DNA from: an uncultured Methanosarcinales archaeon | GTDB taxonomy: Archaea > Nanobdellota > Nanobdellia > Woesearchaeales > CAIVOO01 | Length of the DNA stretch: 64,000 bases | Reading direction: 5' to 3' | NCBI GenBank assembly: GCA_964485195.1 | Contig: CAZAIK010000007.1 | Location: 1 to 64,000, forward strand | In this document: positions 1 to 64,000 of the stretch, one piece after another | How positions within the stretch are numbered: position 1 is the first letter of the stretch | How the letters are laid out: every line of letters begins with the position of its first letter | Made by a program: the position numbers and the translations under genes | Notes under the pieces: model-generated | Databases searched by the model: none | Seen by the model: only the letters and a program-made list of their open reading frames with translations | Told to the model about the DNA's origin: nothing

Positions 1-81
1 TAACATCGGCATGCCTGTTATCTGTCCCGACGACTGAAAGGAGGAGAGCGCAGCGGGGCAAAATCCTGAAAGGATTTTGAG

Positions 82-708
82 TTCAGGTTTCGCTCGTTAC
101 ATTTATATATACATCGTACTTTTGATTTATTATGAAGAAAAAAATTATAGAAATTGCAGAAGAAAGTTATACAGAAGAAGATTATAAATATCATATTTTG
201 CCCGTTGTAAAAAATGCTCTACTTTTGGCAAAAAAACTAAATGCGAATTTGGAAGTAGTAGAAATTGCGTCATATTTACATGACATCGGAAGAGCAACAA
301 AAAGAGAGCAATTTGTAAAAGAAAATGAGCATCATATCACAGGAGCAGAAGAAACAAAAAAGATTTTGAAAGAGCTGGGATATTATGAAGAATCTATTAA
401 AAAAGTGGAGCATTGTGTTTTAACTCATAGAGGAAGGAAGGGTCCAAATCCTGAAACATTAGAAGCTGAAATAATAGCTTGTGCTGATGCAATGGCACAT
501 TTTGATACATTCTTAGATTTATTCCATTTTTTCCTAAAAAGCACAAGCTCATTTGAAGATGCTGTTAATGAAATTGAACAAAAAATGGACAGAAATTGGA
601 ATAAAAAATTGACCCTTCCTGAAGCGAAAGAAATTGTAAGGGTAAAATATGATTCAATACTTCTTCTAATCAAAAGCATGAAAGAATACTTCTAGAGCGA
701 AACCTGAA
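82..708. repeat. 14-bp perfect inverted repeat flanking the HD gene (82-95 / 695-708)
   Basis: TTCAGGTTTCGCTC at 82-95 and its reverse complement GAGCGAAACCTGAA at 695-708. Confidence 0.85.
132..695 (+). CDS. HD domain phosphohydrolase
   Basis: H...LHDIG...H...HR...DAMAH motif set; visibly more AT-rich than neighbouring genes; TATA-like TTTATATA at ~102-109. Confidence 0.85.
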   Translation: MKKKIIEIAEESYTEEDYKYHILPVVKNALLLAKKLNANLEVVEIASYLHDIGRATKREQFVKENEHHITGAEETKKILKELGYYEESIKKVEHCVLTHRGRKGPNPETLEAEIIACADAMAHFDTFLDLFHFFLKSTSSFEDAVNEIEQKMDRNWNKKLTLPEAKEIVRVKYDSILLLIKSMKEYF

Positions 709-1072
709 TTACAGATCACACTATTTATGCGCATTCTGTTTTGGTTGGGGGTTTTAGGGGTGTTTCTTGCTTGTTTTTGGATGTTCATAATCTTCTTTTC
801 TGCTGCCATTCCGGGGTTGTGGGCTTGGGACTTGCAAATGCCTGAAACCCTGCCTTTTTAAAAGAAGAAGCCCCTGATAACAGCCAAGCGCAGTGCGTTT
901 AGCTGGCGCTTCCAAGTGTCATAATCCTTCAGGCGGCAAATGAAGAATAACCCTGTGAAAGGGAGGGACAGAGGGCAGGCATTCGCCATTCGGTTGCATT
1001 AGCGGTTTTGAGGTGTTTTTGGAGTGCCAAAACAAAGGATTTAAAAAGAAAGCCTTTTTTCCCATTTATAAG

Positions 1073-1134
1073 TAGTAAAAAACGAAACATTTATATATGA
1101 CCTATACTTTGTTATTCACTATAAGGTGACAAAA
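1073..1134 (+). promoter_or_regulatory. BRE/TATA promoter, copy 1 of a shared extended motif
   Basis: TAGTAAAAAACGAAACATTTATATATGACCT, 29/31 identical to 3510-3540; GAGGTG SD-like site before ATG 1163. Confidence 0.75.
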
Positions 1135-1162
1135 TCACCTTAAAGAGGTGAGGTGCAAAAAA

Positions 1163-1816
1163 ATGCCAGAAAACAAAGAATATTCAGAAGGAGTTAATAA
1201 GATAAAGGAAGTGTCAGATGAGATTCTTGAGTCTGGCAAGAAATACGGCCTTGACGTAATGGAAACAGGCTCTTACAAAATACTCCTGGACTCCAGCGTT
1301 GAGACTGATGAAAACGGTTATGTTACAGCAATCAAGGCAGCGGATGAAAAGGACACTTCTGAGAGGATAAACCAATACCAGAGAAGCCATATGTTCATGA
1401 AAGTGCTGGGGTGGGACGAAAAAGACCTTGAGGAGTTCGACCAGAAGTTTGCCTCAAAGAACATGGACATCAACGGAACAGAGGTTACCAGGCAGATAGA
1501 GTCTGCAAACGGCCTTGCATCAAGAGATGTGCTTGAAGCCACAGTGAAGCAGGTAAATGCCAATGGATTCACGCCTGAGGAAGCAGCAAAATCTGTCAAG
1601 GGGACTCTTGACAGCTTTGTAGAGAACCAGCAGAAAAATCTGCTTGGCAGGGTTCCATTGAGAACAATGGATGATATTCAGGCAATGCATGAATACCTGG
1701 AAACATTCGGCGTAAACGCACAGGGAGTTGCAGACCCGCAGGCATTAATGAGGCTGTACCAGCAGACCCTTGGAGCATATGCGCAGATGAGGGCGATGCA
1801 AGAAAACCAAGGCTAA
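1163..1816 (+). CDS. hypothetical protein (acidic, helical, Gln-rich C-terminus)
   Basis: Long ORF; ATG at 1163 preceded by GAGGTGAGGTG. Confidence 0.75.
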   Translation: MPENKEYSEGVNKIKEVSDEILESGKKYGLDVMETGSYKILLDSSVETDENGYVTAIKAADEKDTSERINQYQRSHMFMKVLGWDEKDLEEFDQKFASKNMDINGTEVTRQIESANGLASRDVLEATVKQVNANGFTPEEAAKSVKGTLDSFVENQQKNLLGRVPLRTMDDIQAMHEYLETFGVNAQGVADPQALMRLYQQTLGAYAQMRAMQENQG

Positions 1817-2661
1817 TTTTTTCTTTTTTTCTTGACCTTCTTCTTTTCCTTGTCCAATTCCTGCACCACGTTTATCATATAGACTCTTGCGTATACGAAC
1901 AGCAGAAGCAATAAAATCGTTCCTGTCACGATTCCCACTATGATGCTCAGGCTCAGCAGGAAATAGGTTATTAAATTGACAATCAAAGCAAGTATTAACA
2001 CGATAATATAGGAGACAAGCACTTTCAGTTTCAGGAACGAGAAAAGCACTGTTTTCTTGAGCACTTCCCTGACAGTGCCTTTCAGTGAATAGGATACAAG
2101 CGCAAAATAGCCTATCACGGCAAATGCCGCAATCATTCCAATGCTGAGTATTGACTCATTTGGGGCGTTCTGGAACGCAAGCGCGTTGCTGAAGAACAGC
2201 TGCACAGAAATGTATATTATTAGGGATACAAGCGCTATCCATATCGCGCTGACAGCAGCGAAACCCTTAAGGTATTGAAGATACTCCGCTTTCCTTCCTG
2301 AAATCCTGAAGGCGTTCCACCAGTTGAATGCCTGGAAGGCCACCCACACTACAAATATTGATATTGCCAGGAAAAACGCCAGTTTTTTTATCTGGAGAAG
2401 CTCCCTTGCTATGTCCTGGGCTATGGGAGTGGCTGAGTAAATGTCCTGGCTTTGCAGGGCAGAGGTCATTGAGGGGGTCTGCTGCATTATGGCGCTTGCG
2501 TGAGAAACTATCTTGCTGAAATAGAGCGTGTAGACAAAGCTGAAAACCGTGAGGAACACCACATCAGCCACGATAATAACAATCCCCCAGGGCCACTTTT
2601 TGACTATGTCAAGGAATGTCTTTCTCAGGTTGTCTGCAGGTTCGTATCCTATTCGCCCCAT
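1813..2661 (-). CDS. multi-pass membrane protein
   Basis: About 6 hydrophobic segments and a Lys-rich tail. Confidence 0.75.
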   Translation of the reverse strand: MGRIGYEPADNLRKTFLDIVKKWPWGIVIIVADVVFLTVFSFVYTLYFSKIVSHASAIMQQTPSMTSALQSQDIYSATPIAQDIARELLQIKKLAFFLAISIFVVWVAFQAFNWWNAFRISGRKAEYLQYLKGFAAVSAIWIALVSLIIYISVQLFFSNALAFQNAPNESILSIGMIAAFAVIGYFALVSYSLKGTVREVLKKTVLFSFLKLKVLVSYIIVLILALIVNLITYFLLSLSIIVGIVTGTILLLLLFVYARVYMINVVQELDKEKKKVKKKRKN

Positions 2662-2747
2662 ACAAAAGGCAATTCCGCCTTTATTTTTATATTTTGTGGA
2701 TTTATCCCAAAAACAATTTTTTTAAATCTATGGTGATTTCTACTATC

Positions 2748-3230
2748 ATGCTTCCGGTAATATTCAGCAACGGAATATCTGTAACCAGGGTCAGCTGGCT
2801 GGCTGAATACGCCCCGGGAATTTTGCTGGGCTTCCTGATATTCGGCATCCTGGTTGCAGTTTACCTTCTGATCAGGTTCTTCAAGAAGTCAAGGTTTGAG
2901 AGGGAAATGATGATGAGGGCAGAGATAGCAGGAGAGTATGAAGAGAGAAGAAAGGCAGAGCAGAAGGAGAAGCGAAAGAGGAGCAGGAAGAAAAAGAATG
3001 AGAGCCTGGAATACAAGCCAATAGTCGGCGTGGACAATCATCTTAAGGAAGAGGAGAAGCAGGTTGTTAACATCCTGAAGGAAAGGGAAGGCAGGGCAGA
3101 GCAGGGAACCCTGAGGGTAGTTTCCGGGCTGCCAAAGTCCAGCCTTAGCAGGATTCTCAAGGAGCTGGAAGAGCGCAAAATAGTACACAAGGAGAAGAGG
3201 GGCAAGAAGAATATGGTTTTTCTTAAGTAG
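2748..3230 (+). CDS. membrane-anchored winged helix-turn-helix protein
   Basis: N-terminal TM segment; C-terminal EEEKQVV...QGTLRVVSGLPKSSLSRILKELEERKIVHKEKRGKKN wHTH; start placed at the ATG downstream of TTTTTAAA. Confidence 0.75.
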   Translation: MLPVIFSNGISVTRVSWLAEYAPGILLGFLIFGILVAVYLLIRFFKKSRFEREMMMRAEIAGEYEERRKAEQKEKRKRSRKKKNESLEYKPIVGVDNHLKEEEKQVVNILKEREGRAEQGTLRVVSGLPKSSLSRILKELEERKIVHKEKRGKKNMVFLK

Positions 3231-3509
3231 CCGGCCAGCGGACATAATCATTTTTGGGCAATTCCGGCAATGAAGGCCACAAGATAAAAAGACAGAAAAA
3301 GTTAGGAAGTTGCCCTTTAAAGTTTGTTTTTTATAAAAACCAGCAAAATCAAAATAACAGTTCTGGAACGTTTTGGAACCAAAAGGAAGTCATTTTGGAC
3401 TTCTTTTTCTGTTTTCTCGCATCGTTCCAGAGGCAAGGTATTTCTTTGTTTTGATTTTATTCATCATAGTGGGCAAAAGACCTGGCAAAATGATTTTACT
3501 ACTAATCCA

Positions 3510-3572
3510 TAGTCAAAAACAAAACATTTATATATGACCTCCCTATAACGTAGCTACCATAAGATGGTAAAA
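3510..3572 (+). promoter_or_regulatory. BRE/TATA promoter, copy 2 of the shared extended motif
   Basis: TAGTCAAAAACAAAACATTTATATATGACCT followed by TACCATAAGATGGTA. Confidence 0.75.
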
Positions 3573-3618
3573 AGGGTGTTTTTGTGGAAAAGCCATCCAA
3601 AGCTCGCGAGGTTAAAAA

Positions 3619-5679
3619 ATGAGAGACATGCTAAGAAATGCCAAGAATAATATTAAGAAAGAAGCTTCCACTCTAAAAGAGATTCTAAATACTGACATAA
3701 AGGACACTGCTATGTGGGAAACACTTAACAGGGATGTTCTTGATATTGCTGCAGATTGGTATGCCAACAACGTCGGCACGCTAAGGCAAAGGCCGGACAT
3801 TGAAGCTATTGAGCCTTCCAATGGACTGAACCTTGTTTTCGCAGCAAACGAAGACGGCTCCCTGACAGAAAAGGCGCAGGAATATTTTGACAAGATTACA
3901 GGCGCCATAAACACAGAAAAAAATTATGGAACCCTCGCAAAGGTCGCAGCAGGCGCAGGAACTGTTGGACTGGCATTCGCACTGGCTCCCCAGGTAGGCT
4001 TTGGAGCTGACAATCCTGATGGCGCAGGCATGCCGTGGGAATGGGGAGGTCCTGTTATTGACCAATCCCAGGAACCCTTAACAGTTGTTAATGACCTGGG
4101 CATGACAAGAGGTGATGTTTACAACACAATTGAAAAAAATGAGGCGGCATTCTTTGGCTTTGCCTGGGATGCAGAAGTCAACGGCGCAAACCTTGAACTG
4201 GAACTGGACAATCCTGAAGGTTACAAGACACCCCAAAACCAGCAGATGTGGAAGACAGAGCAGATAGCAAACGCTCTTAACTCCCTTGGATATCACCTGA
4301 TACCTGAAGAGCAGGCAAGGCCACAGGTAGAGGATATTGTTGCAAGATTCGTAAGGCAGTACAGGGGAAAGGAGATAGACCCTGAACAGCTTCAACTCCC
4401 CAGAGGACCTGACGGAGCTTTCAAAGACGTGATTTACCCTGACGGAAGCATTACAGGAGTGAGGCCCGGCCACATCATCATAAAGAAAGGGGAAAGCCTC
4501 GCGCTGACACCTGAAAATGTCAGGCCAGTGGCTGACCATATAATTGTCAAGACAATAGTAAACCAGGGCGACCTTTATGTCCAGTCAGGGCAGTGCCCTG
4601 CTGATTATGAGATAGACGGAGACGGCATTTGCGTGCCCTGCGAAGGAAAAGGGAATAAAGAACCAGCCAAGCAGGACAGCAATGGCGTGTCCGTAGCACC
4701 GCCTTCTGACATCACCAAGTCTCAGGATGACATTTCAGGGGATGGCAAGCCAGATGTAAATGGCGGAAAGAACAACAAAGTCCCGAACGGAAAGTTAGAT
4801 GAAGAGGACCTGGGAGCAAGGATTAGCCTGCAGGGACTTGAAGGGCTTGATGCTTATGCAAATTTCAGGTACACAGACAACATGTGGAAGTCTGTTGTTG
4901 AAAACCCTGATGAAAACGGGGTTCCAATGGAGTCAGAGGAAACAGCACACAATCAGGATTTAAGCGCAAATGCAGCGCTTGTTTATATGTTCCACCCCAA
5001 TATAGGAGTGGGTGTTGCAGGAGAATACGAATCCTTTGGCGGAAAAGAAAAAGGAAGCTCAGCCAAGGGAAGGCTTGATCTGGTTCTGGATTCAGAATAC
5101 GGACAGCTAAGACTGGGCTGGGTTCCGGTAGGGCTTGCAGTCCAGAACATTGAAAGAAATGACGATGAAAACGACCTTAAAGTTTCAAGGGAGATGCAGG
5201 CAGGAGGCTTTGAAGGAAGATATGTCTCTCCAGACTTGTGGAACGGAGAGCAGCAGGCATTCCTCGTGCTTGGCTACAACTCCCTGAACGGAGACAGCAA
5301 AAGCAAGGTAGAATTTGACGTTGAAGGGCTGGACATTCCAGACCAGAAAACAAAAGGGGACTACAGCAACGACAGCCTTGACGCAATGGCAAGAGTTTTG
5401 TTCCTGAAAACTCCTTTCGGCCCTGTGGGAATGCAGGCATCCTATGGACAGGAGCATTCAGAAGTTGAGGATGGCCAGTGGGACCAGGCAAGATATGGAA
5501 TCGGACCTGCAATGGCAATTCCAGTGGACATACTTGGACAGGACGCATTTGTTGACGTGTCAGGAGAATGGCAGTGGGCTGAGCAGGACCCTCACGAAGA
5601 CTCTGTCAAGGAATCCTCGTCAGAAGGATTTTACTTTCAGGTTGGAATAAGGCCAGGAGACAGGGGGCCTTTATACTGA
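3619..5679 (+). CDS. putative exported protein with C-terminal beta-barrel-like domain
   Basis: 686-aa ORF; internal signal-like hydrophobic segment (~aa 107-130); Cys motif CPADYEIDGDGICVPC; ~12 alternating amphipathic strands ending GFYFQVGIRP. Confidence 0.7.
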   Translation: MRDMLRNAKNNIKKEASTLKEILNTDIKDTAMWETLNRDVLDIAADWYANNVGTLRQRPDIEAIEPSNGLNLVFAANEDGSLTEKAQEYFDKITGAINTEKNYGTLAKVAAGAGTVGLAFALAPQVGFGADNPDGAGMPWEWGGPVIDQSQEPLTVVNDLGMTRGDVYNTIEKNEAAFFGFAWDAEVNGANLELELDNPEGYKTPQNQQMWKTEQIANALNSLGYHLIPEEQARPQVEDIVARFVRQYRGKEIDPEQLQLPRGPDGAFKDVIYPDGSITGVRPGHIIIKKGESLALTPENVRPVADHIIVKTIVNQGDLYVQSGQCPADYEIDGDGICVPCEGKGNKEPAKQDSNGVSVAPPSDITKSQDDISGDGKPDVNGGKNNKVPNGKLDEEDLGARISLQGLEGLDAYANFRYTDNMWKSVVENPDENGVPMESEETAHNQDLSANAALVYMFHPNIGVGVAGEYESFGGKEKGSSAKGRLDLVLDSEYGQLRLGWVPVGLAVQNIERNDDENDLKVSREMQAGGFEGRYVSPDLWNGEQQAFLVLGYNSLNGDSKSKVEFDVEGLDIPDQKTKGDYSNDSLDAMARVLFLKTPFGPVGMQASYGQEHSEVEDGQWDQARYGIGPAMAIPVDILGQDAFVDVSGEWQWAEQDPHEDSVKESSSEGFYFQVGIRPGDRGPLY

Positions 5680-5683
5680 TCAA

Positions 5684-8600
5684 ATGAAAAAGATAAACTT
5701 GTTTTTTATATTCGCAATATTGATTTTGCTAGCTGTTCCCATGGGAATGGCTGACCCGGCTGTTGTCATACAGCCAGACCCTGCAAATGACCTGGACACC
5801 CTGCATTGCGTTGTCCAGGCGGGCGGTTCCGGCTATACCTATGAATGGAAAAGGAACGGGCAGTCCACTTCTATTTCAGGAGCATATGTCTCCCCAAGCT
5901 ATACATCTGCAGGGGACACCTGGACTTGCAAAGTCAAGAAATATTACGGCTCATCCATAGGATGGATTAACATAGGCCAGGACTCAATATATGTTTACTC
6001 AAGCGCCAACCAGGTTCCTGTGGTCAACATTACCAATCCGGATAACGGCGAATCCTTTATTGAAAACACATCAATAAATTTTGCAGGAACAGCGAATGAC
6101 CCTGAGGACGGCACAATCTGGGACCCTAATGCTTACCAGTGGTTTTCAGACATTGACGGCGGTTTCGGCACAGGCAATAACATAAGCTATGATATGCTTT
6201 CAGTGGGAACCCACGTCATCACCCTTGAAGTAACGGACAGCCAGGGAGGCACGGGTTCTGACTCAATCACGATTGTCATTGACCCCCAGAGTGTCAACCA
6301 GCCACCACTAGTTCAGATTACAGCGCCGAATGATGGCGATTCATTTTTCAACGGGACAAGCATACTGTTCACAGGCTCAGCAGTTGACCCTGAAGATGGT
6401 GTGCTGACAGGAACAGATTTGCAGTGGTATTCTGATGTTGACGGCAATTTCGGTTTAGGAACGTCAGTAAGCTATGATTCCCTCTCAATCGGAACGCACA
6501 CAATCACTCTGGTGGCGACTGACAGCAACGGAGTAAGTGCAAATGATTCAATAACAATAACAATAAACGCAACACCTGCAAACAATCCTCCTGTGGTAAA
6601 CATCACGCTGCCTGTGAACGGCACAAGTTTCAGCTGCGGGCAGCTTGTGAATTTTGAGGGCTCAGCATACGACCCTGACAACGACCCTTTAACTCTCAGA
6701 TGGTTTTCCAGCATAGACAATCTTCTGGGTTATGGAAACACCACGCAGGACATATTGACCTGCAACGCAACCCACCAGATTGACTTTGTTGCAGACGACG
6801 GCCAGGCAAATGCAACAGACACCATATATATAGTGATAGGAGCCAACCTGACAACAAACAACCCTCCTAACGCAACAATAATCTCGCCTGTGAATGGCTC
6901 ACAATACGTGGAATGCCAGGAAATACTCTTTAATGGCACAGCCCAGGACGTTGAGGGAATCAGCTCAATAGCCTGGATTTACGACAGCGCTTCCATAAGC
7001 AACAACCTCACCTTTTCAAGAAGCGGATATTACTTTGGAGAGGGAAACCACTCAATAACCTTCAGGGTAACAGACACAGACGGGAACATCAATGAAACAA
7101 CAGTTTCCTTTGAGGTAGTAAGGCACCAGGCACCCACAGTGACAATCGGCCAGCCAGCTAACGGCACCCAATGGAACGTGGGAACCCTGCTTAACTTCAG
7201 CGCCACGGCAGTCAACAACGACGCAGTATGCCCCACAAACTATACCTGGATATGGGAGGACAACTTCAACCAGATATGGAACCAGTCCAGAAGCTTCAGC
7301 ACAAGCAATCTCAGCATTGGGAACCACACCATAACAGCGTACGCCATTGATGCATACAACAGGTCAGGCTCAGACCAGATCCAGATAGAGATACTTGAAA
7401 TACCAAACGACCTGCCTGTTGCGCAGATAATCTCCCCCAACAATAATGACTCATTCATAAACGAATGCCAGGACATATTCTTCAATGCATCAGCATACGA
7501 CCCTGACGGCAATGTAACAGAGTACCAATGGGTATGGAACAGCAATGTAATCGGCAGTTCAAGCAATTTCACAATGCCTGCCTCCTATTTCGGGAACGGC
7601 AACCACACAGTAAGGCTGATTGTGAGAGACAACAGGAACGGACAGAACTCCACAACAGTGAATTTCACGGTCGTGCCCCACTTGGCGCCCAGCATCACAA
7701 TAACATCCCCTGCCAACAACTCAAACTTTTCAGAAGGCACTATGGTGAACTTTTCAGCAGTGGCAGTGGCAAACGACGCCTGCCCTGTGAATTTCTCATA
7801 CACCTGGATGGAAAATGCAGAAGTGCTGGCAAATTCAGAGAATTTCAGCACAGGCAACCTGTCAGTCGGAACGCACCAGATAGTCGCAAGAGTGGATGAT
7901 TCCTACAGCTTGTATGACACTGACTCAGTAATTGTAAACATACTGGAGATACCAAACATTCTTCCCAACATAACTGACATTACCTGCTACAATGAGACCG
8001 GCGGAACAGCCCTGAGGGAATTCGAGCCTATAACGTGCATCGCGCAGGCAAACGACCCGGACGGCAACATAACCTCCTGGGTGTGGTCGGTTCAGAACTT
8101 TTACGGACCATTCTTCCTGAACAACACATTTAACGTGCCATCACCATATCTTGAAAACGGCACATACAATGTATCCTTGACAGTCCAGGACAATGACCTG
8201 AACCAGTCCACAAGAATGGAGCAGATAACTGTGCAGAACAACGCGCCTGTTGTAACACTTGTTTCCAATGTAACTGACGGTACAGAGCCTATGGAAGTCA
8301 GCTTCACTTGCAGCGTGCAGAATGGCACGGGGAACAGGCCTTACTCATACTCATTTAATTTCGGAAACGGAGTCACAGACACCTATTCAGGAAATGAGAC
8401 AACCCTGAATTACACTATTGACTATATGCAAAACGGCACTTACACAGCCGTCTGCACTGTCACGGACAGGGACGGTGACGTTGGCAGCGCCAACCTTACC
8501 ATAAACGTAAATGACACAGTTCCTGTAGGCAATTTCAACTGGACCCCGCAGGCGCCTTATGAATGCACTAATGTGCAGTTCACCAGCAATGTTTCAGCAT

Positions 8601-11600
8601 ATGACGGCATATTGTCATACTTCTGGGACTTTATGGACGGAAGCAATTCCACGCTTGAAAATCCTGTTCACAACTTCACGCAGAACGGCACTTACAATGT
8701 CGAGCTTAACGTTACTGACAGGGACTTCAGCTCCTCTGTATTCACAAACACTGTCTTCGTCAACGACACAGTGCCGATAGTTGAGGCAGGCCCTGACAGG
8801 TATGTTGTTGAAGGGAACAACCTTACATTCATAGGAAGCGCAATCCCAAGGTGCGACGCGGTAGTGGATTATGAATGGTATTTTGAGGATGACGGCTCCA
8901 CTATGAACGGGCAAGTGGTCTCGCACAACTTCACGCAGAACGGAACATACACAGTTGTTTTCACAGCAATAGACTCAGACGGAAGCAGGGCATCTGACAA
9001 CCTTACAGTTGTTGTTAACGATACAGCACCGAATGCGCAGGGATTCGCAATACCCAACCCAGTGGTGGAGGGAAACCAGGCAGTGCTCAATGCAAGCCTT
9101 TCCGCAGGCTATGACCAGCCATTAAATTATGAATGGAACATAAACGGAACAATCGTGACAGGCGAAATAACAAATTACACCTTCGGACCATACCTTACAA
9201 ACAACCCTGTCTTGGTTGAGGTAAACCTCACAGTCACGGACGCTGACGGAAGCGCAGATAATGATTCAATAATAGTTGTGGTCCTGGACTCAGTGCCAAA
9301 CGCCAGCTTTACAGCAACCCCAAATCCTGTTGTGGAAGGACAGCAGGCAACATTTGATGCCGGCGCGAGCACGGCATTTGATGGAATATCAAATTACACC
9401 TGGGACTTTGGTGACGGAACTAATGTGACAGTCACTGCAAACCCTGTAATAAATCACAATTTCAGCCAGAACGGCACCTACCTTGTAAGGCTAACTGTCA
9501 CAGACCTTGACGGCAGCACAGATGAAGAGACCCTTGCAATGGTTGTGACAGACACAGTTCCTGTGGCAGGTTTCACATGGGACCCTAACCTTCCCCTTGA
9601 AGGTGAGCAGGTAAACTTCACTGACCAGTCAACTGCATATGATACGCCTTTGAGCTACATCTGGGACTTCGGGGACAACACCTCAGTAAGCAACCAGCAG
9701 AACGCAACCCACACTTACTTATACAACGGCACGTACAATGTTGCCCTGACAGTAATAGACAGCGACGGAAGCGTTAACAGCACAACAAGGCAGATTACAA
9801 TAGGCAACAGCGTGCCTTCAGTGTCATTCACAGCAAATCCTTCCTCAGGGGACGAATTGCTGAACGTGTCGTTCAACTGCTCAGCAGTGTCAGGAAACCT
9901 TCCTTACACTTTCAATCTTGTCTTCAATGGAGGGCTGAACCCAAACATCACCACTAAAACAGACACAGGTGTTTTGGCAACAAACTCCTACTTAAACGGA
10001 ACATACACAGCAACGTGCACAGTGACAGACTTTGACGGTGATTCCGCATCAAGCAGCGTCACCATCCTCGTGAATGACCTGGGCCCGACTGCCATCCTTA
10101 CAGGAAACCTCACCCTTTATGAAGGAGAGACAGGAACTTATGATGCGTCAAACTCAACATCATCCCCTGACTCAATTGTTCAGTACGAATGGGACTGGAA
10201 TTACCCTTCATCCTTTGCAATAGGAAATGCTGTGGAAAGCCACACATTTGAAGACAGCGGCTCATATGATGTTGCGGTGAGGGTGACAGACAGCGACGGG
10301 ACGCAGGATACAGCTGTAATAACCGTGAATGCGATAAACCTGCCTCCGACAGTGAACTTCCTGCAGCCACTGTATGAGACAAATGAATCAACAGAAATAA
10401 CCATGCAGGCAAATGCAACAGACCCAAGCATAGTGGACCAGGCAAGCCTGATTTACGAATGGGACTTTGATTACAGGGGAGGAACCTTCACAGTTGACAA
10501 CACTACCGCAACACCTTACATAACAATGAACTGGACTGACGACAGGAATGTCACAATTGCTGTGAGAGCAGTGGACAAGGACGGGGGAGTGAGCGACCCT
10601 GACTATGCAGAGCTGCTTGTTCATAATGTCCCGCCAACACCTCTGCTGGCAGGACCTTACATATGCAGCAACCAGACAGTCAGCAACGCTTCCAACGTGA
10701 CATTGTTCGTAATGCTTGAAGACCCGGGCAACGACACATTCGTGCATCTTTGGAATATTACAGACGATACCGCTGTTCAGATTAACACAGCAGACAGGAA
10801 CTCGTCAGTTACCTTTGTGTGCACAGGAAGGCCCACAGGAATTTACAACGTGACATTCGAGGCGTGGGACGACGACTGGGGCTATTCAGGAGTTTACACA
10901 ACATACATCAATGTCACAGACTCACTGGCCAACATGCCTCCTACAATAGTCGCACCTTCAGAGAACCAGACAATAAACGCGCAGGTTAACACAACCTCAA
11001 ATTTCACAGTCCTGGCATGGGACCCTAACGGAGACAACCTAACCTTCAATTTCAATGATTCAACCATAATAAAAGGGAGCCAGAACCAGAGCATGGGATT
11101 TGTAACGCTTCCAATATCATACAATTATACTCAGATAGGGGTTTATGAAATAAATCTCACAGTGTGCGATGATTCAGGATATGCAAACAACTGCACCAGC
11201 AGGCTTTTCAGCATTAATGTAACTGAACAGGCAGTTGTTAATCAGGAGCCGGTAGCCGATGCTAACGGACCTTACTCAGGAGATGAGGGAAGCCCTGTTG
11301 CATTTGACGGCTCAGGAAGCTACGATCCTGATGGAAGCATAGTGGCGTACTCGTGGGATTTCGGAGACGGCAACACAGCAGCTGTCCAGAACCCGAATCA
11401 CACTTACGGCGAAAACGGCAGTTACACAGTGACGCTCACAGTTGTTGATGACAGCGGAGCCACAAACACAACCACAACATCTGCATTAGTGGACAATGTT
11501 GCCCCCACTGCCGATGCAGGAGGCCCATACACCTGCGCAGTAGGCGAGAACTTAACACTTTACGGCAGCGGAAGCGACCCTGCAGGGATAAACGACCCTC

Positions 11601-13831
11601 TTGGTTACGCATGGGACCTTGACAACGATGGGGCTTATGATGATTCAGCAAGCCAGAACGCAACATACACCTGCACGGCAACAGGAATCTACACAGTCAG
11701 CCTTAATGTAAGTGACGACGATGGAGGCTCCTCAACCGATTCAGCAACGGTGAACGTAACAGCCCTTCCTGACACCTCACCCCCTGTTGTTATGCTTGAA
11801 TCACCGGCAGACGGCAGTGAATGGAACATCTCAAATGATGTGTTATTTGAGTATAATGTAACAGATTCCGAAAGCGCCATAGCACACTGTGAACTGATTA
11901 TAAACGGCACTTCAACAATCACGGACAACTCAGTTTCAGAAGGGGTGACCCAAAACTTCACATTAACCCTTTCAGACGGGGCGTACACGTGGAGTGTTAA
12001 CTGCACTGACGCCTCCTCAAACCAGAATGAAGGGGCAAGCAGTTCAAGGTTACTGGTTATCAACACAACCTCGCCTTCAGCAGGAAACGGCACGATAATA
12101 AACTCAACAATTTATGGAGGGTTTTACGCTAACAACGCATCTTCAGATGTTTCTGAAACTCTTGTTTCAAACACAACCTGGATGCATAACTCAACCGTCC
12201 AGGGAAATCCGGTGGTGAACATCACGGGAAACAATAACCTTACTTATGCAATACTAACAAACGTAACAGCAATACATAACTGCACTGCAATAGGAAACTC
12301 AACAAGCCCAACCGAGCTTACCAACACCCAGTGCGTTAACCAGGTAGTAGACCCTTCCACAATCAGCGACAGTGACATTACGGGAACGAAAACAATAACA
12401 AACTCAATCATACTTGACTCCAACGCAACATACAATGAGATCATAACTAATTCAGAAATATACAGCTCCACTGTGAACAACTCAGAGGTTTACTACAGCC
12501 TTATTAACAGAAGCCAGGTTTATGATTCAATAATAAACTACTCAACAATCCTGGATTCGATAGTGAGGAACTCAACCATACAGAATTCAACAATAGACAA
12601 CTCAACAGTAATTGACTCAAATGTTTCCTACTCAACCATCTCTGACTCTGACATTACAGGGTCTGAAGTGACAAATTCCACAATTGACAATTCAAATGTT
12701 ACGAACTCCACTGTTGACAATTCAAACATTACCAACTCCACTGTTGACAATTCCACTATTGAGGATTCCAATATTATAAATTCAACTATCATAGACTCAA
12801 ACATAACAAATTCAACCATAATCAACGGCACAATAATCAATGAGACAATAAGCAACTCAGTGATTAACGGCACAGAGGTTTGCGGAGGAACAGTGAACGG
12901 CATAGAACTGAACGGCTCTTGCATATACTTCCCTGTGATAGAAAACTTCAGTGTACCGTCCTCGGCAAACACAGGGGAGAATGTGAATTTAAATGTTGAG
13001 ATAAGCAACCAGAACTCAAGCAATAATGAGTCAGCCAGCCCATACACTTATGAATGGAGCTTTGGGGATGGCAATGCAAACGAAGTCAAAAAGAATGAGA
13101 CTACAGATTCAAAAACACATTCATACTCCTCAAGCGGGACTTACACAGTCAGCATTGTCGTATCCAACAAGTACAATCTATCAGCAGCAGACTCAGGAAC
13201 GATTACCATTAGCGACCAGTCAAACGGGGGTGGTAGTGACGGCGGTGGTGGCGGAAGCAGCAGCACAGGAGGCTCCCCATCAGGTCAATCAGGCCTTTTG
13301 ACCCTGACCGGAGAGAAAAAGTGCTTTGACCTCGAAGACGGAGAGCCTGAGGACATTTACATCGACATAAATAAGTTAATATGCTTTGAATTTGAAGGGG
13401 AAGAGTACACCATAGAATTCACGCAGGTCACGAATGGAAGCGCAGACATGCTGATACATCCCCCAAGGATACCTGTCACACTGCTTGAGAGAGGGACAAC
13501 CATAGAGGACCTGAACGAGGACTTCACAGATGACTTAAGCATGAGGCTGAATGAGGTTGTCAGGGAAGTTGACGAACAGGGCTTCGTGAGCTGGAAGGCA
13601 GATATTACCTTAAGGCTGGTCAATCTCGGAGAAGAGGAGGAAGAAGAGTCTGTGGTTGAGGACGTGAAGGGAACACTTTCAGATGTGAAGAGAGGCGTGC
13701 TTGACGTCGCAGGAAAAATCAACCCGGCAGAAGGCGCATCACCTTACATAGGCACAGGAATAGCTGCAGGAATAGTTGCAGTGGGCCTTGCAGGATATGT
13801 GGTCTTCAGGAAGAGAAAACCAAAACTTTAA
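5684..13831 (+). CDS. giant PKD/Ig-like repeat cell-surface glycoprotein (adhesin-like)
   Basis: Signal peptide; many WDFGDG and GTYxVxLTVxDxDG PKD motifs; dense N-x-S/T sequons; Gly/Ser linker; C-terminal TM plus RKRKPKL. Confidence 0.92.
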   Translation: MKKINLFFIFAILILLAVPMGMADPAVVIQPDPANDLDTLHCVVQAGGSGYTYEWKRNGQSTSISGAYVSPSYTSAGDTWTCKVKKYYGSSIGWINIGQDSIYVYSSANQVPVVNITNPDNGESFIENTSINFAGTANDPEDGTIWDPNAYQWFSDIDGGFGTGNNISYDMLSVGTHVITLEVTDSQGGTGSDSITIVIDPQSVNQPPLVQITAPNDGDSFFNGTSILFTGSAVDPEDGVLTGTDLQWYSDVDGNFGLGTSVSYDSLSIGTHTITLVATDSNGVSANDSITITINATPANNPPVVNITLPVNGTSFSCGQLVNFEGSAYDPDNDPLTLRWFSSIDNLLGYGNTTQDILTCNATHQIDFVADDGQANATDTIYIVIGANLTTNNPPNATIISPVNGSQYVECQEILFNGTAQDVEGISSIAWIYDSASISNNLTFSRSGYYFGEGNHSITFRVTDTDGNINETTVSFEVVRHQAPTVTIGQPANGTQWNVGTLLNFSATAVNNDAVCPTNYTWIWEDNFNQIWNQSRSFSTSNLSIGNHTITAYAIDAYNRSGSDQIQIEILEIPNDLPVAQIISPNNNDSFINECQDIFFNASAYDPDGNVTEYQWVWNSNVIGSSSNFTMPASYFGNGNHTVRLIVRDNRNGQNSTTVNFTVVPHLAPSITITSPANNSNFSEGTMVNFSAVAVANDACPVNFSYTWMENAEVLANSENFSTGNLSVGTHQIVARVDDSYSLYDTDSVIVNILEIPNILPNITDITCYNETGGTALREFEPITCIAQANDPDGNITSWVWSVQNFYGPFFLNNTFNVPSPYLENGTYNVSLTVQDNDLNQSTRMEQITVQNNAPVVTLVSNVTDGTEPMEVSFTCSVQNGTGNRPYSYSFNFGNGVTDTYSGNETTLNYTIDYMQNGTYTAVCTVTDRDGDVGSANLTINVNDTVPVGNFNWTPQAPYECTNVQFTSNVSAYDGILSYFWDFMDGSNSTLENPVHNFTQNGTYNVELNVTDRDFSSSVFTNTVFVNDTVPIVEAGPDRYVVEGNNLTFIGSAIPRCDAVVDYEWYFEDDGSTMNGQVVSHNFTQNGTYTVVFTAIDSDGSRASDNLTVVVNDTAPNAQGFAIPNPVVEGNQAVLNASLSAGYDQPLNYEWNINGTIVTGEITNYTFGPYLTNNPVLVEVNLTVTDADGSADNDSIIVVVLDSVPNASFTATPNPVVEGQQATFDAGASTAFDGISNYTWDFGDGTNVTVTANPVINHNFSQNGTYLVRLTVTDLDGSTDEETLAMVVTDTVPVAGFTWDPNLPLEGEQVNFTDQSTAYDTPLSYIWDFGDNTSVSNQQNATHTYLYNGTYNVALTVIDSDGSVNSTTRQITIGNSVPSVSFTANPSSGDELLNVSFNCSAVSGNLPYTFNLVFNGGLNPNITTKTDTGVLATNSYLNGTYTATCTVTDFDGDSASSSVTILVNDLGPTAILTGNLTLYEGETGTYDASNSTSSPDSIVQYEWDWNYPSSFAIGNAVESHTFEDSGSYDVAVRVTDSDGTQDTAVITVNAINLPPTVNFLQPLYETNESTEITMQANATDPSIVDQASLIYEWDFDYRGGTFTVDNTTATPYITMNWTDDRNVTIAVRAVDKDGGVSDPDYAELLVHNVPPTPLLAGPYICSNQTVSNASNVTLFVMLEDPGNDTFVHLWNITDDTAVQINTADRNSSVTFVCTGRPTGIYNVTFEAWDDDWGYSGVYTTYINVTDSLANMPPTIVAPSENQTINAQVNTTSNFTVLAWDPNGDNLTFNFNDSTIIKGSQNQSMGFVTLPISYNYTQIGVYEINLTVCDDSGYANNCTSRLFSINVTEQAVVNQEPVADANGPYSGDEGSPVAFDGSGSYDPDGSIVAYSWDFGDGNTAAVQNPNHTYGENGSYTVTLTVVDDSGATNTTTTSALVDNVAPTADAGGPYTCAVGENLTLYGSGSDPAGINDPLGYAWDLDNDGAYDDSASQNATYTCTATGIYTVSLNVSDDDGGSSTDSATVNVTALPDTSPPVVMLESPADGSEWNISNDVLFEYNVTDSESAIAHCELIINGTSTITDNSVSEGVTQNFTLTLSDGAYTWSVNCTDASSNQNEGASSSRLLVINTTSPSAGNGTIINSTIYGGFYANNASSDVSETLVSNTTWMHNSTVQGNPVVNITGNNNLTYAILTNVTAIHNCTAIGNSTSPTELTNTQCVNQVVDPSTISDSDITGTKTITNSIILDSNATYNEIITNSEIYSSTVNNSEVYYSLINRSQVYDSIINYSTILDSIVRNSTIQNSTIDNSTVIDSNVSYSTISDSDITGSEVTNSTIDNSNVTNSTVDNSNITNSTVDNSTIEDSNIINSTIIDSNITNSTIINGTIINETISNSVINGTEVCGGTVNGIELNGSCIYFPVIENFSVPSSANTGENVNLNVEISNQNSSNNESASPYTYEWSFGDGNANEVKKNETTDSKTHSYSSSGTYTVSIVVSNKYNLSAADSGTITISDQSNGGGSDGGGGGSSSTGGSPSGQSGLLTLTGEKKCFDLEDGEPEDIYIDINKLICFEFEGEEYTIEFTQVTNGSADMLIHPPRIPVTLLERGTTIEDLNEDFTDDLSMRLNEVVREVDEQGFVSWKADITLRLVNLGEEEEEESVVEDVKGTLSDVKRGVLDVAGKINPAEGASPYIGTGIAAGIVAVGLAGYVVFRKRKPKL
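12362..12890 (+). repeat. coding pentapeptide repeat (NSTI[D/I], DSNI[T]); predicted beta-solenoid
   Basis: Around 30 consecutive 5-residue units; DNA-level near-identical AACTCCACTGTTGACAATTC with 30-bp period near 12704-12753. Confidence 0.8.
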
Positions 13832-13856
13832 GTCTTTTCTCTGTTTCTTTTAATCA

Positions 13857-14765
13857 ATGCCTTATGAATTCAACAAGGAGAGAGCATTGGCAGTCATTCC
13901 CAAACTGGTGGAGAGCCTGAGGAACAAGACATATATCTTCTCTTCAGCAGGGCTTCCTGATGAAAGAATCCCTGAAGAAATAGAGAAAGGTTCAAGGGAG
14001 CACGCTAACTTCCTGATGAACTTCTGCGCGCTGACAGCAAGGGTCCCTTCCAACGAATTATACGATGCATACGCCCGCTTCCACCTTTACCACAAAGACT
14101 TTATTGACAGCTATCCTGAAAGCAGGTTATGCAATGCATTACAAGATGAATTGCACATGGGACTTGCGAGGAAAAGGGCAGGAGAGTTGGTCAGGCGAAG
14201 GGCTGTTATAAAAAACTCTTATGACAACGACCCCAGAAACATATTTGCCAGGTTTCCGGAGCCAAGGGAGGCTGTTCGTGCAATGGCAAAAGGAAAGGAC
14301 AAGTTGCCCGGATTTGCATACAAAACAGCTGCATTATTCACCCAATATGCCCATAAATACAGATTCGCCAGTTTTGAGGACCCAAAGAGACTGTTGCCTG
14401 CTATAGACACCCACAAGATAAGGATCTTTAACACAGTGGGAATTCTTGATTATGACTCCGGAGGCAAGGCCCCCAGCAGTGTCAGGAGGTTGCTTACAGA
14501 GGATTTTGCGATTGAACTGTCCGATTTCTGCGCTGAGAATTATCTTGACATCCTTGCTCTTGACGAGGCAGTGTGGATTCTTGGCGCTGAGATATGCAAG
14601 AAAAACAATATTGCCTCCTGCGCCAACGCCTGCCCCATAATGGAGGAATGCTCCCACGAATACAAGAAGGAGCGGGGTGCGGAAATAGCCAGCAGCGTCG
14701 TCAATAACAAGAGCCAGATGAACCTTTTCAGGCAGGATAAAAAACTCACAATCCTCAAACAATAA
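13857..14765 (+). CDS. HhH-GPD superfamily DNA glycosylase-like protein
   Basis: LPGFAYKTA (HhH with Lys), PAIDTH (catalytic Asp region), C-terminal Cys cluster CKKNNIASCANACPIMEEC. Confidence 0.65.
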   Translation: MPYEFNKERALAVIPKLVESLRNKTYIFSSAGLPDERIPEEIEKGSREHANFLMNFCALTARVPSNELYDAYARFHLYHKDFIDSYPESRLCNALQDELHMGLARKRAGELVRRRAVIKNSYDNDPRNIFARFPEPREAVRAMAKGKDKLPGFAYKTAALFTQYAHKYRFASFEDPKRLLPAIDTHKIRIFNTVGILDYDSGGKAPSSVRRLLTEDFAIELSDFCAENYLDILALDEAVWILGAEICKKNNIASCANACPIMEECSHEYKKERGAEIASSVVNNKSQMNLFRQDKKLTILKQ

Positions 14766-14796
14766 TATTTATAAATGTCTGCTTCCACTATGAATT

Positions 14797-15552
14797 ATGG
14801 CAAAGGAACAGCTGTACAAAAGATTTGCAGAATATTATGATAAAATTTATTCTAAAAAAGAGTATGATAAGGAAGTTAATTTTATAGATTCTATTTTAAA
14901 GAAACCTAAGTTAAAAGGAAAGAAAATCCTTGATGTTGCGTGCGGCACAGGAAAGCACACCAAGCTACTGAAAGCAAAAGGATATTCTGTGACAGGGGTG
15001 GACATAAACCCGGAAATGCTGAAAATCGCGAGAAATAAAGCAAAAGGCGTTAAATTCATTAGAGGCGATATGAAGGAACTGGACCTGAAAGAAAAGTTTG
15101 ATGCCATAATTTGTATGTTTACATCCATAAATTATAATACAAACTTGAAGGAAATTAAAAAAACATTAAGCAATTTTTACAAAACCCTGAATAAAGAAGG
15201 GGCCGTGATATTTGACTTGGGCTTGACAAAAAAAGGCAGGGTTGGCAGGCCAAAAGATTGCGCAAACATTGACGCTTACTCTGAGGAGGATCTGCAAATA
15301 GCGAGAATAAGCCAGTGGCACCCGTCAGGAGAAGATAAGAATATATTCAATGCAATTTTTCTAATGTTTGTAAAAGACAAGGGAAAAGTAGATTTTGAGA
15401 TTGACGAGCATAAGCTGGGGGCGTTTGATCCGGAGGAAATAATCAAAACAATGAGATCAATGGGATTCAAAGTCTCTGTCTATGACAATTTTTCCCTGAA
15501 AAAATACACTAAAAAGTCAAAAAGAGCGGTTTTTGTAGGAGTAAAAGGATGA
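14797..15552 (+). CDS. class I SAM-dependent methyltransferase
   Basis: ILDVACGTG motif I; GVDINPEML; GDM; FDAIIC. Confidence 0.92.
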   Translation: MAKEQLYKRFAEYYDKIYSKKEYDKEVNFIDSILKKPKLKGKKILDVACGTGKHTKLLKAKGYSVTGVDINPEMLKIARNKAKGVKFIRGDMKELDLKEKFDAIICMFTSINYNTNLKEIKKTLSNFYKTLNKEGAVIFDLGLTKKGRVGRPKDCANIDAYSEEDLQIARISQWHPSGEDKNIFNAIFLMFVKDKGKVDFEIDEHKLGAFDPEEIIKTMRSMGFKVSVYDNFSLKKYTKKSKRAVFVGVKG

Positions 15553-15666
15553 ACAGCTATCCGCAAGCTTTATAAACCAAATATTTCTCATCAGCCAATA
15601 GGGCCCGTGGTCTAGTGGCTAGCGCATGATGTGTCATCAAACGCGTCAAGCCCGCAAATGACATCA

Positions 15667-15997
15667 CCTTGACGAGCGAGCGGAGCGAGTGAGTTAAGAC
15701 CAGGAAATTTTTGATTTCCGCTGCCTTGACGAGCGAGCGGAGCGAGTGAGTTAAGACCAGGNNNNNNNNNNNNNNNNNNNNNNNNNNNNNNNNNNNNNNN
15801 NNNNNNNNNNNNNNNNNNNNNNNNNNNNNNNNNNNNNNNNNNNNNNNNNNNNNNNNNNNNNATTTTTGATTTCCGCTGCCTTGACGAGCGAGCGGAGCGA
15901 GTGAGTTAAGACCAGGAAATTTTTGATTTCCGCTGCCTTGACGAGCGAGCGGAGCGAGTGAGTTAAGACCAGGGAATGGTTTCCTGCCTTGACGTGG
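15667..15997 (+). repeat. tandem 57-bp repeat inside the tRNA-Val intron
   Basis: Unit CCTTGACGAGCGAGCGGAGCGAGTGAGTTAAGACCAGGAAATTTTTGATTTCCGCTG starts at 15667, 15724 (cut by gap), 15879; 51-bp variant at 15936; last CCTTGACG at 15987. Confidence 0.85.
15762..15861. other. scaffold gap (100 N)
   Basis: Run of exactly 100 N inside the repeat array. Confidence 0.99.
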
Positions 15998-16134
15998 AAT
16001 ATCGCTCTGTATCGTTTCAAAATGGTGAGGGTCGCCGGTTCAAATCCGGCCGGGCCCACTATTAATCCTGACAGCTTATGCTCAGTAGCACCTGGTCAGA
16101 CAACATTTAAAAACAAAACAAGCCTCCTGGTTTT

Positions 16135-17100
16135 ATGGAAATGCAGCAGTTGATTAAGGAGTACTTCTCTTCTATTGGCATTGCTGTCAAAACTGCCTCT
16201 CTTTTGGAGAGGGGGACCAACAAAAACACTTACAGGATGGAGGCCGGGAAAAAATTTTACATCCTGAAACTGTTTGATGCGAAGATGTCATCGCGCATCC
16301 AGCAACAAATCCAGTGGCTCAGGCTCGCCCATAAAATTGATGACATAGCAATCTGCCCTCTGAACGAAAGCCTGCTGCGCATCGGAGGAAAAGAGGGTTA
16401 TTATTATGAGTATTTTCCAGGCAAGCCTGTGATGGAATCAAATATTCCCAATGTGTTTCCAATTTCCGGAAGGGTGGTGGGCCGCTTTGACAAAGCAATG
16501 GCCAAGGTTGAATCTTTTGAAGCAAACGCGAAATTTTGGAAAGAAAATGAGGAAGGGCGTGTGAAGGCAACTGTCAAAAGCCTGCAAGGGTCTGAAGACA
16601 GCTATTTAGAACAGCTTGCAGGAACAATTCAAAAAGCATACAGCCTGGCAGAATCAGGTCTTAAGAAAGCAGACATAAAGGGATGCAGAACGCAGCTCAT
16701 CCATTCTGACCTGCACTTCAACAATATCCTGTTTGACCGGAAAGCAAACAAATTCAGGGTAATAGACCTTGACGGGTTAAATCCCGGACTGCTGGCCCAG
16801 GAAATCGCGGTCACTATGAGCTATGCATTAACAGACGACGCAGGCCAGATGCAGGAGAAACACCTGGCAGAATTGCTGAAAGCTTATGATGGGGCTGTTC
16901 AGCTGCTCCCTGAGGAGAAAAGCCTGATCCCCCTTCTGGTTATAAAGCGCAAGATCACGGAGTTTATGTGGCTGTACAATAAATGGGAAGAGCGGCATTT
17001 CAGCAGGGAGGAATTTGACAGGTATCATGTTCAAACTATAAGAAACCTGAAATCCGCTGTTGAGAATTATGAGGAACTGAAGTATTTGGTGCGGATTTAG
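16135..17100 (+). CDS. aminoglycoside phosphotransferase / homoserine kinase type II family protein
   Basis: IHSDLHFNN catalytic loop, VIDLD metal-binding motif, N-terminal GTNKNTY...ILKL. Confidence 0.85.
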   Translation: MEMQQLIKEYFSSIGIAVKTASLLERGTNKNTYRMEAGKKFYILKLFDAKMSSRIQQQIQWLRLAHKIDDIAICPLNESLLRIGGKEGYYYEYFPGKPVMESNIPNVFPISGRVVGRFDKAMAKVESFEANAKFWKENEEGRVKATVKSLQGSEDSYLEQLAGTIQKAYSLAESGLKKADIKGCRTQLIHSDLHFNNILFDRKANKFRVIDLDGLNPGLLAQEIAVTMSYALTDDAGQMQEKHLAELLKAYDGAVQLLPEEKSLIPLLVIKRKITEFMWLYNKWEERHFSREEFDRYHVQTIRNLKSAVENYEELKYLVRI

Positions 17101-17291
17101 ATGGCTGAAAAAGAGGGCTTTTTGAATTTAAATCCGACGTCGTTGTTTTTGCTTCTAAACCCTGTTTATTCAAGATACAAGTTTTAACTGACAACCACGC
17201 CGGGCAGTGCCAGCCCGGAATACATAACAGTATTAATGCAAAACCTTTTTAAACCAAACACTCTAATATGTTATTCTAAAGAGGCGAATTT

Positions 17292-17786
17292 ATGGAAGTT
17301 GCTCAGTACAGCGTGAAACCGAGTGTAAGCAGTTTTCTGCTGCCGCAGTTTTTCAAGCTTATAGGGTTGTGTGCGGCTTTTTATGGAGGAATCTGGATAA
17401 ATTTTTATCTTTTGGGAAGCCAGCTGCCCTTGTGGATCACAATATTGGTGATAATAGCGCTGGCAGGCCTGCTCACAGCCCAGCTTTTCATTACCAAAAA
17501 AAGGGCAAACAAATGGCATTATGACTTCTTTTCAAACAGGGTTGAGTTTTACGGCAATAAGCTCAAGAGCATACTTTACTCTAATGTCCAGTATGTGAAG
17601 GTGAAAAGGAGCCTGTTTGAGAGGCTTACAGGCACAGGCACGATAGCACTTTCAAAGGGTTTCAAAATCAGCCACGTGAGAAATTATGAAGAAATCAAAA
17701 ATTACTTAAATCAATTAATACAAAACTTCAGGGCATACAGGGCTCAGCAGGCCTCAGCAAGGTATGCTGCTGGATATGGAGGATAA
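17292..17786 (+). CDS. membrane protein with bacterial PH-like domain
   Basis: Two TM segments, then VKVKRSLFERLTGTGTI. Confidence 0.7.
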   Translation: MEVAQYSVKPSVSSFLLPQFFKLIGLCAAFYGGIWINFYLLGSQLPLWITILVIIALAGLLTAQLFITKKRANKWHYDFFSNRVEFYGNKLKSILYSNVQYVKVKRSLFERLTGTGTIALSKGFKISHVRNYEEIKNYLNQLIQNFRAYRAQQASARYAAGYGG

Positions 17787-18863
17787 ATGGAAAAGGAAAG
17801 GTTAAGGTTTATTGTTTACTCAATCCTTCTTGTAGCTTTATTAGTCCTCGCTCTGTGGGTGATAAAGCCCTTCATACTTACCATAATCGCCGGATTGATA
17901 GCCGCGTACATCTTCTATCCCTTGCACAGGAGGCTTGCAAAACGCATCAAGAGCAAGGGCTGGTCGGCGTTCATAATAGCTGTTCTTGTAATAATCCTAT
18001 TCACAGTGCCGTTGTTTTTCCTGACGCAGGCGGTTGTTGAAGACGCATACACTTCTTACATTGTGCTTAAGCAAAAATCCGCCTCTTTGTTTACAGAGGG
18101 GAAATGCGAGGCAGAAGGGGTTGGCTGCAGATTAATAAACTGGGCCGGCAATTTTATGACCAAAAACCAGGCCAGGTTTTACTTTGAGGATGCACTAAGC
18201 AAGGTTACTCAATGGCTTATTGACAAGGCAAATGAGATAATACTGAAAATACCGGCGCTGATGCTTCAGCTTGTGGTGTTCTTGTTTGTCCTTTACTATT
18301 CATTAAAAGAGGGGGACAAGGTCATTAAAAAGATGTTCAGCGTGCTTTTCATCAAGGAGAAGCATTCTGCCACGATGATGAGGAAAACAAAGGAGATGAT
18401 TAGCTCAACCATTTATGGAATGCTTATAGTGGCGGGAATACAGGGAGCGTTGGCAGGCTTCGGCTATTTCATTTTCGGGGTGAAGAGCCCTGTGCTTTTG
18501 GGAATCCTTACGGCGTTGGCAGCTCTTATTCCCATAGTGGGCACGGCAATCGTGTGGGCCCCCACAGTGGCGGTTTATCTTGTGGATTCTGTGCTTTCCA
18601 ATAACAACACAGGCATTCTGCTCGCTTTAGGACTGCTTGTTTATTCCATATTCCCTGTGTCCACCATTGACAACTTTATCAGGCCCAAGATAATAGGAAA
18701 CAGGGCAAAAATGCATCCTATTCTGGTACTGCTAGGCATCCTGGGAGGGATTTCAGCTTTCGGAATAGTGGGCGTTCTCTTGGGGCCTATCATACTGACA
18801 TTCTTCGTAACCTTCATTGACATATACCAGGAAGAGAGGCTCGACCATGGAGCTAAGGGTTAA
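17787..18863 (+). CDS. AI-2E family transporter
   Basis: IPIVGTAIVW; DNFIRPKIIG...MHPILVLLGILGGISAFGIVGVLLGP signature. Confidence 0.9.
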   Translation: MEKERLRFIVYSILLVALLVLALWVIKPFILTIIAGLIAAYIFYPLHRRLAKRIKSKGWSAFIIAVLVIILFTVPLFFLTQAVVEDAYTSYIVLKQKSASLFTEGKCEAEGVGCRLINWAGNFMTKNQARFYFEDALSKVTQWLIDKANEIILKIPALMLQLVVFLFVLYYSLKEGDKVIKKMFSVLFIKEKHSATMMRKTKEMISSTIYGMLIVAGIQGALAGFGYFIFGVKSPVLLGILTALAALIPIVGTAIVWAPTVAVYLVDSVLSNNNTGILLALGLLVYSIFPVSTIDNFIRPKIIGNRAKMHPILVLLGILGGISAFGIVGVLLGPIILTFFVTFIDIYQEERLDHGAKG

Positions 18864-20325
18864 GGACATGGACATTGCCACGGGGGGAATCCTGGTGGCA
18901 ATCCTGAACAGGGAAGACGCCCGAAAACTGGACTTGTTCTTTGAGGACAGGATAAGAATCAAGAAAGGCAGGAAGGAGGCCATAGCAGTCCTGGACATAG
19001 CAGAGTCTGAAAAGGCAGTTGCCCCGGGCCAGATTGGCTTGTTTGAGGAAAGCCTGGAAAAACTGGGAGCAAAGGACAGGGACAGGGTAAAAATTTTCCT
19101 GGAAAAAAAGCCAGAGTCTGTTAATTTTATCAGGAAAAAACTTGAGGGAAAAGAGCTGAATTTCAGAGAGATTCACACCATTGTCAAGGACATGGTTGAT
19201 AACAAACTGACTTCAATAGAAACCACATATTTCATCTCTGCAGGCTATACTTACGGGCTTTCAGAGAAGGAAACCGTCAGCCTCACAAGGGCAATGATAA
19301 ACACAGGCAACACATTAAAGCTGGACAAGCATCCCGTGCTGGACAAGCACAGCATAGGCGGGGTGCCGGGCAACAGGACGACAATGATAGTCGTGCCCAT
19401 ACTTGCGGCAGCAGGCATCATAATTCCAAAGACTTCTTCACGCGCCATAACAAGCCCTGCGGGAACAGCAGATACAATGGAAGTGCTGGCAAATGTAACA
19501 ATTCCTCTTGAAAAGGTCAGGAGGATCGTGCAGAAAACAAACGGATGCGTGGTCTGGGGAGGCGCCGTGAATTTAGCTCCTGCTGACGAGAAAATAATAA
19601 AGATTGAAAATCCCCTAAGCATAGACGCGGAAGGCAATCTCTTGTCCTCGATTCTCGCCAAGAAAGGCTCTGTTTCCAGCACCCACGTGCTAATAGACAT
19701 CCCTGTTGGCAAAGGCACAAAAATATCAAAAAAAGAGGAAGCGCGCCACCTGGAAAGGCAGTTCAAAAAAATAGGCAAGGGGCTTGGAATGAAGGTGGAG
19801 ACTATAATCACCGACGGAAGCCAGCCAATAGGCAACGGCATCGGCCCTGTGCTGGAGGCAAGGGACGTGCTCAAGGTCTTGATGAACTCTCCCGGCGCCC
19901 CGCAGGACCTGAAGAAAAAGGCAATAATGATGGCAGAAAAAATGCTTTCAATGGCCGGCAAGCCGAAAAAACTTGCCAGGCAGCTTCTTGAGTCAGGAAA
20001 GGCATATGAGAAAATGGTTGAGATAATAAGGGCGCAGGGAGAGAGGAACATAATTCCCGGAGTTTTAAAGCCGGGGAAGTTCAAGCACGAGGTGAGGGCA
20101 AAAAAGTCCGGGCACGTTTCCCACATTGACAATCTCTCAATCTCAAAAATAGCCAGGATAGCCGGAGCCCCGAAAGACAAGGGAGCGGGAATGTACATTT
20201 ACAGGCATAAAATGGAGAAAGTAAAAAAGGGAGACAAGCTATTCACGATATATTCAGAGAGCAGGCAAAAACTAAGGTTTGCCGTTGAAATGCTCAAGGA
20301 CATTGACGGCTACAGGATAAAATGA
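18847..20325 (+). CDS. deoA: AMP phosphorylase (thymidine phosphorylase family)
   Basis: DKHSIGGVPGNRTT, KTSSRAITSPAGTADTMEVL, archaeal N-terminal extension. Confidence 0.93.
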   Translation: MELRVKDMDIATGGILVAILNREDARKLDLFFEDRIRIKKGRKEAIAVLDIAESEKAVAPGQIGLFEESLEKLGAKDRDRVKIFLEKKPESVNFIRKKLEGKELNFREIHTIVKDMVDNKLTSIETTYFISAGYTYGLSEKETVSLTRAMINTGNTLKLDKHPVLDKHSIGGVPGNRTTMIVVPILAAAGIIIPKTSSRAITSPAGTADTMEVLANVTIPLEKVRRIVQKTNGCVVWGGAVNLAPADEKIIKIENPLSIDAEGNLLSSILAKKGSVSSTHVLIDIPVGKGTKISKKEEARHLERQFKKIGKGLGMKVETIITDGSQPIGNGIGPVLEARDVLKVLMNSPGAPQDLKKKAIMMAEKMLSMAGKPKKLARQLLESGKAYEKMVEIIRAQGERNIIPGVLKPGKFKHEVRAKKSGHVSHIDNLSISKIARIAGAPKDKGAGMYIYRHKMEKVKKGDKLFTIYSESRQKLRFAVEMLKDIDGYRIK

Positions 20326-20765
20326 AATTCAAGATAACCCCCATAGACAAGAGGTATCTGGCAGCCCTTCTTGTATTGACGGGTGTTGTGCTTTTCTGGA
20401 GGGGCGTTTGGGATACATTATACCTTTTTCCAATAATTGACAATCCTTTTGTTTCGCTGTTCCTCGGACTGCTGATACTTACTGTTACAGGAGTGATTTT
20501 CCAGGAGTTCGACCCGCTGAGCAGGAAGATTGCCAAGACAATGGAACTGCTTAATGAGATAGTGAGCAGGAAGAAGAAAAAAGAGAATTATGTTATATAC
20601 TATTACGACGAGAAGAAGAACGAGACAGAGTCAGTGCCCCGCAGGAAAATAAAAAAGATAGAGCACAACTTCCTCGTGACTGAAGAAAAAGGAAGGGAGT
20701 TCTTCATACCTGTTCACAGGATTCAGGAAATTGAGGAAAACGGCAAGACAATCTGGAAGAAGTAA
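20322..20765 (+). CDS. membrane protein with C-terminal DUF504-like domain
   Basis: VLFWRGVW TM pair; C-terminal FIPVHRIQEIEENGKTIWKK. Confidence 0.65.
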   Translation: MKFKITPIDKRYLAALLVLTGVVLFWRGVWDTLYLFPIIDNPFVSLFLGLLILTVTGVIFQEFDPLSRKIAKTMELLNEIVSRKKKKENYVIYYYDEKKNETESVPRRKIKKIEHNFLVTEEKGREFFIPVHRIQEIEENGKTIWKK

Positions 20766-20796
20766 GTTTTATATATTTTCCTGACATTCCCTTTTC

Positions 20797-20910
20797 ATGC
20801 CAAAAATAAAGGTTACTCGCAGGGATTTTGAGATTTCTGATGATATTGAAAGGGTAGTGTTTGTAGGATTTTCTAAAAAATTGTATGGGAGTTTCAGGGA
20901 GCCTTTATGA
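20797..20910 (+). CDS. possible small protein (37 aa)
   Basis: ATG ~25 nt after TTTATATA; MPKIKVTRRDFEISDDIERVVFVGFSKKLYGSFREPL; below the ORF-track cutoff. Confidence 0.3.
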   Translation: MPKIKVTRRDFEISDDIERVVFVGFSKKLYGSFREPL

Positions 20911-20959
20911 GTTAAGTATTTAAACAAATGATCTATTCTTAGTTTCCGGAGGTGTTTTT

Positions 20960-21355
20960 ATGCAGGAAAAACAAATCAGTGGCAAGACGGTGCTTATTCC
21001 CATCATAATAATTGTTGTCTTAATTGCCGCCTTAATGTGGATTATTCCGATGTATAAGGTATGGCAGAAAGAGCTTGCCGGAAAGGCTGAGCTGAAGCAG
21101 GCAGAGTGGAACAGGCAGATTTTGATTCAGGAGGCAAATGCGAAGAAGGAATCTGCCAAATTGCTGGCAGAAGCTGAGATTGAGAGGGCAAAGGGTGTTG
21201 CAGAGGCAAACAGGATAATCGGGGACAGCCTGGAGGAGAACGAGGCTTATCTGAGATATCTCTGGATTCAGGGACTGCACGATGGTTCAAGCGAAGTAAT
21301 CTATGTCCCCACAGAAGCCAACCTGCCAATTCTTGAGGCGGCAAGGCTGACTTAA
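20960..21355 (+). CDS. single-TM coiled-coil protein, SPFH/band-7 C-terminal-like
   Basis: GGAGGTG SD; AEAEIERAKGVAEANRII...YLRYLWIQGL...VIYVPTE. Confidence 0.75.
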   Translation: MQEKQISGKTVLIPIIIIVVLIAALMWIIPMYKVWQKELAGKAELKQAEWNRQILIQEANAKKESAKLLAEAEIERAKGVAEANRIIGDSLEENEAYLRYLWIQGLHDGSSEVIYVPTEANLPILEAARLT

Positions 21356-21382
21356 ATTTTTTTATTTTTAACCTGTTCCTGT

Positions 21383-21643
21383 TTATCTGAAGCTGAAAAG
21401 GAAGAGTGTTATTACGGAAACACTTAAGATAACCCCTGCAACTCCTACGGCGATGCCTGCCTTGCTTATTGCTCCTTTTTTACGCCTGTGCTGCACTGCA
21501 GATAATGCCAGCCCCATTATTGAGAAGATAATTGCAAGCAGCCCTCCTCCGAAAACAGTTATCTTGAAATTCAGGTAGAAGAGGGCAGCCAGCAATATGC
21601 TTAAGCCTCCGAATACAATTCCCAAAACTCCTGGTTTTTTCAT
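21383..21643 (-). CDS. small membrane protein
   Basis: Three hydrophobic segments; ATG overlaps the upstream TGA (ATGA). Confidence 0.65.
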   Translation of the reverse strand: MKKPGVLGIVFGGLSILLAALFYLNFKITVFGGGLLAIIFSIMGLALSAVQHRRKKGAISKAGIAVGVAGVILSVSVITLFLFSFR

Positions 21644-22038
21644 TCTTGTAGCAGGCCGGTGCATCTCCAGTTAATCTCGGCCGTCTGGTTCTCTTCATAT
21701 ACAACGCAGGCAGGATTGCAGCCTTCCCTTTCAGTTTCCAGGTCAATCCACCAGGTCTTTGTGAAGGTGTTGTACGAGATTTCAGCTTTGTTAAGGGTTC
21801 CTTGCTCAGCGCATTAACTCTCCCTTGCAACAGCCAGCGCTTCTTCCGGGGTAATGGCCGGTTCTGCTACATCCTCAACAAATGTTCTTCCGTCTGCCTG
21901 GCATTGCCTTGGATAGCTTTCCATAACAGGATTGCCTGCAGCAACGCACTCTTCAAAATTTGTTATCTTTGTCTTTTCAGCGCATCCAAAAAGGAAAAAA
22001 GATGCAAACAGAATTCCGGTAAAAAGCTGTTTTTTCAT
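21640..22038 (-). pseudogene. lipoprotein-like gene interrupted by an in-frame TAA (21814-21816)
   Basis: LFGC lipobox and FEECVAAGNPVMESYPRQC; after the stop the frame continues CAEQG...WWIDL...GCNPACVV...EINWRCTGL to TGA at 21640. Confidence 0.7.
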
Positions 22039-22061
22039 CCTTTACACCATTTTTTTAAAAA

Positions 22062-22288
22062 CGCCGCGGCCCGGACTTTCAGCGAGCATTCCCTTCAGGG
22101 AATGCAGCAGCGTTTGAACCGGGAATTCCTTTCGGAACTGGTTAGCTTGCTACGGTTCAAGACCAGCGCAATTTTCTGCACGAATGCTCGGGGCGGGACA
22201 CGCGTGAACGGAGTTCCCTCGTTAGTGGGGAGGCGTTCACGTTGCGAGCGCTAGCGAGCAAACGTGAACCAGATTATGCGACCGCGGC
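22062..22288 (-). tRNA. tRNA-Ser(TGA) with three introns (22173-22267, 22144-22155, 22076-22112)
   Basis: Spliced: GCCGCGGTCGCATAATCTGGT|ATTGCGCTGGTCTTGAA|AACCAGTTCCGAAAGGAATTCCCGGTTCAAA|TCCGGGCCGCGGCG; long variable arm, G discriminator, BHB at each junction. Confidence 0.92.
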
Positions 22289-22381
22289 ATAGGAAGAAAT
22301 GAAAATCCGTTGTTTTAAAATGCTTTTGTTTTCGGAATGTTTATATAGGCGATAATGTTTAATGTTTTTGGAGGTGGTTTT

Positions 22382-22540
22382 ATGGACAAGAAAGAGATAA
22401 ATTCAATTATGATGCAGGCCAGGCAAAGGGCGGTTAGTGCAGACAGGATAAAGGATGCTAAAGACCTTAATGATCATATATCAGTGGCGTTTAAGCTGAT
22501 AATAGGGTTATGTGATGCTTTGCTCAAAGAGGAAAAATAG
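22382..22540 (+). CDS. small hypothetical protein
   Basis: GGAGGTGG SD and TTTATATA upstream. Confidence 0.55.
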   Translation: MDKKEINSIMMQARQRAVSADRIKDAKDLNDHISVAFKLIIGLCDALLKEEK

Positions 22541-22724
22541 ATTACAATATTGTAAATAATAATCATCCATTGCAGGGCTTCTGAGCCTATATTATTATAT
22601 ATAGAGACTATACAAAAATCGAAACCTTTATATACTAGTGTTTACATCATATTTTTAAGATTATCGAGTTAGGGGGTATTTTTGAGTATAATCCAGAGAA
22701 AATAGTTTCACTTAGGTAAATTAA

Positions 22725-23657
22725 ATGATGCAGCAACACTATGTCAAGAAATGCCCGGAATGCGGCGGAATAAACCTCTTTTACAACACAGAAAAGGGAG
22801 AAATAATCTGCAGGGACTGCGGACTGGTTGTGGAAGAGAAAATGGTGGACACAACCCAGGAATGGAGGGAATTTGACAGCGAAGGCTCTGAAAAAAGGAG
22901 GAGAGCAGGAGCGCCATCAACTTACACTCAATACGACCAGGGACTGGGAACAGAAGTAGGGCAGAAAGCAGACCTCTTCAAGTTAGGGACAAAAGGAAAG
23001 AACAAGTTCTTCAGGCTAAGGAAATGGCAGTACAGGATTTCAACAGCAATTGAGAGAAACCTAAAGCTGGCGCTTGCAGAACTGAAAAGGGTTTCCTCAT
23101 ACCTGAAACTGCCCAAGCAGGTGGAAGAGGAAGCTGCAAGAATATACACCCTTGCAGTCCAGAGAGGGCTTGTCAGGGGAAGGTCAATGGAATCAGTGGT
23201 TGCCGGCTCATTATACGCAGCCTGCAGAAGGCACGACGTTCCAAGAACACTTGATGAATTAAGCGAAGCTTCAGGAATTGAAAAGAAAGAAATCGGAAGG
23301 ACTTACAGGTTTGTCACAAGAGAGCTTGGAATAAAGATTTTGCCAAGCAACCCTGCAGACTACATAGCAAGGTTTGCATCTTCACTAAGGCTCAAGCCCG
23401 AAACTCAGTCAAAAGCGATAGAGATACTGGAAAGGGCCCAGAAGTCAGAGCTGACCTCGGGAAGAGGGCCTACAGGAATAGCAGCAGCCGCACTTTACGT
23501 GTCCGCACTCATACACGGGGAGAAAAGAACCCAAAGGGAAGTCGCAGACGTGGCAGGAGTGACAGAAGTAACAATCCGGAACAGGTACAAGGAACTGCTT
23601 GACGAGCTTGACCTTGAGAAGGAGATAAAGAAGCAGAAGAAGAACAAGAAAGAATAA
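22725..23657 (+). CDS. tfb: transcription initiation factor IIB
   Basis: CPECG...CRDCG zinc ribbon, EWREF B-reader, cyclin repeats, VTEVTIRNRYKEL. Confidence 0.98.
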   Translation: MMQQHYVKKCPECGGINLFYNTEKGEIICRDCGLVVEEKMVDTTQEWREFDSEGSEKRRRAGAPSTYTQYDQGLGTEVGQKADLFKLGTKGKNKFFRLRKWQYRISTAIERNLKLALAELKRVSSYLKLPKQVEEEAARIYTLAVQRGLVRGRSMESVVAGSLYAACRRHDVPRTLDELSEASGIEKKEIGRTYRFVTRELGIKILPSNPADYIARFASSLRLKPETQSKAIEILERAQKSELTSGRGPTGIAAAALYVSALIHGEKRTQREVADVAGVTEVTIRNRYKELLDELDLEKEIKKQKKNKKE

Positions 23658-23702
23658 AATTCTTTATTTTTATGATTCTAAAAAAAGCGGCGAAGGAGGA
23701 CT

Positions 23703-24098
23703 ATGGCTGCAATAAGATGGACATTGAAGGAAAGCGCAAGGGAAGCGCTTAAGGACCCCGCTCTTGAAGGCTGCAACGAATACTTTGCAAAAGCATATAA
23801 AAATACAAGGGAGCACGGACTTGATGTTTCTGTTGAAAGTGAGGCAGGGATGCCCTTCCCCATGCAGGTGACAATAAGCGGTCCCAGCGAAACACTTGAG
23901 AGAATTGCAGTCCCTGCAATGGAATCATATTTCTCTTCAAACCATTACCGAATGTCAAGACTTTTCCCCGACATAGCACTTAATATGGCAGGAGAGATTC
24001 CATCACATTCAGGGAAAACAAAAAACACAAAAGAAAAATCATATGATTCAGGTTTCAGGAAAAGAATGAAGGGCTCAATTGCCGGAAAAGCACTTTAA
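23703..24098 (+). CDS. hypothetical protein
   Basis: ORF with GGAGG SD. Confidence 0.6.
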   Translation: MAAIRWTLKESAREALKDPALEGCNEYFAKAYKNTREHGLDVSVESEAGMPFPMQVTISGPSETLERIAVPAMESYFSSNHYRMSRLFPDIALNMAGEIPSHSGKTKNTKEKSYDSGFRKRMKGSIAGKAL

Positions 24099-24394
24099 AA
24101 CCTGAACAACACATTTTCAAAATCAATGATTTTGCCATCCTTGATGTTAATCCCCTCTTTTTTCAACAACCTTGTTTTTTCCTTTTGCCCTTTTGCAAAT
24201 CCCCCCATCCTGCCGTCAGAATTCACAACACGGTGGCAGGGGACTTGAGGAGAATGAGGATTCCTGTTCAAAGCATTCCCCGCTGCCCTGCAAGCTTTGG
24301 TATTGAGCTTTTTTGCAATCTCCTTGTATGTAGAAACCCTTCCTTTGGGGATTTTCTTGCACGCATCCCACACCTTTTTGTCAAAACCTCTCAT
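24095..24394 (-). CDS. ogt: O6-methylguanine-DNA methyltransferase (C-terminal domain only)
   Basis: IPKGRVSTY, RAAGNAL, PCHRV active-site motif. Confidence 0.9.
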   Translation of the reverse strand: MRGFDKKVWDACKKIPKGRVSTYKEIAKKLNTKACRAAGNALNRNPHSPQVPCHRVVNSDGRMGGFAKGQKEKTRLLKKEGINIKDGKIIDFENVLFRF

Positions 24395-24630
24395 TTCCTT
24401 ATCACCAGCCTGAATCTCGGTACTTTCCTTCCCTCAACAAGAACATCCTCAAGAAACACCTCCTTTGGCCTGAAAAAGAAATCCCCTCTTTTGTATTTTC
24501 CTTCGGGATGGTCCTCAAAAGCCCTGTAAAACACTCCTTTCTCGCCTGTTTCAGTGTGAATTCCCCCTCCCAAAACCTCATATCTCTGGCCTTTGTAGTG
24601 CAAGTAAATCCCGGGTTCAATATCCTTCAT
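24391..24630 (-). CDS. DUF1653 family protein
   Basis: GIYLHYKGQRYEV...HTETGE..V.YRA...RPKEVF...PRF pattern. Confidence 0.8.
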   Translation of the reverse strand: MKDIEPGIYLHYKGQRYEVLGGGIHTETGEKGVFYRAFEDHPEGKYKRGDFFFRPKEVFLEDVLVEGRKVPRFRLVIRK

Positions 24631-25787
24631 TTTATCAGCTCAACTATTTTCCTGAAGCTTTTTTCATCAAATTTTCCTTTGTACTCCTTCGCTGCCCTTT
24701 TCATCTCTTCCTTGTCAATAAGAATACCTTTCTTTTCCAGGATATGCGCCATCCTGCCGTGGCTCAAGTACTGGCAGAACTGGGTTACATTCTTGGGGTC
24801 CTCTGTCTTTTTGCATCTTTCAAAGTCGACAAGAACAGGCTTGCCCTGCCTTGTCACGATTATGTGCTTGTAGGGATTGTGCATTTCCTCCTTGTTCAGC
24901 ATTAACTTGTCAAGCTGCCTGCACTGCAGCATAACATTCCTAAAAATTTCCCTGATTCTCTTTTTTGCCCTTTCCCTTTCAACAAATTCCTCTATGAATT
25001 TGCCTTCAATGAAATCATAAACAAAGAAATCCCTGCCAGCATACACCAGCTTTGGGCCAATTTCGTAATCCTGAAGCTTTTTCAGGCATTTAATCTCGTT
25101 ATGAATGCTCTTCACCTCAACATCTGCTCTCTGGGCTTTAGCTGCGACCTTTTTCCCCCTGAACCTTCCTGCGTAGATTATTCCCCTGTGCCCTTTGGTA
25201 TGCTTCCTGATGTTTCTCACTCCCAGCTTGTCCAGTTTCTTTAATATGCCAGTTTTTCTCACAAGATAAACATACAGTTTTTCCATCAGGCCAACTCCCT
25301 TTTCCTGAAGCTTTTCATATTCAAAAGCATTATTCTCAATAATCTCATTGACTTTGTCCTTTCCTGTCCTTGAGCTGAAGAGCAGGAGAATTATGCCGTT
25401 TTCGTTCAGGTGTTTGTGCGCTTCCTCAAAAAACCTCTCTATAGTCTCATAGCCCTTCTTGCCCCCGATTACAGAGATATCTCTCTTATAGTTATCTGCA
25501 GGCAGGTAGGGAGGATTGAAGATGATTGTGTCAAATTTTCCCTTCACATTTGAGAAGAGGTCAGAGACGGCAAAACTCACCTTCCTGTTCCTGATTTTTT
25601 CCAGGCAGTGCTGAATAGATCCCTCATCAACATCCACTCCAAGAACAGACTTTACCTTTTTGCAGGTGGCCGCTGTCAATGCCTGGATTCCAGCTCCTGT
25701 GCCCATGTCCAGCACCCTGCCCTTGGCATAGGCCTTTACCTCAATCTGCAGAAGGAAGGAGTCCTCGCTCGGGATGTACACTGCCAT
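24627..25787 (-). CDS. HemK2-like methyltransferase fused to a RIO/Bud32-like kinase domain
   Basis: YIPSEDSFLL, LDMGTGAG, FNPPY; C-terminal KGHRGIIY, VAAK, LVDFERC. Confidence 0.85.
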   Translation of the reverse strand: MAVYIPSEDSFLLQIEVKAYAKGRVLDMGTGAGIQALTAATCKKVKSVLGVDVDEGSIQHCLEKIRNRKVSFAVSDLFSNVKGKFDTIIFNPPYLPADNYKRDISVIGGKKGYETIERFFEEAHKHLNENGIILLLFSSRTGKDKVNEIIENNAFEYEKLQEKGVGLMEKLYVYLVRKTGILKKLDKLGVRNIRKHTKGHRGIIYAGRFRGKKVAAKAQRADVEVKSIHNEIKCLKKLQDYEIGPKLVYAGRDFFVYDFIEGKFIEEFVERERAKKRIREIFRNVMLQCRQLDKLMLNKEEMHNPYKHIIVTRQGKPVLVDFERCKKTEDPKNVTQFCQYLSHGRMAHILEKKGILIDKEEMKRAAKEYKGKFDEKSFRKIVELIK

Positions 25788-25867
25788 TGTTATTTATTAT
25801 GCAAAGGGCTTTTTATATCTTTTCAATCTCATCAGAAAACTATTTATATCTTTCCAGCATTTGTTTT

Positions 25868-27385
25868 ATGATGAAATTCCAGGGATGCAGGATTATCAAG
25901 TCAAAACCTGTCAGGGATTCAGGTGCTTTCAGCACCTATCCAGTGATGCATCACGATATGCTTATGGGAGCAAAGATTGCCAAGGGGAAAAAGAGTGATT
26001 TTCTTCTTAAGCAGAATGCCTCAGCCCAGATATCCCTTGTCCATCAGGATATTGTCCCTGTTTTTGAGCTTGGCTGGTGTGAGGACAGGGGGAGTGTAAG
26101 GCCGTTTGCCTTGACTAAATATACAGATAAGCCCAATATGCAGGAACTGATCTCGCGTAAAAAGCTGTCCCTGGACCAAAAGCTCGAGATAATGCTCAAG
26201 CTCACAGATGCTTTAAAATATGCGCATTCAAAAGGGCAGCCTCACGGAAACATAAGGGAGACCAATGTTTTTGCTGACGTAGGATTCGCATCCCTTGATA
26301 ATTTTGGAATTTCTGTAGAGCCATTTTATGCCTCCCCTGAATATGAGGAAAATCATATGCCCTCTGAAAAGTCAGATGTTTTTTCCCTGACACAGTGCTT
26401 CTGGAACCTTCTTAATGAAAAAATGTCCAAATACACCAATATTTACAGGGCTGAATCCTGGCCCGGCAGTCTCCCTGAATTATTTGAAAGCGGGCTGGCA
26501 GTCCGGCCTGAGGACAGGCGTGACATTGGGGGATTGCAGCAGGCGCTTCAGACTGTCAGGGATGAGTACAGGGCGTTTCTTACAGACCTGCCTGTCGGCG
26601 AGGACAACTGCCTGGATGTGGCGCTTGCATATAAAAGAGAAGGCAGAACAGACACGGCAATAACCCTTCTTGAAATAGCTGCAATGTTTTTCAGGAATGA
26701 CAAGGCCGTAGAGGAGCTTGCCAGATGCAACATTAACCTTGGCAGGCTGGAGAAAACTTTTGAGCTGATAAAAGACCAGGACCTTCCCAACATTCACCAG
26801 ATGTTGTTGGAAGCTGCGCTGATTAAGGAGGACAAAATGGCGAATACACTGATAAAAGGGTTTGGCTTTCAGGCTGTGATGAATGCTTATGCCCAAGCCA
26901 ATCATTCCAATTACCCCAGGATTAAAGGAAAAACAGGAAAAGACACAATTGTGGACAACGACTTCGCCATAGCTGCCGCAATTTACGAGCCGGGAAGAGC
27001 GGCAGGCATTTTCCAGGCATTGTTAGGCAATTCAGATGACAACGTGGTATATAATAACCTTGGCGCCGCAGCAGCCATACAGGCCAGTAGCCGCGCTCTC
27101 GATTACCTGAACAGGAGCAGCCTGGAATCAGCAAGGCTTAACAAGGCCTTGTTCTGCTTTTCACAGGGGGACTATAAACAAGCAATAGGCGAAGCTGAGA
27201 ATGTCAGGAACATTCCCAAGGCAGGCGCTATGATAAAAGCTGTAAACAAAGCCCTGGGAATTAGGCTTCCCATAAGTCCCCACCCCGAATATGCTATGGA
27301 AACATTGACAGACAGGATTTCTGAAAGATTTGTCAAGGAAGGAATCCTGCCTGCTGACTATGAATTCGCAAGGATGCATAGTTAA
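25868..27385 (+). CDS. degenerate Ser/Thr kinase-like domain plus TPR-like repeats
   Basis: HQDIVPVF, HGNIRETN, YASPE, KSDVFSL; C-terminal helical repeats (YNNLGAA); start set at ATG 25868. Confidence 0.7.
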   Translation: MMKFQGCRIIKSKPVRDSGAFSTYPVMHHDMLMGAKIAKGKKSDFLLKQNASAQISLVHQDIVPVFELGWCEDRGSVRPFALTKYTDKPNMQELISRKKLSLDQKLEIMLKLTDALKYAHSKGQPHGNIRETNVFADVGFASLDNFGISVEPFYASPEYEENHMPSEKSDVFSLTQCFWNLLNEKMSKYTNIYRAESWPGSLPELFESGLAVRPEDRRDIGGLQQALQTVRDEYRAFLTDLPVGEDNCLDVALAYKREGRTDTAITLLEIAAMFFRNDKAVEELARCNINLGRLEKTFELIKDQDLPNIHQMLLEAALIKEDKMANTLIKGFGFQAVMNAYAQANHSNYPRIKGKTGKDTIVDNDFAIAAAIYEPGRAAGIFQALLGNSDDNVVYNNLGAAAAIQASSRALDYLNRSSLESARLNKALFCFSQGDYKQAIGEAENVRNIPKAGAMIKAVNKALGIRLPISPHPEYAMETLTDRISERFVKEGILPADYEFARMHS

Positions 27386-27442
27386 TGTTTGTTTGGATAT
27401 TCTACACAAACTATTTAAAATCCAAACTTAGAGGCATTTGCA

Positions 27443-28639
27443 ATGATAATAGCAGACCTTCACATTCACAGCAGTTACGCAAGGGGATGCTCCAAGTCCA
27501 TTACCATCCCCAATCTTGAGAAATACGCAAAGATTAAAGGCATAAACCTTCTTGGCACAGGGGATTTCACCCATCCCAAATGGTTTGAACACCTAAAAGA
27601 AAACCTTGAGGAAACAAGCGCAGGAAGCGGGATTTACCAGTCAGAGAAAGGCCAGAAATTCCTGCTCAGCACAGAAATATCCCTGATGTACTCCCAGGGA
27701 GGAAAGGGCAGGAAACTGCACTTGGTAATGCTTGCAAAAAACCTTGACATTGCAAGCCAGATAAATGAAGCACTAGGGAAAAGGTGGAGGCTTGACTATG
27801 ACGGAAGGCCCATCTTCGGGATAGACGCCCCCGGGTTTGTGGAAATGATGAGAGGCATAGACAAGGACATAGAGTTAATACCTGCCCACGCCTGGACACC
27901 TTGGTTCGGCATTTTTGGCAGCATGTCGGGATTTGACTCACTGGAAGAATGCTTTGGCGAAAAGACAAGACAGATACACGCTATTGAGACAGGAATGTCA
28001 TCTGACCCTGAAATGAACTGGAGGCTTTCAAAACTTGACAAAGTCAACCTGGTTTCATTTTCAGATGCCCACAGCTTCTGGCCCTGGAGAATGGGGAGGG
28101 AAGCCACAATTTTTGACACGGAATTCGATTATCCTGAAATACTTGGCGCGATAAGAACAGGCAAAGGGCTGAATTCAACCATAGAGGTTGACCCCGGGTA
28201 TGGAAAGTATCATTTCACCGGGCACAGGAACTGCGACATATGCATTCCCCCCAAGGAAGCAATAAAGCTGAATAACTTATGCCAAAAATGCGGAAAGCCA
28301 TTAACTGTGGGGGTATTGCAAAGGGTGGAGGAACTTGCAGACAGGCCTGAAGGTTTTGTTCCAAAAGATGCAGCGCCGTTCAAAAAAATTATTCCCCTTT
28401 CTGAACTGATTTCCAAAGTCCTGAATGTAGGCATCGCAACCAAAAAGAGCTGGGAGATTTATTACAGGTTAATAAGGAATTTCGGGAATGAAATGAATGT
28501 CCTGCTAAACGCGGAAAAGAAAGATTTGCTAAATGTCGTCGGGGAAAAGCTTTCTGATGTCATAAGCAAAAACAGGGAAGGAATGATAAAGATAAGAGAA
28601 GGATGCGATGGGATGTATGGAATGCCAATCATTGAATGA
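27443..28639 (+). CDS. endoQ: endonuclease Q family protein (PHP domain)
   Basis: DLHIHS, GTGDFTHP, IPAHAWTPWFG, SDAHS, GKYH.TGHR.C..C, C..CG zinc motif. Confidence 0.9.
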   Translation: MIIADLHIHSSYARGCSKSITIPNLEKYAKIKGINLLGTGDFTHPKWFEHLKENLEETSAGSGIYQSEKGQKFLLSTEISLMYSQGGKGRKLHLVMLAKNLDIASQINEALGKRWRLDYDGRPIFGIDAPGFVEMMRGIDKDIELIPAHAWTPWFGIFGSMSGFDSLEECFGEKTRQIHAIETGMSSDPEMNWRLSKLDKVNLVSFSDAHSFWPWRMGREATIFDTEFDYPEILGAIRTGKGLNSTIEVDPGYGKYHFTGHRNCDICIPPKEAIKLNNLCQKCGKPLTVGVLQRVEELADRPEGFVPKDAAPFKKIIPLSELISKVLNVGIATKKSWEIYYRLIRNFGNEMNVLLNAEKKDLLNVVGEKLSDVISKNREGMIKIREGCDGMYGMPIIE

Positions 28640-28744
28640 TTTCCTCAAATTTTTTTTCCGTCGAGAACAGGAATAATCGAAACCTTTTTAAATAAAAAAT
28701 CTTTTTGGATAGTTATCCCTAACAAATTAAAGAGGTGAAACATA

Positions 28745-28891
28745 GTGGCAAAAAAAAGAAAGAAGGCAGCTAAGAAGTCAACTAAGAAAAAGTCTGTTAA
28801 GAAGAAGACCAAGAAGAAGGCAACAAAAAAGAAGACCAAGAAAAAGTCTGCTAAGAAGAAGACCAAGAAAAAGACCAAGAAGAAAAGATAA
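28745..28891 (+). CDS. 48-aa Lys-rich histone H1-like protein (not in ORF track)
   Basis: GTG start after GAGGTGA SD; MAKKRKKAAKKSTKKKSVKKKTKKKATKKKTKKKSAKKKTKKKTKKKR; upstream BRE/TATA at ~28678-28693. Confidence 0.8.
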   Translation: MAKKRKKAAKKSTKKKSVKKKTKKKATKKKTKKKSAKKKTKKKTKKKR

Positions 28892-28905
28892 GTTTCTGGA
28901 TTTAG

Positions 28906-28930
28906 CTGCCTCGCCAAAGGGGCAGTTTTA
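28906..28930 (+). terminator. hairpin plus T tract after the H1-like gene
   Basis: CTGCCTC/GGGGCAG stem followed by TTTT. Confidence 0.55.
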
Positions 28931-29001
28931 TTAATTTTTAAAAAAGCACTATTCCTGGCTAACAGAAAATTATTTATACTAGTTTACTACTCTGGAATAA
29001 T

Positions 29002-29655
29002 ATGAATGATTTCAGCAAATTGGTCCCTACCATACTGGAGAAAGGGGTTGATAATGTTGACCTTTCTATGTTTGACCTGGAAACAAAAAACAGGATTCTG
29101 AATGACGTGGGCGACGAGCTGGTCAAGAAAGGAAGGCTGGCAGAGGCAATGCAGATATTCACTAAAACAAAGAACAGGCAGAAGCTGGTGGTTGTTGGAG
29201 ATGAATTCAGGAGGATGAGCAACCTTAACAGCGCAGTGGATGCCTATGCGCTTGCTGGGGATACAGAGAGGTTGAGAGGAATAGGTGAAAAGGCCCTTGA
29301 CGAAGGGGCAATGTCAATAGCTGTGAAGGCCTTCAGGGCGCTTGGGGATTCGGAAAAGCTCGCTCTTGTTGGAGAGCAGTGCCTGGAAAAAGCAAAGCTG
29401 GACATAGCTGTTGAGGTGTTCAATGTTTTGGGAAACAAGGCAAAGCTTTCAGAGATTGGAGAGGTTTGCCTGAAAGAGGGCAACTATTCCTTGGCTGCAA
29501 ATGCGTTTCACAAGGCCAGTGACAGGGACAACCTCAGCAAATTAGGTGACTTGATGCTGAAGGAAGGCCAGCGCTCCAATGCCAGGCTGGCATACCAGCT
29601 GGCAGGCAATCACACAATGGTCAACTTCATAGACCAGAACTTCAGCGCGGAATAA
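29002..29655 (+). CDS. alpha-solenoid repeat protein (clathrin/coatomer-like 29-aa repeats)
   Basis: Six repeats of the form L..[VI]G[DE]..L..G....A..A[FY]...G[DN]. Confidence 0.75.
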   Translation: MNDFSKLVPTILEKGVDNVDLSMFDLETKNRILNDVGDELVKKGRLAEAMQIFTKTKNRQKLVVVGDEFRRMSNLNSAVDAYALAGDTERLRGIGEKALDEGAMSIAVKAFRALGDSEKLALVGEQCLEKAKLDIAVEVFNVLGNKAKLSEIGEVCLKEGNYSLAANAFHKASDRDNLSKLGDLMLKEGQRSNARLAYQLAGNHTMVNFIDQNFSAE

Positions 29656-29659
29656 TTTC

Positions 29660-30667
29660 TTAAAATGCCAAAATAAGCAGAATCACGAGAAATACGCTGT
29701 TCACAGCCTGCAAAAGCCAGCTGGGGGCGAGTTTTTTCCTCTTCAGGGCGTAATAGGCAAGGATTGGGGACTGCACTATTGCAACAACTGCGGATGACAC
29801 TGCCAGCACAGCAAAGATGCTGAAATAAAACACCAAAAGCCCGAAATAAAGGGGATAATAAAGAAGTTCGTGCAGCTGCTTCATCTTTCTCGTCAGGTTT
29901 AGTATTCCCGTTGCAATGGCAGTGTAGGCAATGATAAGAACAAACAGGGTAAACATGCTTTTGGAGTCAAAATAAACAGCAACTATGTCAAGGAACAGGA
30001 CAGCCAGTATAATCTTGTCATTGTGCAGAAAGGACTTTTCAAATCCGTTAAGCAGGTCGGATATGATATTTGAGATCGCGGGGGTTAGCTTTATGCTCAG
30101 CATTACAAGATAAACAGCCAGCAGGAAGAAAATGTGGCTCTTCTCAGGCGTTGTTATAAAAATAATCACATCAATCATGAACATCATAAACAAGGCATCC
30201 TCAAGCAGATTACCCCCCTTAAGCACTTCCTTGAACATAAACTTGAAAATGCTCCTTTTTTTCCAGCTTTCCCTTGCAGCCCCGTGGCTCATTCCCTTGT
30301 AAAGAAGGAACATATTGACCAGCAGTATGGCAATGATTCCTGCAGTGAAGGGGCTTGAGGTTATATGGTCAATGAATGTAAGGGTGACTGCCCTGACCAC
30401 AAGGAAGAATATCCAGATGAAATGAAGGTAAATGCTTATTGGATTGAAATTAAAGCTTTGGAACTGCGCCCACTGCCCGCTTAACGACAATGCAGGGAAA
30501 TGGTCTGGGTCAAGGTCAAAATTGATGATTCCCAGAATGTTCAGGAGCTGCAGGACAAGAAAGATATAAGCAAGGTTCTTGGCAAGCGAATAAAAGAGGA
30601 ATTCAAATGTCAGCTTTTGGTAATTTCTGCTTTTTCTCAGCAGCTTGTGCCTGTGGTCTATCTTCAT
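29660..30667 (-). CDS. multi-pass membrane protein
   Basis: About 9-10 hydrophobic segments. Confidence 0.75.
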   Translation of the reverse strand: MKIDHRHKLLRKSRNYQKLTFEFLFYSLAKNLAYIFLVLQLLNILGIINFDLDPDHFPALSLSGQWAQFQSFNFNPISIYLHFIWIFFLVVRAVTLTFIDHITSSPFTAGIIAILLVNMFLLYKGMSHGAARESWKKRSIFKFMFKEVLKGGNLLEDALFMMFMIDVIIFITTPEKSHIFFLLAVYLVMLSIKLTPAISNIISDLLNGFEKSFLHNDKIILAVLFLDIVAVYFDSKSMFTLFVLIIAYTAIATGILNLTRKMKQLHELLYYPLYFGLLVFYFSIFAVLAVSSAVVAIVQSPILAYYALKRKKLAPSWLLQAVNSVFLVILLILAF

Positions 30668-30705
30668 TAAAACCGCTTTTTCCTTTCTTATTTATTAATT
30701 TGATG

Positions 30706-31389
30706 CTAATATTGCTCTTTAGCCCTAACCTTCCTGCTAAAATCCTTATGAGGATATATGCAATATTCAGGGATGACACAGGAGCCGCACTTTGGATAGG
30801 TTGTTGTGCAGATATTCTGCCCGTAAACAACCAACAAGTCATTGTAAACAGGCCAGTACTTTTTCGGCAGGATTTCCCTCAGTCCCTCCTCTGTCTCGTC
30901 AGCGTTTTTTGTATCAACCAGCCCCAGCCTGCTTGAGATAACGTGCACGTGAGCATCAACAGCCAAGGCCTTTTTGCTGTTATGGCCGTGCAGCATTACG
31001 ATGTTTGCTGTTTTCCTTCCCACGCCTTTTAATTTCAGTAGCTCTTCCATTGAATCAGGAACTCTTGAGCCATATTTCTTGATGAGTGTTTTTGCTATTT
31101 CCTTTACCCTCCTTGCCTTTGTCTTGTAAAAGCCGACAGGATAAATCAGCTTCTCAATTCTCTTTGCGTCAAGCTTTGCCAGCTTTTCCGGAGTGTCCGC
31201 AACCTTGAACAGCCTTTCCGATGCCTCCTCTGTTGTCCTGTCCTTTGTCCTCAGGCTCAGGACGCAGGAAATGAGAACCCTGAAGGGATCCTTTCGCATG
31301 CCTATTTCAGTGACTATGGGAGGCCTGTGCTTTTTGTAAAACCTCCTTAACCTTTTGATAATCTCGGGAATGTCCTTGGTTTTTGCCAT
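30706..31389 (-). CDS. nth: endonuclease III
   Basis: LKGVGRKTAN HhH, VDAHV, C-x6-C-x2-C-x5-C FeS motif. Confidence 0.93.
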   Translation of the reverse strand: MAKTKDIPEIIKRLRRFYKKHRPPIVTEIGMRKDPFRVLISCVLSLRTKDRTTEEASERLFKVADTPEKLAKLDAKRIEKLIYPVGFYKTKARRVKEIAKTLIKKYGSRVPDSMEELLKLKGVGRKTANIVMLHGHNSKKALAVDAHVHVISSRLGLVDTKNADETEEGLREILPKKYWPVYNDLLVVYGQNICTTTYPKCGSCVIPEYCIYPHKDFSRKVRAKEQY

Positions 31390-31489
31390 GGAAAAATACT
31401 TCTCTTATGATTAAAATACTTTTTGTTTAAAGAATATAAAAAATCAAATTAATTATTGTGCCTGCAGCGCCAGTGTTGATGTTAGTGTT

Positions 31490-31846
31490 CTAACCTACAA
31501 TAACGCTTCCTTCCATTCCGGGATGGATTGTGCATTCGTAATCAAAAGTCCCTTTTTCATTAAAGGTGTGGGTGAAGGGCTCTCCTGGCTGAACATTCAC
31601 GTCAACCCCGAAACCGGTCACTGTGTGCGGAAATCCGTCGTTATTGACCCACTTAACTGTGTCTCCTGGGCTTATCTCAACAGTAGCTGGCACAAACTGG
31701 ATGTTTTCCATGCTGACCGTGACTATTCCCTCATCTGCAGTTTCAGGCTCATCAGCCCCCGTTCCATCCGCAGTCTGCTCGTACTGGGCGCAGCCGTAAA
31801 AAGCAAGAACTGCCGCTAATAGCAGTATAAAGAAATATTTCTTCAT
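31490..31846 (-). CDS. plastocyanin/halocyanin-like blue copper lipoprotein
   Basis: FYGC lipobox; HTVT and C-T-I-H-P-G-M copper ligands. Confidence 0.88.
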   Translation of the reverse strand: MKKYFFILLLAAVLAFYGCAQYEQTADGTGADEPETADEGIVTVSMENIQFVPATVEISPGDTVKWVNNDGFPHTVTGFGVDVNVQPGEPFTHTFNEKGTFDYECTIHPGMEGSVIVG

Positions 31847-31880
31847 AAATAACACCTCTGCATATTGTATGACTTTGCTT

Positions 31881-32468
31881 CTACCTGACGTTTTTAAACC
31901 TTTGCACTAAATCTTCAAGAGAAGTGTAAACAATTCCCTCCATTCCTAATTCGTCGGCAACTTCAACGTTCCTCAGCTTGTCGTCAACAAAGACGCATTC
32001 TTCCGGCTTTACACCCAATTTTTTTGCCGCTGTCCTGTATATCTTCCTGTCAGGCTTGGCAACGCCCTCCTCAAAAGAAACCACCATAACATCAAATAAG
32101 GAGCCAAAATAAAACCTTTTCCTGTTCAGCTCAAACCATTCCCTGCAGGTATTGGACAGTAATGCTGTTTTGATTCCCTTTTTTCTGAGGTTCCTTATGA
32201 ATTCAGCAACTCCCTTGAAAATTCTCTGTTTTCTTATTGCTTTCTTAAAATAAGCAATGTCATAATCCCTGTTCAGGTCTTTCAAAATCCCTCTCCACGC
32301 TTCATCCTCTGTTATTTTTCCCAGTTTCCACTTGTTGAACCATATGCCAAAAACCTTCCTGAATTTTTTATAACTGACTCCCAGCCTCTTTGCAAAATCC
32401 CTTTTGAACGGGGCGAGCGTCTTTGGCGAGACGACAACGCCACCCATGTCAAATATTGCCGCTTTCAT
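31881..32468 (-). CDS. HAD family phosphatase
   Basis: FDMGGV, LSN, KPD, FVDD motifs. Confidence 0.92.
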   Translation of the reverse strand: MKAAIFDMGGVVVSPKTLAPFKRDFAKRLGVSYKKFRKVFGIWFNKWKLGKITEDEAWRGILKDLNRDYDIAYFKKAIRKQRIFKGVAEFIRNLRKKGIKTALLSNTCREWFELNRKRFYFGSLFDVMVVSFEEGVAKPDRKIYRTAAKKLGVKPEECVFVDDKLRNVEVADELGMEGIVYTSLEDLVQRFKNVR

Positions 32469-33198
32469 TCTCAAGCTTCCCGTAGCAGTATTCCATCAAT
32501 GGTTTTAAGTTTATGGTGTCTTCCTCATTGTACTTGACAAGCATCTCAAGATATTTCCTGTCTCCGGTTTTCTGCCATCTGTCCCACAAAAAAACCGCAT
32601 CCTCGCTTTCAAGGTTTTCAACCTCGAACCTTCTCTTTATCCCCACTATTTTTTCTATGAGCTTAAGCCCGCCCGTCAACCCAACCTTTCTGCAGGCGTG
32701 CCTCAGGTCAATGTGCGGGATGTCCGGCACTACCCTGTTGAAAAACCTGTTGATTACAGGTACGTCAAATGATTTTCCGTTGAAAGTAACGAGAAGCTTG
32801 TATCTTTCCAGTTCTTTTCTCAGCAATTCCTTGTCCAGGTTGAAACCGCGGACCATTTGCCTGCTTTCCCTCCCGTCAAACATCCCTATTACTGTTATGT
32901 TTCCGTAGAAATTGCTGGTTTCTATGTCAAGAAAACAGCATTCCTCCTCAAATTCCCTATACAAACGCCACATTTCTGTTGAAGGCATCCTGCTTGTGAA
33001 AAACAAGGAGTTGTTCTCGCGCAATTCCCTCTTTGCCCTTACCAATTGCCTGTCAAAATAAGCTTTCCTTAATTCTGAGATTCCTTTTATTCTATTCGCG
33101 TCAAGAAAGGCATTCCATTCAGGAATTCCTTTTTTCCAGATGCCCCTCTCTTTTCTGATGCCTACCCCGTCGAGGATTATAAAGCTCTTCCTAATCAT
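32449..33198 (-). CDS. RNase H-like (YprB / DEDD) exonuclease domain protein
   Basis: FLDIETS, TFNGKSFDVP, HIDL, YNEED. Confidence 0.88.
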   Translation of the reverse strand: MIRKSFIILDGVGIRKERGIWKKGIPEWNAFLDANRIKGISELRKAYFDRQLVRAKRELRENNSLFFTSRMPSTEMWRLYREFEEECCFLDIETSNFYGNITVIGMFDGRESRQMVRGFNLDKELLRKELERYKLLVTFNGKSFDVPVINRFFNRVVPDIPHIDLRHACRKVGLTGGLKLIEKIVGIKRRFEVENLESEDAVFLWDRWQKTGDRKYLEMLVKYNEEDTINLKPLMEYCYGKLENESGNI

Positions 33199-33994
33199 TT
33201 CTTGCCCTGTGATACAGAAACTGCTGTGCATATCCCGCCAGTTTTCCCCACCTTTCCTGCGCAAATTCCCTTATCCTTCTTTCTTTGGTTTTTTTGCCCT
33301 TGAAAAACTCCTTTTCCATTGCTCTCTTTATCCATACGTCAACAGGGAATGCCTCTCCAAAACCCAGGGAAAAGAGCATCACAGCGTCGGCAATCTTCTC
33401 ACCCACTCCCGGCAATTTTGCCAGTTCTTTTTTGGCGTCCACATAGCTCATCTTTTTTAATTTTTTAAGCCATTTTTCATCAATTTTCCCGGCTGTTTCA
33501 AGAATATACCTTGAGCGGAACCCGCACCCGCATTTTTTAATGGTGCAAAAATCCTTTATTTCTTCTTTTGTGGGGAACGAGTAGGATACATACTCCCCCA
33601 GCTGTATCTTCCTGCCGAATGACATTGCAAGATTGTTGACATTGCTGGTTATCTTGGGAATATTTGCTGCAGAAGAGCATATGTAGGAAATGAGGCATTC
33701 CCAGGGGTCCTGCCTGCAGATTCTCAATCCCTTGTATTTTTCCACAGCCCTTGCAATTTTCCTGTCTTTTTTCAGTTTCCTTATTATCTTCTCATAATCC
33801 TCGTCAAGCGCAAAATAATGCCTGAGGAATTTTCCAGAGCATCCGCTAAAAAAGAGATTGTTGCCCTCCTGCCTCAGTCTTAATATCCTGTCGCGCACGA
33901 CCAAATAGTAAAAATCCCCCTGCTTCTCGTACCTGAAAAGCTGTCCGCATTCCAGCGTGTTCTTCAGGTCAAAATTCCTTATTTCTGTCATCAT
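33191..33994 (-). CDS. ogg: 8-oxoguanine DNA glycosylase (Ogg1-type)
   Basis: TLECGQLFRY, QDPWECLISYICS, LPGVGEKIAD, FPVDVW, AGYAQQFLY. Confidence 0.9.
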   Translation of the reverse strand: MMTEIRNFDLKNTLECGQLFRYEKQGDFYYLVVRDRILRLRQEGNNLFFSGCSGKFLRHYFALDEDYEKIIRKLKKDRKIARAVEKYKGLRICRQDPWECLISYICSSAANIPKITSNVNNLAMSFGRKIQLGEYVSYSFPTKEEIKDFCTIKKCGCGFRSRYILETAGKIDEKWLKKLKKMSYVDAKKELAKLPGVGEKIADAVMLFSLGFGEAFPVDVWIKRAMEKEFFKGKKTKERRIREFAQERWGKLAGYAQQFLYHRARND

Positions 33995-33995
33995 T

Positions 33996-34163
33996 TTACT
34001 TAAGCACGACCTTCATCACAAAAAGCGAAAGCGCTCCTATCACTCCGAGAACAATCCAAAAGGTGAACTGCGAGTAAAAGCCCATCCCTGCAAATATCAT
34101 GTTAAGTATGAGCAGGGCTATTGCAATAACTGCATACGCCTTTTTCAGCAGAAATTTGTCCAT
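33996..34163 (-). CDS. small two-TM protein (55 aa, not in ORF track)
   Basis: MDKFLLKKAYAVIAIALLILNMIFAGMGFYSQFTFWIVLGVIGALSLFVMKVVLK; stop abuts the ogg start. Confidence 0.55.
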   Translation of the reverse strand: MDKFLLKKAYAVIAIALLILNMIFAGMGFYSQFTFWIVLGVIGALSLFVMKVVLK

Positions 34164-34215
34164 TTCAATTCAGTGCCGGAAAAACTTTATATTATTTTCG
34201 CAGGAATGTCCAGTG

Positions 34216-34515
34216 TCAGGCCCAGCCTCCCAGCTTTTCGTGGATTACCTTTTCAAGCCTCTTCTGCTTTTCAGTCACGTCCCTGTACAGGAGAATTGAA
34301 TAGACCAGGTCAATAATTATGAATATTATCGTGAGTATGAAAAAGAAAAGCTTGACAGCATCGCTCTGGGAGAAGTATGTGACAATGAAGAGAAGCGCGA
34401 AGAGTGGTATGAAAAAGGCAAGCTCAAACTGGAAAAGGGTCCTTTTCTCCTCAATAGCCATTCTTCTTTTTTCCACAGCTGACAGCAGTGCTCCGAGATC
34501 AGTTTTCTTGCTCAT
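34216..34515 (-). CDS. small membrane protein
   Basis: Two TM segments flanked by charged helices. Confidence 0.65.
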   Translation of the reverse strand: MSKKTDLGALLSAVEKRRMAIEEKRTLFQFELAFFIPLFALLFIVTYFSQSDAVKLFFFILTIIFIIIDLVYSILLYRDVTEKQKRLEKVIHEKLGGWA

Positions 34516-34631
34516 ATGCGCGTAAAATATTCTTTTATTTATTAATTTATTTACAAGCCCGCGGCAAAAGCTTATCACTCGAATGGGGTAAATGGCATAA
34601 TGTTTATAAACCTGGCAACCATTTCAGGAAT

Positions 34632-35018
34632 ATGATAATAATAACCATAAAGCCCCTGAAAGCGGAACTGGTGGATTTTTCCATACAGGATGAAACAGCT
34701 GAAATCAACATATTGTTTCGCGATGAGGCTGACGAGCACAAGCTGGCAATCAACAGGAAGATTGAGGATGCAGAGGAACTGGCAGAGCAGATGATAATGG
34801 AAATGCGCAGAATCGTGAAAAAACATCACACCCCTGACAGCGACAGCTATGACGAGATACTCGCGATAAGGGTGGAAAATGAGGATGATGTTGTCAGCAA
34901 AATGAAATCATTCTTTGAAAAGACCAAGGAAAAGATAAACCAGGTGAGGATGATCAAGTCTTCAAAAGGCTATTTGGATACGCTTGCCAAGGCAAAGCAG
35001 TTAGAAATTGAATTTTAG
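34632..35018 (+). CDS. hypothetical protein
   Basis: ATG downstream of TTTATAAA; protein-like composition. Confidence 0.65.
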   Translation: MIIITIKPLKAELVDFSIQDETAEINILFRDEADEHKLAINRKIEDAEELAEQMIMEMRRIVKKHHTPDSDSYDEILAIRVENEDDVVSKMKSFFEKTKEKINQVRMIKSSKGYLDTLAKAKQLEIEF

Positions 35019-35176
35019 TCCAGCATAGAATCAATATCCTTGACTATCTCTTCCGCGGTTTTTAACGGCACCACAGTGCCCTCTGCATTGCACCAGGGAC
35101 AGTATTTGGGAGGCTCCTGCTTGTTAGGGTCGCGGTTCTTGAACTTGTACTTGCATTTCTTGCACTGGAAAGCCAT
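35015..35176 (-). CDS. small zinc-ribbon protein (53 aa, not in ORF track)
   Basis: MAFQCKKCKYKF...YCPWCNAEG; GAGGTG SD. Confidence 0.75.
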   Translation of the reverse strand: MAFQCKKCKYKFKNRDPNKQEPPKYCPWCNAEGTVVPLKTAEEIVKDIDSMLD

Positions 35177-35220
35177 TTAAACACCTCTGAGGAGTGATAA
35201 GCAAAGCAGATATTTAAACT

Positions 35221-35826
35221 TTATGGTTGCTGAACAGGCAGGTTAGACAGAGCCACAAAGCTGAACAACATAAAAAGAATGAGGGCAGCTAAACTGAGAA
35301 TGATAATCACAGGAATAAGGTAAATAAGGACAGCCTTTGTCTTGTTAACATTATACATTTTCATAGTGCCTATGATAAGCAGGACCATTGACCAGATCCA
35401 GATGAAGAAATTAACAAAAGGAATCCAGCCGAAAATATACATAGGAGAATTTCCGTAAACATAAAGCTGGTAAGACCTCTCATAATCTGCATTGACCCTC
35501 CATATCAGGAGCCAGACATAAAGGATTGCTGCTCCTATGAAGCTTCCGATTAATGCGCTTCCAAAGTAAAGAACTCCGTAAAGTATTATCATTCCTATCC
35601 CCGACAAAAGCATTGCAGGAAGAAGAATGCCTGTAAACAGGCTGGCATTTAGGGAAGATAATGACGTGGAGATAATCAGGGAAGCGACAACCCACAATAT
35701 GGAATAAAACAGCGCAATCCACAGCAGGAAAACAAAAGGCTTTCCAATGCCTTCTGGCTTTAACCTTGAGAAAAAATGACCGGGATTAAACAATATTTCC
35801 CTTGCCTTGCCCACAACTGTTTTCAT
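35221..35826 (-). CDS. YIP1 family membrane protein
   Basis: ILFNPGHFF N-terminus, ~5 TM segments, GWIPF. Confidence 0.75.
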   Translation of the reverse strand: MKTVVGKAREILFNPGHFFSRLKPEGIGKPFVFLLWIALFYSILWVVASLIISTSLSSLNASLFTGILLPAMLLSGIGMIILYGVLYFGSALIGSFIGAAILYVWLLIWRVNADYERSYQLYVYGNSPMYIFGWIPFVNFFIWIWSMVLLIIGTMKMYNVNKTKAVLIYLIPVIIILSLAALILFMLFSFVALSNLPVQQP

Positions 35827-35852
35827 ATAATATGTTTTGCTTTCAGGAGTTT

Positions 35853-36095
35853 TTAAATGTTTGCCAAAGTCAGGTTAAAAGTAACAGCCGGAGCTGAAGA
35901 TACCAAAATATCTGCCAACAGCAATATCAATAAAGGGTCAACAACAATGAACACAAACGCTCCAATAATCATATTTCTTTTTTGCCTAAAGCCTGTTTTT
36001 TTGAATGTGGCAAAGAATGTTATCAAAATAATGATTCCTGTTGCAATGCTGATTATGTTTGCTGCAAGGATGATAAGAAGGATGACCGGCTCCAT
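35853..36095 (-). CDS. small membrane protein
   Basis: Two hydrophobic segments. Confidence 0.5.
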   Translation of the reverse strand: MEPVILLIILAANIISIATGIIILITFFATFKKTGFRQKRNMIIGAFVFIVVDPLLILLLADILVSSAPAVTFNLTLANI

Positions 36096-36379
36096 ACTGA
36101 TGTTATTTTACGAAAATATTTATATCTTTTCTCTTTGTCCGCTGGTTGTGAGATTAACATAATTTAAAGGGATTAAGCTTTACCAGTCTGAAGAATTCTG
36201 CTCCAGAGCCAGCAGGTTTCCTGCCCTGTCCATTCTTCTCTGGGGGTGTACAAAAACAAGATATTTTGAACCGGCATCGCTTTTTATCTCCCTGACCTTT
36301 TCAACCAAGCCTTCAAAATCACGGGCAACTCCCCAGGGCAATTCGCTATCTTGTTCATATGCAATAAGAAGACAGAAAA

Positions 36380-36964
36380 TTATTTATTGCTTTTCCTTGC
36401 TTTTCTCCTGTAGACAGCTGACTTGCTGGGCCTGTTCTTCTCGCTGCCCTTTCCTTTTTTCCTTAATCCTCTTGATTTCTTTGCAGAGCTTGTAAGGCCC
36501 CTGAAGGCCCTGCCCCTGTTTGAAGGATTGGTGATCCAGTTGAGGTTTTTGTCCTTGTCTATCCCGGGATGCACCCTTTCCACAAGGATGACCTCATACC
36601 AGTAATTCATGCCGTCCTGGCCAGCATAATAAGAATTCAGAACTTCGCAGTTGGTGTACTTTCTTGCCGCCCTCTGCTCAGCAACTGCCTGGTAGCTCAT
36701 GTCAAGAACCTTCCTATGCCTGTAGTGCTTTGACCTTCTGCCTTTCCTGATTTTCTCTCTTTTCCTGCCCCCTCTTTCAACCCTCTGCCTTACGAGAATG
36801 GTTCCCTGCTTTGGCTTGTATCCCAGGGCCCTGGCCCTGTCCAGCCTTGTAGGCCTTTCAATCCTGAGAGTTGCAGGTTGCCTGCGCCATTGGATGGCAT
36901 TCCTTTTAATAATGTCAGAAGTGTTCTTTTTCCAGGCTTCCTTTAAGTATTTGTAAAGACCCAT
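36380..36964 (-). CDS. rpl15e: 50S ribosomal protein L15e
   Basis: MGLYKY...RIERPTRLDRARALGYK...EVLNSY...WYEVILV...RGLTS. Confidence 0.97.
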   Translation of the reverse strand: MGLYKYLKEAWKKNTSDIIKRNAIQWRRQPATLRIERPTRLDRARALGYKPKQGTILVRQRVERGGRKREKIRKGRRSKHYRHRKVLDMSYQAVAEQRAARKYTNCEVLNSYYAGQDGMNYWYEVILVERVHPGIDKDKNLNWITNPSNRGRAFRGLTSSAKKSRGLRKKGKGSEKNRPSKSAVYRRKARKSNK

Positions 36965-37005
36965 TTTTGCTGATTCAGGCGCCCCTTTCGGAAGCAGTCC
37001 CACAT
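36965..37005 (-). promoter_or_regulatory. putative eL15 ribosomal-protein leader RNA
   Basis: GC-rich ~40-nt 5' UTR GTGGGACTGCTTCCGAAAGGGGCGCCTGAATCAGC with a GAAA-capped stem, between the TATA box (~37031-37039) and ATG. Confidence 0.45.
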
Positions 37006-37061
37006 TTCTGTAAGAAGGATTTTTGAGGTTATTTATAAATGTGATGGTGTTTTGTCTGGTA

Positions 37062-37379
37062 TTACATAATACGCCTCTCCTGAATAAAAAGGTATTCCAA
37101 ACCTGTAGGCAAAAGCTTTCCGAAGTCTGCTTTATGATTAAGGCCTTTGGACTCATCCTTGCCTATAATTATGCTTGTGGGAACACCGCACACCAGGCTG
37201 AGAGGCTCTAAAATTTCATATTCCATCTCTTCAAGCCCCTTCCTCATTCTTTTCCAGTTTTCTGAATTAAGATTGCCTTTTATTTCTGGGTTTTCTTCCA
37301 AAGACTTCAGACCCAAATGAAATGTCTGAAAGACTCGAAACCTTTGGCATTGTTCAGAAGATGTTTTTTGGTCTTCCAT
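37062..37379 (-). CDS. hypothetical protein
   Basis: 105-aa ORF preceded by GAGG. Confidence 0.4.
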   Translation of the reverse strand: MEDQKTSSEQCQRFRVFQTFHLGLKSLEENPEIKGNLNSENWKRMRKGLEEMEYEILEPLSLVCGVPTSIIIGKDESKGLNHKADFGKLLPTGLEYLFIQERRIM

Positions 37380-37496
37380 CCTCTGATGATTCTCTGAAAT
37401 AATATGTAAAACTTACTTTTTTAACTACTCTTAACTGATTAAAATTTTCAAAAAACTATATAAATAAGCTCTATCCCCTTTTTTATGGGGGTTTGG

Positions 37497-38240
37497 ATGA
37501 TAAATCTTGAGAGGCGAGCTGGATTACCAATATTTCTTAGGAAAGACAATAAATTAACCTCAAAAAGGGTAAATCTGCCCAAGCCTGATGTAAGGACATT
37601 GAAGCAGATAAGGCCGGTGCTTCTTGCCAAAAATCCCAAGAAGAAAAGATTCTATTATATGTACAGGAATGTTGCGCCTGACCCTGCCTTCACTAAACAT
37701 AACTTAAGGTATGACATCACTGTCATCCCGGGAAATCACGTTGGAAGGGAGGAGATAAAGACAACAGGACATTACCACGCGCATATCAAGGGCACAAATA
37801 TGACATATCCCGAGGTTTACCAGGTCATAAAGGGAAAGGCTGTTTTCCTTTTCCAGAAAAGGGTTAACAATAAAATAACAGATGTGATCGTTGCTAAGGC
37901 AAAGGCAGGAGACATTGTTCTCGTCCCGCCGAATTACGGCCACATTACCATAAACCCTTCCAAGGAAACACTGGTGATGGCCAATTTTGTCTACGGAAAA
38001 TTCAAGTCCCAGTACAAGGACATGCTTGAAAAGCACGGCGGGGCTTATTACGGGATAGAAAAGGATGGCAAGGTCAAGTTCATAAAAAACCCGAATTACA
38101 AGTCAGTGCCGAAGATAAGATACAAAACACCCAGATTCCAGGGATTAAAGTCGCCAATCCATACAGACTGCATTAAAAACCCTGAGAAGTACCTATTTTT
38201 GGTCAGGCCCCAGAAATACAAGGACAGGATGAATATATAG
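37497..38240 (+). CDS. pgi: cupin-type glucose-6-phosphate isomerase
   Basis: KTTGHYH...YPEVY...VPPNYGHITIN cupin motifs. Confidence 0.88.
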   Translation: MINLERRAGLPIFLRKDNKLTSKRVNLPKPDVRTLKQIRPVLLAKNPKKKRFYYMYRNVAPDPAFTKHNLRYDITVIPGNHVGREEIKTTGHYHAHIKGTNMTYPEVYQVIKGKAVFLFQKRVNNKITDVIVAKAKAGDIVLVPPNYGHITINPSKETLVMANFVYGKFKSQYKDMLEKHGGAYYGIEKDGKVKFIKNPNYKSVPKIRYKTPRFQGLKSPIHTDCIKNPEKYLFLVRPQKYKDRMNI

Positions 38241-38248
38241 GAGGACTT

Positions 38249-39133
38249 ATGGACAAGGAATATTTAATAGGAGTTGACCTCGGCGGGACCAAAATAGAGG
38301 CAGGGCTTGTGGACCTGAACGGAAAGGTTGTCAAGAAACTGCTTATGCCCACAGAGGCAAAGAAAGGAAAGCAAAAGGTAATACAGAACATTGTTTACGC
38401 TGTCAACAAGCTGAAGAAGGACAGGATAATAGGCGTGGGTGTGGGAGTGCCAGGCCCCACTGATTACAGGAAAGGGGTTGTGATCAACCCTCCCAATCTT
38501 CAGGGATGGAAGAAAGTCCCGCTGAAAAGAATCCTTGAGGAAAAGCTCAGGATGAATGTTGCGGTTGAAAACGATGCGAAATGCTTTGCCATAGCAGAAT
38601 ACAAGTGCGGCTATGAAAAAAAGGTCCAGAATCTTGTCGGGATAACTGTGGGAACAGGAATAGGCTCGGGAATTATAATTAATGGAAAGCTCCACAGGGG
38701 ATTGTCAGACAGCGCCGGGGAGATAGGCCATATGAGGGTTGTGCTCAAGGACGGAATCAAGTGCCCCTGCGGAGGCCAGGGCCATCTGGAACAGTACGCT
38801 TCAGGAAGGGCGATTGAAAGGATGTTCTATGAAAAGGCAAAGAAGAGAATGACTGCAGAGGAGATTGCCCAGATAATGAACAAGAACAAGAAGGCGAAGG
38901 AAGCAATAGAAACAGCTGCAAAATATCTCGGAATAGGCCTTGCCAATGTTGCAGTAACACTTGATCCCGAGGTTATAGTCGTGGACGGCAGCATTGCCCT
39001 GATAAGGAACTTTGTGAAGATGGCTGAGAGGGAGGCCAAGAAGCACATGAAAATCCTTCCAAAGCCCACTCCCATAATACATTCAAAAACAGAAGATGCG
39101 GGAGTACTGGGAGCGGCTTCTATTGTTTTTTAG
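38249..39133 (+). CDS. ROK family sugar kinase (glucokinase-like)
   Basis: GVDLGGTK, ENDA, GTGIGSG, GEIGH...CPCGGQGHLE. Confidence 0.93.
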   Translation: MDKEYLIGVDLGGTKIEAGLVDLNGKVVKKLLMPTEAKKGKQKVIQNIVYAVNKLKKDRIIGVGVGVPGPTDYRKGVVINPPNLQGWKKVPLKRILEEKLRMNVAVENDAKCFAIAEYKCGYEKKVQNLVGITVGTGIGSGIIINGKLHRGLSDSAGEIGHMRVVLKDGIKCPCGGQGHLEQYASGRAIERMFYEKAKKRMTAEEIAQIMNKNKKAKEAIETAAKYLGIGLANVAVTLDPEVIVVDGSIALIRNFVKMAEREAKKHMKILPKPTPIIHSKTEDAGVLGAASIVF

Positions 39134-39168
39134 TTAACTTTTTATAATTTACCTGCTTACTAGAACTA

Positions 39169-39501
39169 ATGGGAGTGGCTGGTAATTTATTTGGATTGCC
39201 TTTGCTGCGTTCTGTGACTAGAATGGGAAGCGCTTATAACACCCTGCTTGAAGAGTATTCCAGAGAGGCAATCTATGCTTCCCGGCTTCCTGCTGATTCT
39301 GATTTCGGCGTGCATGTTATACTGAAATGGCATCCGAAAATGACAGAGGAAGAATTGCAATTGGTTGAGGAAGAGAAAACAAAAGTTGGCAGCATCGCAA
39401 GGCGGATAGCTCAAGCCAGCAACCTGGAAGCCGTAGTTGAAGGGCCTTTTCTTCAGGCAGGAGGGGTTTATTCAATGAGGGTGATGCTGGACAGACCCTG
39501 A
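39169..39501 (+). CDS. hypothetical protein
   Basis: ORF downstream of TTTTATAA. Confidence 0.5.
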   Translation: MGVAGNLFGLPLLRSVTRMGSAYNTLLEEYSREAIYASRLPADSDFGVHVILKWHPKMTEEELQLVEEEKTKVGSIARRIAQASNLEAVVEGPFLQAGGVYSMRVMLDRP

Positions 39502-40236
39502 ACCCGACGGGTTGATGTCAACAATGCAAAACCTGTTCCTGTCCATCTCTCTCAGTTTTTCGTAAAAAGTTTCCCTTTCGCAGGCTATCAGGAAATCCAT
39601 TTCAGATTCTTCCAGGAAAAATCTCCTTTTTTTGCTGTCCCAGCGCTGAAATTTATATTCCAATGAATGCAAAACCAGCGAATCCTTTGGATTGAAATAG
39701 TCCTTCAAAAAAAGACTGAAGTAATGCTCAGCCAAGTCACCCCTTGTTTTTGATATTACCTTTTCACACAGTCCCGGCATCAAATGAAAAACCTTGTTTC
39801 TTTCCTCCCTTGAATTCTGCATAAGTTCAAAGGCATTTATCTTTTTGCTGTCCCTTGCAAACTCAGCGAAATCCCTTATTTCCCTGTCGGCATCTTCCAT
39901 CATTTTTTCATAGGCCAGCGTAAAGACATAAGAGTTCATCCCGAGAAGTGTAATTGCAAAGTCAAGAGGCCTTATCCTGAAATTTGGCTTCCTGGGGGTT
40001 AGGATTCCAAGCCCTGTTGCCACCTCAAAATCATCTATTTTATCATCCCTGTCCAGATTGTACTTTCTTATGCATTCATCAACATATTCCTTTTCCTTGC
40101 TGGCCTGGTACAGCTTGCTTCCTGAGCGCGTGCCCACAAAATGGTCATAACTGGTTACAATGGTAACTTCAAGGGCTGCAGCAAAGCCATAATCCTTGAT
40201 CTTGCCTGCGAGATGTTTTGGGTGGATTTTTCTCAT
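39472..40236 (-). CDS. hypothetical protein
   Basis: 254-aa ORF; weak PD-(D/E)xK-like ESEMDFLI near the C-terminus. Confidence 0.6.
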   Translation of the reverse strand: MRKIHPKHLAGKIKDYGFAAALEVTIVTSYDHFVGTRSGSKLYQASKEKEYVDECIRKYNLDRDDKIDDFEVATGLGILTPRKPNFRIRPLDFAITLLGMNSYVFTLAYEKMMEDADREIRDFAEFARDSKKINAFELMQNSREERNKVFHLMPGLCEKVISKTRGDLAEHYFSLFLKDYFNPKDSLVLHSLEYKFQRWDSKKRRFFLEESEMDFLIACERETFYEKLREMDRNRFCIVDINPSGSGSVQHHPH

Positions 40237-40310
40237 GTTTAACCACTATTAGGTAGTTTTATAAATGTTTTCATAATAATTTAAATATATTTATGCAACC
40301 CCTTTTCCTG

Positions 40311-41072
40311 ATGGTCAAGATAGGAATAATAGGGGGTTCGGGATTTGATGACCCTGACATTCTGAAGGAAAAAGAAGAAGTGGAAGTTGACACTCCTTAT
40401 GGAAAGCCGAGCTCTGTCCTGACAAAGGGAAAGATTGGGGGTGTTGACGTCGTGCTCCTGGCAAGGCACGGAAAGAAACACACAATCTATCCCACAGGCG
40501 TTAATTTCAGGGCAAACATACACGCCCTGAAAGAGCAGGGCATCACTCATATAATTGCAACAACAGCCTGCGGTTCCCTGAAGGAGGAGATAAAGCCCAA
40601 TGATTTTGTTCTCATAGACCAGTTCATTGACTTCACCAGGCACAGGAACGTGACATTTCACGAGGAAGGGGTTGTCCACACGCCAATGGCCGAGCCTTTC
40701 TGCAAGCAGTTAAGAAATGTATTGATCAACACTGCGCTGGAACTCCAGATTTCCCATCACGACAGGGGAACGATAATAACAATTGAAGGGCCCAGGTTTT
40801 CAACAATCGCGGAATCAAAAATGTTCAGGCAGTGGGGAGCTGACATAATAAACATGAGCACGGTGCCTGAAGTGATCCTGGCAAGGGAGGCAAAAATCTG
40901 CTACCAGGCAATTGCAATGTCAACTGATTACGACTGCTGGAAGGAAGACGAAGAGCCAGTCACGTGGGAGATGATTCTGAAAAGGATGGGAAAAAATTCT
41001 GAGAATGTCAAAAAACTGATAGTGGCAGCAATCCCAAAGATAAAAGAGGAGGAGTGCAAGCAGTGCAGATGA
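40311..41072 (+). CDS. mtnP: S-methyl-5'-thioadenosine phosphorylase
   Basis: [37 protein letters not shown]. Confidence 0.95.
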
Positions 41073-41155
41073 TACAGGCTTCACGGGTTTTAATTGTTGA
41101 CAAAGAAAAAGTTCCTGCTGGAAAAATTTAAAAAATAAAAAATAAAAGCTATAAA

Positions 41156-41683
41156 ATGCCGATTAAGTCAAGAATTAGGAGCGTGCCTGACTGGCCCAAG
41201 AAGGGAATAATATTCAGGGACATCACCACTTTGCTGAAAGACCCTGTGGGCCTCAAATTGGTTATTGAGGATTTCCTGAAAAGATACAGGGACAAAAAAA
41301 TAGACACCATTGTCGGAATAGACTCAAGAGGATTTATTTTGGGAGGGGCTTTGGCTTACCTGATGGAGAAAGGCTTTGTTCCTGTCAGGAAAAAGGGAAA
41401 GCTTCCCCCTGAAACAGAAGCAGAAACCTACGAGCTTGAGTACGGCACGGACACTGTTGAAATGAGCAGGGGCTCGATAGAAAAAGGGAGCAAAGTGCTG
41501 ATTATTGACGACCTCATTGCGACAGGAGGGACAGCACTTGCCGCTGCCAACCTTGTCAGGAAGCTCGGCGGGGAAATTATGGAGATGGCATTCATCGTTG
41601 ACCTGCCTGATGTCGGCGGAAGCAGGAAGCTGAAAGAGGCAGGCCTTCCTTATTATGCCCAGGTGGAGTTTGAAGGGGACTAA
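41156..41683 (+). CDS. apt: adenine phosphoribosyltransferase
   Basis: PDWPKKGIIFRDITTL, VRKKGKLP, YELEYG, IIDDLIATGGT. Confidence 0.96.
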   Translation: MPIKSRIRSVPDWPKKGIIFRDITTLLKDPVGLKLVIEDFLKRYRDKKIDTIVGIDSRGFILGGALAYLMEKGFVPVRKKGKLPPETEAETYELEYGTDTVEMSRGSIEKGSKVLIIDDLIATGGTALAAANLVRKLGGEIMEMAFIVDLPDVGGSRKLKEAGLPYYAQVEFEGD

Positions 41684-41747
41684 TAAAGTTTAATTTTTTT
41701 TGCACATATACATTAACTATTTAAATCATTTTTGGCACTTGTTTTTC

Positions 41748-44183
41748 ATGATTCTCAAATCCCTGAAGCTGAACAACATAAGGAGCTATACAGATGAGGA
41801 GATTGTTTTTCCAGAGGGCTCCACGCTTTTGTCAGGGGACATTGGCGCAGGAAAGTCATCAATCCTGATGGCAGTGGAGTTTGCCCTGTTCGGGATAATG
41901 AGAGCGGAATTGTCAGGCAGTTCCTTGCTGAGAAACGGCAAGAATTCAGGGTTCATAGAGCTGGACTTTTCTGTTGACAACAAGGAAGTCAAAATAAGGA
42001 GAACGCTGAAGAGAAACAGGGATGCAATAAAGCAGGATGCAGGATTCATAGTGATAAATGGGGTGCAGTCTGACATGACGCCACTGGAGCTGAAGGCGAA
42101 GGTCGTAGAGCTTATTGGATACCCCGGGGATATGCTCACCTCTGCAAAATCATTAATCTTCAGATACACAGTTTACACGCCCCAGGAAGCGATGAAAAAA
42201 ATAGTTTTTGACGAACCAAGGGAAAGGCTCAACAACTTAAGAAAAATATTTGGGATTGACAAGTACAAGACAATAGCGTCAAATGCGGAGATAGTTTCCA
42301 AAAAACTGGGGGAAAAGGCAAGGCTTCTCTCTGAAAGGGTTGCCGACCTGGATGAAAAAACAAGGCAAAAACAGGAGGCAGAGAGCGAAGTTGAGAAATT
42401 CCACAACCAGCTTAATGAAATACTGCCCAGACTGAAAGAATCAAGGCAGGATTTTGAAGATAAAAAAAATGAGAAGGCAAAGAAAGAGGAGACATTCAAC
42501 AGGTACAACAAGATAAAGGGCGAGCTGGAAGTGATAAAAACAAAGCTGGAGGAAAAGGAAGGCAGCAAGAAGAGAGTTGAAGCAGAGCTGGAGGATATCA
42601 GGAAAGGCATACAAAAGCTTGAAAGCCAGTCAAAACAGCTTGATGTTCAGGTCTCGCTGGAAGGCCTGGAAGAGGGGCTGAAAAAGGACGAGCAGCACTA
42701 CACTGAAACTTTGAGCGCGCTCTCAGCACTGAAGTCAAAAAAGGCGGACAAGGAGAACAACATAAAACTTCTGAAAGAGGAGATAGAAGAGTTTGAGAAA
42801 AGGATGAGCCAGGCAGAAAAGAGGAAGAAGAAGCTTGACGAACTAAGGGAGCTGCTGACAGAAAAGGAATCCTTTGAGCAGAAACTGAAACAGGTTCAGG
42901 AGGAAATTGCAAAGCTGCAAAGAGAGGCAGCTGCGAAAGAGGCCTGGGAAAAAACAGCTGCAGAGCTGAAAGAATCCATAGATGAGATTGACAAATGCCC
43001 CCTGTGCCACCAGCCAATATTCCTGGGCCAGAAAGAGCAAATAAGGGAAGATCAGGAAAAGAGGATTCTGGAGTTAAAAGAAGAAATAAGGAATTCCGAT
43101 GTGAAAAGAAAGGCCCTTGAAGAGGACAGGGCAGAAACAGAGGCCAGGATAAAGAAGTTTGTGGAGATGGAGAAGGAGATAGAAAGGCTGAGCGGCGCAT
43201 TGGCTGATTCAAGATTCCTGGAAGAGGGCCACAATGAAAGAAAGGAAAGGCTTGTGAAAATGGAGCAGGAGCTGGAAGGGGTAGTGAAAAGAATAAAGGA
43301 TAATGATGCGGAAGAATTGCACAGGAAAGTCAAAAACAAGAGGGAGATACTGCAAAAGGCTAAAGAAGCAGAGGTTATGAGTAAGAACATCAGGGAAAAG
43401 GAAGAAAACAGGAAAAAGATGTTAAATTATCTCGATGAAATCAACAGGGAGATAAAGAGCATAAACTCCAAAAAGGCAGAACTGGCTGAACAGATGAAAG
43501 GGTTTGAGGGGATTGAGGAAAAACTCTCACTGGCCCAGAAAGAGATTGAAGAAATGGGTGAAAAGGTCAGACAGCTGGAGATGCAAAAGCTTTCATTTGA
43601 GAAAGACATTGAAAACAAGCAGAAAACACTGCAGGGCCTGAAGGAAGAGATAAGCAAAAAGAAAGAAACAAAGACAGCCATTCAAAAATTAACAGAAAAG
43701 CGGGCCTGGCTCAAGGACAAGTTCGCGCCTTTTGTCCAGCTGGTCGAAAGCCACATAATGCAGAAGGTTTATGAGGAATTTGACAGCCATTTCAAGCAGT
43801 GGGTATCAATTCTTCTTGAGGATGAAACTATAAATGCGCGCCTCGAGGAGGACTTCACCCCAAAAGTTGAGCAGGACGGCTATGAGATGAGTGTGGAGGA
43901 CTTAAGCGGCGGGGAAAAAACATCATTTGCCCTGGCATACAGGCTGGCGCTGAACAAGGTGATAAATGACGTGCTGTCAGCCATCAAAACCAAGCAGCTG
44001 CTGATTCTTGACGAGCCCACGGACGGCTTTTCATCAGAGCAGCTTGACAAGATGAGGGACATTCTGGAACAGCTGAACGCAAATCAGGTAATAATAGTAT
44101 CGCACGAGCCCAAGCTGGAATCGTTTGTGCAGAACATAATAAGGATAGACAAAAGCCACAGCGTGAGCAGGGCACTGGCATAA
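41748..44183 (+). CDS. rad50: Rad50/SbcC ATPase
   Basis: Walker A GDIGAGKS, coiled coil with CPLC zinc hook, LSGGE signature, LLILDEPT, VSH. Confidence 0.9.
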   Translation: MILKSLKLNNIRSYTDEEIVFPEGSTLLSGDIGAGKSSILMAVEFALFGIMRAELSGSSLLRNGKNSGFIELDFSVDNKEVKIRRTLKRNRDAIKQDAGFIVINGVQSDMTPLELKAKVVELIGYPGDMLTSAKSLIFRYTVYTPQEAMKKIVFDEPRERLNNLRKIFGIDKYKTIASNAEIVSKKLGEKARLLSERVADLDEKTRQKQEAESEVEKFHNQLNEILPRLKESRQDFEDKKNEKAKKEETFNRYNKIKGELEVIKTKLEEKEGSKKRVEAELEDIRKGIQKLESQSKQLDVQVSLEGLEEGLKKDEQHYTETLSALSALKSKKADKENNIKLLKEEIEEFEKRMSQAEKRKKKLDELRELLTEKESFEQKLKQVQEEIAKLQREAAAKEAWEKTAAELKESIDEIDKCPLCHQPIFLGQKEQIREDQEKRILELKEEIRNSDVKRKALEEDRAETEARIKKFVEMEKEIERLSGALADSRFLEEGHNERKERLVKMEQELEGVVKRIKDNDAEELHRKVKNKREILQKAKEAEVMSKNIREKEENRKKMLNYLDEINREIKSINSKKAELAEQMKGFEGIEEKLSLAQKEIEEMGEKVRQLEMQKLSFEKDIENKQKTLQGLKEEISKKKETKTAIQKLTEKRAWLKDKFAPFVQLVESHIMQKVYEEFDSHFKQWVSILLEDETINARLEEDFTPKVEQDGYEMSVEDLSGGEKTSFALAYRLALNKVINDVLSAIKTKQLLILDEPTDGFSSEQLDKMRDILEQLNANQVIIVSHEPKLESFVQNIIRIDKSHSVSRALA

Positions 44184-44215
44184 GGTTTAAATATTAGTGC
44201 CACTTTAAAATTGCG

Positions 44216-45616
44216 ATGCTGAAAAAAGCGGTGTTGATATGGATAATGCTTCTTCTTTTGCCTGTGGCATTTGCAAGCACCCTGACAATAGAGCCTGTAA
44301 AGGACCAGATATCCCCTTATGACGCTGCGGAATTTCTTTTGGCAGTCCACAACACAGGCAGGGATGACAAGTTCGTGCTTTCTTACGATGACCTGGACTG
44401 GTCAATACACACAAGCCCCCTCACTGACTACACCACAGGAATTTTTGTGGGCGCAGGGGAGGATTACACCACAACATTACTGGTCAAGCCAACCAAGGAC
44501 CCGGAGGAAATTTTCAAGAAGCACAGCATTGAGATAAAATTAAAATCAGAAAATACCGGAGAGGAATTGACTGAGATAATCAATGTCAATGTAAGGAAAG
44601 ACCTGATAGAATATCCTTTAAGAGTAAAGGCAGAATTCCTGATGCCTGAGGAAATCTTCCCGGTCAGGACAAATTCCATCAAAGTGAGACTGGAAAACAC
44701 AAACCCTCTTAACATAACTGAAATAAATATCACACTTAAAAGTAGCTTGTTCAGCAAGAGCACGTCTGTTGATCTGGAGCCCAAAAGCGAAAAGGTAATA
44801 GGCTTTTCCGTTAACCTCGACAGGCTGGTCTCCCCCCAGGAAGATGACGCAACTCTTGTGATCAGGGCAGCAAATGCAACTATAGCAAACATAACAAAGC
44901 ATTATTCTGTTGTCCCCTACGGAAAGTTCAGCTCCAGGACCAGCACTGAAAAGATATTCCTCGGCGAAAGGAAAACAATAACATACACTAACACAGGGAA
45001 TTCAGAGCAGACAGACGAAGTGCTGATAGATGCCGGCGGAGGGTTCAGAAGGCTTTTTACTTCCACAGAGCCGGATGCCAGGATAAAAAGGATAAACAAT
45101 GCTGAATATTACGCGATAGAACTGACTCTTTCTCCAGATGAGTCAGCGGACGTAACAGTCAAGACAAGCTACGCTCCCATATTATACATAATAATAATAC
45201 TCATCGTGGCAGGCATACTTTACTTTGCCTTCAGGACGCCGCTCATCGTGGGCAAGGAAGCAAAGGAAGTGGACATGGAAGAAGGAGGCATAGCAAGGGT
45301 CTCAATTCTCCTAAAACTGAAAAACAGGGGAACCAAAGAACTGAAAAACGTGAAAGTGATAGAAAAGGTGCCCAGCATAGCAAAAGTCCAGGTAAAGGAA
45401 AGCGAGACTTTGAAGCCGTCAAAGCACTACAATTACAAGGACGGCATGGTGATGGAATACAACATAGGCAAGATGGAGCCCGGCGAGATAAGGTTCATCA
45501 GTTATCATATGAAGACAAGGCTGGCAGTGATCGGCGGATTGAGGCTGAAGCCGGTGATAGCCCAATATGACGGCAGGAAAACATATTCAAACCCTGTTGA
45601 GGTTTACACTCCCTGA
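44216..45616 (+). CDS. secreted/membrane-anchored Ig-like (S-layer-associated type) protein
   Basis: Signal peptide, beta-rich domains, internal TM near aa 320-340. Confidence 0.75.
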   Translation: MLKKAVLIWIMLLLLPVAFASTLTIEPVKDQISPYDAAEFLLAVHNTGRDDKFVLSYDDLDWSIHTSPLTDYTTGIFVGAGEDYTTTLLVKPTKDPEEIFKKHSIEIKLKSENTGEELTEIINVNVRKDLIEYPLRVKAEFLMPEEIFPVRTNSIKVRLENTNPLNITEINITLKSSLFSKSTSVDLEPKSEKVIGFSVNLDRLVSPQEDDATLVIRAANATIANITKHYSVVPYGKFSSRTSTEKIFLGERKTITYTNTGNSEQTDEVLIDAGGGFRRLFTSTEPDARIKRINNAEYYAIELTLSPDESADVTVKTSYAPILYIIIILIVAGILYFAFRTPLIVGKEAKEVDMEEGGIARVSILLKLKNRGTKELKNVKVIEKVPSIAKVQVKESETLKPSKHYNYKDGMVMEYNIGKMEPGEIRFISYHMKTRLAVIGGLRLKPVIAQYDGRKTYSNPVEVYTP

Positions 45617-45667
45617 AAGTGGTTAAAAAAGGAAATATTTTAAAATAGTGCCTGTTTCTCTTTTTGC

Positions 45668-46561
45668 ATGGATGCCAGGAGTTTTTATGAATCAAGAGAA
45701 AAGGTGTTGGGCAGGATATTCTCACAGTTGCAGGCAGATTCACAGTCACTTTCTCCTGAACTGGCTCCGCCTGAAGCAATTGAGGACAGTATCCTAAGGG
45801 ACTTGCTCGCAATAAGCTATATATATGCAACAGGTTTTGCGGGAAAGAAAAGATTGATGGGGGAATTCGGAGGGGTTCTGCCACAAAACCCGGAAAACAA
45901 CAAAAGGATACTTGCTATTTCAAAGCCCAGCCTGGAGAAAGTAATGTGCGGGATAATTGCAAAAACCACGAAAAGCAGGAACTCACACTTGCCAAATAAT
46001 GCAGCAGAGCTTTTTTTTGGGCACGATGTGGACGCGCGAATGGACCCGATGCTTGAGGACGGCTCCGGGCTAACAATTGTGGATGGAAATCAGAATGTTG
46101 CGCATTACGACTTCACAACCTGCGCAGGGAAAAAAGATGTTCTTGACATCCTCAAAACAAATCTTTATCTCCTGCTTGGCGCGGAAGGGTTTTGTGTCTG
46201 TTCAAACAAGCACCTTCCTGGTCAGCAATATGTTTTCAATGTTCCTGCCAATCCAGAGCTTTTTGAAAAATTAAAACCGACCAGCATTGAAAAAATCGAA
46301 GAGAGAATAGAGATTGTCAAGAAAGCTAAAGAATGCATTTTGCCGCAAGATTATATTGCAGGATTTCACATAGCATATGAAAATAGGAGAGTTAATGTTG
46401 CGCCCCTCATCGCATCCAGTGACGCAGAGAAGCACAGCCAGTTCTTTTCAAAGCACGGCCTGGAATGTACGCCTTCTGCCATTTATGCAATTGGCGAAAG
46501 TGATGCTTTCGGAAGACCTGTAGGGATAGCAGTAAAGCCAATAGTTGATAACCAGGGTTAA
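45668..46561 (+). CDS. hypothetical protein
   Basis: 297-aa ORF. Confidence 0.65.
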   Translation: MDARSFYESREKVLGRIFSQLQADSQSLSPELAPPEAIEDSILRDLLAISYIYATGFAGKKRLMGEFGGVLPQNPENNKRILAISKPSLEKVMCGIIAKTTKSRNSHLPNNAAELFFGHDVDARMDPMLEDGSGLTIVDGNQNVAHYDFTTCAGKKDVLDILKTNLYLLLGAEGFCVCSNKHLPGQQYVFNVPANPELFEKLKPTSIEKIEERIEIVKKAKECILPQDYIAGFHIAYENRRVNVAPLIASSDAEKHSQFFSKHGLECTPSAIYAIGESDAFGRPVGIAVKPIVDNQG

Positions 46562-46696
46562 GTCAACTTGCCTGTGTTAGCGCCAAGCGTAGTCCGCGGT
46601 TAACCTGTCAGATGCCAGGTAAATCGGACGCTGAAGCATTTAACACTATGCCAACGGAGCGCGCTAACACAGCTACACAACTAACTTGACTTAACC
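46556..46696. ncRNA. candidate structured ncRNA (nested long stems)
   Basis: Perfect 11-bp (46556-66/46686-96) and 12-bp (46572-83/46661-72) stems enclosing two further hairpins. Confidence 0.55.
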
Positions 46697-46741
46697 AATA
46701 ACCAGTAATATTTATAAATCCCTGATTTTCTTCTTATTTTA

Positions 46742-46866
46742 CCCCGCTTAGCTCAACGGCAGAGCGTTCGGCTGTAGAAGACGCAAGACAAAATCCCTTA
46801 TGGGTTTAGGATGAGATGCGTCCAGCTGAAACCGAAAGGTTCCCAGTTCAAATCTGGGAGCGGGGA
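46742..46866 (+). tRNA. tRNA-Tyr(GTA) with canonical 37/38 intron (~46778-46830)
   Basis: CCCCGCT/AGCGGGG acceptor (C1:G72, A73), TTCGG/CCGAA anticodon stem, GTTCAAATC T arm; intron stem GACGCA/TGCGTC; relaxed BHB. Confidence 0.92.
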
Positions 46867-47215
46867 TACTTAAAATCTTTTCAATACTGGAAATAAATAA
46901 TTACGAAAGATTTATATACATTTTTGTACTAAATAAACATTAATAGGTGAACCACTAAAATGTCCCAAGCAGCTATACCTAATTTATTTGAACAGAAGGA
47001 AAGCAAATCAGCCTGTTGAGCGGAGACATCCACGAGTCTGCAAGAATAATAATACCCTCTGAAGAAATTATTCAGCAAGGGGAATGGCAGCCGGTCATTG
47101 AGTTCAATCCAGGAGCGGTTTATGACCATCTTGAAAGAAAAGATATAAAACCGTCTGCAGGGATTATGGGATTCAAAAACGATAAGGTAAGGGCCTATAC
47201 TGTTGATTAATAAAA

Positions 47216-47548
47216 ATGGAAAAGGAATATTCAAGGTTTTCAGCACAGTATGTGGGGCCCAGGGTGGGCACGGGAAAGGATGACATCCCATTCTCAGAGT
47301 TAGTCTCGGTCCTGGAATCATTTGGAGTGAAGGACCTTATTTACCAGCCTGTCCAGAAAAAGGTAGCGTTCTCTGTCAGCCCCGAGGAGCTTGAAAAATT
47401 AGGGGAACTGGACTGGCTTGAAAAGATAGAATTAATAGGGCAATTTGGCATATCTCCTGGGAAAAGGGCAGAGAATCCTGCGCCCAAAAGTGAAAGGTTA
47501 TGGGAGGAATTGCAGTATGGCATTGGGGAGGAGGAAACAGATAAATAG
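47216..47548 (+). CDS. hypothetical protein
   Basis: 110-aa ORF between tRNA genes. Confidence 0.5.
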   Translation: MEKEYSRFSAQYVGPRVGTGKDDIPFSELVSVLESFGVKDLIYQPVQKKVAFSVSPEELEKLGELDWLEKIELIGQFGISPGKRAENPAPKSERLWEELQYGIGEEETDK

Positions 47549-47693
47549 AAATCTCACAAAATTCCAAAAGCTTTATAAATAATAAGCAAAATTTCTGCTG
47601 TATGCCAGCCGACCTTTCTTTTTAGGAATAAACGACAAATCGTAGCGTTAGCTGTCTAAAAAGAGAGAAATGGCTGTTATAGGCCAAAGGGAC

Positions 47694-47782
47694 GCCCTGG
47701 TAGTCTAGTGGCCTAGGATAGAGCCCTGTCGAGGCTCTGACCCGGGTTCAAATTGAAAAGCATGAAAATCCCGGCCAGGGCG
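47694..47782 (+). tRNA. tRNA-Asp(GTC) with T-loop intron (47753-47768)
   Basis: GCCCTGG/CCAGGGC acceptor, GAGCC-CTGTCGA-GGCTC anticodon arm; BHB TTCA-AA|T...TGAA-AA|T. Confidence 0.95.
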
Positions 47783-47836
47783 CTTAAATTCACGCTCCTC
47801 CAGTAAAATGAGCGCCAGGAGCATTTTACAGGAGAT

Positions 47837-47946
47837 GGGCCGGTGGCGCAGTCCGGAAGCGGCAGAACAGCTGGGCAATAGCGCATCTGGCTTTTAACCA
47901 GGTGGTCGCGGGTTCGAAACAAAAAGTGAAAATCCCGTCCGGCCCA
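47837..47946 (+). tRNA. tRNA-Lys(TTT) with D-loop (47857-47878) and T-loop (47919-47932) introns
   Basis: GGGCCGG/CCGGCCC acceptor, TCTGG-CTTTTAA-CCAGG anticodon arm; BHB helices GTCC/GGGC and TTCG/TGAA. Confidence 0.93.
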
Positions 47947-47977
47947 TTTAAAATTCGAGAGGCGAAGAAGGTTTAGC

Positions 47978-48211
47978 ATGGCAGAGAAGAAAAAACATTC
48001 CCTCGTTCCAGAACACAAGAAGCTTTCTGAGAAAGAAAAGACCGAACTTTTCAATAAGCACAAAATTACCCTGAACGAGCTGCCCAAGATTTTAACATCT
48101 GATCCGGCTATCGCTGACCTTGATGTGGAGGAGGGAGATGTTATTGAGATTAGGAGAAAAAGCGCCACGGCAGGGAATTCAATTTATTACAGGGGTGTGA
48201 TACGTGGTTGA
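47978..48211 (+). CDS. rpoH: RNA polymerase subunit Rpo5 (H)
   Basis: HSLVPEH...LPKILTSDPA...GDVIEIRRKS.TAG..IYYR. Confidence 0.97.
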   Translation: MAEKKKHSLVPEHKKLSEKEKTELFNKHKITLNELPKILTSDPAIADLDVEEGDVIEIRRKSATAGNSIYYRGVIRG

Positions 48212-49688
48212 TTCAAAAGTAATAATCCAGAAATATTTTGAGGAGCAAAGCATTGTAGATGCCAACCTGGAATCTTTCAATCATTTCATAGAGTCGGAGC
48301 TTAACAAGATAATACAGGAGAACAGGGAAATAGAGCCGACAATAATTCCCCACAATGTTGATGAGTTCAAGATAAAGCTGGACAAGATATGGGTAACCAA
48401 GCCGGAGATTACAGAGGCTGACGGCTCAAAAAGAAGATTGATGCCTTCAGAGGCAAGACTTAGAAAGATTACTTATTCTGCACCATGTTATATTGAGGTT
48501 TCTTCCCACATAAACGGCGTTCAGAGGGAAACATTCACCACTCAGATAGGCAGCATTCCAATTATGCTCAAGTCAAAGCACTGCAACCTTCACAAAATGT
48601 CCAGGGAAGAGCTGGTTCAGAACAATGAGGACCCTGACGACATCGGAGGATATTTCATAATTAACGGAACGGAGAAAGTGCTTATCAGCGTGGAGGACCT
48701 GGCGCCGAACAGGTTCATAGTTGAAAAGGCGTCAACAGGCGTTTCTGAATATGTTGGAAAAATATTCTGCGAAAAGGAAGCTTACAAAATACCCCACATG
48801 ATTGAAAGGCTGAAGGACGGGATCTTTTACATTTCCTTCACCAGGGTGAAAAGGGTGCCGGTGATTGTTCTCCTGAAGGCGCTCGGAATGATAAAGGACG
48901 AGGAGATAATGAAGTCTGTCTCCTTTGAAAAGCATTATGACGAGATGATAATAAACCTGTTTGAGTTTTCAGACGTGAAATCAGAGGAGGAAGCCCAGGA
49001 CATGATCGCGAAAAAGGCGGGCATTACGCAGTCAAAGGATATAAGGATAGAGAAGATAAAGGAGATACTGGATAAGTACCTTCTTCCCCAGGTAGGAATT
49101 TCGCATCTTGACAGGACATTCAAGGCAAGAAACCTGTGCAAGATGCTGAAAAAATTCATTGAGGTTTCCACAGGCTCAATGCCGATAGACGACAAGGACC
49201 ATTACATGAACAAGAGGCTAAAGCTTTCAGGGGACTTGATGTCGGACTTGATAAGGACAAATCTCAGGGTGCTCATCGGGGATTTGCTGTACAATTTCCA
49301 GAGGATAGTGAAAAGGGGAAAGTTCCCCTCGATAAAGGTAATAATAAGGGACAAGCTGCTGACGCAAAGGGTTTACTCTGCTATGGCCACGGGCTCCTGG
49401 ATAGGGGGGCGTGAGGGAATTTCCCAGAGAATCCAGAGGACTAATTTCCTTGAGATGGTGAGCCACGCGCAAAGGGTTGTTTCACCGCTGGCGGCAAGCC
49501 AGGAAAACTTTGCCGCAAGAGGGCTTCACCCCACGCACATAGGAAGGCTCTGCCCCATTGAAACACCTGAGGGAACAAACATAGGGCTGAGAAAGAACTT
49601 AAGCATGCTTGCAAACGTGACAAAGGACATGCCTGACGATGAGGTGCTTAAGCAGCTGAGGTCTTTAGGAATGGAGGCAATCAGATAA
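48204..49688 (+). CDS. rpoB2: RNA polymerase subunit B'' (Rpo2N)
   Basis: GGYFIINGTEKV, DDKDHYMNKRL, CPIETPEGTNIGL. Confidence 0.97.
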   Translation: MVDSKVIIQKYFEEQSIVDANLESFNHFIESELNKIIQENREIEPTIIPHNVDEFKIKLDKIWVTKPEITEADGSKRRLMPSEARLRKITYSAPCYIEVSSHINGVQRETFTTQIGSIPIMLKSKHCNLHKMSREELVQNNEDPDDIGGYFIINGTEKVLISVEDLAPNRFIVEKASTGVSEYVGKIFCEKEAYKIPHMIERLKDGIFYISFTRVKRVPVIVLLKALGMIKDEEIMKSVSFEKHYDEMIINLFEFSDVKSEEEAQDMIAKKAGITQSKDIRIEKIKEILDKYLLPQVGISHLDRTFKARNLCKMLKKFIEVSTGSMPIDDKDHYMNKRLKLSGDLMSDLIRTNLRVLIGDLLYNFQRIVKRGKFPSIKVIIRDKLLTQRVYSAMATGSWIGGREGISQRIQRTNFLEMVSHAQRVVSPLAASQENFAARGLHPTHIGRLCPIETPEGTNIGLRKNLSMLANVTKDMPDDEVLKQLRSLGMEAIR

Positions 49689-51487
49689 TGACAGATGTAT
49701 ACCTAAACAATAAGTTCGTTGGGACCATTGAGAACCCGGCAGATTTTGCCCAGCGGATAGTGGATGAAAGAAGAAAAGGCGTTATGGAACCTAATGTAAA
49801 TGTATTCTTCTCCAAAAAGGATGATGAGGTATATGTGGAAAACTCAAAGGGAAGGGTAAGAAGGCCTTTGATTGTTGTAAAAGACGGGAAATCCCTGCTG
49901 ACAGACAGGCACATTCAGCAGCTGGAGCAGGGGGAGATAGGCTGGTCTGACCTGCTGAAGCAGGGGATAATAGAATACCTTGACCCTCTGGAAGAGGAAA
50001 ATACATATGTTGCTTATTTTGAAAAGGATCTCACAAACGAACACACGCATCTTGAAATATCCCCTATCGTAATGTTCGGGCTGATAGCATCCCTGGTTCC
50101 ATTTGCAAATCACACCCCTTCAGCAAGAATCAACGGAGGAACAAAAAACCAGAGACAGGGACTGGGGCTTTACGCTTCCAACTACCTGGTAAGGATGGAT
50201 GTTGATTTAAGCATACTTCACAATCCGCAGGTTCCCATAGTCCAGACGATAATGCACGAGCTGATAGATTATGCAAAACATCCTTCAGGGCAGAACGTAA
50301 CTGTTGCTGTTATGAGCTATAAGGGATACAATATGGAAGATGCCCTTATAATAAACAAGGGCTCAATTGAGAGAGGAATGGGAAGGTCGACATATTTCAA
50401 GCCCGTGGTGGCAGAAGAATTAAGATATGCAGGGGGGCTCACGGATGATATATCAATCCCTGAAAAGGATGTCAAGGGATACAGGAGCGAGCACGATTAC
50501 AGGCTGCTTGAGGAGGACGGCATCATATATCCTGAAGCAGAGATAGGGGAGGGGGATGTTGTGATTGGCAAGACCAGCCCCCCAAGATTCCTGAGTGGCG
50601 CTGAGGAATACAGCCTTGCCGCAAATGTAAGGCGCGAAAGCTCCCTGGCCATACCCCACGGAGAGCAGGGAAAAATAGACTTTGTTGTGGTAACTGAAAG
50701 CGAGGAAGGAAACAAGTTAGTGCAGGCAAGGATAAGGGATGAAAGGATCCCTGAGATAGGGGACAAGTTCACTTCAAGGCACGGCCAGAAAGGAGTCATA
50801 GGAATGATAATAAAAGAGGCAGATATGCCTTTCACAGCTTCGGGAATCACACCCGACGTAATCTTCAGCCCTCACAGCATTCCCACAAGGCAGTCAATGT
50901 CACACCTTATAGAGCTTCTGGGAGGCAAGGTTGGAGCGCTTGGCTCAAGAAAGATTGACGGAACAACATTCAATGCAGAATCAAGCGCAGACCTGAGGAA
51001 GGAACTGCACACATACGGCTTCAGGGAAAACGGCGTTGAAGCAATGTATAACGGGGAGACCGGAGAGCAGATGAATGCAAGAATCTTTGTTGGAAACATG
51101 TATTACCTCAAGCTGAAGTACATGGTTGCCAACAAGATACAGTCAAGGGCGAGAGGGCCTATACAGCTGCTTACAAGACAGCCCACTGAAGGAAGGGCAA
51201 AAGAGGGAGGAATGCGCCTTGGAGAGATGGAGAAGGACACCTTTGTTGCGCACGGCGCTTCATTGCTCTTGAAGGAAAGGTTCGATGCAGACAGGACAGT
51301 GCTTCCAATATGCGAGTCCTGCGGAATGATAGCTGTTCATAACGAATTCAAGAAGAGATCATACTGCCCGGTATGCGGGGAAAGCGAGATTTCAAACATA
51401 GAGATAGCCTATGCCTTCAAGCTTCTGCTTGACGAGCTCAAGGCAATGGGGATTTATCCAAAGATGGTGCTAAAGACAAAATACTGA
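49688..51487 (+). CDS. rpoB1: RNA polymerase subunit B' (Rpo2C)
   Basis: GYNMEDA, GDKFTSRHGQKG, RQPTEGRAKEGGMRLGEMEKD, zinc finger. Confidence 0.97.
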   Translation: MTDVYLNNKFVGTIENPADFAQRIVDERRKGVMEPNVNVFFSKKDDEVYVENSKGRVRRPLIVVKDGKSLLTDRHIQQLEQGEIGWSDLLKQGIIEYLDPLEEENTYVAYFEKDLTNEHTHLEISPIVMFGLIASLVPFANHTPSARINGGTKNQRQGLGLYASNYLVRMDVDLSILHNPQVPIVQTIMHELIDYAKHPSGQNVTVAVMSYKGYNMEDALIINKGSIERGMGRSTYFKPVVAEELRYAGGLTDDISIPEKDVKGYRSEHDYRLLEEDGIIYPEAEIGEGDVVIGKTSPPRFLSGAEEYSLAANVRRESSLAIPHGEQGKIDFVVVTESEEGNKLVQARIRDERIPEIGDKFTSRHGQKGVIGMIIKEADMPFTASGITPDVIFSPHSIPTRQSMSHLIELLGGKVGALGSRKIDGTTFNAESSADLRKELHTYGFRENGVEAMYNGETGEQMNARIFVGNMYYLKLKYMVANKIQSRARGPIQLLTRQPTEGRAKEGGMRLGEMEKDTFVAHGASLLLKERFDADRTVLPICESCGMIAVHNEFKKRSYCPVCGESEISNIEIAYAFKLLLDELKAMGIYPKMVLKTKY

Positions 51488-51489
51488 AA

Positions 51490-54102
51490 ATGGAAGAGGA
51501 ATACATATACAAGCAGGTAAAAAGCATTGTTTTCGGGCTTCTTAACCCGAAGCAGATAAAGAAGATGGCCACTGTTAAAGTGGTGACTCCCGAGCTTTAT
51601 GACAAGGAGGGCTACCCTGTCGACGGGGGGCTTATGGACATAAGAATGGGAGTGATTGACCCCGGGTTGAGATGCAAGACCTGCGGTTCAAAACTGAAAG
51701 AGTGCCCGGGCCATTTCGGATATATCGAGCTTGCCCGTCCGGTGATTCACGTAAGTTTCATTTCATTAATATTCAGTTTATTGAAATCAACGTGCCGTGA
51801 CTGCGGCAGGATACTCCTTCCCAATGCAAAGGCAGAGAAGCTAAAGGAAAAACTAGAGACAGTCGGCAGGACAGTTGGCCCTGAAGCAAGGAGGAAAGTA
51901 ATCAAGAGCATGATTACCTCGCTGAAGACCACGAACAAGTGCCCTTACTGCAGGGCGAGACAGCAGAAGGTGACTCTTGAAAAGCCAACGACCTTTTTTG
52001 AAAACGAGAAAAGGCTGTCGCCCATAGAGATAAGGGCAAGGCTGGAGAAGATTTCCGATGAGGATGCAGAGCTCTTCGGAATCAATCCAAATTCAATGAG
52101 GCCGGAATGGGCAGTGCTCACGATTTTGCCCATACCGCCGCTGACTATGAGGCCAAGCATCACCCTTGAGTCAGGCGAGCGTTCAGAAGATGACCTCACC
52201 CACAAGCTGGGGGACATTGTGAGGATTAACCAGAGGCTTTTTGAGAACATAAACGCAGGCGCGCCTGAAATAATAATTGAGGACTTGTGGGACTTGCTGA
52301 AATATCACACCACAACCTATTTCAACAACGCGATAGCTCAGCTTCCCCCTGCAAGGCACAGGAGCGGGCAGCCTCTCAAAACCCTGACAGAGAGGATTAA
52401 AAGCAAGGAAGGAAGGATAAGGTACAACCTTGCGGGCAAGAGGACAAATTTCTCTGCAAGAACAGTAATAAGCCCTGACCCTATGATAGGAATGACAGAT
52501 GTGGGGATACCTTTTGTTATGGCGGCAAAGCTGACAATTCCGGAAAGAGTAACCCAGTGGAACCTTGAATATCTCAAGGCTTTTGTTGAAAAAGGCCCAA
52601 AAGAATATCCAGGAGCCAATTACGTGGTAAGGCCCGACGGAAGGAAGAAAAGGATTACCGACGAGACAAAAGAGCAGTTGCTGGAGGAACTTCAGCCGGG
52701 CTACATTGTTGAAAGGCACTTGATGGAGGGGGACGTGGCAATTTACAACAGGCAGCCTTCCCTTCACAGGATGTCAATGATGTGCCACCGGGTCAAGGTC
52801 CTGCCGGGCAGGACGTTCAGGATGAACCCTTCTGTCTGCAACCCTTACAACGCCGACTTCGACGGGGACGAGATGAACCTGCACATACCCCAGACAGAGG
52901 AGGCCAGGGCAGAGGCAGAGATTATAATGGAAGTGCAGACCCAGCTCATTTCCCCAGGTTATGGATTGAGTGTTATGGGCTGCATCCACGACAGCATATC
53001 AGGAAACTTCCTCCTCACAAGGGATCTTGAATTTTCAAGAAAGGACGCGGCAAGGCTGCTGGTTTCAGCAGGCGTTGATGACATTTCAAAACTGCCCAGC
53101 AAGGAAAAAATAAGCGGAAAGGAAATATTCAGCGTTCTGATCCCTGACGACTTTTCATTCTCAGGCCATTCAAGAATGTGCAAGAAAAAAGGGGAAAAAT
53201 GCGACGACCTCTCTCACGTCGTGATAGAGAAAGGAAAGATGAAGCAGGGAATCATTGACGGCGCGAACATCGGGAAGGGAGAAGGCCTTATGCTGAGAAA
53301 CCTGCATCACAAGTACGGGGCAGACTTCACGGCTGACTTCATTTCAAAGGTTTCCAAGCTGGGGATAAACGTCCTCCTGCAGACAGGGTTTTCCGCAGCG
53401 CTCTCAGACACAGACCTCCCGGAGATTGCAAAGCAGAAGATAAAGCAGGTGCTGGACGAATCCTACCTCGTCGTGGACGACCTCATCAAGGCATATGAGG
53501 AAGGAACTCTTGAGGCATTTCCCGGGAAGACCATAAAGGAGACGCTGGAACTGAAAATACTGGAAACGCTGAACAAGGCGAGGAACAAGACAAGCAGCAT
53601 AGTAAGCGAGTATTCCGCCAAGCAGGAAGACACTGACACCATCATTATGGCAAAATCAGGGGCCAGGGGAAGCCTGCTCCAAATGGCGCAGATTGCCGCA
53701 ACAGTGGGACAGCAGGCCCTTCGCGGGAAGCGGGTTGACCTGGGATTCACTGAAAGAACCCTCTCCTATTTCAAGAAAAATGATTTGACTGCGCCCGCAA
53801 GAGGCTTTATCAGGGTAGGATACAAGGCAGGGCTGAGCCCTGCTGAGTTCTTCTTCCAGGCAATGACAGGAAGGGACTCCCTTATGGACACTGCATTAAG
53901 AACGCCCAAGTCAGGATATCTTTACAGGAGGCTTTCAAACGCAATGCAGGACTTGAAAGTTGATTATGACAACACAGTAAGGGACGCCAGCAACAAGATA
54001 ATACAGTTCCAGTATGGAGAGGACAGCGTTGACGTCTCAAAATCAGTGGGTGGAAAGATTGACGTGAAGAAAATCATAAGAAGTGTATTAGAGGGAATGT
54101 AA
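51490..54102 (+). CDS. rpoA1: RNA polymerase subunit A' (Rpo1N)
   Basis: Catalytic [24 protein letters not shown]. Confidence 0.98.
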
Positions 54103-54103
54103 A

Positions 54104-55243
54104 ATGGAAGAGCTATTCAAGGAATATGAAAAGAAACTGAACCCGAAAATATTAGAGGAGATTAGGGAGAACATTCCTGAAAAGACGAGCAAGCAAAACC
54201 TCAAGAAAATACTGGACACCGCAGTGGAGGTTTATGAGAATTCAAGGATAGACTCAGGAGAGTGTACAGGATTGATTGCTGCCCAGTCCATAGGAGAGCC
54301 AAGCACCCAGATGATTATGAGGACATTCCATTTCGCAGGTGTTGCAGAAATGAACGTGACGATGGGCCTGCCCAGAATAATAGAAATCCTTGACGCCACC
54401 AAGTCCATAAGCACGCCCATGATGGAGATATACCTGAAAGAGCCTTACAACAAGGGCGAGCAGGTAAAAGAGATGGCAATGATGATAAAAGAGGTAAAGC
54501 TTGAGGACATCGCTTCAGAGTTCTCCATTAACATAGCAGATTTCACCATAACCATAACGCTGGAAGAGGAAAAGCTGAAGCCCCTCGACACAACGGTTTT
54601 CAAGGTTGCCAAGGCAGTAAGCAAGCTCTTAAAGTCGCTGGACGTAAAGTCAGAGGGAAACAAGCTGATAGCGAAATTGGGAAGCAAGGGAGAGAGCATA
54701 AACACATTGTACAAGTTAAAGGAAAAGATAAAGCAGGTAAACATAAGCGGAATAAAAGGCATAAAACAGGTGCTGCCTGTCAGGAGGGGGGATGAATACA
54801 TCATACTGACTGCAGGCTCCAGCTTCAAGACAATACTGGGGCTGGAATACGTTGACGAGGAAAGGACAGTCACCAATGACATAAATGAGATTGCGAGCGT
54901 GCTGGGAGTAGAGGCTGCCCGCCAGGCAATAATAGATGAGGTAACTAAAGTCATAGACAGCCAGGGCCTCAAGGTTGACATAAGGCACATAATGCTCGTC
55001 GCTGACACTATGTGCGTAACAGGGCAGGTAAAGGGAATAACAAGGTATGGGGTTGTGAGCGAAAAGTCAAGCGTTCTCGCAAGGGCATCATTCGAGACGC
55101 CTATCAAGCACCTGATAAGGGCGGCTGTTGTGGGTGAAGAGGACAAATTGACCAGTGTTATAGAGAATGTTATGCTTAATCAGCCCATTCCCATAGGGAC
55201 AGGAATAACCACCCTGAAAACAAAGCTTGGCAAGAAGGATTAA
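54104..55243 (+). CDS. rpoA2: RNA polymerase subunit A'' (Rpo1C)
   Basis: [29 protein letters not shown]. Confidence 0.97.
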
Positions 55244-55770
55244 GTTTCATACTTTTTTAATGATTCTTTTGTAATTAAAGATAGTTCAATAGGAGAAACC
55301 TGATAGTTGCTGGTGCATTTTATACCAAAGCTTACTGCATCTTCCGGGTTAAAAATCCGTGAAATTCTGTTTTTTACCCTAAACTTAACATTCCCCCTGT
55401 CAAATAAACTTGCATTGTCGCCCGCAGGATGTATAAGTTTTTTCTCCACATCTGAAACAGGCCCTTCATCCCCTGCAGCGATCAGGGGTATTGAGTTGTA
55501 ACGGCAATCTAAAACATTGCTGTCCCTGAAAATTACTTCCCTGCAAAAACTTCCAGAAACGTATAAATCATCCAATCCTTCCTCTTTAAGTTTGTTAAAA
55601 ACCAATTCAACTTTAGGCCTGTCAACAAAACTGAAAGCATTTTGCCAATAGGCTCTGGTGCTGAGCCTGACGCAGAGTAGGTCGCCTGCCGGATCTGCAA
55701 TCACCACCCTTCTCATAAGCAGATATCTTTTGCAGTCATATTTAAATTTTCCCATTAAATTTAAAAACAA
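55240..55770 (-). CDS. hypothetical protein
   Basis: 176-aa ORF; true start may lie downstream (MRRVV). Confidence 0.5.
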
Positions 55771-55791
55771 GAATGCAAATATTACCCTGTT

Positions 55792-56724
55792 ATGGCAAGG
55801 AAAAAGGATTCTGAAAAGGCGGGCAAAAGGAAAGCCAGGAAAAAAACATCCAAGAAAAAGGCTTCCAGGAACATTCTTGTCTCCAAGGTAATAGCGGGCA
55901 AGGATCTTAAAAGGGCGGTCAGCAGGGCAGTTGAGCTTATCGGGGGCTTCCTGAACTTCATAGGCGAGAACGAAACAATAGTTGTGAAGCCCAACTTCAA
56001 CACCAATGATGAATATCCCGGCTCAAGCGACCCTGAGTTTGTAAAAGCAGTGATCGAATTACTATATCAGCACGGCGCAAGAAAAGTGATAGTTGCAGAG
56101 TCATCTTGCTTCCACGAGAATTCCAGGAAAATGATGGCGCACTTCTTGCCCGTGGCGGAGAAGGCAAAGGCAGAAGTGGTAATTCTTGACGAGAAAAACA
56201 ACTGGAAACGGGTGGAGGTGAACGGAAAGAAAAGAAAGTTCTTTGATGTTTCAGAAACCTATCTCAAAGCCAGGAAGACAATCTGGTTGCCGTGCATGAA
56301 AACTCACAAGCAGGCAGGGTTCACCCTTTCCCTGAAGCTTCCCATGGGGATGATTAAGGGAGCCAACAGGATGAAGATGCACATCTGGGGCCTGCAGGAA
56401 AAGATAGCTGACATGAACCTGGCAGTGCCCGCTCCCGACCTGATAATAATGGACGCAAGAAAGTGCTTTATCACAGGCGGCCCTTCCAACGGTGAAGTGA
56501 GAGAGCCAGACCTCATAATGGCTGCTGATGACAGGATAGCACTTGATGTTGAGGCTGTGAAGGTGATACAGGAGTTCAGGGGAAACAAGCTCGGGCACAA
56601 GAACCCCTGGGATTTCAAGCAGGTAAGGACAGCTGTTGAAAACAGGATAGACAGGGCAAGGTCAGAAGAGGACTACAAGGTTCTTTATGCTGACACGCTT
56701 TCCAAGAAAAGAGAGGCTTTCTAA
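55792..56724 (+). CDS. DUF362 domain protein with Lys-rich N-terminal tail
   Basis: VVKPNF, PCMKTH, TLSLK, GGPSNG, DRIALD. Confidence 0.85.
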   Translation: MARKKDSEKAGKRKARKKTSKKKASRNILVSKVIAGKDLKRAVSRAVELIGGFLNFIGENETIVVKPNFNTNDEYPGSSDPEFVKAVIELLYQHGARKVIVAESSCFHENSRKMMAHFLPVAEKAKAEVVILDEKNNWKRVEVNGKKRKFFDVSETYLKARKTIWLPCMKTHKQAGFTLSLKLPMGMIKGANRMKMHIWGLQEKIADMNLAVPAPDLIIMDARKCFITGGPSNGEVREPDLIMAADDRIALDVEAVKVIQEFRGNKLGHKNPWDFKQVRTAVENRIDRARSEEDYKVLYADTLSKKREAF

Positions 56725-57164
56725 AGGTTCCTTGCAAATTCTCTTGCTCTTTCCAAATCCTTCCTGTTGGGCCTTTTCTTGTTTATCCCGCCAATAAGCC
56801 TGAAGGGGCCTATGGTGTCATAGCCGGGACAGCAGAATTCCCCGAGAATGTTGCAATCCTTTTTTTTCAGCCTGTTCCTTAACGCAGCATGCCATATCCT
56901 GTTAAGCAGGGGCATCCCTGCTGTTGAGAAAATGAAAACATCCTTGTTAAATTCACTGGCTTTCCCGATGAGATTCAGCAGTTTTTTGTGATGCCTGCCT
57001 GCATAAATCCCGGAGCCAAGCCCTATCAAGTCATATTTCTTCAGCTCCTTCAGTGAAATTTCATTTGCCTTTGCAATCCTTGCCTTCAAAGCCTTTGCCA
57101 TTGCCCTGGCTATCTTTTCAGTATTGCCCTTGTGTATGGACATATAGATTATTATTGGTTTCAT
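56721..57164 (-). CDS. flavodoxin family protein
   Basis: YMSIHKGNTEKIA, GLGSGIY, FSTAG. Confidence 0.9.
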   Translation of the reverse strand: MKPIIIYMSIHKGNTEKIARAMAKALKARIAKANEISLKELKKYDLIGLGSGIYAGRHHKKLLNLIGKASEFNKDVFIFSTAGMPLLNRIWHAALRNRLKKKDCNILGEFCCPGYDTIGPFRLIGGINKKRPNRKDLERAREFARNL

Positions 57165-57165
57165 T

Positions 57166-57441
57166 TCAATAACCTTTGTATCTTTGTAACCTTTTATAAA
57201 TATTTTTCCTATGGTTCGTCATTACAACTTGTAAAACTGCTTTGGTAGTATCTAACCTTATTATTAATCTGTAATTGCCGCAACGTAATTTGTACAATGT
57301 ATGCCCAGATAGCCTTTCAAGAAAATGCTGGGGGTTTTTAGCTGTTTTAATGAGCTTTTTTAGTATTAATTCACAAGTTTTCTTGCTTGTATCATCCAAG
57401 TCTTTTTCCGCTGTTTTTGAAATCTGGACGGAAAATCTCAT
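57166..57441 (-). CDS. relE: type II toxin, RelE/ParE family
   Basis: ISKTAEKDL...YKLRCGNYRLI...HRKNIY. Confidence 0.88.
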   Translation of the reverse strand: MRFSVQISKTAEKDLDDTSKKTCELILKKLIKTAKNPQHFLERLSGHTLYKLRCGNYRLIIRLDTTKAVLQVVMTNHRKNIYKRLQRYKGY

Positions 57442-57671
57442 TCAAGGGAGATCCCTCTTTTTTTAGCATACTTTTCCAGGCTTGTAACCCTGCCATCCTT
57501 TAAGTCTTCCAACCCTTTTTTTATCTTTTCAATAGCCTTTTCTGTCAGCTCTTCTTCTTCAATTGTACTGATCAGTTTGTTTATGATTTCATCGTAGCTT
57601 TCTTTAGAAAACTCTTTGAAATATTTCAACCTTTCAAGGGTTTTTTCCTTAACCTGGATGGTCGTGTTCAT
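57438..57671 (-). CDS. antitoxin (ribbon-helix-helix type)
   Basis: TTIQVKEKT...ESYDEIINKLI; overlaps the relE start. Confidence 0.82.
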   Translation of the reverse strand: MNTTIQVKEKTLERLKYFKEFSKESYDEIINKLISTIEEEELTEKAIEKIKKGLEDLKDGRVTSLEKYAKKRGISLE

Positions 57672-57706
57672 TTTATATAGTTGTTATAGCTAATATATAA
57701 ATTTTT

Positions 57707-58414
57707 CTAATATCTCCCTCCGAGATAAACGTTCCTTATTTTTTTATGCTTTATAATCTTTTTCCCCCCTTCCAGAGCAATCCTGCCGTCTTCGAGAAGG
57801 TAAGTCCTGTCCGCAATCTCTATGGCTTTTTTCGCATTCTGCTCAACAATGAGTACGGAAATGCCGTCCTTTTTTAGCTTTTTTATTGTGCTAAACAGCT
57901 CTTTCTGAAGCTTGGGGCTTAAACCCAGGGAAGGCTCGTCAAGCATAAGGAGGTGGGGGTTTTGCATCAGCGCCCTTCCCAGTGCGAGCATCTGCTGCTG
58001 ACCTCCGCTCAGGGTGAAAGCTCTCTTGTCCTGTTTTTCTTTCAGGACAGGGAACTTGCTGAAAACATTTTTTATGTTTTTTTCAATAACTTCCCTGTCA
58101 TTGGTAAGTTTCGCTCCCATCTCAAGATTCTCTTTTACAGTAAGATTGTCAAAATTAATCTTTCCCTGCGGCACGTAGCTAATGCCCAGTTCCAGCAATT
58201 CGTGGGTTTTCAGGTGGGTTATGTCTTTTCCCCTGAATCTTATCTTTCCCCTTGAAACATCGGCAATGCTGAAAACTGCCTTTATTATGGTGCTCTTCCC
58301 TGCTCCGTTCGGGCCGATAAGTGCCACTATTTCGTTCGGCCTGACTTCAAGGTCAATGCCTTTCAGCACCTTAAGCTCGCCGTATCCGGCTTCCAGATTG
58401 TTTAGTTTAAGCAT
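57707..58414 (-). CDS. livF: branched-chain amino acid ABC transporter ATPase
   Basis: GPNGAGKS, LSGGQQQM, DEPSLGL, VEQN, YLG. Confidence 0.93.
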   Translation of the reverse strand: MLKLNNLEAGYGELKVLKGIDLEVRPNEIVALIGPNGAGKSTIIKAVFSIADVSRGKIRFRGKDITHLKTHELLELGISYVPQGKINFDNLTVKENLEMGAKLTNDREVIEKNIKNVFSKFPVLKEKQDKRAFTLSGGQQQMLALGRALMQNPHLLMLDEPSLGLSPKLQKELFSTIKKLKKDGISVLIVEQNAKKAIEIADRTYLLEDGRIALEGGKKIIKHKKIRNVYLGGRY

Positions 58415-58417
58415 TTT

Positions 58418-59152
58418 TTATTCCCCAAGATAGGCATCCAAAACCTTCCTGTTTTTCTGTATCTGCTTTGGGGTTCCCTCTGCGATTATCCTGCCCTCGT
58501 CTAAAACGAAAACCCTGTGGGCAAGGTTCATCACGAAGTTCATATCGTGCTCTATCAGCAGTATTGTCTCCCCTTTCTTGTTCAGCTTCCTTATTATCTT
58601 CTTAATTTCATTCCTTAATTTCGGATTGACACCAGCAACAGGCTCATCCAGCAGCAGGATTGAATGGGGCTTTGCCAGTGCAACGGCAAGGTCCAATAGT
58701 TTTCTCTGGCCGTAGCTCAAGTCGCTGGCCAGTGTGCGCAAGGGCTTTTTCAGCCCCACCATTTCCAGTATTTCTCTTGCTCTTCTTGTCTTGTTTTCCT
58801 GTTTTTTGAAAACGCTGTTTAGCATTTTCTCGTCTGTAATTGAAAGGGCGATCTCAATATGGTCATTTATTGTCAGGTTCTTGAACAGCCTTGTCTCCTG
58901 AAACGTCCTGCTAACCCCCATATTAGCTATCTGGTGCGTCTTCATGTTTGTCAAATCATTGTTTTTGATAATGACGCGCCCGTCGTCAGGAGTTATCATC
59001 TTGCATATAATGTTGAATAATGTTGTCTTGCCAGAGCCGTTGGGGCCTATCAGGGCCGTTATCTTCCCCTTTTCAATCTCAAAGCTGCAGTTATTCAAAG
59101 CTTTTAGCCCTCCGAATTTTTTGTTGATATTCTTTACCTTCAGCATTTTCAC
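58418..59152 (-). CDS. livG: branched-chain amino acid ABC transporter ATPase
   Basis: KFGGLKAL, GPNGSGKTT, RTFQ, LSYGQ, EHDM. Confidence 0.93.
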   Translation of the reverse strand: MKMLKVKNINKKFGGLKALNNCSFEIEKGKITALIGPNGSGKTTLFNIICKMITPDDGRVIIKNNDLTNMKTHQIANMGVSRTFQETRLFKNLTINDHIEIALSITDEKMLNSVFKKQENKTRRAREILEMVGLKKPLRTLASDLSYGQRKLLDLAVALAKPHSILLLDEPVAGVNPKLRNEIKKIIRKLNKKGETILLIEHDMNFVMNLAHRVFVLDEGRIIAEGTPKQIQKNRKVLDAYLGE

Positions 59153-60024
59153 TCCAAATCTATCTTTCCGAACAGCCCCTTCGGCCTGTGCAATATTATC
59201 AGCAGCAGGATGGCTGCGTATATTATCTGCCTTGCGGGCCCGAGAATGGAGCTGGGCATTTCCAAAAACCTCAGGCCTTCAGGGATCAGTATTATGAGGA
59301 AGGTGGCTGCAATGCTTCCCCTCATTGAGGCAATTCCGCCAACAATGACTATGGTAAGTATCAGTATTATCTCGCTTATGTAAAAGGAGCTCGGGTCTAT
59401 GTAGGTTATGTAGTGAGCGAACAACGAGCCGGCAATTCCTGCAAAAAAGGCAGAGACAATCATTGCCTTTGCCTTTAGCTTGAACGTGTCCTTCCCTAGA
59501 ACTCTCAGCCCTGTCTCGTCGTCCCTTGTTGCTTCCAGTAATCTCCCGAAGGGCGACTTGACAATTCTGCGGATAATGCAGACTGTGGCTATGCACGCTA
59601 TTGCGACAAATATAAGATAGCTGAAGTTTGAGCTTATGGCAAGCCCCAGAAATGAGGGCTTTTGTATGCCCGGAATTCCAAGGGGACCCCTTGTCAACGA
59701 GGTCCAGTTGAGGAACAGGGAGTAAATCACGAAGCTGAATCCCAATGTTGCCAGCGCAAGATAATCCCCCTTTATCTTCCTGGTTGCAAGTATGAGGGCA
59801 AAACCGAAAATTCCTGCTATCAATCCTGCGGCGATGAATGCAGCGATATAAGGGAACCCTGCTGTTTTTGTCAGGATTGCAGATGCATAAGCCCCTATTC
59901 CGAAAAAGGCCACGTGGCCCAGGTTCAGCAGCCCGGTGTTTCCAAGGGCAAGATTGAGGGAGACAGCGAGGATTATGTAAATCCCTATCAATATCAGCAA
60001 ATGTATCAGATATGCCTCTATCAT
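59149..60024 (-). CDS. livM: branched-chain amino acid ABC transporter permease
   Basis: GLLNLGHVAFFGIGAY, GDYLALATLGF, SPFGR. Confidence 0.92.
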   Translation of the reverse strand: MIEAYLIHLLILIGIYIILAVSLNLALGNTGLLNLGHVAFFGIGAYASAILTKTAGFPYIAAFIAAGLIAGIFGFALILATRKIKGDYLALATLGFSFVIYSLFLNWTSLTRGPLGIPGIQKPSFLGLAISSNFSYLIFVAIACIATVCIIRRIVKSPFGRLLEATRDDETGLRVLGKDTFKLKAKAMIVSAFFAGIAGSLFAHYITYIDPSSFYISEIILILTIVIVGGIASMRGSIAATFLIILIPEGLRFLEMPSSILGPARQIIYAAILLLIILHRPKGLFGKIDLE

Positions 60025-60899
60025 TTCTTAACCCCCTTGCTGATGCCGAAAAGCCCTGTGGGCCTGAAAAGCAAAAACACGAACAGCAGGACGAATGCAA
60101 TGGCATCCTTGTATCCTGAAGGCAGGTACCATATTCCGAAATTCTCAGCAATACCCAGCAAGTAGCTTCCCAGTATGGATGCAGGAACGCTGGTAATGCC
60201 CCCCACAATTGAGCCTGTAAATCCCTTGATCATAAGATTGGTGCCCATAGTCGGCTCAAGGTTCTGCTCAAGCCCTATCAGAATGCCTGCAATTCCTGCA
60301 AGGATGGAGCCGATGATAAAGGAATAATAAGCAATCTTCACGTGGTTAATTCCCATGACACCGGCCAGTTCCTTGTTGTCAGAGACTGCCCTCATCTCCT
60401 TTCCCAGCCTTGTCTTTTTCATAAAAAGGTAGAGGAAAAGCAGGAGTATTGCTGATATTACAACAATAACAATCTGCAAGGGAGTGATTATCGCGCCAAG
60501 GAATTCCATTCCCTTTGTAACCTTGATATAGCCAATTGTTTTTACATCCGCCCCGAACAGTAAAAGCATAAGATTCTCAAACAATATCAGCAGGCCCACA
60601 GAAGCGAGCAAAAGAATGATGTTTGACGACTTCTTTCTCTGCAGGGGAAGGTAGACAAACCTGTACATTCCAACCCCCAGAAGCGCTGAGAGGATGAGGG
60701 TTAAAACAACCGCAAGGAAGAAGGGAATTCCCAGCAGGGCAAACAGCCAGTATATGATGTAGGCAGAGACAATGACGCTGGTGCCGTGGGCGAGGTGCAT
60801 GAACCTGTTAGTTGAGTAGATGAGGGAAAACCCGCAGGCAACCAGGGCGTAGATGCTCCCTATAATGACAGAATTCACAAGCAATTGATTGAATATCAT
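60021..60899 (-). CDS. livH: branched-chain amino acid ABC transporter permease
   Basis: GSIYALVACGFSLIY, HLAHG, TRLGKEMRAVSDN, RPTGLFG. Confidence 0.92.
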   Translation of the reverse strand: MIFNQLLVNSVIIGSIYALVACGFSLIYSTNRFMHLAHGTSVIVSAYIIYWLFALLGIPFFLAVVLTLILSALLGVGMYRFVYLPLQRKKSSNIILLLASVGLLILFENLMLLLFGADVKTIGYIKVTKGMEFLGAIITPLQIVIVVISAILLLFLYLFMKKTRLGKEMRAVSDNKELAGVMGINHVKIAYYSFIIGSILAGIAGILIGLEQNLEPTMGTNLMIKGFTGSIVGGITSVPASILGSYLLGIAENFGIWYLPSGYKDAIAFVLLFVFLLFRPTGLFGISKGVKK

Positions 60900-60957
60900 C
60901 GTAGTTCATTTTGTTATCTGGTATTTTTAAAGTTTGTTATGGATTTGGGATGTTTTA

Positions 60958-61452
60958 TTATAATGTTTCTTTTTCAACGGTGCTCAGTAATCTCTCATAG
61001 ACATCTTGCTGTTTTTCAGCAGTGACTGGCTTCTCAAACATCGTCCAAGACCCAAACTCAAGCTCTGATGCTTTTAAGGCAATTCCTGTCAGGCCATTAT
61101 CTTGTGCAATTTCCCCTGTTGGAACGTATCCGGAGAATTTTTGACCCAAGAATAAATAAGAAAAAGGGCTTGGCTTTTCAACGCCCTTGTCAAAAGCATC
61201 ATAAAAATGAATAGTTATTCTCCATTCATTTGTTTTTGTTTTGCATAAACCATAAAGGGTGCCTGAACACTTTTTTTGCACTTCTCCAAATTCCTTAACA
61301 TATTTCGCAACAGTCTGGACTCTTTCTGAAAGCTCAAGCTTTCCGCTGTCAATCAAATAATCATAAATTCCGGAAAGAATGCTCTTTTTAGCAGAGAGAG
61401 GAAGCTGGCTGTTCAGATATCTCCAGATACTGATGGTTAATTTTGATGACAT
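60958..61452 (-). CDS. hypothetical protein inserted in the liv cluster
   Basis: 164-aa AT-rich ORF. Confidence 0.55.
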   Translation of the reverse strand: MSSKLTISIWRYLNSQLPLSAKKSILSGIYDYLIDSGKLELSERVQTVAKYVKEFGEVQKKCSGTLYGLCKTKTNEWRITIHFYDAFDKGVEKPSPFSYLFLGQKFSGYVPTGEIAQDNGLTGIALKASELEFGSWTMFEKPVTAEKQQDVYERLLSTVEKETL

Positions 61453-61455
61453 TTT

Positions 61456-61499
61456 TAAAAAAGAAGAAAGGCCGGGAGGTCAGCTGTTTTCACCCGGCC
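61456..61499 (-). terminator. hairpin plus T-rich tract downstream of the livK genes
   Basis: Minus strand GGCCGGG...CCCGGCC followed by TTTCTTCTTTTTT. Confidence 0.6.
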
Positions 61500-61517
61500 C
61501 TCCTCCTCCTGTTGAGA

Positions 61518-62639
61518 TTAACCTATCTTAACAGGTTCCCCATTTTTAATCTGGACCACTGAATAATTCACCTCTTTCAGGTCGCCGTTTTCGTCGAAGG
61601 ATATCTTTCCTGAAACCCCTTCATAATCCTGCACATTATAGAGTTCATCCTTGACTTTAACAGGGTCGTTGCCCACTTTTTCTATTGCATTTGCTATGAG
61701 CCTTACAGCGTCATAAGCTTCAAGCACGCAGATTGGTATCTCCTGCTCCCCGAATTTTTCTTCGTATTTCTGCCTGAAGGATTCAGGGGCTGCTTTTTCC
61801 ATTTGCACATATATTGTTCCTTCAGCTTCATTGCCTGCCCTTTCAAGCATTACAGGGTCAGTCCATGTTTCAGAGCCGAGAAATTGCTTTCCAATTCCGA
61901 GCTCTTTTGCCTGCTTGAAGCCGTTAACTGTTGATTCTGTGTATGCCGGAAAAAAGATGAGCTCCGCGTCTGTGTTTTTTATCTTTGTCAGCTGGGCCCG
62001 CAGGTCTTTTGATTTCTGCTTAAATTCCTGTATCTCCACTATTTCTCCGCCTAATCCCGTGAATCTTTCATTGAAAACTTCCTTCAGCCCATAGCACCAG
62101 TCGCTCAGGCAGGACAATACTGCCGCTTTCCTTACACCCAAGTCATTATAAGCGTATTCAGCAGCGAATTTTCCCTGAAAAGAGTCAGAAGGGTAATCCC
62201 TGAATATGAAATCCCCTGCATTTGTTATGTCCGGGTTTGAAGAGCAGGGCGAAATCATTACAACCTGGTTTTCTTCTGCAATTGAGGTTGCAGCCATGGT
62301 TTCTGAAGAGCATAGCCCTCCTATGATGTAATCCACTCCATCAACGTTAATTAACTTGTGTGCAACATTGGAAGAATCCTTTCCGAGGCATTTGCCATCC
62401 TCATAATATGCAGAAATCCTTTTTCCGTTTATTCCCCCTGCTTCGTTTATCTCATCCACTGCCATTTGCACAGAATTCCTTGTGGCCTGCCCAATGCTTG
62501 ATACATCTCCTGACAACGGGCCTATGAATCCCATCTTTATCGGCTCTTCAGTTTGCTTTTTCTCAACTATGACATTGCCTGTTGAGCATCCTGCCAAAAC
62601 AAAAACTGAAATCAGTGCCAGAATTAATATTGTTTTCAT
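61518..62639 (-). CDS. livK: branched-chain amino acid binding lipoprotein
   Basis: LAGC lipobox, GPLSG, INEAGGING, GGLCSS, YDAV, GVSGKISFDENGD. Confidence 0.92.
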   Translation of the reverse strand: MKTILILALISVFVLAGCSTGNVIVEKKQTEEPIKMGFIGPLSGDVSSIGQATRNSVQMAVDEINEAGGINGKRISAYYEDGKCLGKDSSNVAHKLINVDGVDYIIGGLCSSETMAATSIAEENQVVMISPCSSNPDITNAGDFIFRDYPSDSFQGKFAAEYAYNDLGVRKAAVLSCLSDWCYGLKEVFNERFTGLGGEIVEIQEFKQKSKDLRAQLTKIKNTDAELIFFPAYTESTVNGFKQAKELGIGKQFLGSETWTDPVMLERAGNEAEGTIYVQMEKAAPESFRQKYEEKFGEQEIPICVLEAYDAVRLIANAIEKVGNDPVKVKDELYNVQDYEGVSGKISFDENGDLKEVNYSVVQIKNGEPVKIG

Positions 62640-62640
62640 T

Positions 62641-63777
62641 TCATTCCCTCCTCACAGGCATTCCGTTTTTTATAATCATAATAACGTGATTAGCTTCGGA
62701 AATGTCCCCGTTTTCGTCAAAAGAAATTGTGCCAGAAGCCCCTTCATATTCCCTGACTTTGTAAAGTTCTTCTTTCACTGCAACAGGGTCATCTCCTGCC
62801 TTCTCAATTGCGTTTTTAATAAGGTAAATAGCATCATATCCCTGTGTTGCGCAAAGTGTTATCTCTGCATCTTCACCAAACCTTTTATGAAATTTCTGTG
62901 CAAAATCTTCAGGCGTGTTTATGTTGGTTATGGCATACATAACGCCTTCTGAGTACTCTCCTGTGCTTTCCCATATGGTTTGGTCTGTCCAGGTTGTAGG
63001 GCCGATTATGGGAACATTTATCCCAACCTCTTTTGCTTGCTTTAATCCATTTATTGCTGATTCAGTGTAAGATACGAAATAAACCAAATCAGGATCTGAT
63101 TGCTTTATTTTTGTCAAAGATGTCTTTAAATCGGTTGAACCCTGCTCAAATTCCTGAATTTCAACAATTTTGCCGCCAAGCTCCCCGAATCTTTTACTAA
63201 AAACATCTTTTAAACCAACGCAATAATCGCTCAGGCAGGAGATTACTGCAGTTTTCCTGGCGTTAAGCTCATTGTAAGCAAAGTCAGCAACGAATTTCCC
63301 CTCAAAAGTGTCTGAAGGATAATCCCTGAAAATAAAGTCTCCTGCATTTGTAATGTCAGGGCTTGAAGCCCCCGGAGAGATAACAATAGTATTGGAATTT
63401 TCTGCCAATGGCGCCATTGCAAGTGTTGAGGAAGAACATATGCTTCCAACAATATAATTAACTTTGTCTAAATTTATTAACTTGTTCGCTATACTTGCGG
63501 CTTCTTTTGCATTGCATTTGTCATCTTCATAGATTACTTTCAGTTTTTTCCCATTGATTCCCCCTCCATTATTTATCTCTTCAACTGCTAGCTGAACAGC
63601 TTTTTTTGTGCTTTGCCCTAAACTGGCAAGATCTTGCGTTAAAGGAACCATTAACCCAATCTTTATTTCTTTATCTTCCACAGCTTTTTTAGTAATATTG
63701 TTTGAGCATCCTGCTAATGCTATTAATGTTAACACTGCAAGTATCCCTATTAATGCGTGTGTTTTCATTTTCTCCAC
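62641..63777 (-). CDS. livK: branched-chain amino acid binding lipoprotein (paralog)
   Basis: LAGC lipobox, same motifs, shared PDITNAGDFIFRDYPSD. Confidence 0.92.
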   Translation of the reverse strand: MEKMKTHALIGILAVLTLIALAGCSNNITKKAVEDKEIKIGLMVPLTQDLASLGQSTKKAVQLAVEEINNGGGINGKKLKVIYEDDKCNAKEAASIANKLINLDKVNYIVGSICSSSTLAMAPLAENSNTIVISPGASSPDITNAGDFIFRDYPSDTFEGKFVADFAYNELNARKTAVISCLSDYCVGLKDVFSKRFGELGGKIVEIQEFEQGSTDLKTSLTKIKQSDPDLVYFVSYTESAINGLKQAKEVGINVPIIGPTTWTDQTIWESTGEYSEGVMYAITNINTPEDFAQKFHKRFGEDAEITLCATQGYDAIYLIKNAIEKAGDDPVAVKEELYKVREYEGASGTISFDENGDISEANHVIMIIKNGMPVRRE

Positions 63778-63921
63778 CCCTCATCCAAACGTTTTGTATC
63801 GTCGTAGTGGTAAGGATGAAAACCTGAGTATTATATATATGCTTTTATAATATATTATATATAATATTAATAATATTGATAAAATAGCAATATTTATATA
63901 TGTGTGGGTCTCTCTACGCAT

Positions 63922-64000
63922 ATGAAGCGGAAGATAGTGAAACTGGGCCCTGCAACCCTTGTGGTAAGCCTTCCCAGCAGGTGGGCAAAGGAATTCAACC
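63922..64000 (+). CDS. AbrB-domain (PhoU-type regulator) N-terminus, truncated by window edge
   Basis: MKRKIVKLGPATLVVSLPSRWAKEFN; TTTATATA upstream. Confidence 0.75.
   Translation, partial: MKRKIVKLGPATLVVSLPSRWAKEFN

Follow-up and report, generated by a model that had tools for sequence, protein, structure and literature searches.

Does an archaeon encode a transmembrane beta-barrel of its own? In textbooks, transmembrane beta-barrels mark out diderm bacteria and the organelles that descend from them, and the insertion of such barrels is thought to require machines of the Omp85 family. We know of no archaea that make outer-membrane pore-forming barrels. The literature that we searched likewise contains no report of a second membrane in the Woesearchaeota-type lineage and does not describe OMP-type barrels from Woesearchaeota or from any other DPANN group, bar one line in PMC12228718 that mentions, for Altiarchaeales, what may be a distal relative of PopA. 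The question is raised by an open reading frame (ORF) of 686 amino acids, P0001, on the forward strand of the 64,000-nucleotide stretch of archaeal DNA analyzed here (the window). The initial annotation read this ORF as an autotransporter-like protein ending in an outer-membrane barrel, and its coordinates, 3619..5679 with an ATG at 3619, were confirmed exactly. We give an even chance to the reading that the gene product is a porin-like membrane barrel on a stalk and acts together with a neighboring adhesin where cells meet or at an envelope interface.

Provenance of the gene

The genome that carries the ORF is 1.13 Mb in size, 99.5%-complete, and of the Woesearchaeota type. Its host is a tiny, probably partner-dependent archaeon. 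The contig on which the ORF lies is core archaeal, encoding TFIIB, a split RpoB, and RpoA'/A'', and the relatives of this RpoB (65 to 80% identity) carry the names Woesearchaeota or Nanoarchaeia; the contig genes and the RpoB relatives together bear out the original assignment of the host to the DPANN archaea. The ORF is present as a single copy in this genome.

Compositional data lend some color to a rival explanation in which the ORF is bacterial DNA that entered the bin by misassembly, contamination, or very recent transfer. The GC content of the ORF (0.487) falls at the 92nd percentile among long ORFs, its tetranucleotide correlation (0.757) ranks at the 5th percentile among 2-kb chunks, and the bin does hold two contigs with canonical bacterial barrel genes. 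This explanation is nevertheless essentially refuted. The flanks of the ORF are typical (0.94 to 0.96), the contig as a whole correlates with the genome at 0.992, and an equally odd composition is common to all giant surface-protein genes in the genome (0.49 to 0.78). The ORF junctions are bridged by contigs from two runs with zero differences, the same archaeal neighbors recur in five assemblies, and searches for bacterial, plasmid, or phage relatives of the ORF returned no matches. Conserved gene order, the two-run contigs, and the contig-wide correlation show the gene to be native, with no misassembly. The two canonical bacterial barrel genes of the bin belong to contigs (C19 and C14) that are small and of odd composition, and are probably contamination; the barrels that they encode end in ...VFYF and ...IKFIF.

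Gene neighborhood

The order of membrane-anchored winged-helix regulator, ORF, and giant PKD adhesin is kept in five independent assemblies. The regulator gene (2616..3230, forward strand) lies directly upstream of the ORF and carries a C-terminal DUF7343 wHTH domain (PF24034, E = 1.1e-11, 47.4 bits at 3045-3224); the same gene precedes the ORF homologue in G001, G003, L005, and L006. We inspected the neighbors of the other five DUF7343 matches in the genome and found no further barrel candidate among them. On the reverse strand, at 1813..2661, lies a conserved multi-pass membrane protein of 282 amino acids whose family is not recognized (no Pfam family above cut-off), and homologues of it occupy the equivalent place in L005, L006, and G001. 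Downstream, the adhesin gene (5684..13831, forward strand) starts 4 nucleotides past the ORF stop and encodes 2,715 amino acids that comprise a signal at the N terminus, 14 PKD_4 stretches, Big_7 domains, and a transmembrane anchor at the C terminus. The pair of ORF homologue and adhesin is also found in G001, where stop and start overlap.

Between the regulator gene and the ORF, we read from the sequence a stem-loop with a T-run (3381-3408), a TATA-like box, TTTATATAT, at 3527..3535 on the forward strand that may serve as an archaeal promoter about 85 nucleotides ahead of the start codon, and a Shine-Dalgarno-like GAGGT at 3608..3612, 6 nucleotides ahead of the ATG. A scan for sigma-70 promoters and terminators gave results at chance level. 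Comparison with the congener G001 reveals uneven rates of change across the locus: the ORF protein is 22% identical, whereas its neighbors are 53 to 59% identical (regulator, 53%; adhesin, 55% across 1,867 amino acids; multi-pass protein, 59%). Such fast divergence between congeners fits what might be expected of an exposed interaction surface.

Architecture upstream of the C-terminal domain

All of the segments that had been listed for the protein, namely a displaced signal-like segment, a passenger-like region, a cysteine motif, a linker, and a C-terminal tail, are present. The N-terminal extension (amino acids 1-105, 3619..3933, forward strand; delimited by alignments) is long in P0001 and P0002, 20 to 60 amino acids in other homologues, and missing in P0005, and a family motif of the W/L-x-x-L-N-x-D-x-x-D-L type precedes the hydrophobic segment. 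That segment (amino acids 106-130, 3934..4008, forward strand) is rich in Ala and Gly, contains the 19-mer that scores highest in the protein on the Kyte-Doolittle scale (1.51), and would be either a putative signal peptide core or a signal anchor; by our reading, A-x-A-like sites follow it in most homologues. Its displacement from the start is not a start-codon artefact, because the GAGGT and the TATA-like box precede the ATG and because the extension is conserved in P0002.

The passenger-like region corresponds in the alignments to a globular domain whose family is not recognized (amino acids 131-345, 4009..4653, forward strand). Within it, Q206 and H285 are invariant and D270 is nearly so, and a loop of three cysteines (C326, C338, and C341; nucleotides 4594-4641, forward strand) marks its end. 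No relatives of the domain were found in Pfam, NCBIfam, PDB, or Atlas. A stand-alone copy of it with a Tat/lipobox-like signal occurs in L006 at 5454-6185. The stalk or linker that follows (amino acids 346-395, 4654..4803, forward strand) is of low complexity by composition, rich in K, D, N, G, P, and S, and is replaced in relatives by Cys-rich repeats or by short collagen-like G-X-Y runs; the PHROG and NCBIfam matches of one member consist of collagen-like repeats only. Collagen-like triplets in the stalk of two members hint that these proteins may form trimers.

Strand pattern of the C-terminal domain

The candidate porin-like barrel is a beta domain of about 280 amino acids recognized by its sequence pattern (amino acids 396-686, 4804..5676, forward strand), and this tail is acidic, with a net charge of -30. 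It holds 11 non-overlapping 9-residue dyad strands, as opposed to 3.78 +/- 1.54 in shuffled sequences, and none of 2,000 shuffles reached 11. The observed counts in six homologues were reached by 0 to 11 of 2,000 shuffles, so that the pattern lies far above chance in all seven full-length members tested. Amino acids 131-395, by contrast, are at chance level (3 strands versus 2.2, matched by 798 of 2,000 shuffles).

The initial annotation had counted about 12 alternating strands joined by long loops and short turns. The alternation stands on the evidence of the shuffles; the count does not. Read by eye, the family profile contains about 14 strands; its 7 long loops alternate with 6 short turns, and the two termini lie on the same side as the turns. 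A strict caller finds 11 strands, 5 of them at least 9 amino acids long. Even strand number, long loops opposite short turns, and turn-side termini are the pattern of outer-membrane barrels, and the profile reading agrees with it on each count. For comparison, the strict caller finds 14 strands (6 of at least 9 amino acids) in the solved 14-strand OmpG family, 2 short strands when given 13 PKD repeats in alignment, and 3 strands in amino acids 1-395 of the ORF protein.

The most conserved family motif, V-E-x-P-D-x-N-G-V-P (4897..4929, forward strand), lies within the first long loop of 29 residues, and the last long loop (5581..5610, forward strand) is a conserved stretch of the E-Q-D-P-H-D-D-S-V-K type. 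Pooled over the family, the apolar strand face is built from A, L, V, I, F, and Y (2.6% charged, 23.5% aromatic) and the polar face from G, S, D, E, and N (25.8% charged, 19.5% Gly), compositions that are partly circular because the strands were themselves defined by their alternation. The segment GFYFQVGIR, likened at first to a beta-signal, does contain the last strand, FYFQVGIR (5629..5652, forward strand); its role as a beta-signal falls away, since the 8-residue tail PGDRGPLY follows it. The last strand is followed by 6 to 15 residues in all eight members, a terminal aromatic occurs in only two of the eight (the Tyr of P0001 and P0002), and a conserved C-terminal aromatic beta-signal was not found in the family. 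The view that the tail follows the sequence grammar of a transmembrane beta-barrel is upheld by its strand pattern, by its alternation of loops and turns, and by its protein-language-model neighbors. All of the listed neighbors are bacterial outer-membrane porins (FomA, OmpG, CymA, and an autotransporter), the top score being 0.93 on a scale where 4 to 10% of shuffled proteins reach at least 0.9.

Homology searches

The family is very rare, with only six other proteins among 1.84 billion representatives. A word-indexed alignment search returned only P0001 and P0002, a second one, with a profile among proteins of 144 to 538 amino acids, gave no match at E <= 1, and a search of genome contigs with a five-member alignment gave 10 pattern matches, none of which was confirmed. 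P0001 matched no Pfam or NCBIfam family at E <= 10, and PDB profile searches yielded no genuine match. No family member scored above the cut-off of any Pfam barrel family, PF03797 included. Membership in a described outer-membrane barrel family was therefore not supported; the nearest approach was that of PF13505 (OMP_b-brl), which matched the tail of 3 of 10 members below threshold (E = 0.011 to 0.033, 14.8 to 16.3 bits against a cut-off of 28.7). Alignment of the tail with hhalign against single sequences (the C19 outer-membrane protein, Escherichia coli OmpG, and a C9 ORF) was uninformative. Against the OmpG family profile, it gave a probability of 0.58% over 29 columns, a comparison whose sensitivity is limited by low profile diversity (18 OmpG homologues, all from Enterobacterales and at least 56% identical). 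Pfam searches of the genome for Gcw_chp, KdgM, and Porin_4 found none of them.

The machinery of barrel assembly is missing as well. An Omp85/BamA homologue was looked for and did not turn up, the PF01103 profile giving no match at E <= 1 in this 99.5%-complete genome; TamB is absent, and matches to Skp/OmpH were noise, none of them convincing. Two-partner secretion by a TpsB/Omp85 transporter was considered in view of the giant neighbor and rejected, as PF01103 is absent from the genome and the tail is too short for 16 strands.

Likeness to known envelope proteins

In size (about 280 amino acids), strand number as read (14), grammar of loops and turns, and composition of the strand faces, the tail resembles monomeric outer-membrane channels of 14 strands such as OmpG (PF09381), CymA (PF16941), and FomA-like proteins, which are also its nearest language-model neighbors. 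It differs from these channels in having no family-conserved terminal aromatic, in the lack of any Pfam match for P0001, and in being fused behind an N-terminal region of 395 amino acids.

For the protein as a whole, the closest parallel is with the OmpM/SlpA tether porins, which have the same order of parts: a signal peptide, an envelope-binding globular domain, an elongated stalk, and a C-terminal beta-barrel. This likeness is one of part order only, as Pfam matched neither an SLH domain nor a coiled coil in the family. There is no detectable sequence relationship, and the approximately 14 strands of the ORF protein compare with 16 in OmpM and, reportedly, 30 in SlpA. The hosts differ too: the archaeon that carries the ORF lacks peptidoglycan and BAM, and it is not known to have an outer membrane. 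In the diderm Terrabacteria, VpOmpM1 is described as a 16-stranded trimer for which roles both as a tether and as a diffusion channel were shown (PMC10628300); for the ORF protein this dual role is proposed. Judged from its sequence, the ORF protein has a stalked layout that resembles OmpM-type tether porins more than a passenger-plus-barrel arrangement.

Competing explanations

The most serious competitor, although a clearly less probable one than a membrane barrel, holds that the tail is a soluble all-beta domain of the ConA-like or jelly-roll kind, the distal binding head of a stalked adhesin or S-layer-associated protein that never enters a membrane. Long alternating strands occur in large sandwiches too, DPANN genomes encode many surface proteins of the beta-sandwich kind, and the lack of homology to any barrel family, the lack of BAM, and the strong negative charge of the tail all count in favor of such a fold. 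Our calibrations do little to dislodge it. With thresholds picked after the data were seen, the family (N9 of 8 to 11, GRAVY of -0.28 to -0.56) falls inside the range of 13 real E. coli barrels, and none of 101 E. coli non-membrane negatives reached an N9 of at least 8 with a GRAVY of at most -0.3; the PKD adhesin next door (N9 of 11, GRAVY of -0.31) and other beta-sandwich giants of the genome, however, pass as well. N9 combined with hydrophobicity filters thus tells the barrels of E. coli apart from its negatives, though not from the PKD giants of archaea; used by itself, the lenient N9 counter picks up mostly helical transporters. A first, crude strand counter left the ORF outside the top 25 of 1,035 ORFs, and a simple beta-moment metric ranked it an unremarkable 59th of 826. 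Because the giants pass and the beta-moment rank is so low, these heuristics do not discriminate against a soluble beta fold. What does count against it is the family profile: the PKD profile yields two short strands against 11 to 14 in the tail, five of which are at least 9 residues long, as in OmpG, and long loops alternate strictly with short hairpin turns, as fits an all-next-neighbor meander better than a jelly-roll. The Gly content of the polar face, the dominance of Ala, Gly, and aromatics on the apolar face, and language-model neighbors that are all porins, with no lectin or sandwich among them, point the same way. Should the fold prove to be a soluble sandwich, the finding reduces to a rare, fast-evolving, stalked surface protein.

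If the tail is a membrane barrel, its purpose may be debated. Known beta pore-forming toxins build their barrel from hairpins contributed by many subunits, and not as a monomeric 14-strand meander, which makes it improbable that the protein is a secreted or contact-delivered weapon whose barrel mainly permeabilizes and kills prey and is no stable nutrient channel. A stalk and a conserved globular domain point to a protein that is tethered, and none of the toxin families searched was matched; the very fast divergence between congeners would nonetheless fit an arms race, the genome encodes two murein-cutting SLT transglycosylases, and PMC9723730 proposes that some Woesearchaeota attack bacteria and sets out a "vampiristic" model with pore-forming toxins. 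Far less probable still is the type V autotransporter suggested in the initial annotation, in which a 12-strand barrel would export the upstream "passenger" across a second membrane. Type Va autotransporters (PF03797) do share with the ORF protein an exported N-terminal region, a long signal region, and a C-terminal barrel-like domain, the order of passenger-like region, linker, and barrel-like domain agrees, and the signal region, being unusually long, resembles the autotransporter ESPR, a likeness that has no Pfam counterpart. Yet none of 10 members matches PF03797 or ESPR at E <= 10, about 14 strands are counted and not 12, the last strand is not C-terminal and carries no terminal beta-signal, and there is no Omp85/BamA. 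The linker is of low complexity, Cys-rich, or collagen-like, and not a conserved helix, and the middle domain also occurs by itself, as an exported protein that lacks a barrel. The layout agrees better with that of OmpM, and the autotransporter architecture is not supported.

Proposed mechanism

Under the preferred reading of a stalked, porin-like barrel, the gene product would be a modular protein that a DPANN archaeon of the Woesearchaeota type exports to its envelope. From N to C terminus it would consist of an extended signal peptide or anchor, a globular domain of about 215 amino acids from an undescribed family, a disulfide loop and a flexible stalk, followed by the domain of about 280 amino acids, which we predict to be a 14-stranded porin-like transmembrane beta-barrel. 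The gene would be transcribed from its own promoter downstream of the membrane-anchored wHTH regulator and would be translationally close-coupled to the giant PKD adhesin. The adhesin would grip a partner surface, and the barrel would sit in a lipid layer beyond the cytoplasmic membrane of the archaeon. The most plausible candidate for this layer is a bacterial partner's outer membrane; the alternative would be an outer layer, so far undescribed, that belongs to the archaeon. The two SLT murein transglycosylase genes and the proposal that some Woesearchaeota attack bacteria (PMC9723730) form part of the context for this reading too. The barrel's short turns and both chain ends would face the archaeon and its long conserved loops would face outward. 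The barrel could then act as a diffusion channel for small solutes while stalk and globular domain tether it to the archaeal envelope, much as OmpM tethers and feeds diderm Firmicutes, and its insertion would necessarily be independent of BAM. We put forward only tentatively, as a possibility well short of an even chance, the full proposition that a DPANN archaeon has its own BAM-independent, stalk-tethered pore with no detectable bacterial ancestor, planted in the outer membrane of a bacterial partner that the co-expressed giant adhesin grips or in an unseen second archaeal membrane.

A native archaeal barrel, if true, would offer a concrete molecular way into the question of how ultra-small archaea exploit partner cells, or of whether some possess a second lipid layer, and would provide a natural case of barrel assembly in which BAM plays no part. 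The size of the protein permits expression, refolding, and bilayer tests, and the regulator and adhesin that accompany it provide an experimental entry point.

Protein Architecture and a Candidate Porin-Like Tail

The 686-aa protein P0001, encoded by the ORF at 3619..5679 (+), has a C-terminal tail that we favor, from its strand pattern, as a porin-like barrel. On the plus strand, a TATA-like box (TTTATATAT) sits ~85 nt upstream of the ORF and GAGGT 6 nt ahead of the ATG; between that box and the preceding regulator gene, a stem-loop of 11 bp leading into a T-rich run (3381-3408, +) may be the end of the regulator's transcript. The protein begins with an N-terminal extension (aa 1-105) and continues with a hydrophobic segment rich in Ala and Gly (aa 106-130), a globular region with a Cys loop at its end (aa 131-345), a K/D/N/G/P/S-rich linker or stalk (aa 346-395), and a beta-rich acidic tail with a net charge of −30 (aa 396-686). 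The signal-like segment that the initial annotation had placed ~105 aa from the start is borne out, as aa 106-130 contain the best KD 19-mer (1.51) of the protein. P0001 matches zero Pfam families, even at E ≤ 1.

A short conserved motif of the W/L-x-x-L-N-x-D-x-x-D-L type precedes the signal-like segment in P0001 (3619-3933), its homologs P0002 to P0007, and the homolog in the related genome G003, and the n-region ranges in length from about 20 to 105 aa across the family. Bacterial type V proteins carry extended signal peptide regions, of which this n-region and motif are reminiscent, with no Pfam match in support.

Several lines of evidence argue for a barrel. The tail of P0001 contains 11 dyad strands of 9 residues, versus 3.8 ± 1.5 in shuffled sequences (reached by 0/2000 shuffles); the pattern is similarly high in 6/6 homologs, and the count is at chance in the 265 aa upstream. 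In an eight-member alignment, fully hydrophobic alternate columns delimit about 14 strands, against the roughly 12 counted in the initial annotation. Seven long loops alternate strictly with six short turns, both ends lie on the turn side, and the most strongly conserved motifs of the family fall in two of the long loops. With a strict profile caller, the tail alignment yields 11 strands and an alignment of the OmpG family 14; aligned PKD repeats yield two, both short, and the first 395 aa yield 3. One face of the strands (A/L/V/I/F/Y) is 2.6% charged and the Gly-rich polar face 25.8%, a partly circular comparison. The language-model neighbors of P0001 are all bacterial outer-membrane porins (top score, 0.93), and three family members have sub-threshold OMP_b-brl matches.

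The leading alternative is that the stalk instead carries a soluble beta-sandwich as its head. A strand-count-plus-GRAVY criterion, with thresholds set after the fact on 13 Escherichia coli barrels and 101 negatives without a hydrophobic 19-mer (a subset of 138 negative ORFs ≥200 aa long), is passed by 7/8 family members, the homolog in the related genome G001 just missing the GRAVY cut; in the host genome, G000, the PKD adhesin and further giant beta-sandwich proteins pass as well. By a beta-moment metric the ORF ranks 59th of 826. Tail and family profiles have no significant match in Pfam, NCBIfam, or PDB, nor does the tail profile match stand-alone proteins of 144 to 538 aa significantly, and hhalign of the tail family against OmpG homologs gives a probability of 0.6%. 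The terminal beta-signal originally proposed does not survive the alignment: the protein does not end with the last strand, and the terminal aromatic residue is unconserved. Profile searches of G000 for Omp85/BamA, suggested at the outset, found no Omp85, and the TamB, Gcw_chp, KdgM, and Porin_4 families were likewise absent.

Host Genome and Nativeness of the Gene

TFIIB, a split RpoB, and RpoA'/A'' lie on the same contig as the ORF, C7, in a genome of 32 contigs and 1.126 Mb (99.5% complete) whose RpoB relatives in public genomes, at 65 to 80% identity, are named Candidatus Woesearchaeota, Nanoarchaeia, or Nanoarchaeota. The contig correlates with the rest of the genome at 0.992 in tetranucleotide composition. 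The gene is itself a little unusual: its GC content of 0.487 stands at the 92nd percentile among long ORFs, and its tetranucleotide correlation of 0.757 at the 5th percentile among 2-kb chunks; the giant surface-protein genes of G000 are all at least as odd (0.49 to 0.78). Misassembled bacterial DNA was the alternative raised in the initial annotation; the flanks are compositionally normal (0.94 to 0.96), and one contig of run X1, possibly the source sample, spans 2600-6600 with 0 differences. From a second sample in that study, five contigs together cover most of this interval, both junctions among them, again with 0 differences. These results make misassembly or contamination very unlikely.

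The search for further barrels returned two, both probably bacterial contamination. Contig C19 (4907 bp) encodes a 195-aa classic bacterial OMP (C19:3261-3848, −, locus L096; PF13505, 32.7 bits) ending in GLVFYF, adjoining a bacterial DUF885 protein, a lipobox protein, and a HybD-like fragment. Contig C14 (11 kb) encodes a 1022-aa TonB-dependent-receptor-like protein (C14:535-3603, +, locus L110) with OMP_b-brl_4 (108 bits), Plug, and CarboxypepD_reg domains, ending in GIKFIF. Their tetranucleotide correlations (0.83 and 0.847) fall below the 5th percentile for contig size; both contigs are probably mis-binned, and we set these genes aside as support for P0001. A secreted acidic 436-aa protein (C9:14051-15361, +; L089:2001-3311) has an amphipathic-strand-like last ~110 aa; it matches no Pfam family and shows no similarity to the P0001 tail (hhalign probability, 0.1%).

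A Sparse, Rapidly Diverging Family in a Conserved Neighborhood

The homolog survey proposed initially did recover relatives, though the family is very sparse. When 1.84 billion representatives were searched exhaustively with phmmer, seven members emerged at E ≤ 0.001, including the query (573 to 723 aa); the other six are annotated "hypothetical" or lack a name, in clusters of 1 to 3 members. Whole-genome searches found the family in 3/61 relatives, all of the same GTDB family, and the tail in 2/401 genomes of the order and 1/401 genomes of a phylum-wide sample, the sole match there being G000. No paralogs of any of the three P0001 regions were found in G000, and a search for plasmid or phage relatives found none. 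Directly upstream of full-length P0005, the globular domain also occurs by itself as a 243-aa protein (L006:5454-6185, +), which carries a Tat-like RR motif and a lipobox-like LASC signal and is read as exported.

Gene order is common to five assemblies (the window, G001, G003, and loci L005 and L006): a multi-pass membrane protein on the minus strand, a membrane-anchored DUF7343 winged-helix regulator, and the gene of the P0001 family, with a giant PKD adhesin next wherever the contig continues, its start overlapping the stop or within 4 nt of it. Between the window and the congeneric G001, the regulator, membrane protein, and adhesin are 53 to 59% identical, whereas P0001 and its homolog (L098:8315-10048) share 22% identity across two species of one genus, pointing to replacement of the gene as a cassette or to strong diversifying selection. 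At about aa 2150 to 2350, before its C-terminal TM anchor, the adhesin (5684-13831) bears a long run of N-x-S/T-rich pseudo-repeats (NSTIDNSNVTNSTVDNS...), which could form a stalk that is beta-helical or heavily N-glycosylated.

Proposed Function

Tight coupling to a giant adhesin, a dedicated membrane-bound regulator, and very fast divergence point to P0001 as part of a cell-surface interaction device. Two SLT (lytic murein transglycosylase) domains lie on large core contigs of G000 (C2:89972-90283, +, 85.9 bits; C1:169488-169862, −, 60 bits). To our knowledge, this archaeon has no peptidoglycan. These domains fit the lifestyle of attacking bacteria proposed for some Woesearchaeota (PMC9723730). 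P0001 shares the order of parts described for the OmpM/SlpA tether porins, namely, signal, globular domain, stalk, and C-terminal barrel (PMC10628300), but lacks both their SLH domain and their coiled coil. Taken with this order of parts, the surface context, the SLT genes, and the proposed lifestyle lead us to favor a stalked pore that would sit in the outer membrane of a partner cell, or else in some outer layer of the archaeon that has yet to be described, and would give access to small solutes. A bacterial-type lipoprotein signal peptidase, LspA, is also encoded in G000 (C4:57980-58357, +; PF01252, 108 bits).

In the literature searched, we came across no account of OMP-type barrels from DPANN/Woesearchaeota; one line mentions a possible PopA relative in Altiarchaeales (PMC12228718), and "porin" and "outer membrane" are absent from the main text of a large archaeal domain census (PMC13607799). 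P0001 would be a further, architecturally distinct family of barrel-tailed DPANN proteins.

Across the family, the stalk is a variable cassette. Short collagen-like triplets in two members hint that it may trimerize: in P0004 (aa ~252-299) and the G001 homolog (L003:1354-3087), short G-X-Y runs are followed by a Cys-rich knot. Three Cys-loop repeats take the place of these runs in the stalk of P0002.

Follow-up and report, generated by a model that had tools for sequence, protein, structure and literature searches.

tRNA genes with multiple introns, some at non-canonical positions, and splicing endonucleases of broad specificity have been reported for Thermoproteales, ARMAN and other DPANN archaea, as presented in PMC4090602 and PMC3239211. 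The tRNA-Val(GAC) gene analysed here lies in a 64,000-nucleotide stretch of archaeal DNA (the window, meaning that whole stretch). It shares several elements with archaeal bulge-helix-bulge (BHB) tRNA introns, namely an intron at the canonical 37/38 position that combines the anticodon stem with a 4-bp helix and bulges, a further intron in the D loop, and a genome that encodes both EndA and RtcB. It differs from them in that the interior of the canonical intron is built of tandem copies of a dispersed hairpin module that repeat the exon end, and in that the 5′ bulge of the splice motif is relaxed. In the literature searched, we found no description of such a tRNA intron or of such a module.

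The transposed tRNA introns of Thermoproteales are presumed to move at the level of DNA by a mechanism yet to be identified, according to Fujishima et al. (2010) as cited in PMC4090602. Here too, introns of different tRNA genes contain related sequence and intron presence varies between close relatives, whereas most copies lie outside tRNA genes, each copy carries direct and inverted copies of its own target, and orientation within tRNA genes is not fixed. In the att-site model as set out in PMC3293823, insertions at tRNA 3′ ends are put forward as a source of both tRNA introns and split genes. As with the att duplications made by integrative elements, direct repeats of a tRNA 3′ end flank inserts and tandem accretion is possible (at locus L014). 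The module inserts differ from such elements, being 50–110 nt long, without cargo or integrase, and accompanied by an inverted target copy; moreover, their targets also include SD regions, the 16S end and the anticodon loop.

Small interspersed palindromic repeats and MITEs of bacteria include REP/BIME, Correia/NEMIS and the Rickettsia palindromic elements. The module resembles these in being protein-less, about 50–110 nt long, hairpin-forming and multi-copy, and in being intergenic or tolerated in genes, sometimes in tandem or mosaic arrays, but it lacks conserved terminal inverted repeats and a fixed-length target duplication. Eukaryotic introners, which are transposon-derived introns, offer a further parallel as dispersed non-coding elements with copies in introns. 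They rely on the spliceosome rather than on a protein endonuclease as here, and the module was not seen to bring both splice sites; still, the analogy suggests that dispersed elements can seed or enlarge introns. The origin and spread of archaeal tRNA introns is an open question, and a 2026 preprint on Asgard tRNA introns presents the manner of their arrival as open. At the locus studied here, a canonical intron is tied to a hairpin element that is dispersed and, to judge from its insertions, recently active.

Anatomy of the tRNA-Val(GAC) gene

The gene is interrupted by two introns (Table 1), and their removal in silico yields a perfect 73-nt cloverleaf that ARAGORN calls tRNA-Val(gac). All exon stems are intact, and the differences from the tRNA-Val(GAC) gene of G001, a genome of the same genus, preserve pairing. 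By inspection, a TATA-like TTTATAAA box lies at 15568–15578, approximately 25–30 nt upstream of the gene, and the same box is found upstream of its G001 counterpart. Both the cloverleaf and the match to G001 bear out the tRNA-Val(GAC) identity given in the first-pass annotation, whose reading of the 37/38 intron as a series of tandem hairpin units is likewise supported. Its division into two tRNA halves needs amendment: the 5′ part does begin at 15601 and the 3′ part does end at 16058, but the 5′ half is itself split by the D-loop intron.

Standard tRNA finders overlook or misname this gene. More specifically, a standard ARAGORN run on the window reported no tRNA, and the intron mode returned a tRNA-Asp(gtc) with a 373-nt intron. 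We rejected the latter on two grounds: it entails an 18-nt variable arm and leaves the D stem mismatched, and the two-intron reading matches the G001 gene. Whether another tRNA-Val(GAC) exists had been raised at first reading; blastn and ARAGORN detected none in this genome, which is rated 99.47% complete, so that the locus is the sole copy detected. The other valine tRNAs are Val(TAC) at C16:3945–4036 and Val(CAC) at C1:69506–69577. The host is a tiny, uncultured archaeon of Woesearchaeota type (DPANN), and its single-copy tRNA-Val(GAC) gene is probably functional.

Within the 37/38 intron, TRF reports a period of 57 with 2.0 copies and 98% matches over 15862–15977, and both full 57-nt units reach the same score (60.8 bits, E 2.3e-13) with R1, the model used for the module. 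Every unit terminates in CCTTGACG, directly after the core and identical to the exon end at 15667–15674, and GTTAAG before the core pairs with CTTGAC after it (one G.U). The variant unit has the linker and the GTTAAG/CTTGAC arms of the others, with the hairpin top cut to CAGGGAATGGTTTCCTG (15970–15986) and without the CG bulge. The earlier description of genuine 57-nt units that each end in the exon-end sequence, the last with a different hairpin core, was correct on all of these points.

Table 1. Positions in the window of the tRNA-Val(GAC) gene and its parts
Feature	Positions	Strand	Remarks
tRNA-Val(GAC) gene as scaffolded	15601–16058	+	458 positions including 100 N; 303 nt once the duplicated 55-mer is merged
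Exon 1: acceptor 5′ strand, D stem 5′ strand, D loop to position 21	15601–15621	+	
Intron 1, D loop	15622–15658 (equivalently 15621–15657, position 20/21)	+	37 nt
Exon 2: D stem 3′ strand, position 26, anticodon stem 5′ strand, loop to position 37	15659–15674	+	
Exon 2, anticodon parts: stem 5′ strand TCACC, then loop TTGACG	15664–15668 (TCACC)	+	
Intron 2, canonical 37/38, as scaffolded	15675–16022	+	348 positions including 100 N
Unit 1	15675–15731	+	57 nt; R1 60.8 bits, E 2.3e-13
Unit 1, linker	15675–15692	+	
Unit 1, inverted target copy GTTAAG	15693–15698	+	
Unit 1, core hairpin ACCAG..CGCTGC	15699–15724	+	
Unit 1, direct target copy CTTGACG	15725–15731	+	
Unit 2, first 30 nt, to contig end	15732–15761	+	
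100-N scaffold gap	15762–15861	.	most likely spurious: unresolved repeat loop, not missing DNA
Second print of the 55-mer 15707–15761 (unit 1 end and unit 2 start)	15862–15916	+	
Unit 2, remainder	15917–15943	+	full unit is 15887–15943 in scaffold coordinates
Variant unit	15944–15994	+	51 nt; R1 weak match, 27.9 bits, E 3.6e-4
Intron tail	15995–16022	+	28 nt
Exon 3: U38, anticodon stem 3′ strand, variable loop, T arm	16023–16058	+	GGTGA at 16024–16028
Exon 3, 3′ end: acceptor 3′ strand and discriminator A	up to 16058	+	

Scaffold gap and copy number

The 55 nt before the 100-N gap are identical to the 55 nt after it, indicating that the scaffold prints one stretch twice and that the gap most likely hides nothing. 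Two other 100-N gaps in repeats (on C9 and at C1:103823) are likewise flanked by identical 55-mers, and six other gaps show no overlap. Gaps of this kind, with a shared 55-mer at both flanks, are a sign of unresolved tandem repeats and not of lost sequence. After merging, the gene holds two identical units, one variant and the tail, and the tRNA halves are 193 nt apart, which replaces the first estimate of at least 250 nt. The true length of intron 2 is thus most likely 193 nt (57 + 57 + 51 + 28).

In sequencing run X1, the flanking contigs have depths of 8.65 and 7.58, the unit unitig 16.4 and a 38-nt junction unitig 22.4. Relative to the flanks these are about 2.0× for the unit and 2.8× for the junction, in agreement with two identical units plus the variant; X1 is possibly the source sample, in which case its depths are not independent of the assembly. 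In a second sample, X2, an 87-nt (57 + 30) unitig forms a closed cycle, which requires at least two tandem units. No contig bridging the whole array was found among the public contigs examined, so that the copy number is derived from unitig depths together with the shortest path through the graph, and the populations may be mixed. The copy number, first described as unknown because of the gap, is not large and comes to about two identical units and one variant by depth and 55-mer overlap. One apparent joint skipping 15622–16031 was discarded, as it came from another organism's intronless tRNA with different letters between. Exact-string scans of metagenome contigs for the intron 3′ end and 5′ start gave 0 matches each and no strain variants, and the same kind of scan for the hairpin in genome contigs also gave 0 matches. 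A search of sequencing runs for the locus turned up no RNA run that contains it.

A dispersed family of target-copying hairpin modules

The intron unit is one copy of a dispersed module family that is not specific to this tRNA gene, a relationship overlooked in the earlier reading. Each module consists of a conserved linker, a segment complementary to the target, a bulged hairpin of the form ACCAG-stem-loop-stem-CGCTGC(C), and a direct copy of the target. This genome contains 12 R1 matches at E ≤ 1: ten strong ones, the variant unit, and one weak match on contig C5. Outside the window, the strong matches comprise a three-copy array on C9, one copy after 16S, one after tRNA-Ala and three beside protein genes. 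A search of related genomes for the unit, suggested with the first-pass annotation, gave R1 matches in 32 of the 151 genomes of the order (this genome counted), with 1 to 14 copies per genome.

Across 53 aligned copies, 94.2% of cells are paired and 113 cells carry double changes, compared with 32.6 in shuffles, and in 500 shuffles the observed count was never reached. That the copies were aligned by fitting to R1 favours such an outcome. An upstream direct repeat of the 3′ flank of at least 10 nt is present in 19 of 52 copies versus 2 of 52 in a reversed control. The length of this repeat ranges from 5 to about 60 nt per copy, and the stem arms differ from copy to copy, the arm beside the core matching each copy's own flank. 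An A.C mismatch is conserved in 42 of the 53 copies, and G.U and A.C counts in the helices are alike (21 vs 23).

Most copies are located outside tRNA genes, either after the ends of RNA genes or opposite SD and start regions. Within tRNA genes both orientations are seen, and introns of different tRNA genes (in the window and at L023 and L031) share related sequence. The two rRNA-operon copies of this genome (G000), one after 16S and one after tRNA-Ala, are absent from G001, G004, G005 and G006. These insertions, specific to this genome, point to recent activity.

Searches for mobility proteins detected a serine recombinase in 34 of 151 relatives, with none in G000, G001, G005 or G006. Y1 transposase and RT were each found in two of the five module-rich genomes and neither in G000 nor in G001, and a tyrosine recombinase gave a single match in four of the five, that of G000 lying on contig C13. 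None of the four tracks module presence. A MITE or classical transposon was rejected on account of the varying length of the direct repeat, the variable arms and the lack of Y1 transposase, RT and serine recombinase in G000 and G001. Integrase-mediated att duplication was likewise set aside, as the inserts contain no ORFs, the sole tyrosine recombinase of G000 lies on another contig, and the targets extend beyond tRNA 3′ ends. Readings as K-turn, C/D box, CRISPR repeat, attC or ORB were dropped since their defining motifs appear to be lacking. Rfam cmscan of 15401–16300 (E ≤ 10) returned nothing over the units and only spurious wrong-strand T-arm matches.

Splice motif and growth of the array

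The intron tail (16002–16016) pairs with the first linker (15675–15688) over 14 bp, with three G.U pairs and one bulged A, and the G.U pairs exist only on the sense strand. Next to it are the central helix between TTGA (15669–15672) and TCAA (16017–16020), of 4 bp, and the outer helix TCACC/GGTGA, of 5 bp, as had been proposed for the pairing of the intron 3′ end with the linker and the TTGA/TCAA splice helix. The 3′ bulge is AAT, made up of AA (16021–16022) and T (16023). The 5′ bulge consists of CG plus an A that is able to pair with 16016, giving either a 2-nt bulge or a 3×1 loop; if that A pairs only CG remains, and we therefore describe the motif as relaxed and not canonical. By inspection, the module core itself does not qualify as a BHB, since its sense-strand bulges lie on the wrong side of the 3-bp helix; on the opposite strand the topology fits, yet with a 3-bp helix and 1–2-nt bulges, and we do not claim it.

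When the fold is constrained to form the BHB at the true site, its energy exceeds the MFE by 0.2 kcal, whether 0, 1 or 2 identical units are present, whereas the same constraint at internal copies costs 10–22 kcal/mol more than at the true site. The internal sites are disfavoured because they are paired with GTTAAG inside each unit's hairpin. The earlier statement that the 3′ end could pair with any unit therefore holds as far as the letters permit and not in terms of folding cost. The 3′ splice half TCAA-AA|T-GGTGA is the only one in the locus. The sole EndA match in the genome is a PF01974 match at C6:47586–47843 (101 bits) in a 183-aa ORF of alpha type at C6:47319–47870, and an RtcB ligase is encoded at C1:64771–66063 (PF01139, 584 bits). 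If this EndA is a strict alpha4 enzyme, it might, as a property of that class, cut relaxed motifs poorly.

Among relatives, G001 has an intronless tRNA-Val(GAC) with the same loop including U38, in a syntenic locus whose neighbouring genes are 49% and 64% identical. The tRNA-Val(GAC) of G082, from another family, carries an 83-nt homologous intron with one unit, arranged in the same order as here (linker, GTCAAGG, core, CCTTGACG, tail). Identity to the present locus is 89% over 35 nt of exon end and linker, and by inspection the G082 intron forms a canonical BHB; five other genomes contain only 22–25-nt matches to the G082 intron. With the intron absent from G001, G024 and G075 and present in the distant G082, losses and transfer are both possible histories. 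Because the homologous G082 intron has one unit, the array would represent a local tandem duplication of a resident unit. Of the two routes first suggested for the array, slippage, or unequal exchange, is the most likely, and repeated insertion is unneeded.

Taken together, we consider it likely that the locus is a functional two-intron tRNA-Val(GAC) gene in which a passenger array of modules has grown by slippage and whose transcript is cut once at each end, at the true sites. A resident module copy in the 37/38 intron would have had the exon end CCTTGACG as its target, the exon end and the module's own copy thus forming 8-nt direct repeats. Slippage or unequal exchange between these repeats would double the 57-nt unit and lead to two identical units and one decayed variant. 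In the pre-tRNA, the anticodon stem, the TTGA/TCAA helix and the helix of first linker and tail would build a slightly relaxed BHB at the true exon ends, with the internal look-alike sites locked in their own hairpins. EndA and RtcB would release and join the parts, and the units would be passengers, selfish or neutral DNA, rather than a splicing device.

An assembly artefact, with one consensus-type unit or none before the variant and the copies produced by mis-joined contigs or mixed strains, could account for a 100-N gap within the array, a 55-mer printed twice and an array spanned by no public contig. However, the contig right of the gap runs uninterrupted through 25 nt of one unit, one complete unit and the variant, which upholds the earlier claim of at least two units regardless of assembly; together with the doubled unit depth, the 2.8-fold junction depth in X1 and the closed cycle in X2, this makes an artefact extremely improbable. 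It is also very unlikely that the array has inactivated the gene and that Val(TAC) or Val(CAC) takes over decoding. The unusual length and repetitiveness of the intron, the relaxed BHB and the presence of both other valine tRNA genes are consistent with inactivation, but the exon stems are intact with changes relative to G001 that keep pairing, the upstream TATA-like box is retained, and the helices of the splice motif remain unbroken and carry G.U pairs on the sense strand only. Furthermore, this is the sole Val(GAC) found in a nearly complete genome, and the homologous intron is kept in an intact G082 gene. The first-pass annotation had raised alternative or recursive splicing, or excised repeat RNAs, as possibilities. 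Such an expandable device, releasing units as small linear or circular RNAs, would draw on the fact that BHB-excised introns become circular in archaea and that every unit ends in the exon's 8 nt and starts with AGCGA, which pairs beside TCAA, so that by sequence the central and inner helices could form with any unit. Yet with a single 3′ splice half, cutting and ligation at an internal site would leave units without a 3′ site for their removal, and the internal copies are locked in hairpins at the folding cost given above; alternative or recursive splicing is therefore unsupported. In the sense-strand core, moreover, the bulges are 2 nt long and by inspection lie 5′ of the 3-bp CAG/CTG helix, which mirrors the layout of a BHB. 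The G082 intron manages with one unit, and the module is found in both orientations and mainly outside RNA genes. We regard a splicing device as quite unlikely.

The passenger status of the units would also be mistaken if the module were an opposite-strand cis-regulatory RNA of 5′ leaders, laid out as decoy SD, hairpin, anti-SD and SD, and not mobile or selfish, with the tRNA-intron copy a by-product. In 22 of 28 non-tRNA copies an opposite-strand ORF starts 11–64 nt from the element. A gene-family scan covering 21 of these 22 ORFs (all except L043, which has a CAA start) found ribosomal stalk P1 and DUF5320, each on three occasions, across different genome families, one DUF5320 coming from the unpublished G137. 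In addition, the conserved A.C mismatch would read G.U on the other strand. Against this stand the copies after tRNA and 16S genes, which lie on the RNA sense strand and far from start codons, the two orientations within tRNA genes, the patchy distribution and variable copy number, the empty sites in close relatives and the equal G.U and A.C counts. A target preference for CCTCC-like sites would equally place copies opposite SD sequences. A regulatory role appears unlikely.

A broader reading, which we offer tentatively and consider less likely than not, is that protein-spliced introns of DPANN tRNA genes may owe their origin and enlargement to hairpin modules, as an archaeal counterpart of introners. 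These protein-less DNA elements may leave a direct and an inverted copy of the target wherever they insert, perhaps through template switches of host polymerases prompted by the hairpin, and the long hairpin may supply the BHB inner helix. If so, the empty site in G001, the single unit in G082 and the tandem array in this genome would be stages of one process. The locus gives a concrete picture of how archaeal tRNA introns can grow, and no intron, one unit and 2+1 units form a natural series for experiments in which the splice-site look-alikes inside the array provide a direct test of site choice by the archaeal endonuclease.

The smaller D-loop intron, which the earlier reading had overlooked, was called because the cloverleaf needs its removal. 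Inspection points to a candidate relaxed BHB in which GTGG (15615–15618) pairs with CCGC (15652–15655) with one G.U, with bulges CT|A and AA|A and with weak flanking helices, the outer one being the 3-bp D stem. A homologous 18-nt intron occupies the same site in the tRNA-Val(TAC) gene and forms a clean inner hairpin, CGCA-TAA-TGCG.

Anatomy and predicted splicing of the tRNA-Val(GAC) gene

The first-pass annotation described a tRNA-Val gene whose anticodon intron is a tandem array of hairpin units, and the sequence of 15301-16400 bears out this anatomy, with repeated 57-nt units lying between the tRNA parts. More specifically, each unit is built from a linker rich in purines, followed by a hairpin, and terminates in CCTTGACG, identical to the 8 nt at 15667-15674; TRF reports a period of 57 with 2.0 copies and 98% matches at 15862-15977. 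ARAGORN found no tRNA in the window, and with introns allowed it proposed an Asp(gtc) with a 373-nt intron, a rejected candidate whose D stem would be mismatched and whose variable arm would be long. When the gene is read with two introns, scripted removal of both leaves 73 nt, for which ARAGORN gives a perfect tRNA-Val(gac) cloverleaf. A homologue of the D-loop intron occupies the same site in a gene of this genome outside the window (contig C16, 3945-4036), measuring 18 nt versus 37 nt in the window; ARAGORN calls that gene Arg(ccg) with the 18 nt present and tRNA-Val(tac) after their removal. The 37/38 intron is probably of the BHB kind, like known archaeal tRNA introns, and the genome encodes EndA (183-aa ORF) and RtcB. 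The first-pass annotation advised a check for another tRNA-Val(GAC); searches of this genome, 99.47% complete, turned up none.

Features of the tRNA-Val gene and matches of the hairpin-module family in the same genome (C numbers, contigs; L001, a locus holding a module copy with its flanks)
Feature	Location	Strand	Basis or score
Archaeal-type acceptor and D start of tRNA-Val	15601		read from sequence
Intron in D loop	15622-15658		two-intron reading
Intron at position 37/38	15675-16022		two-intron reading
Variant (last) unit, hairpin top shortened	15944-15994		read from sequence
Intron tail, 28 nt, terminating in TCAAAA	15995-16022		read from sequence
T arm and acceptor end of tRNA-Val	16058		read from sequence
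Strong match, 2 full units	the window		covariance model
Strong match, 3 units	C9		covariance model
Strong match, 1 copy	directly past 16S 3' end		covariance model
Strong match, 1 copy	past tRNA-Ala, rRNA spacer		covariance model
Strong match, 3 copies	adjoining protein genes		covariance model
Weaker match, variant unit	the window		E 3.6e-4
Weak match	C5		E 0.03
110-nt insertion past 16S	C3 about 125260-125370 (L001 5260-5370)	minus

Due to a 100-N gap inside the array, the first-pass annotation had left the copy number unknown; it can be estimated as two identical units plus the variant. The 55 nt on either side of the gap are identical. Two further 100-N gaps, on C9 and at C1:103823, both located in tandem repeats, have identical flanks as well, and such identity is absent at all six remaining gaps. 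We infer that this overlap is the look of adjoining contigs in an assembly graph, and from it a k of 55. Merging the 55-mers yields a 303-nt gene in which two identical units are followed by the variant and then the tail. The region is present in two public DNA runs from one microbial mat study, X1 (possibly the source sample of the genome) and X2. In X1, the flanking contigs terminate at 15696 and 15944 with depths of 8.65 and 7.58, while the 79-nt unit unitig reaches 16.4 and the 38-nt unitig common to all unit junctions 22.4; at about 2.0 and 2.8 times the flank depth, these values are those expected for two identical units and a variant. In X2, an 87-nt unitig (57+30) forms a closed cycle. 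Since no contig bridges the array, the copy number is an estimate.

In predicted folds of pre-tRNAs with zero to three identical units, the first linker always pairs with the tail (14 bp, three G.U), which would bring the splice sites together. A fold constrained to contain the anticodon stem, the TTGA/TCAA helix and unpaired bulges lies 0.2 kcal above the optimum with zero, one or two units. The same motif is 10-22 kcal costlier when imposed on internal CCTTGACG copies, because these are paired with GTTAAG. Alternative or recursive splicing at the units, as proposed earlier, is disfavored by these costs and by the single 3' half-site, with which recursion cannot work. On these modeled folds and the single half-site, we read the units as likely passengers inside a working intron.

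A dispersed family of hairpin modules

By blastn, the 57-nt unit was matched at the tRNA-Val locus only. The gap on C9 lies within a tandem repeat of 50 nt that shares the architecture of the unit and shows compensatory stem changes. Six copies served to build a covariance model, which together with a motif scan gave 12 matches in the genome at E<=1, 10 of them strong, and the search of related genomes advised at first pass proved productive, with matches in 32 of 151 same-order genomes (this one counted; 1 to 14 per genome). In an alignment of 53 copies, fitted to the family model and thus favoring pairing, 94.2% of cells pair, against at most 52.5% in slid controls; double-change cells number 113 versus 32.6 +/- 4.3 in shuffles, and 0 of 500 shuffles reach 113. 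In the helices, G.U and A.C are about equally frequent (21 versus 23), and therefore no RNA strand stands out. A nucleotidyltransferase gene has its SD and start directly opposite the C9 array (21405-21665; locus L002 2405-2665), which comprises at least three 50-nt units; the copy number of this array is probably overstated, because its gap also has identical 55-mer flanks.

The copies share an order in their flanks: a target X is followed by the linker, a short segment complementary to the beginning of X, the bulged core, and a second X. X is the tRNA 3' end at loci L009, L011, L013, L014, L020 and L030, the tRNA 5' end on the other strand at L024, the final part of 16S with spacer in the copy past 16S, and, in further copies, the complement of a region spanning SD and start. 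An opposite-strand ORF start lies 11-64 nt away in 22 of 28 non-tRNA copies; the 21 of these ORFs that were scanned include ribosomal stalk P1 (three), DUF5320 (three), Alba, L15e, deoxyhypusine synthase and SDR. Direct repeats of at least 10 nt occur in 19 of 52 copies versus 2 of 52 in a reversed control, and of at least 12 nt in 18 versus 0, array members being included and one copy skipped for N. The complementary segment is flanked by two conserved segments and matches the own flank of each copy. On inspection, the helix between inverted and direct target usually carries one mismatch, G.U or bulge about the seventh pair from the core, in L008, L009, L010 (from the unpublished genome G137), L013, L014, L020, L030 and L097 even with the direct repeats still identical. 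Two copies inside tRNA genes (L023, L031) sit close to the anticodon and are oriented oppositely to the window units.

At three P1 stalk loci (L042, L021, L027) and three DUF5320 loci (L008, L010, L015), the reverse complement of the module lies directly upstream of the SD, so that the order in gene orientation is a GGAGG-like decoy, the hairpin, a CUCCUU-like anti-SD, the SD and AUG. This arrangement recurs before the same gene families across different genome families, and the reverse complement may be a leader element on that strand.

In the rRNA-spacer alignment, both module copies that this genome has there are absent from the same-genus genome G001 and from the related G004, G005 and G006. 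The copy past 16S is a genome-specific insertion in which about 26 nt are repeated, among them the 16S 3' end and its anti-SD; within it, two GAAA-tetraloop hairpins lie ahead of the family core. Searches of this genome and G001 detected no serine recombinase, Y1 transposase or reverse transcriptase, and one tyrosine recombinase match in each. As a guess, targets might be copied by hairpin-driven template switching of host polymerases.

History of the intron array

The Val(GAC) gene of G001 has no intron, and its anticodon loop is identical to that of the window gene, U38 included. The locus is syntenic: its neighbors match window ORFs 13857-14765 (49% identity) and 17292-17786 (64%). ORFs 14797-15552 and 16135-17100, which directly flank the window gene, are absent there, and the outer neighbors of this pair abut the tRNA; the two ORFs may be DNA gained beside tRNA-Val.

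A T-arm and acceptor pattern matched 45 of 151 genomes, and ARAGORN called Val(GAC) in 5 of the 30 loci examined. Those of G001, G024 and G075 have no intron, G058 has a different one of 26 nt, and G082, from another family, has an 83-nt intron homologous to that of the window. The latter has a canonical BHB. Its exon end is that of the window gene, and a linker resembling the one in the window is followed by GTCAAGG, a hairpin core, CCTTGACG and a tail terminating in TCAAAC; exon end and linker are 89% identical to the window over 35 nt. G082 also carries the linker-plus-core element at three further sites, each with its own target copy.

The array had been attributed to repeated insertion or slippage at the anticodon. 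Given the one-unit homologue in G082, repeated insertion need not be invoked; the one-unit form is therefore taken as the basic state and the window array as a local tandem duplication. Slippage retains its place, since the simplest route of growth would be slippage, or else unequal exchange, involving the CCTTGACG repeats. The variant and the full unit differ in the hairpin top only; with the family model the variant scores 27.9 bits versus 60.8 for the full unit, and we read it as a probable decayed copy. Among the 151 genomes, at BLAST sensitivity, the intron is common to this genome and G082 only; it may be shared by descent with losses or by transfer.

Multi-intron tRNAs and intron 'transposition' are known (PMC4090602), and disruption of tRNAs by mobile elements is a published proposal (PMC3293823). 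What is new is that a canonical intron consists of tandemly repeated units of a hairpin module that is dispersed and copies its target, and that this intron has both an empty orthologous site and a homologue with a single unit; a literature search found no published description of such a module-built intron.

Tandem repeats also occur at C20:1015-1500 and C1:103600-104150, each unit bearing the T arm together with the acceptor 3' part of a class-II tRNA, with an insert in the T loop of the C1 copy. Both surround 100-N gaps, with a 55-mer overlap at the C1 gap. The AspRS of the genome (C3:33691-35430; locus L004 191-1930) is of bacterial type. Its nearest relatives (59-63% identity) have record titles naming Woesearchaeota, Nanoarchaeota and uncultured archaea, and apart from DPANN-labelled records the nearest are Clostridia at about 45-52% identity.
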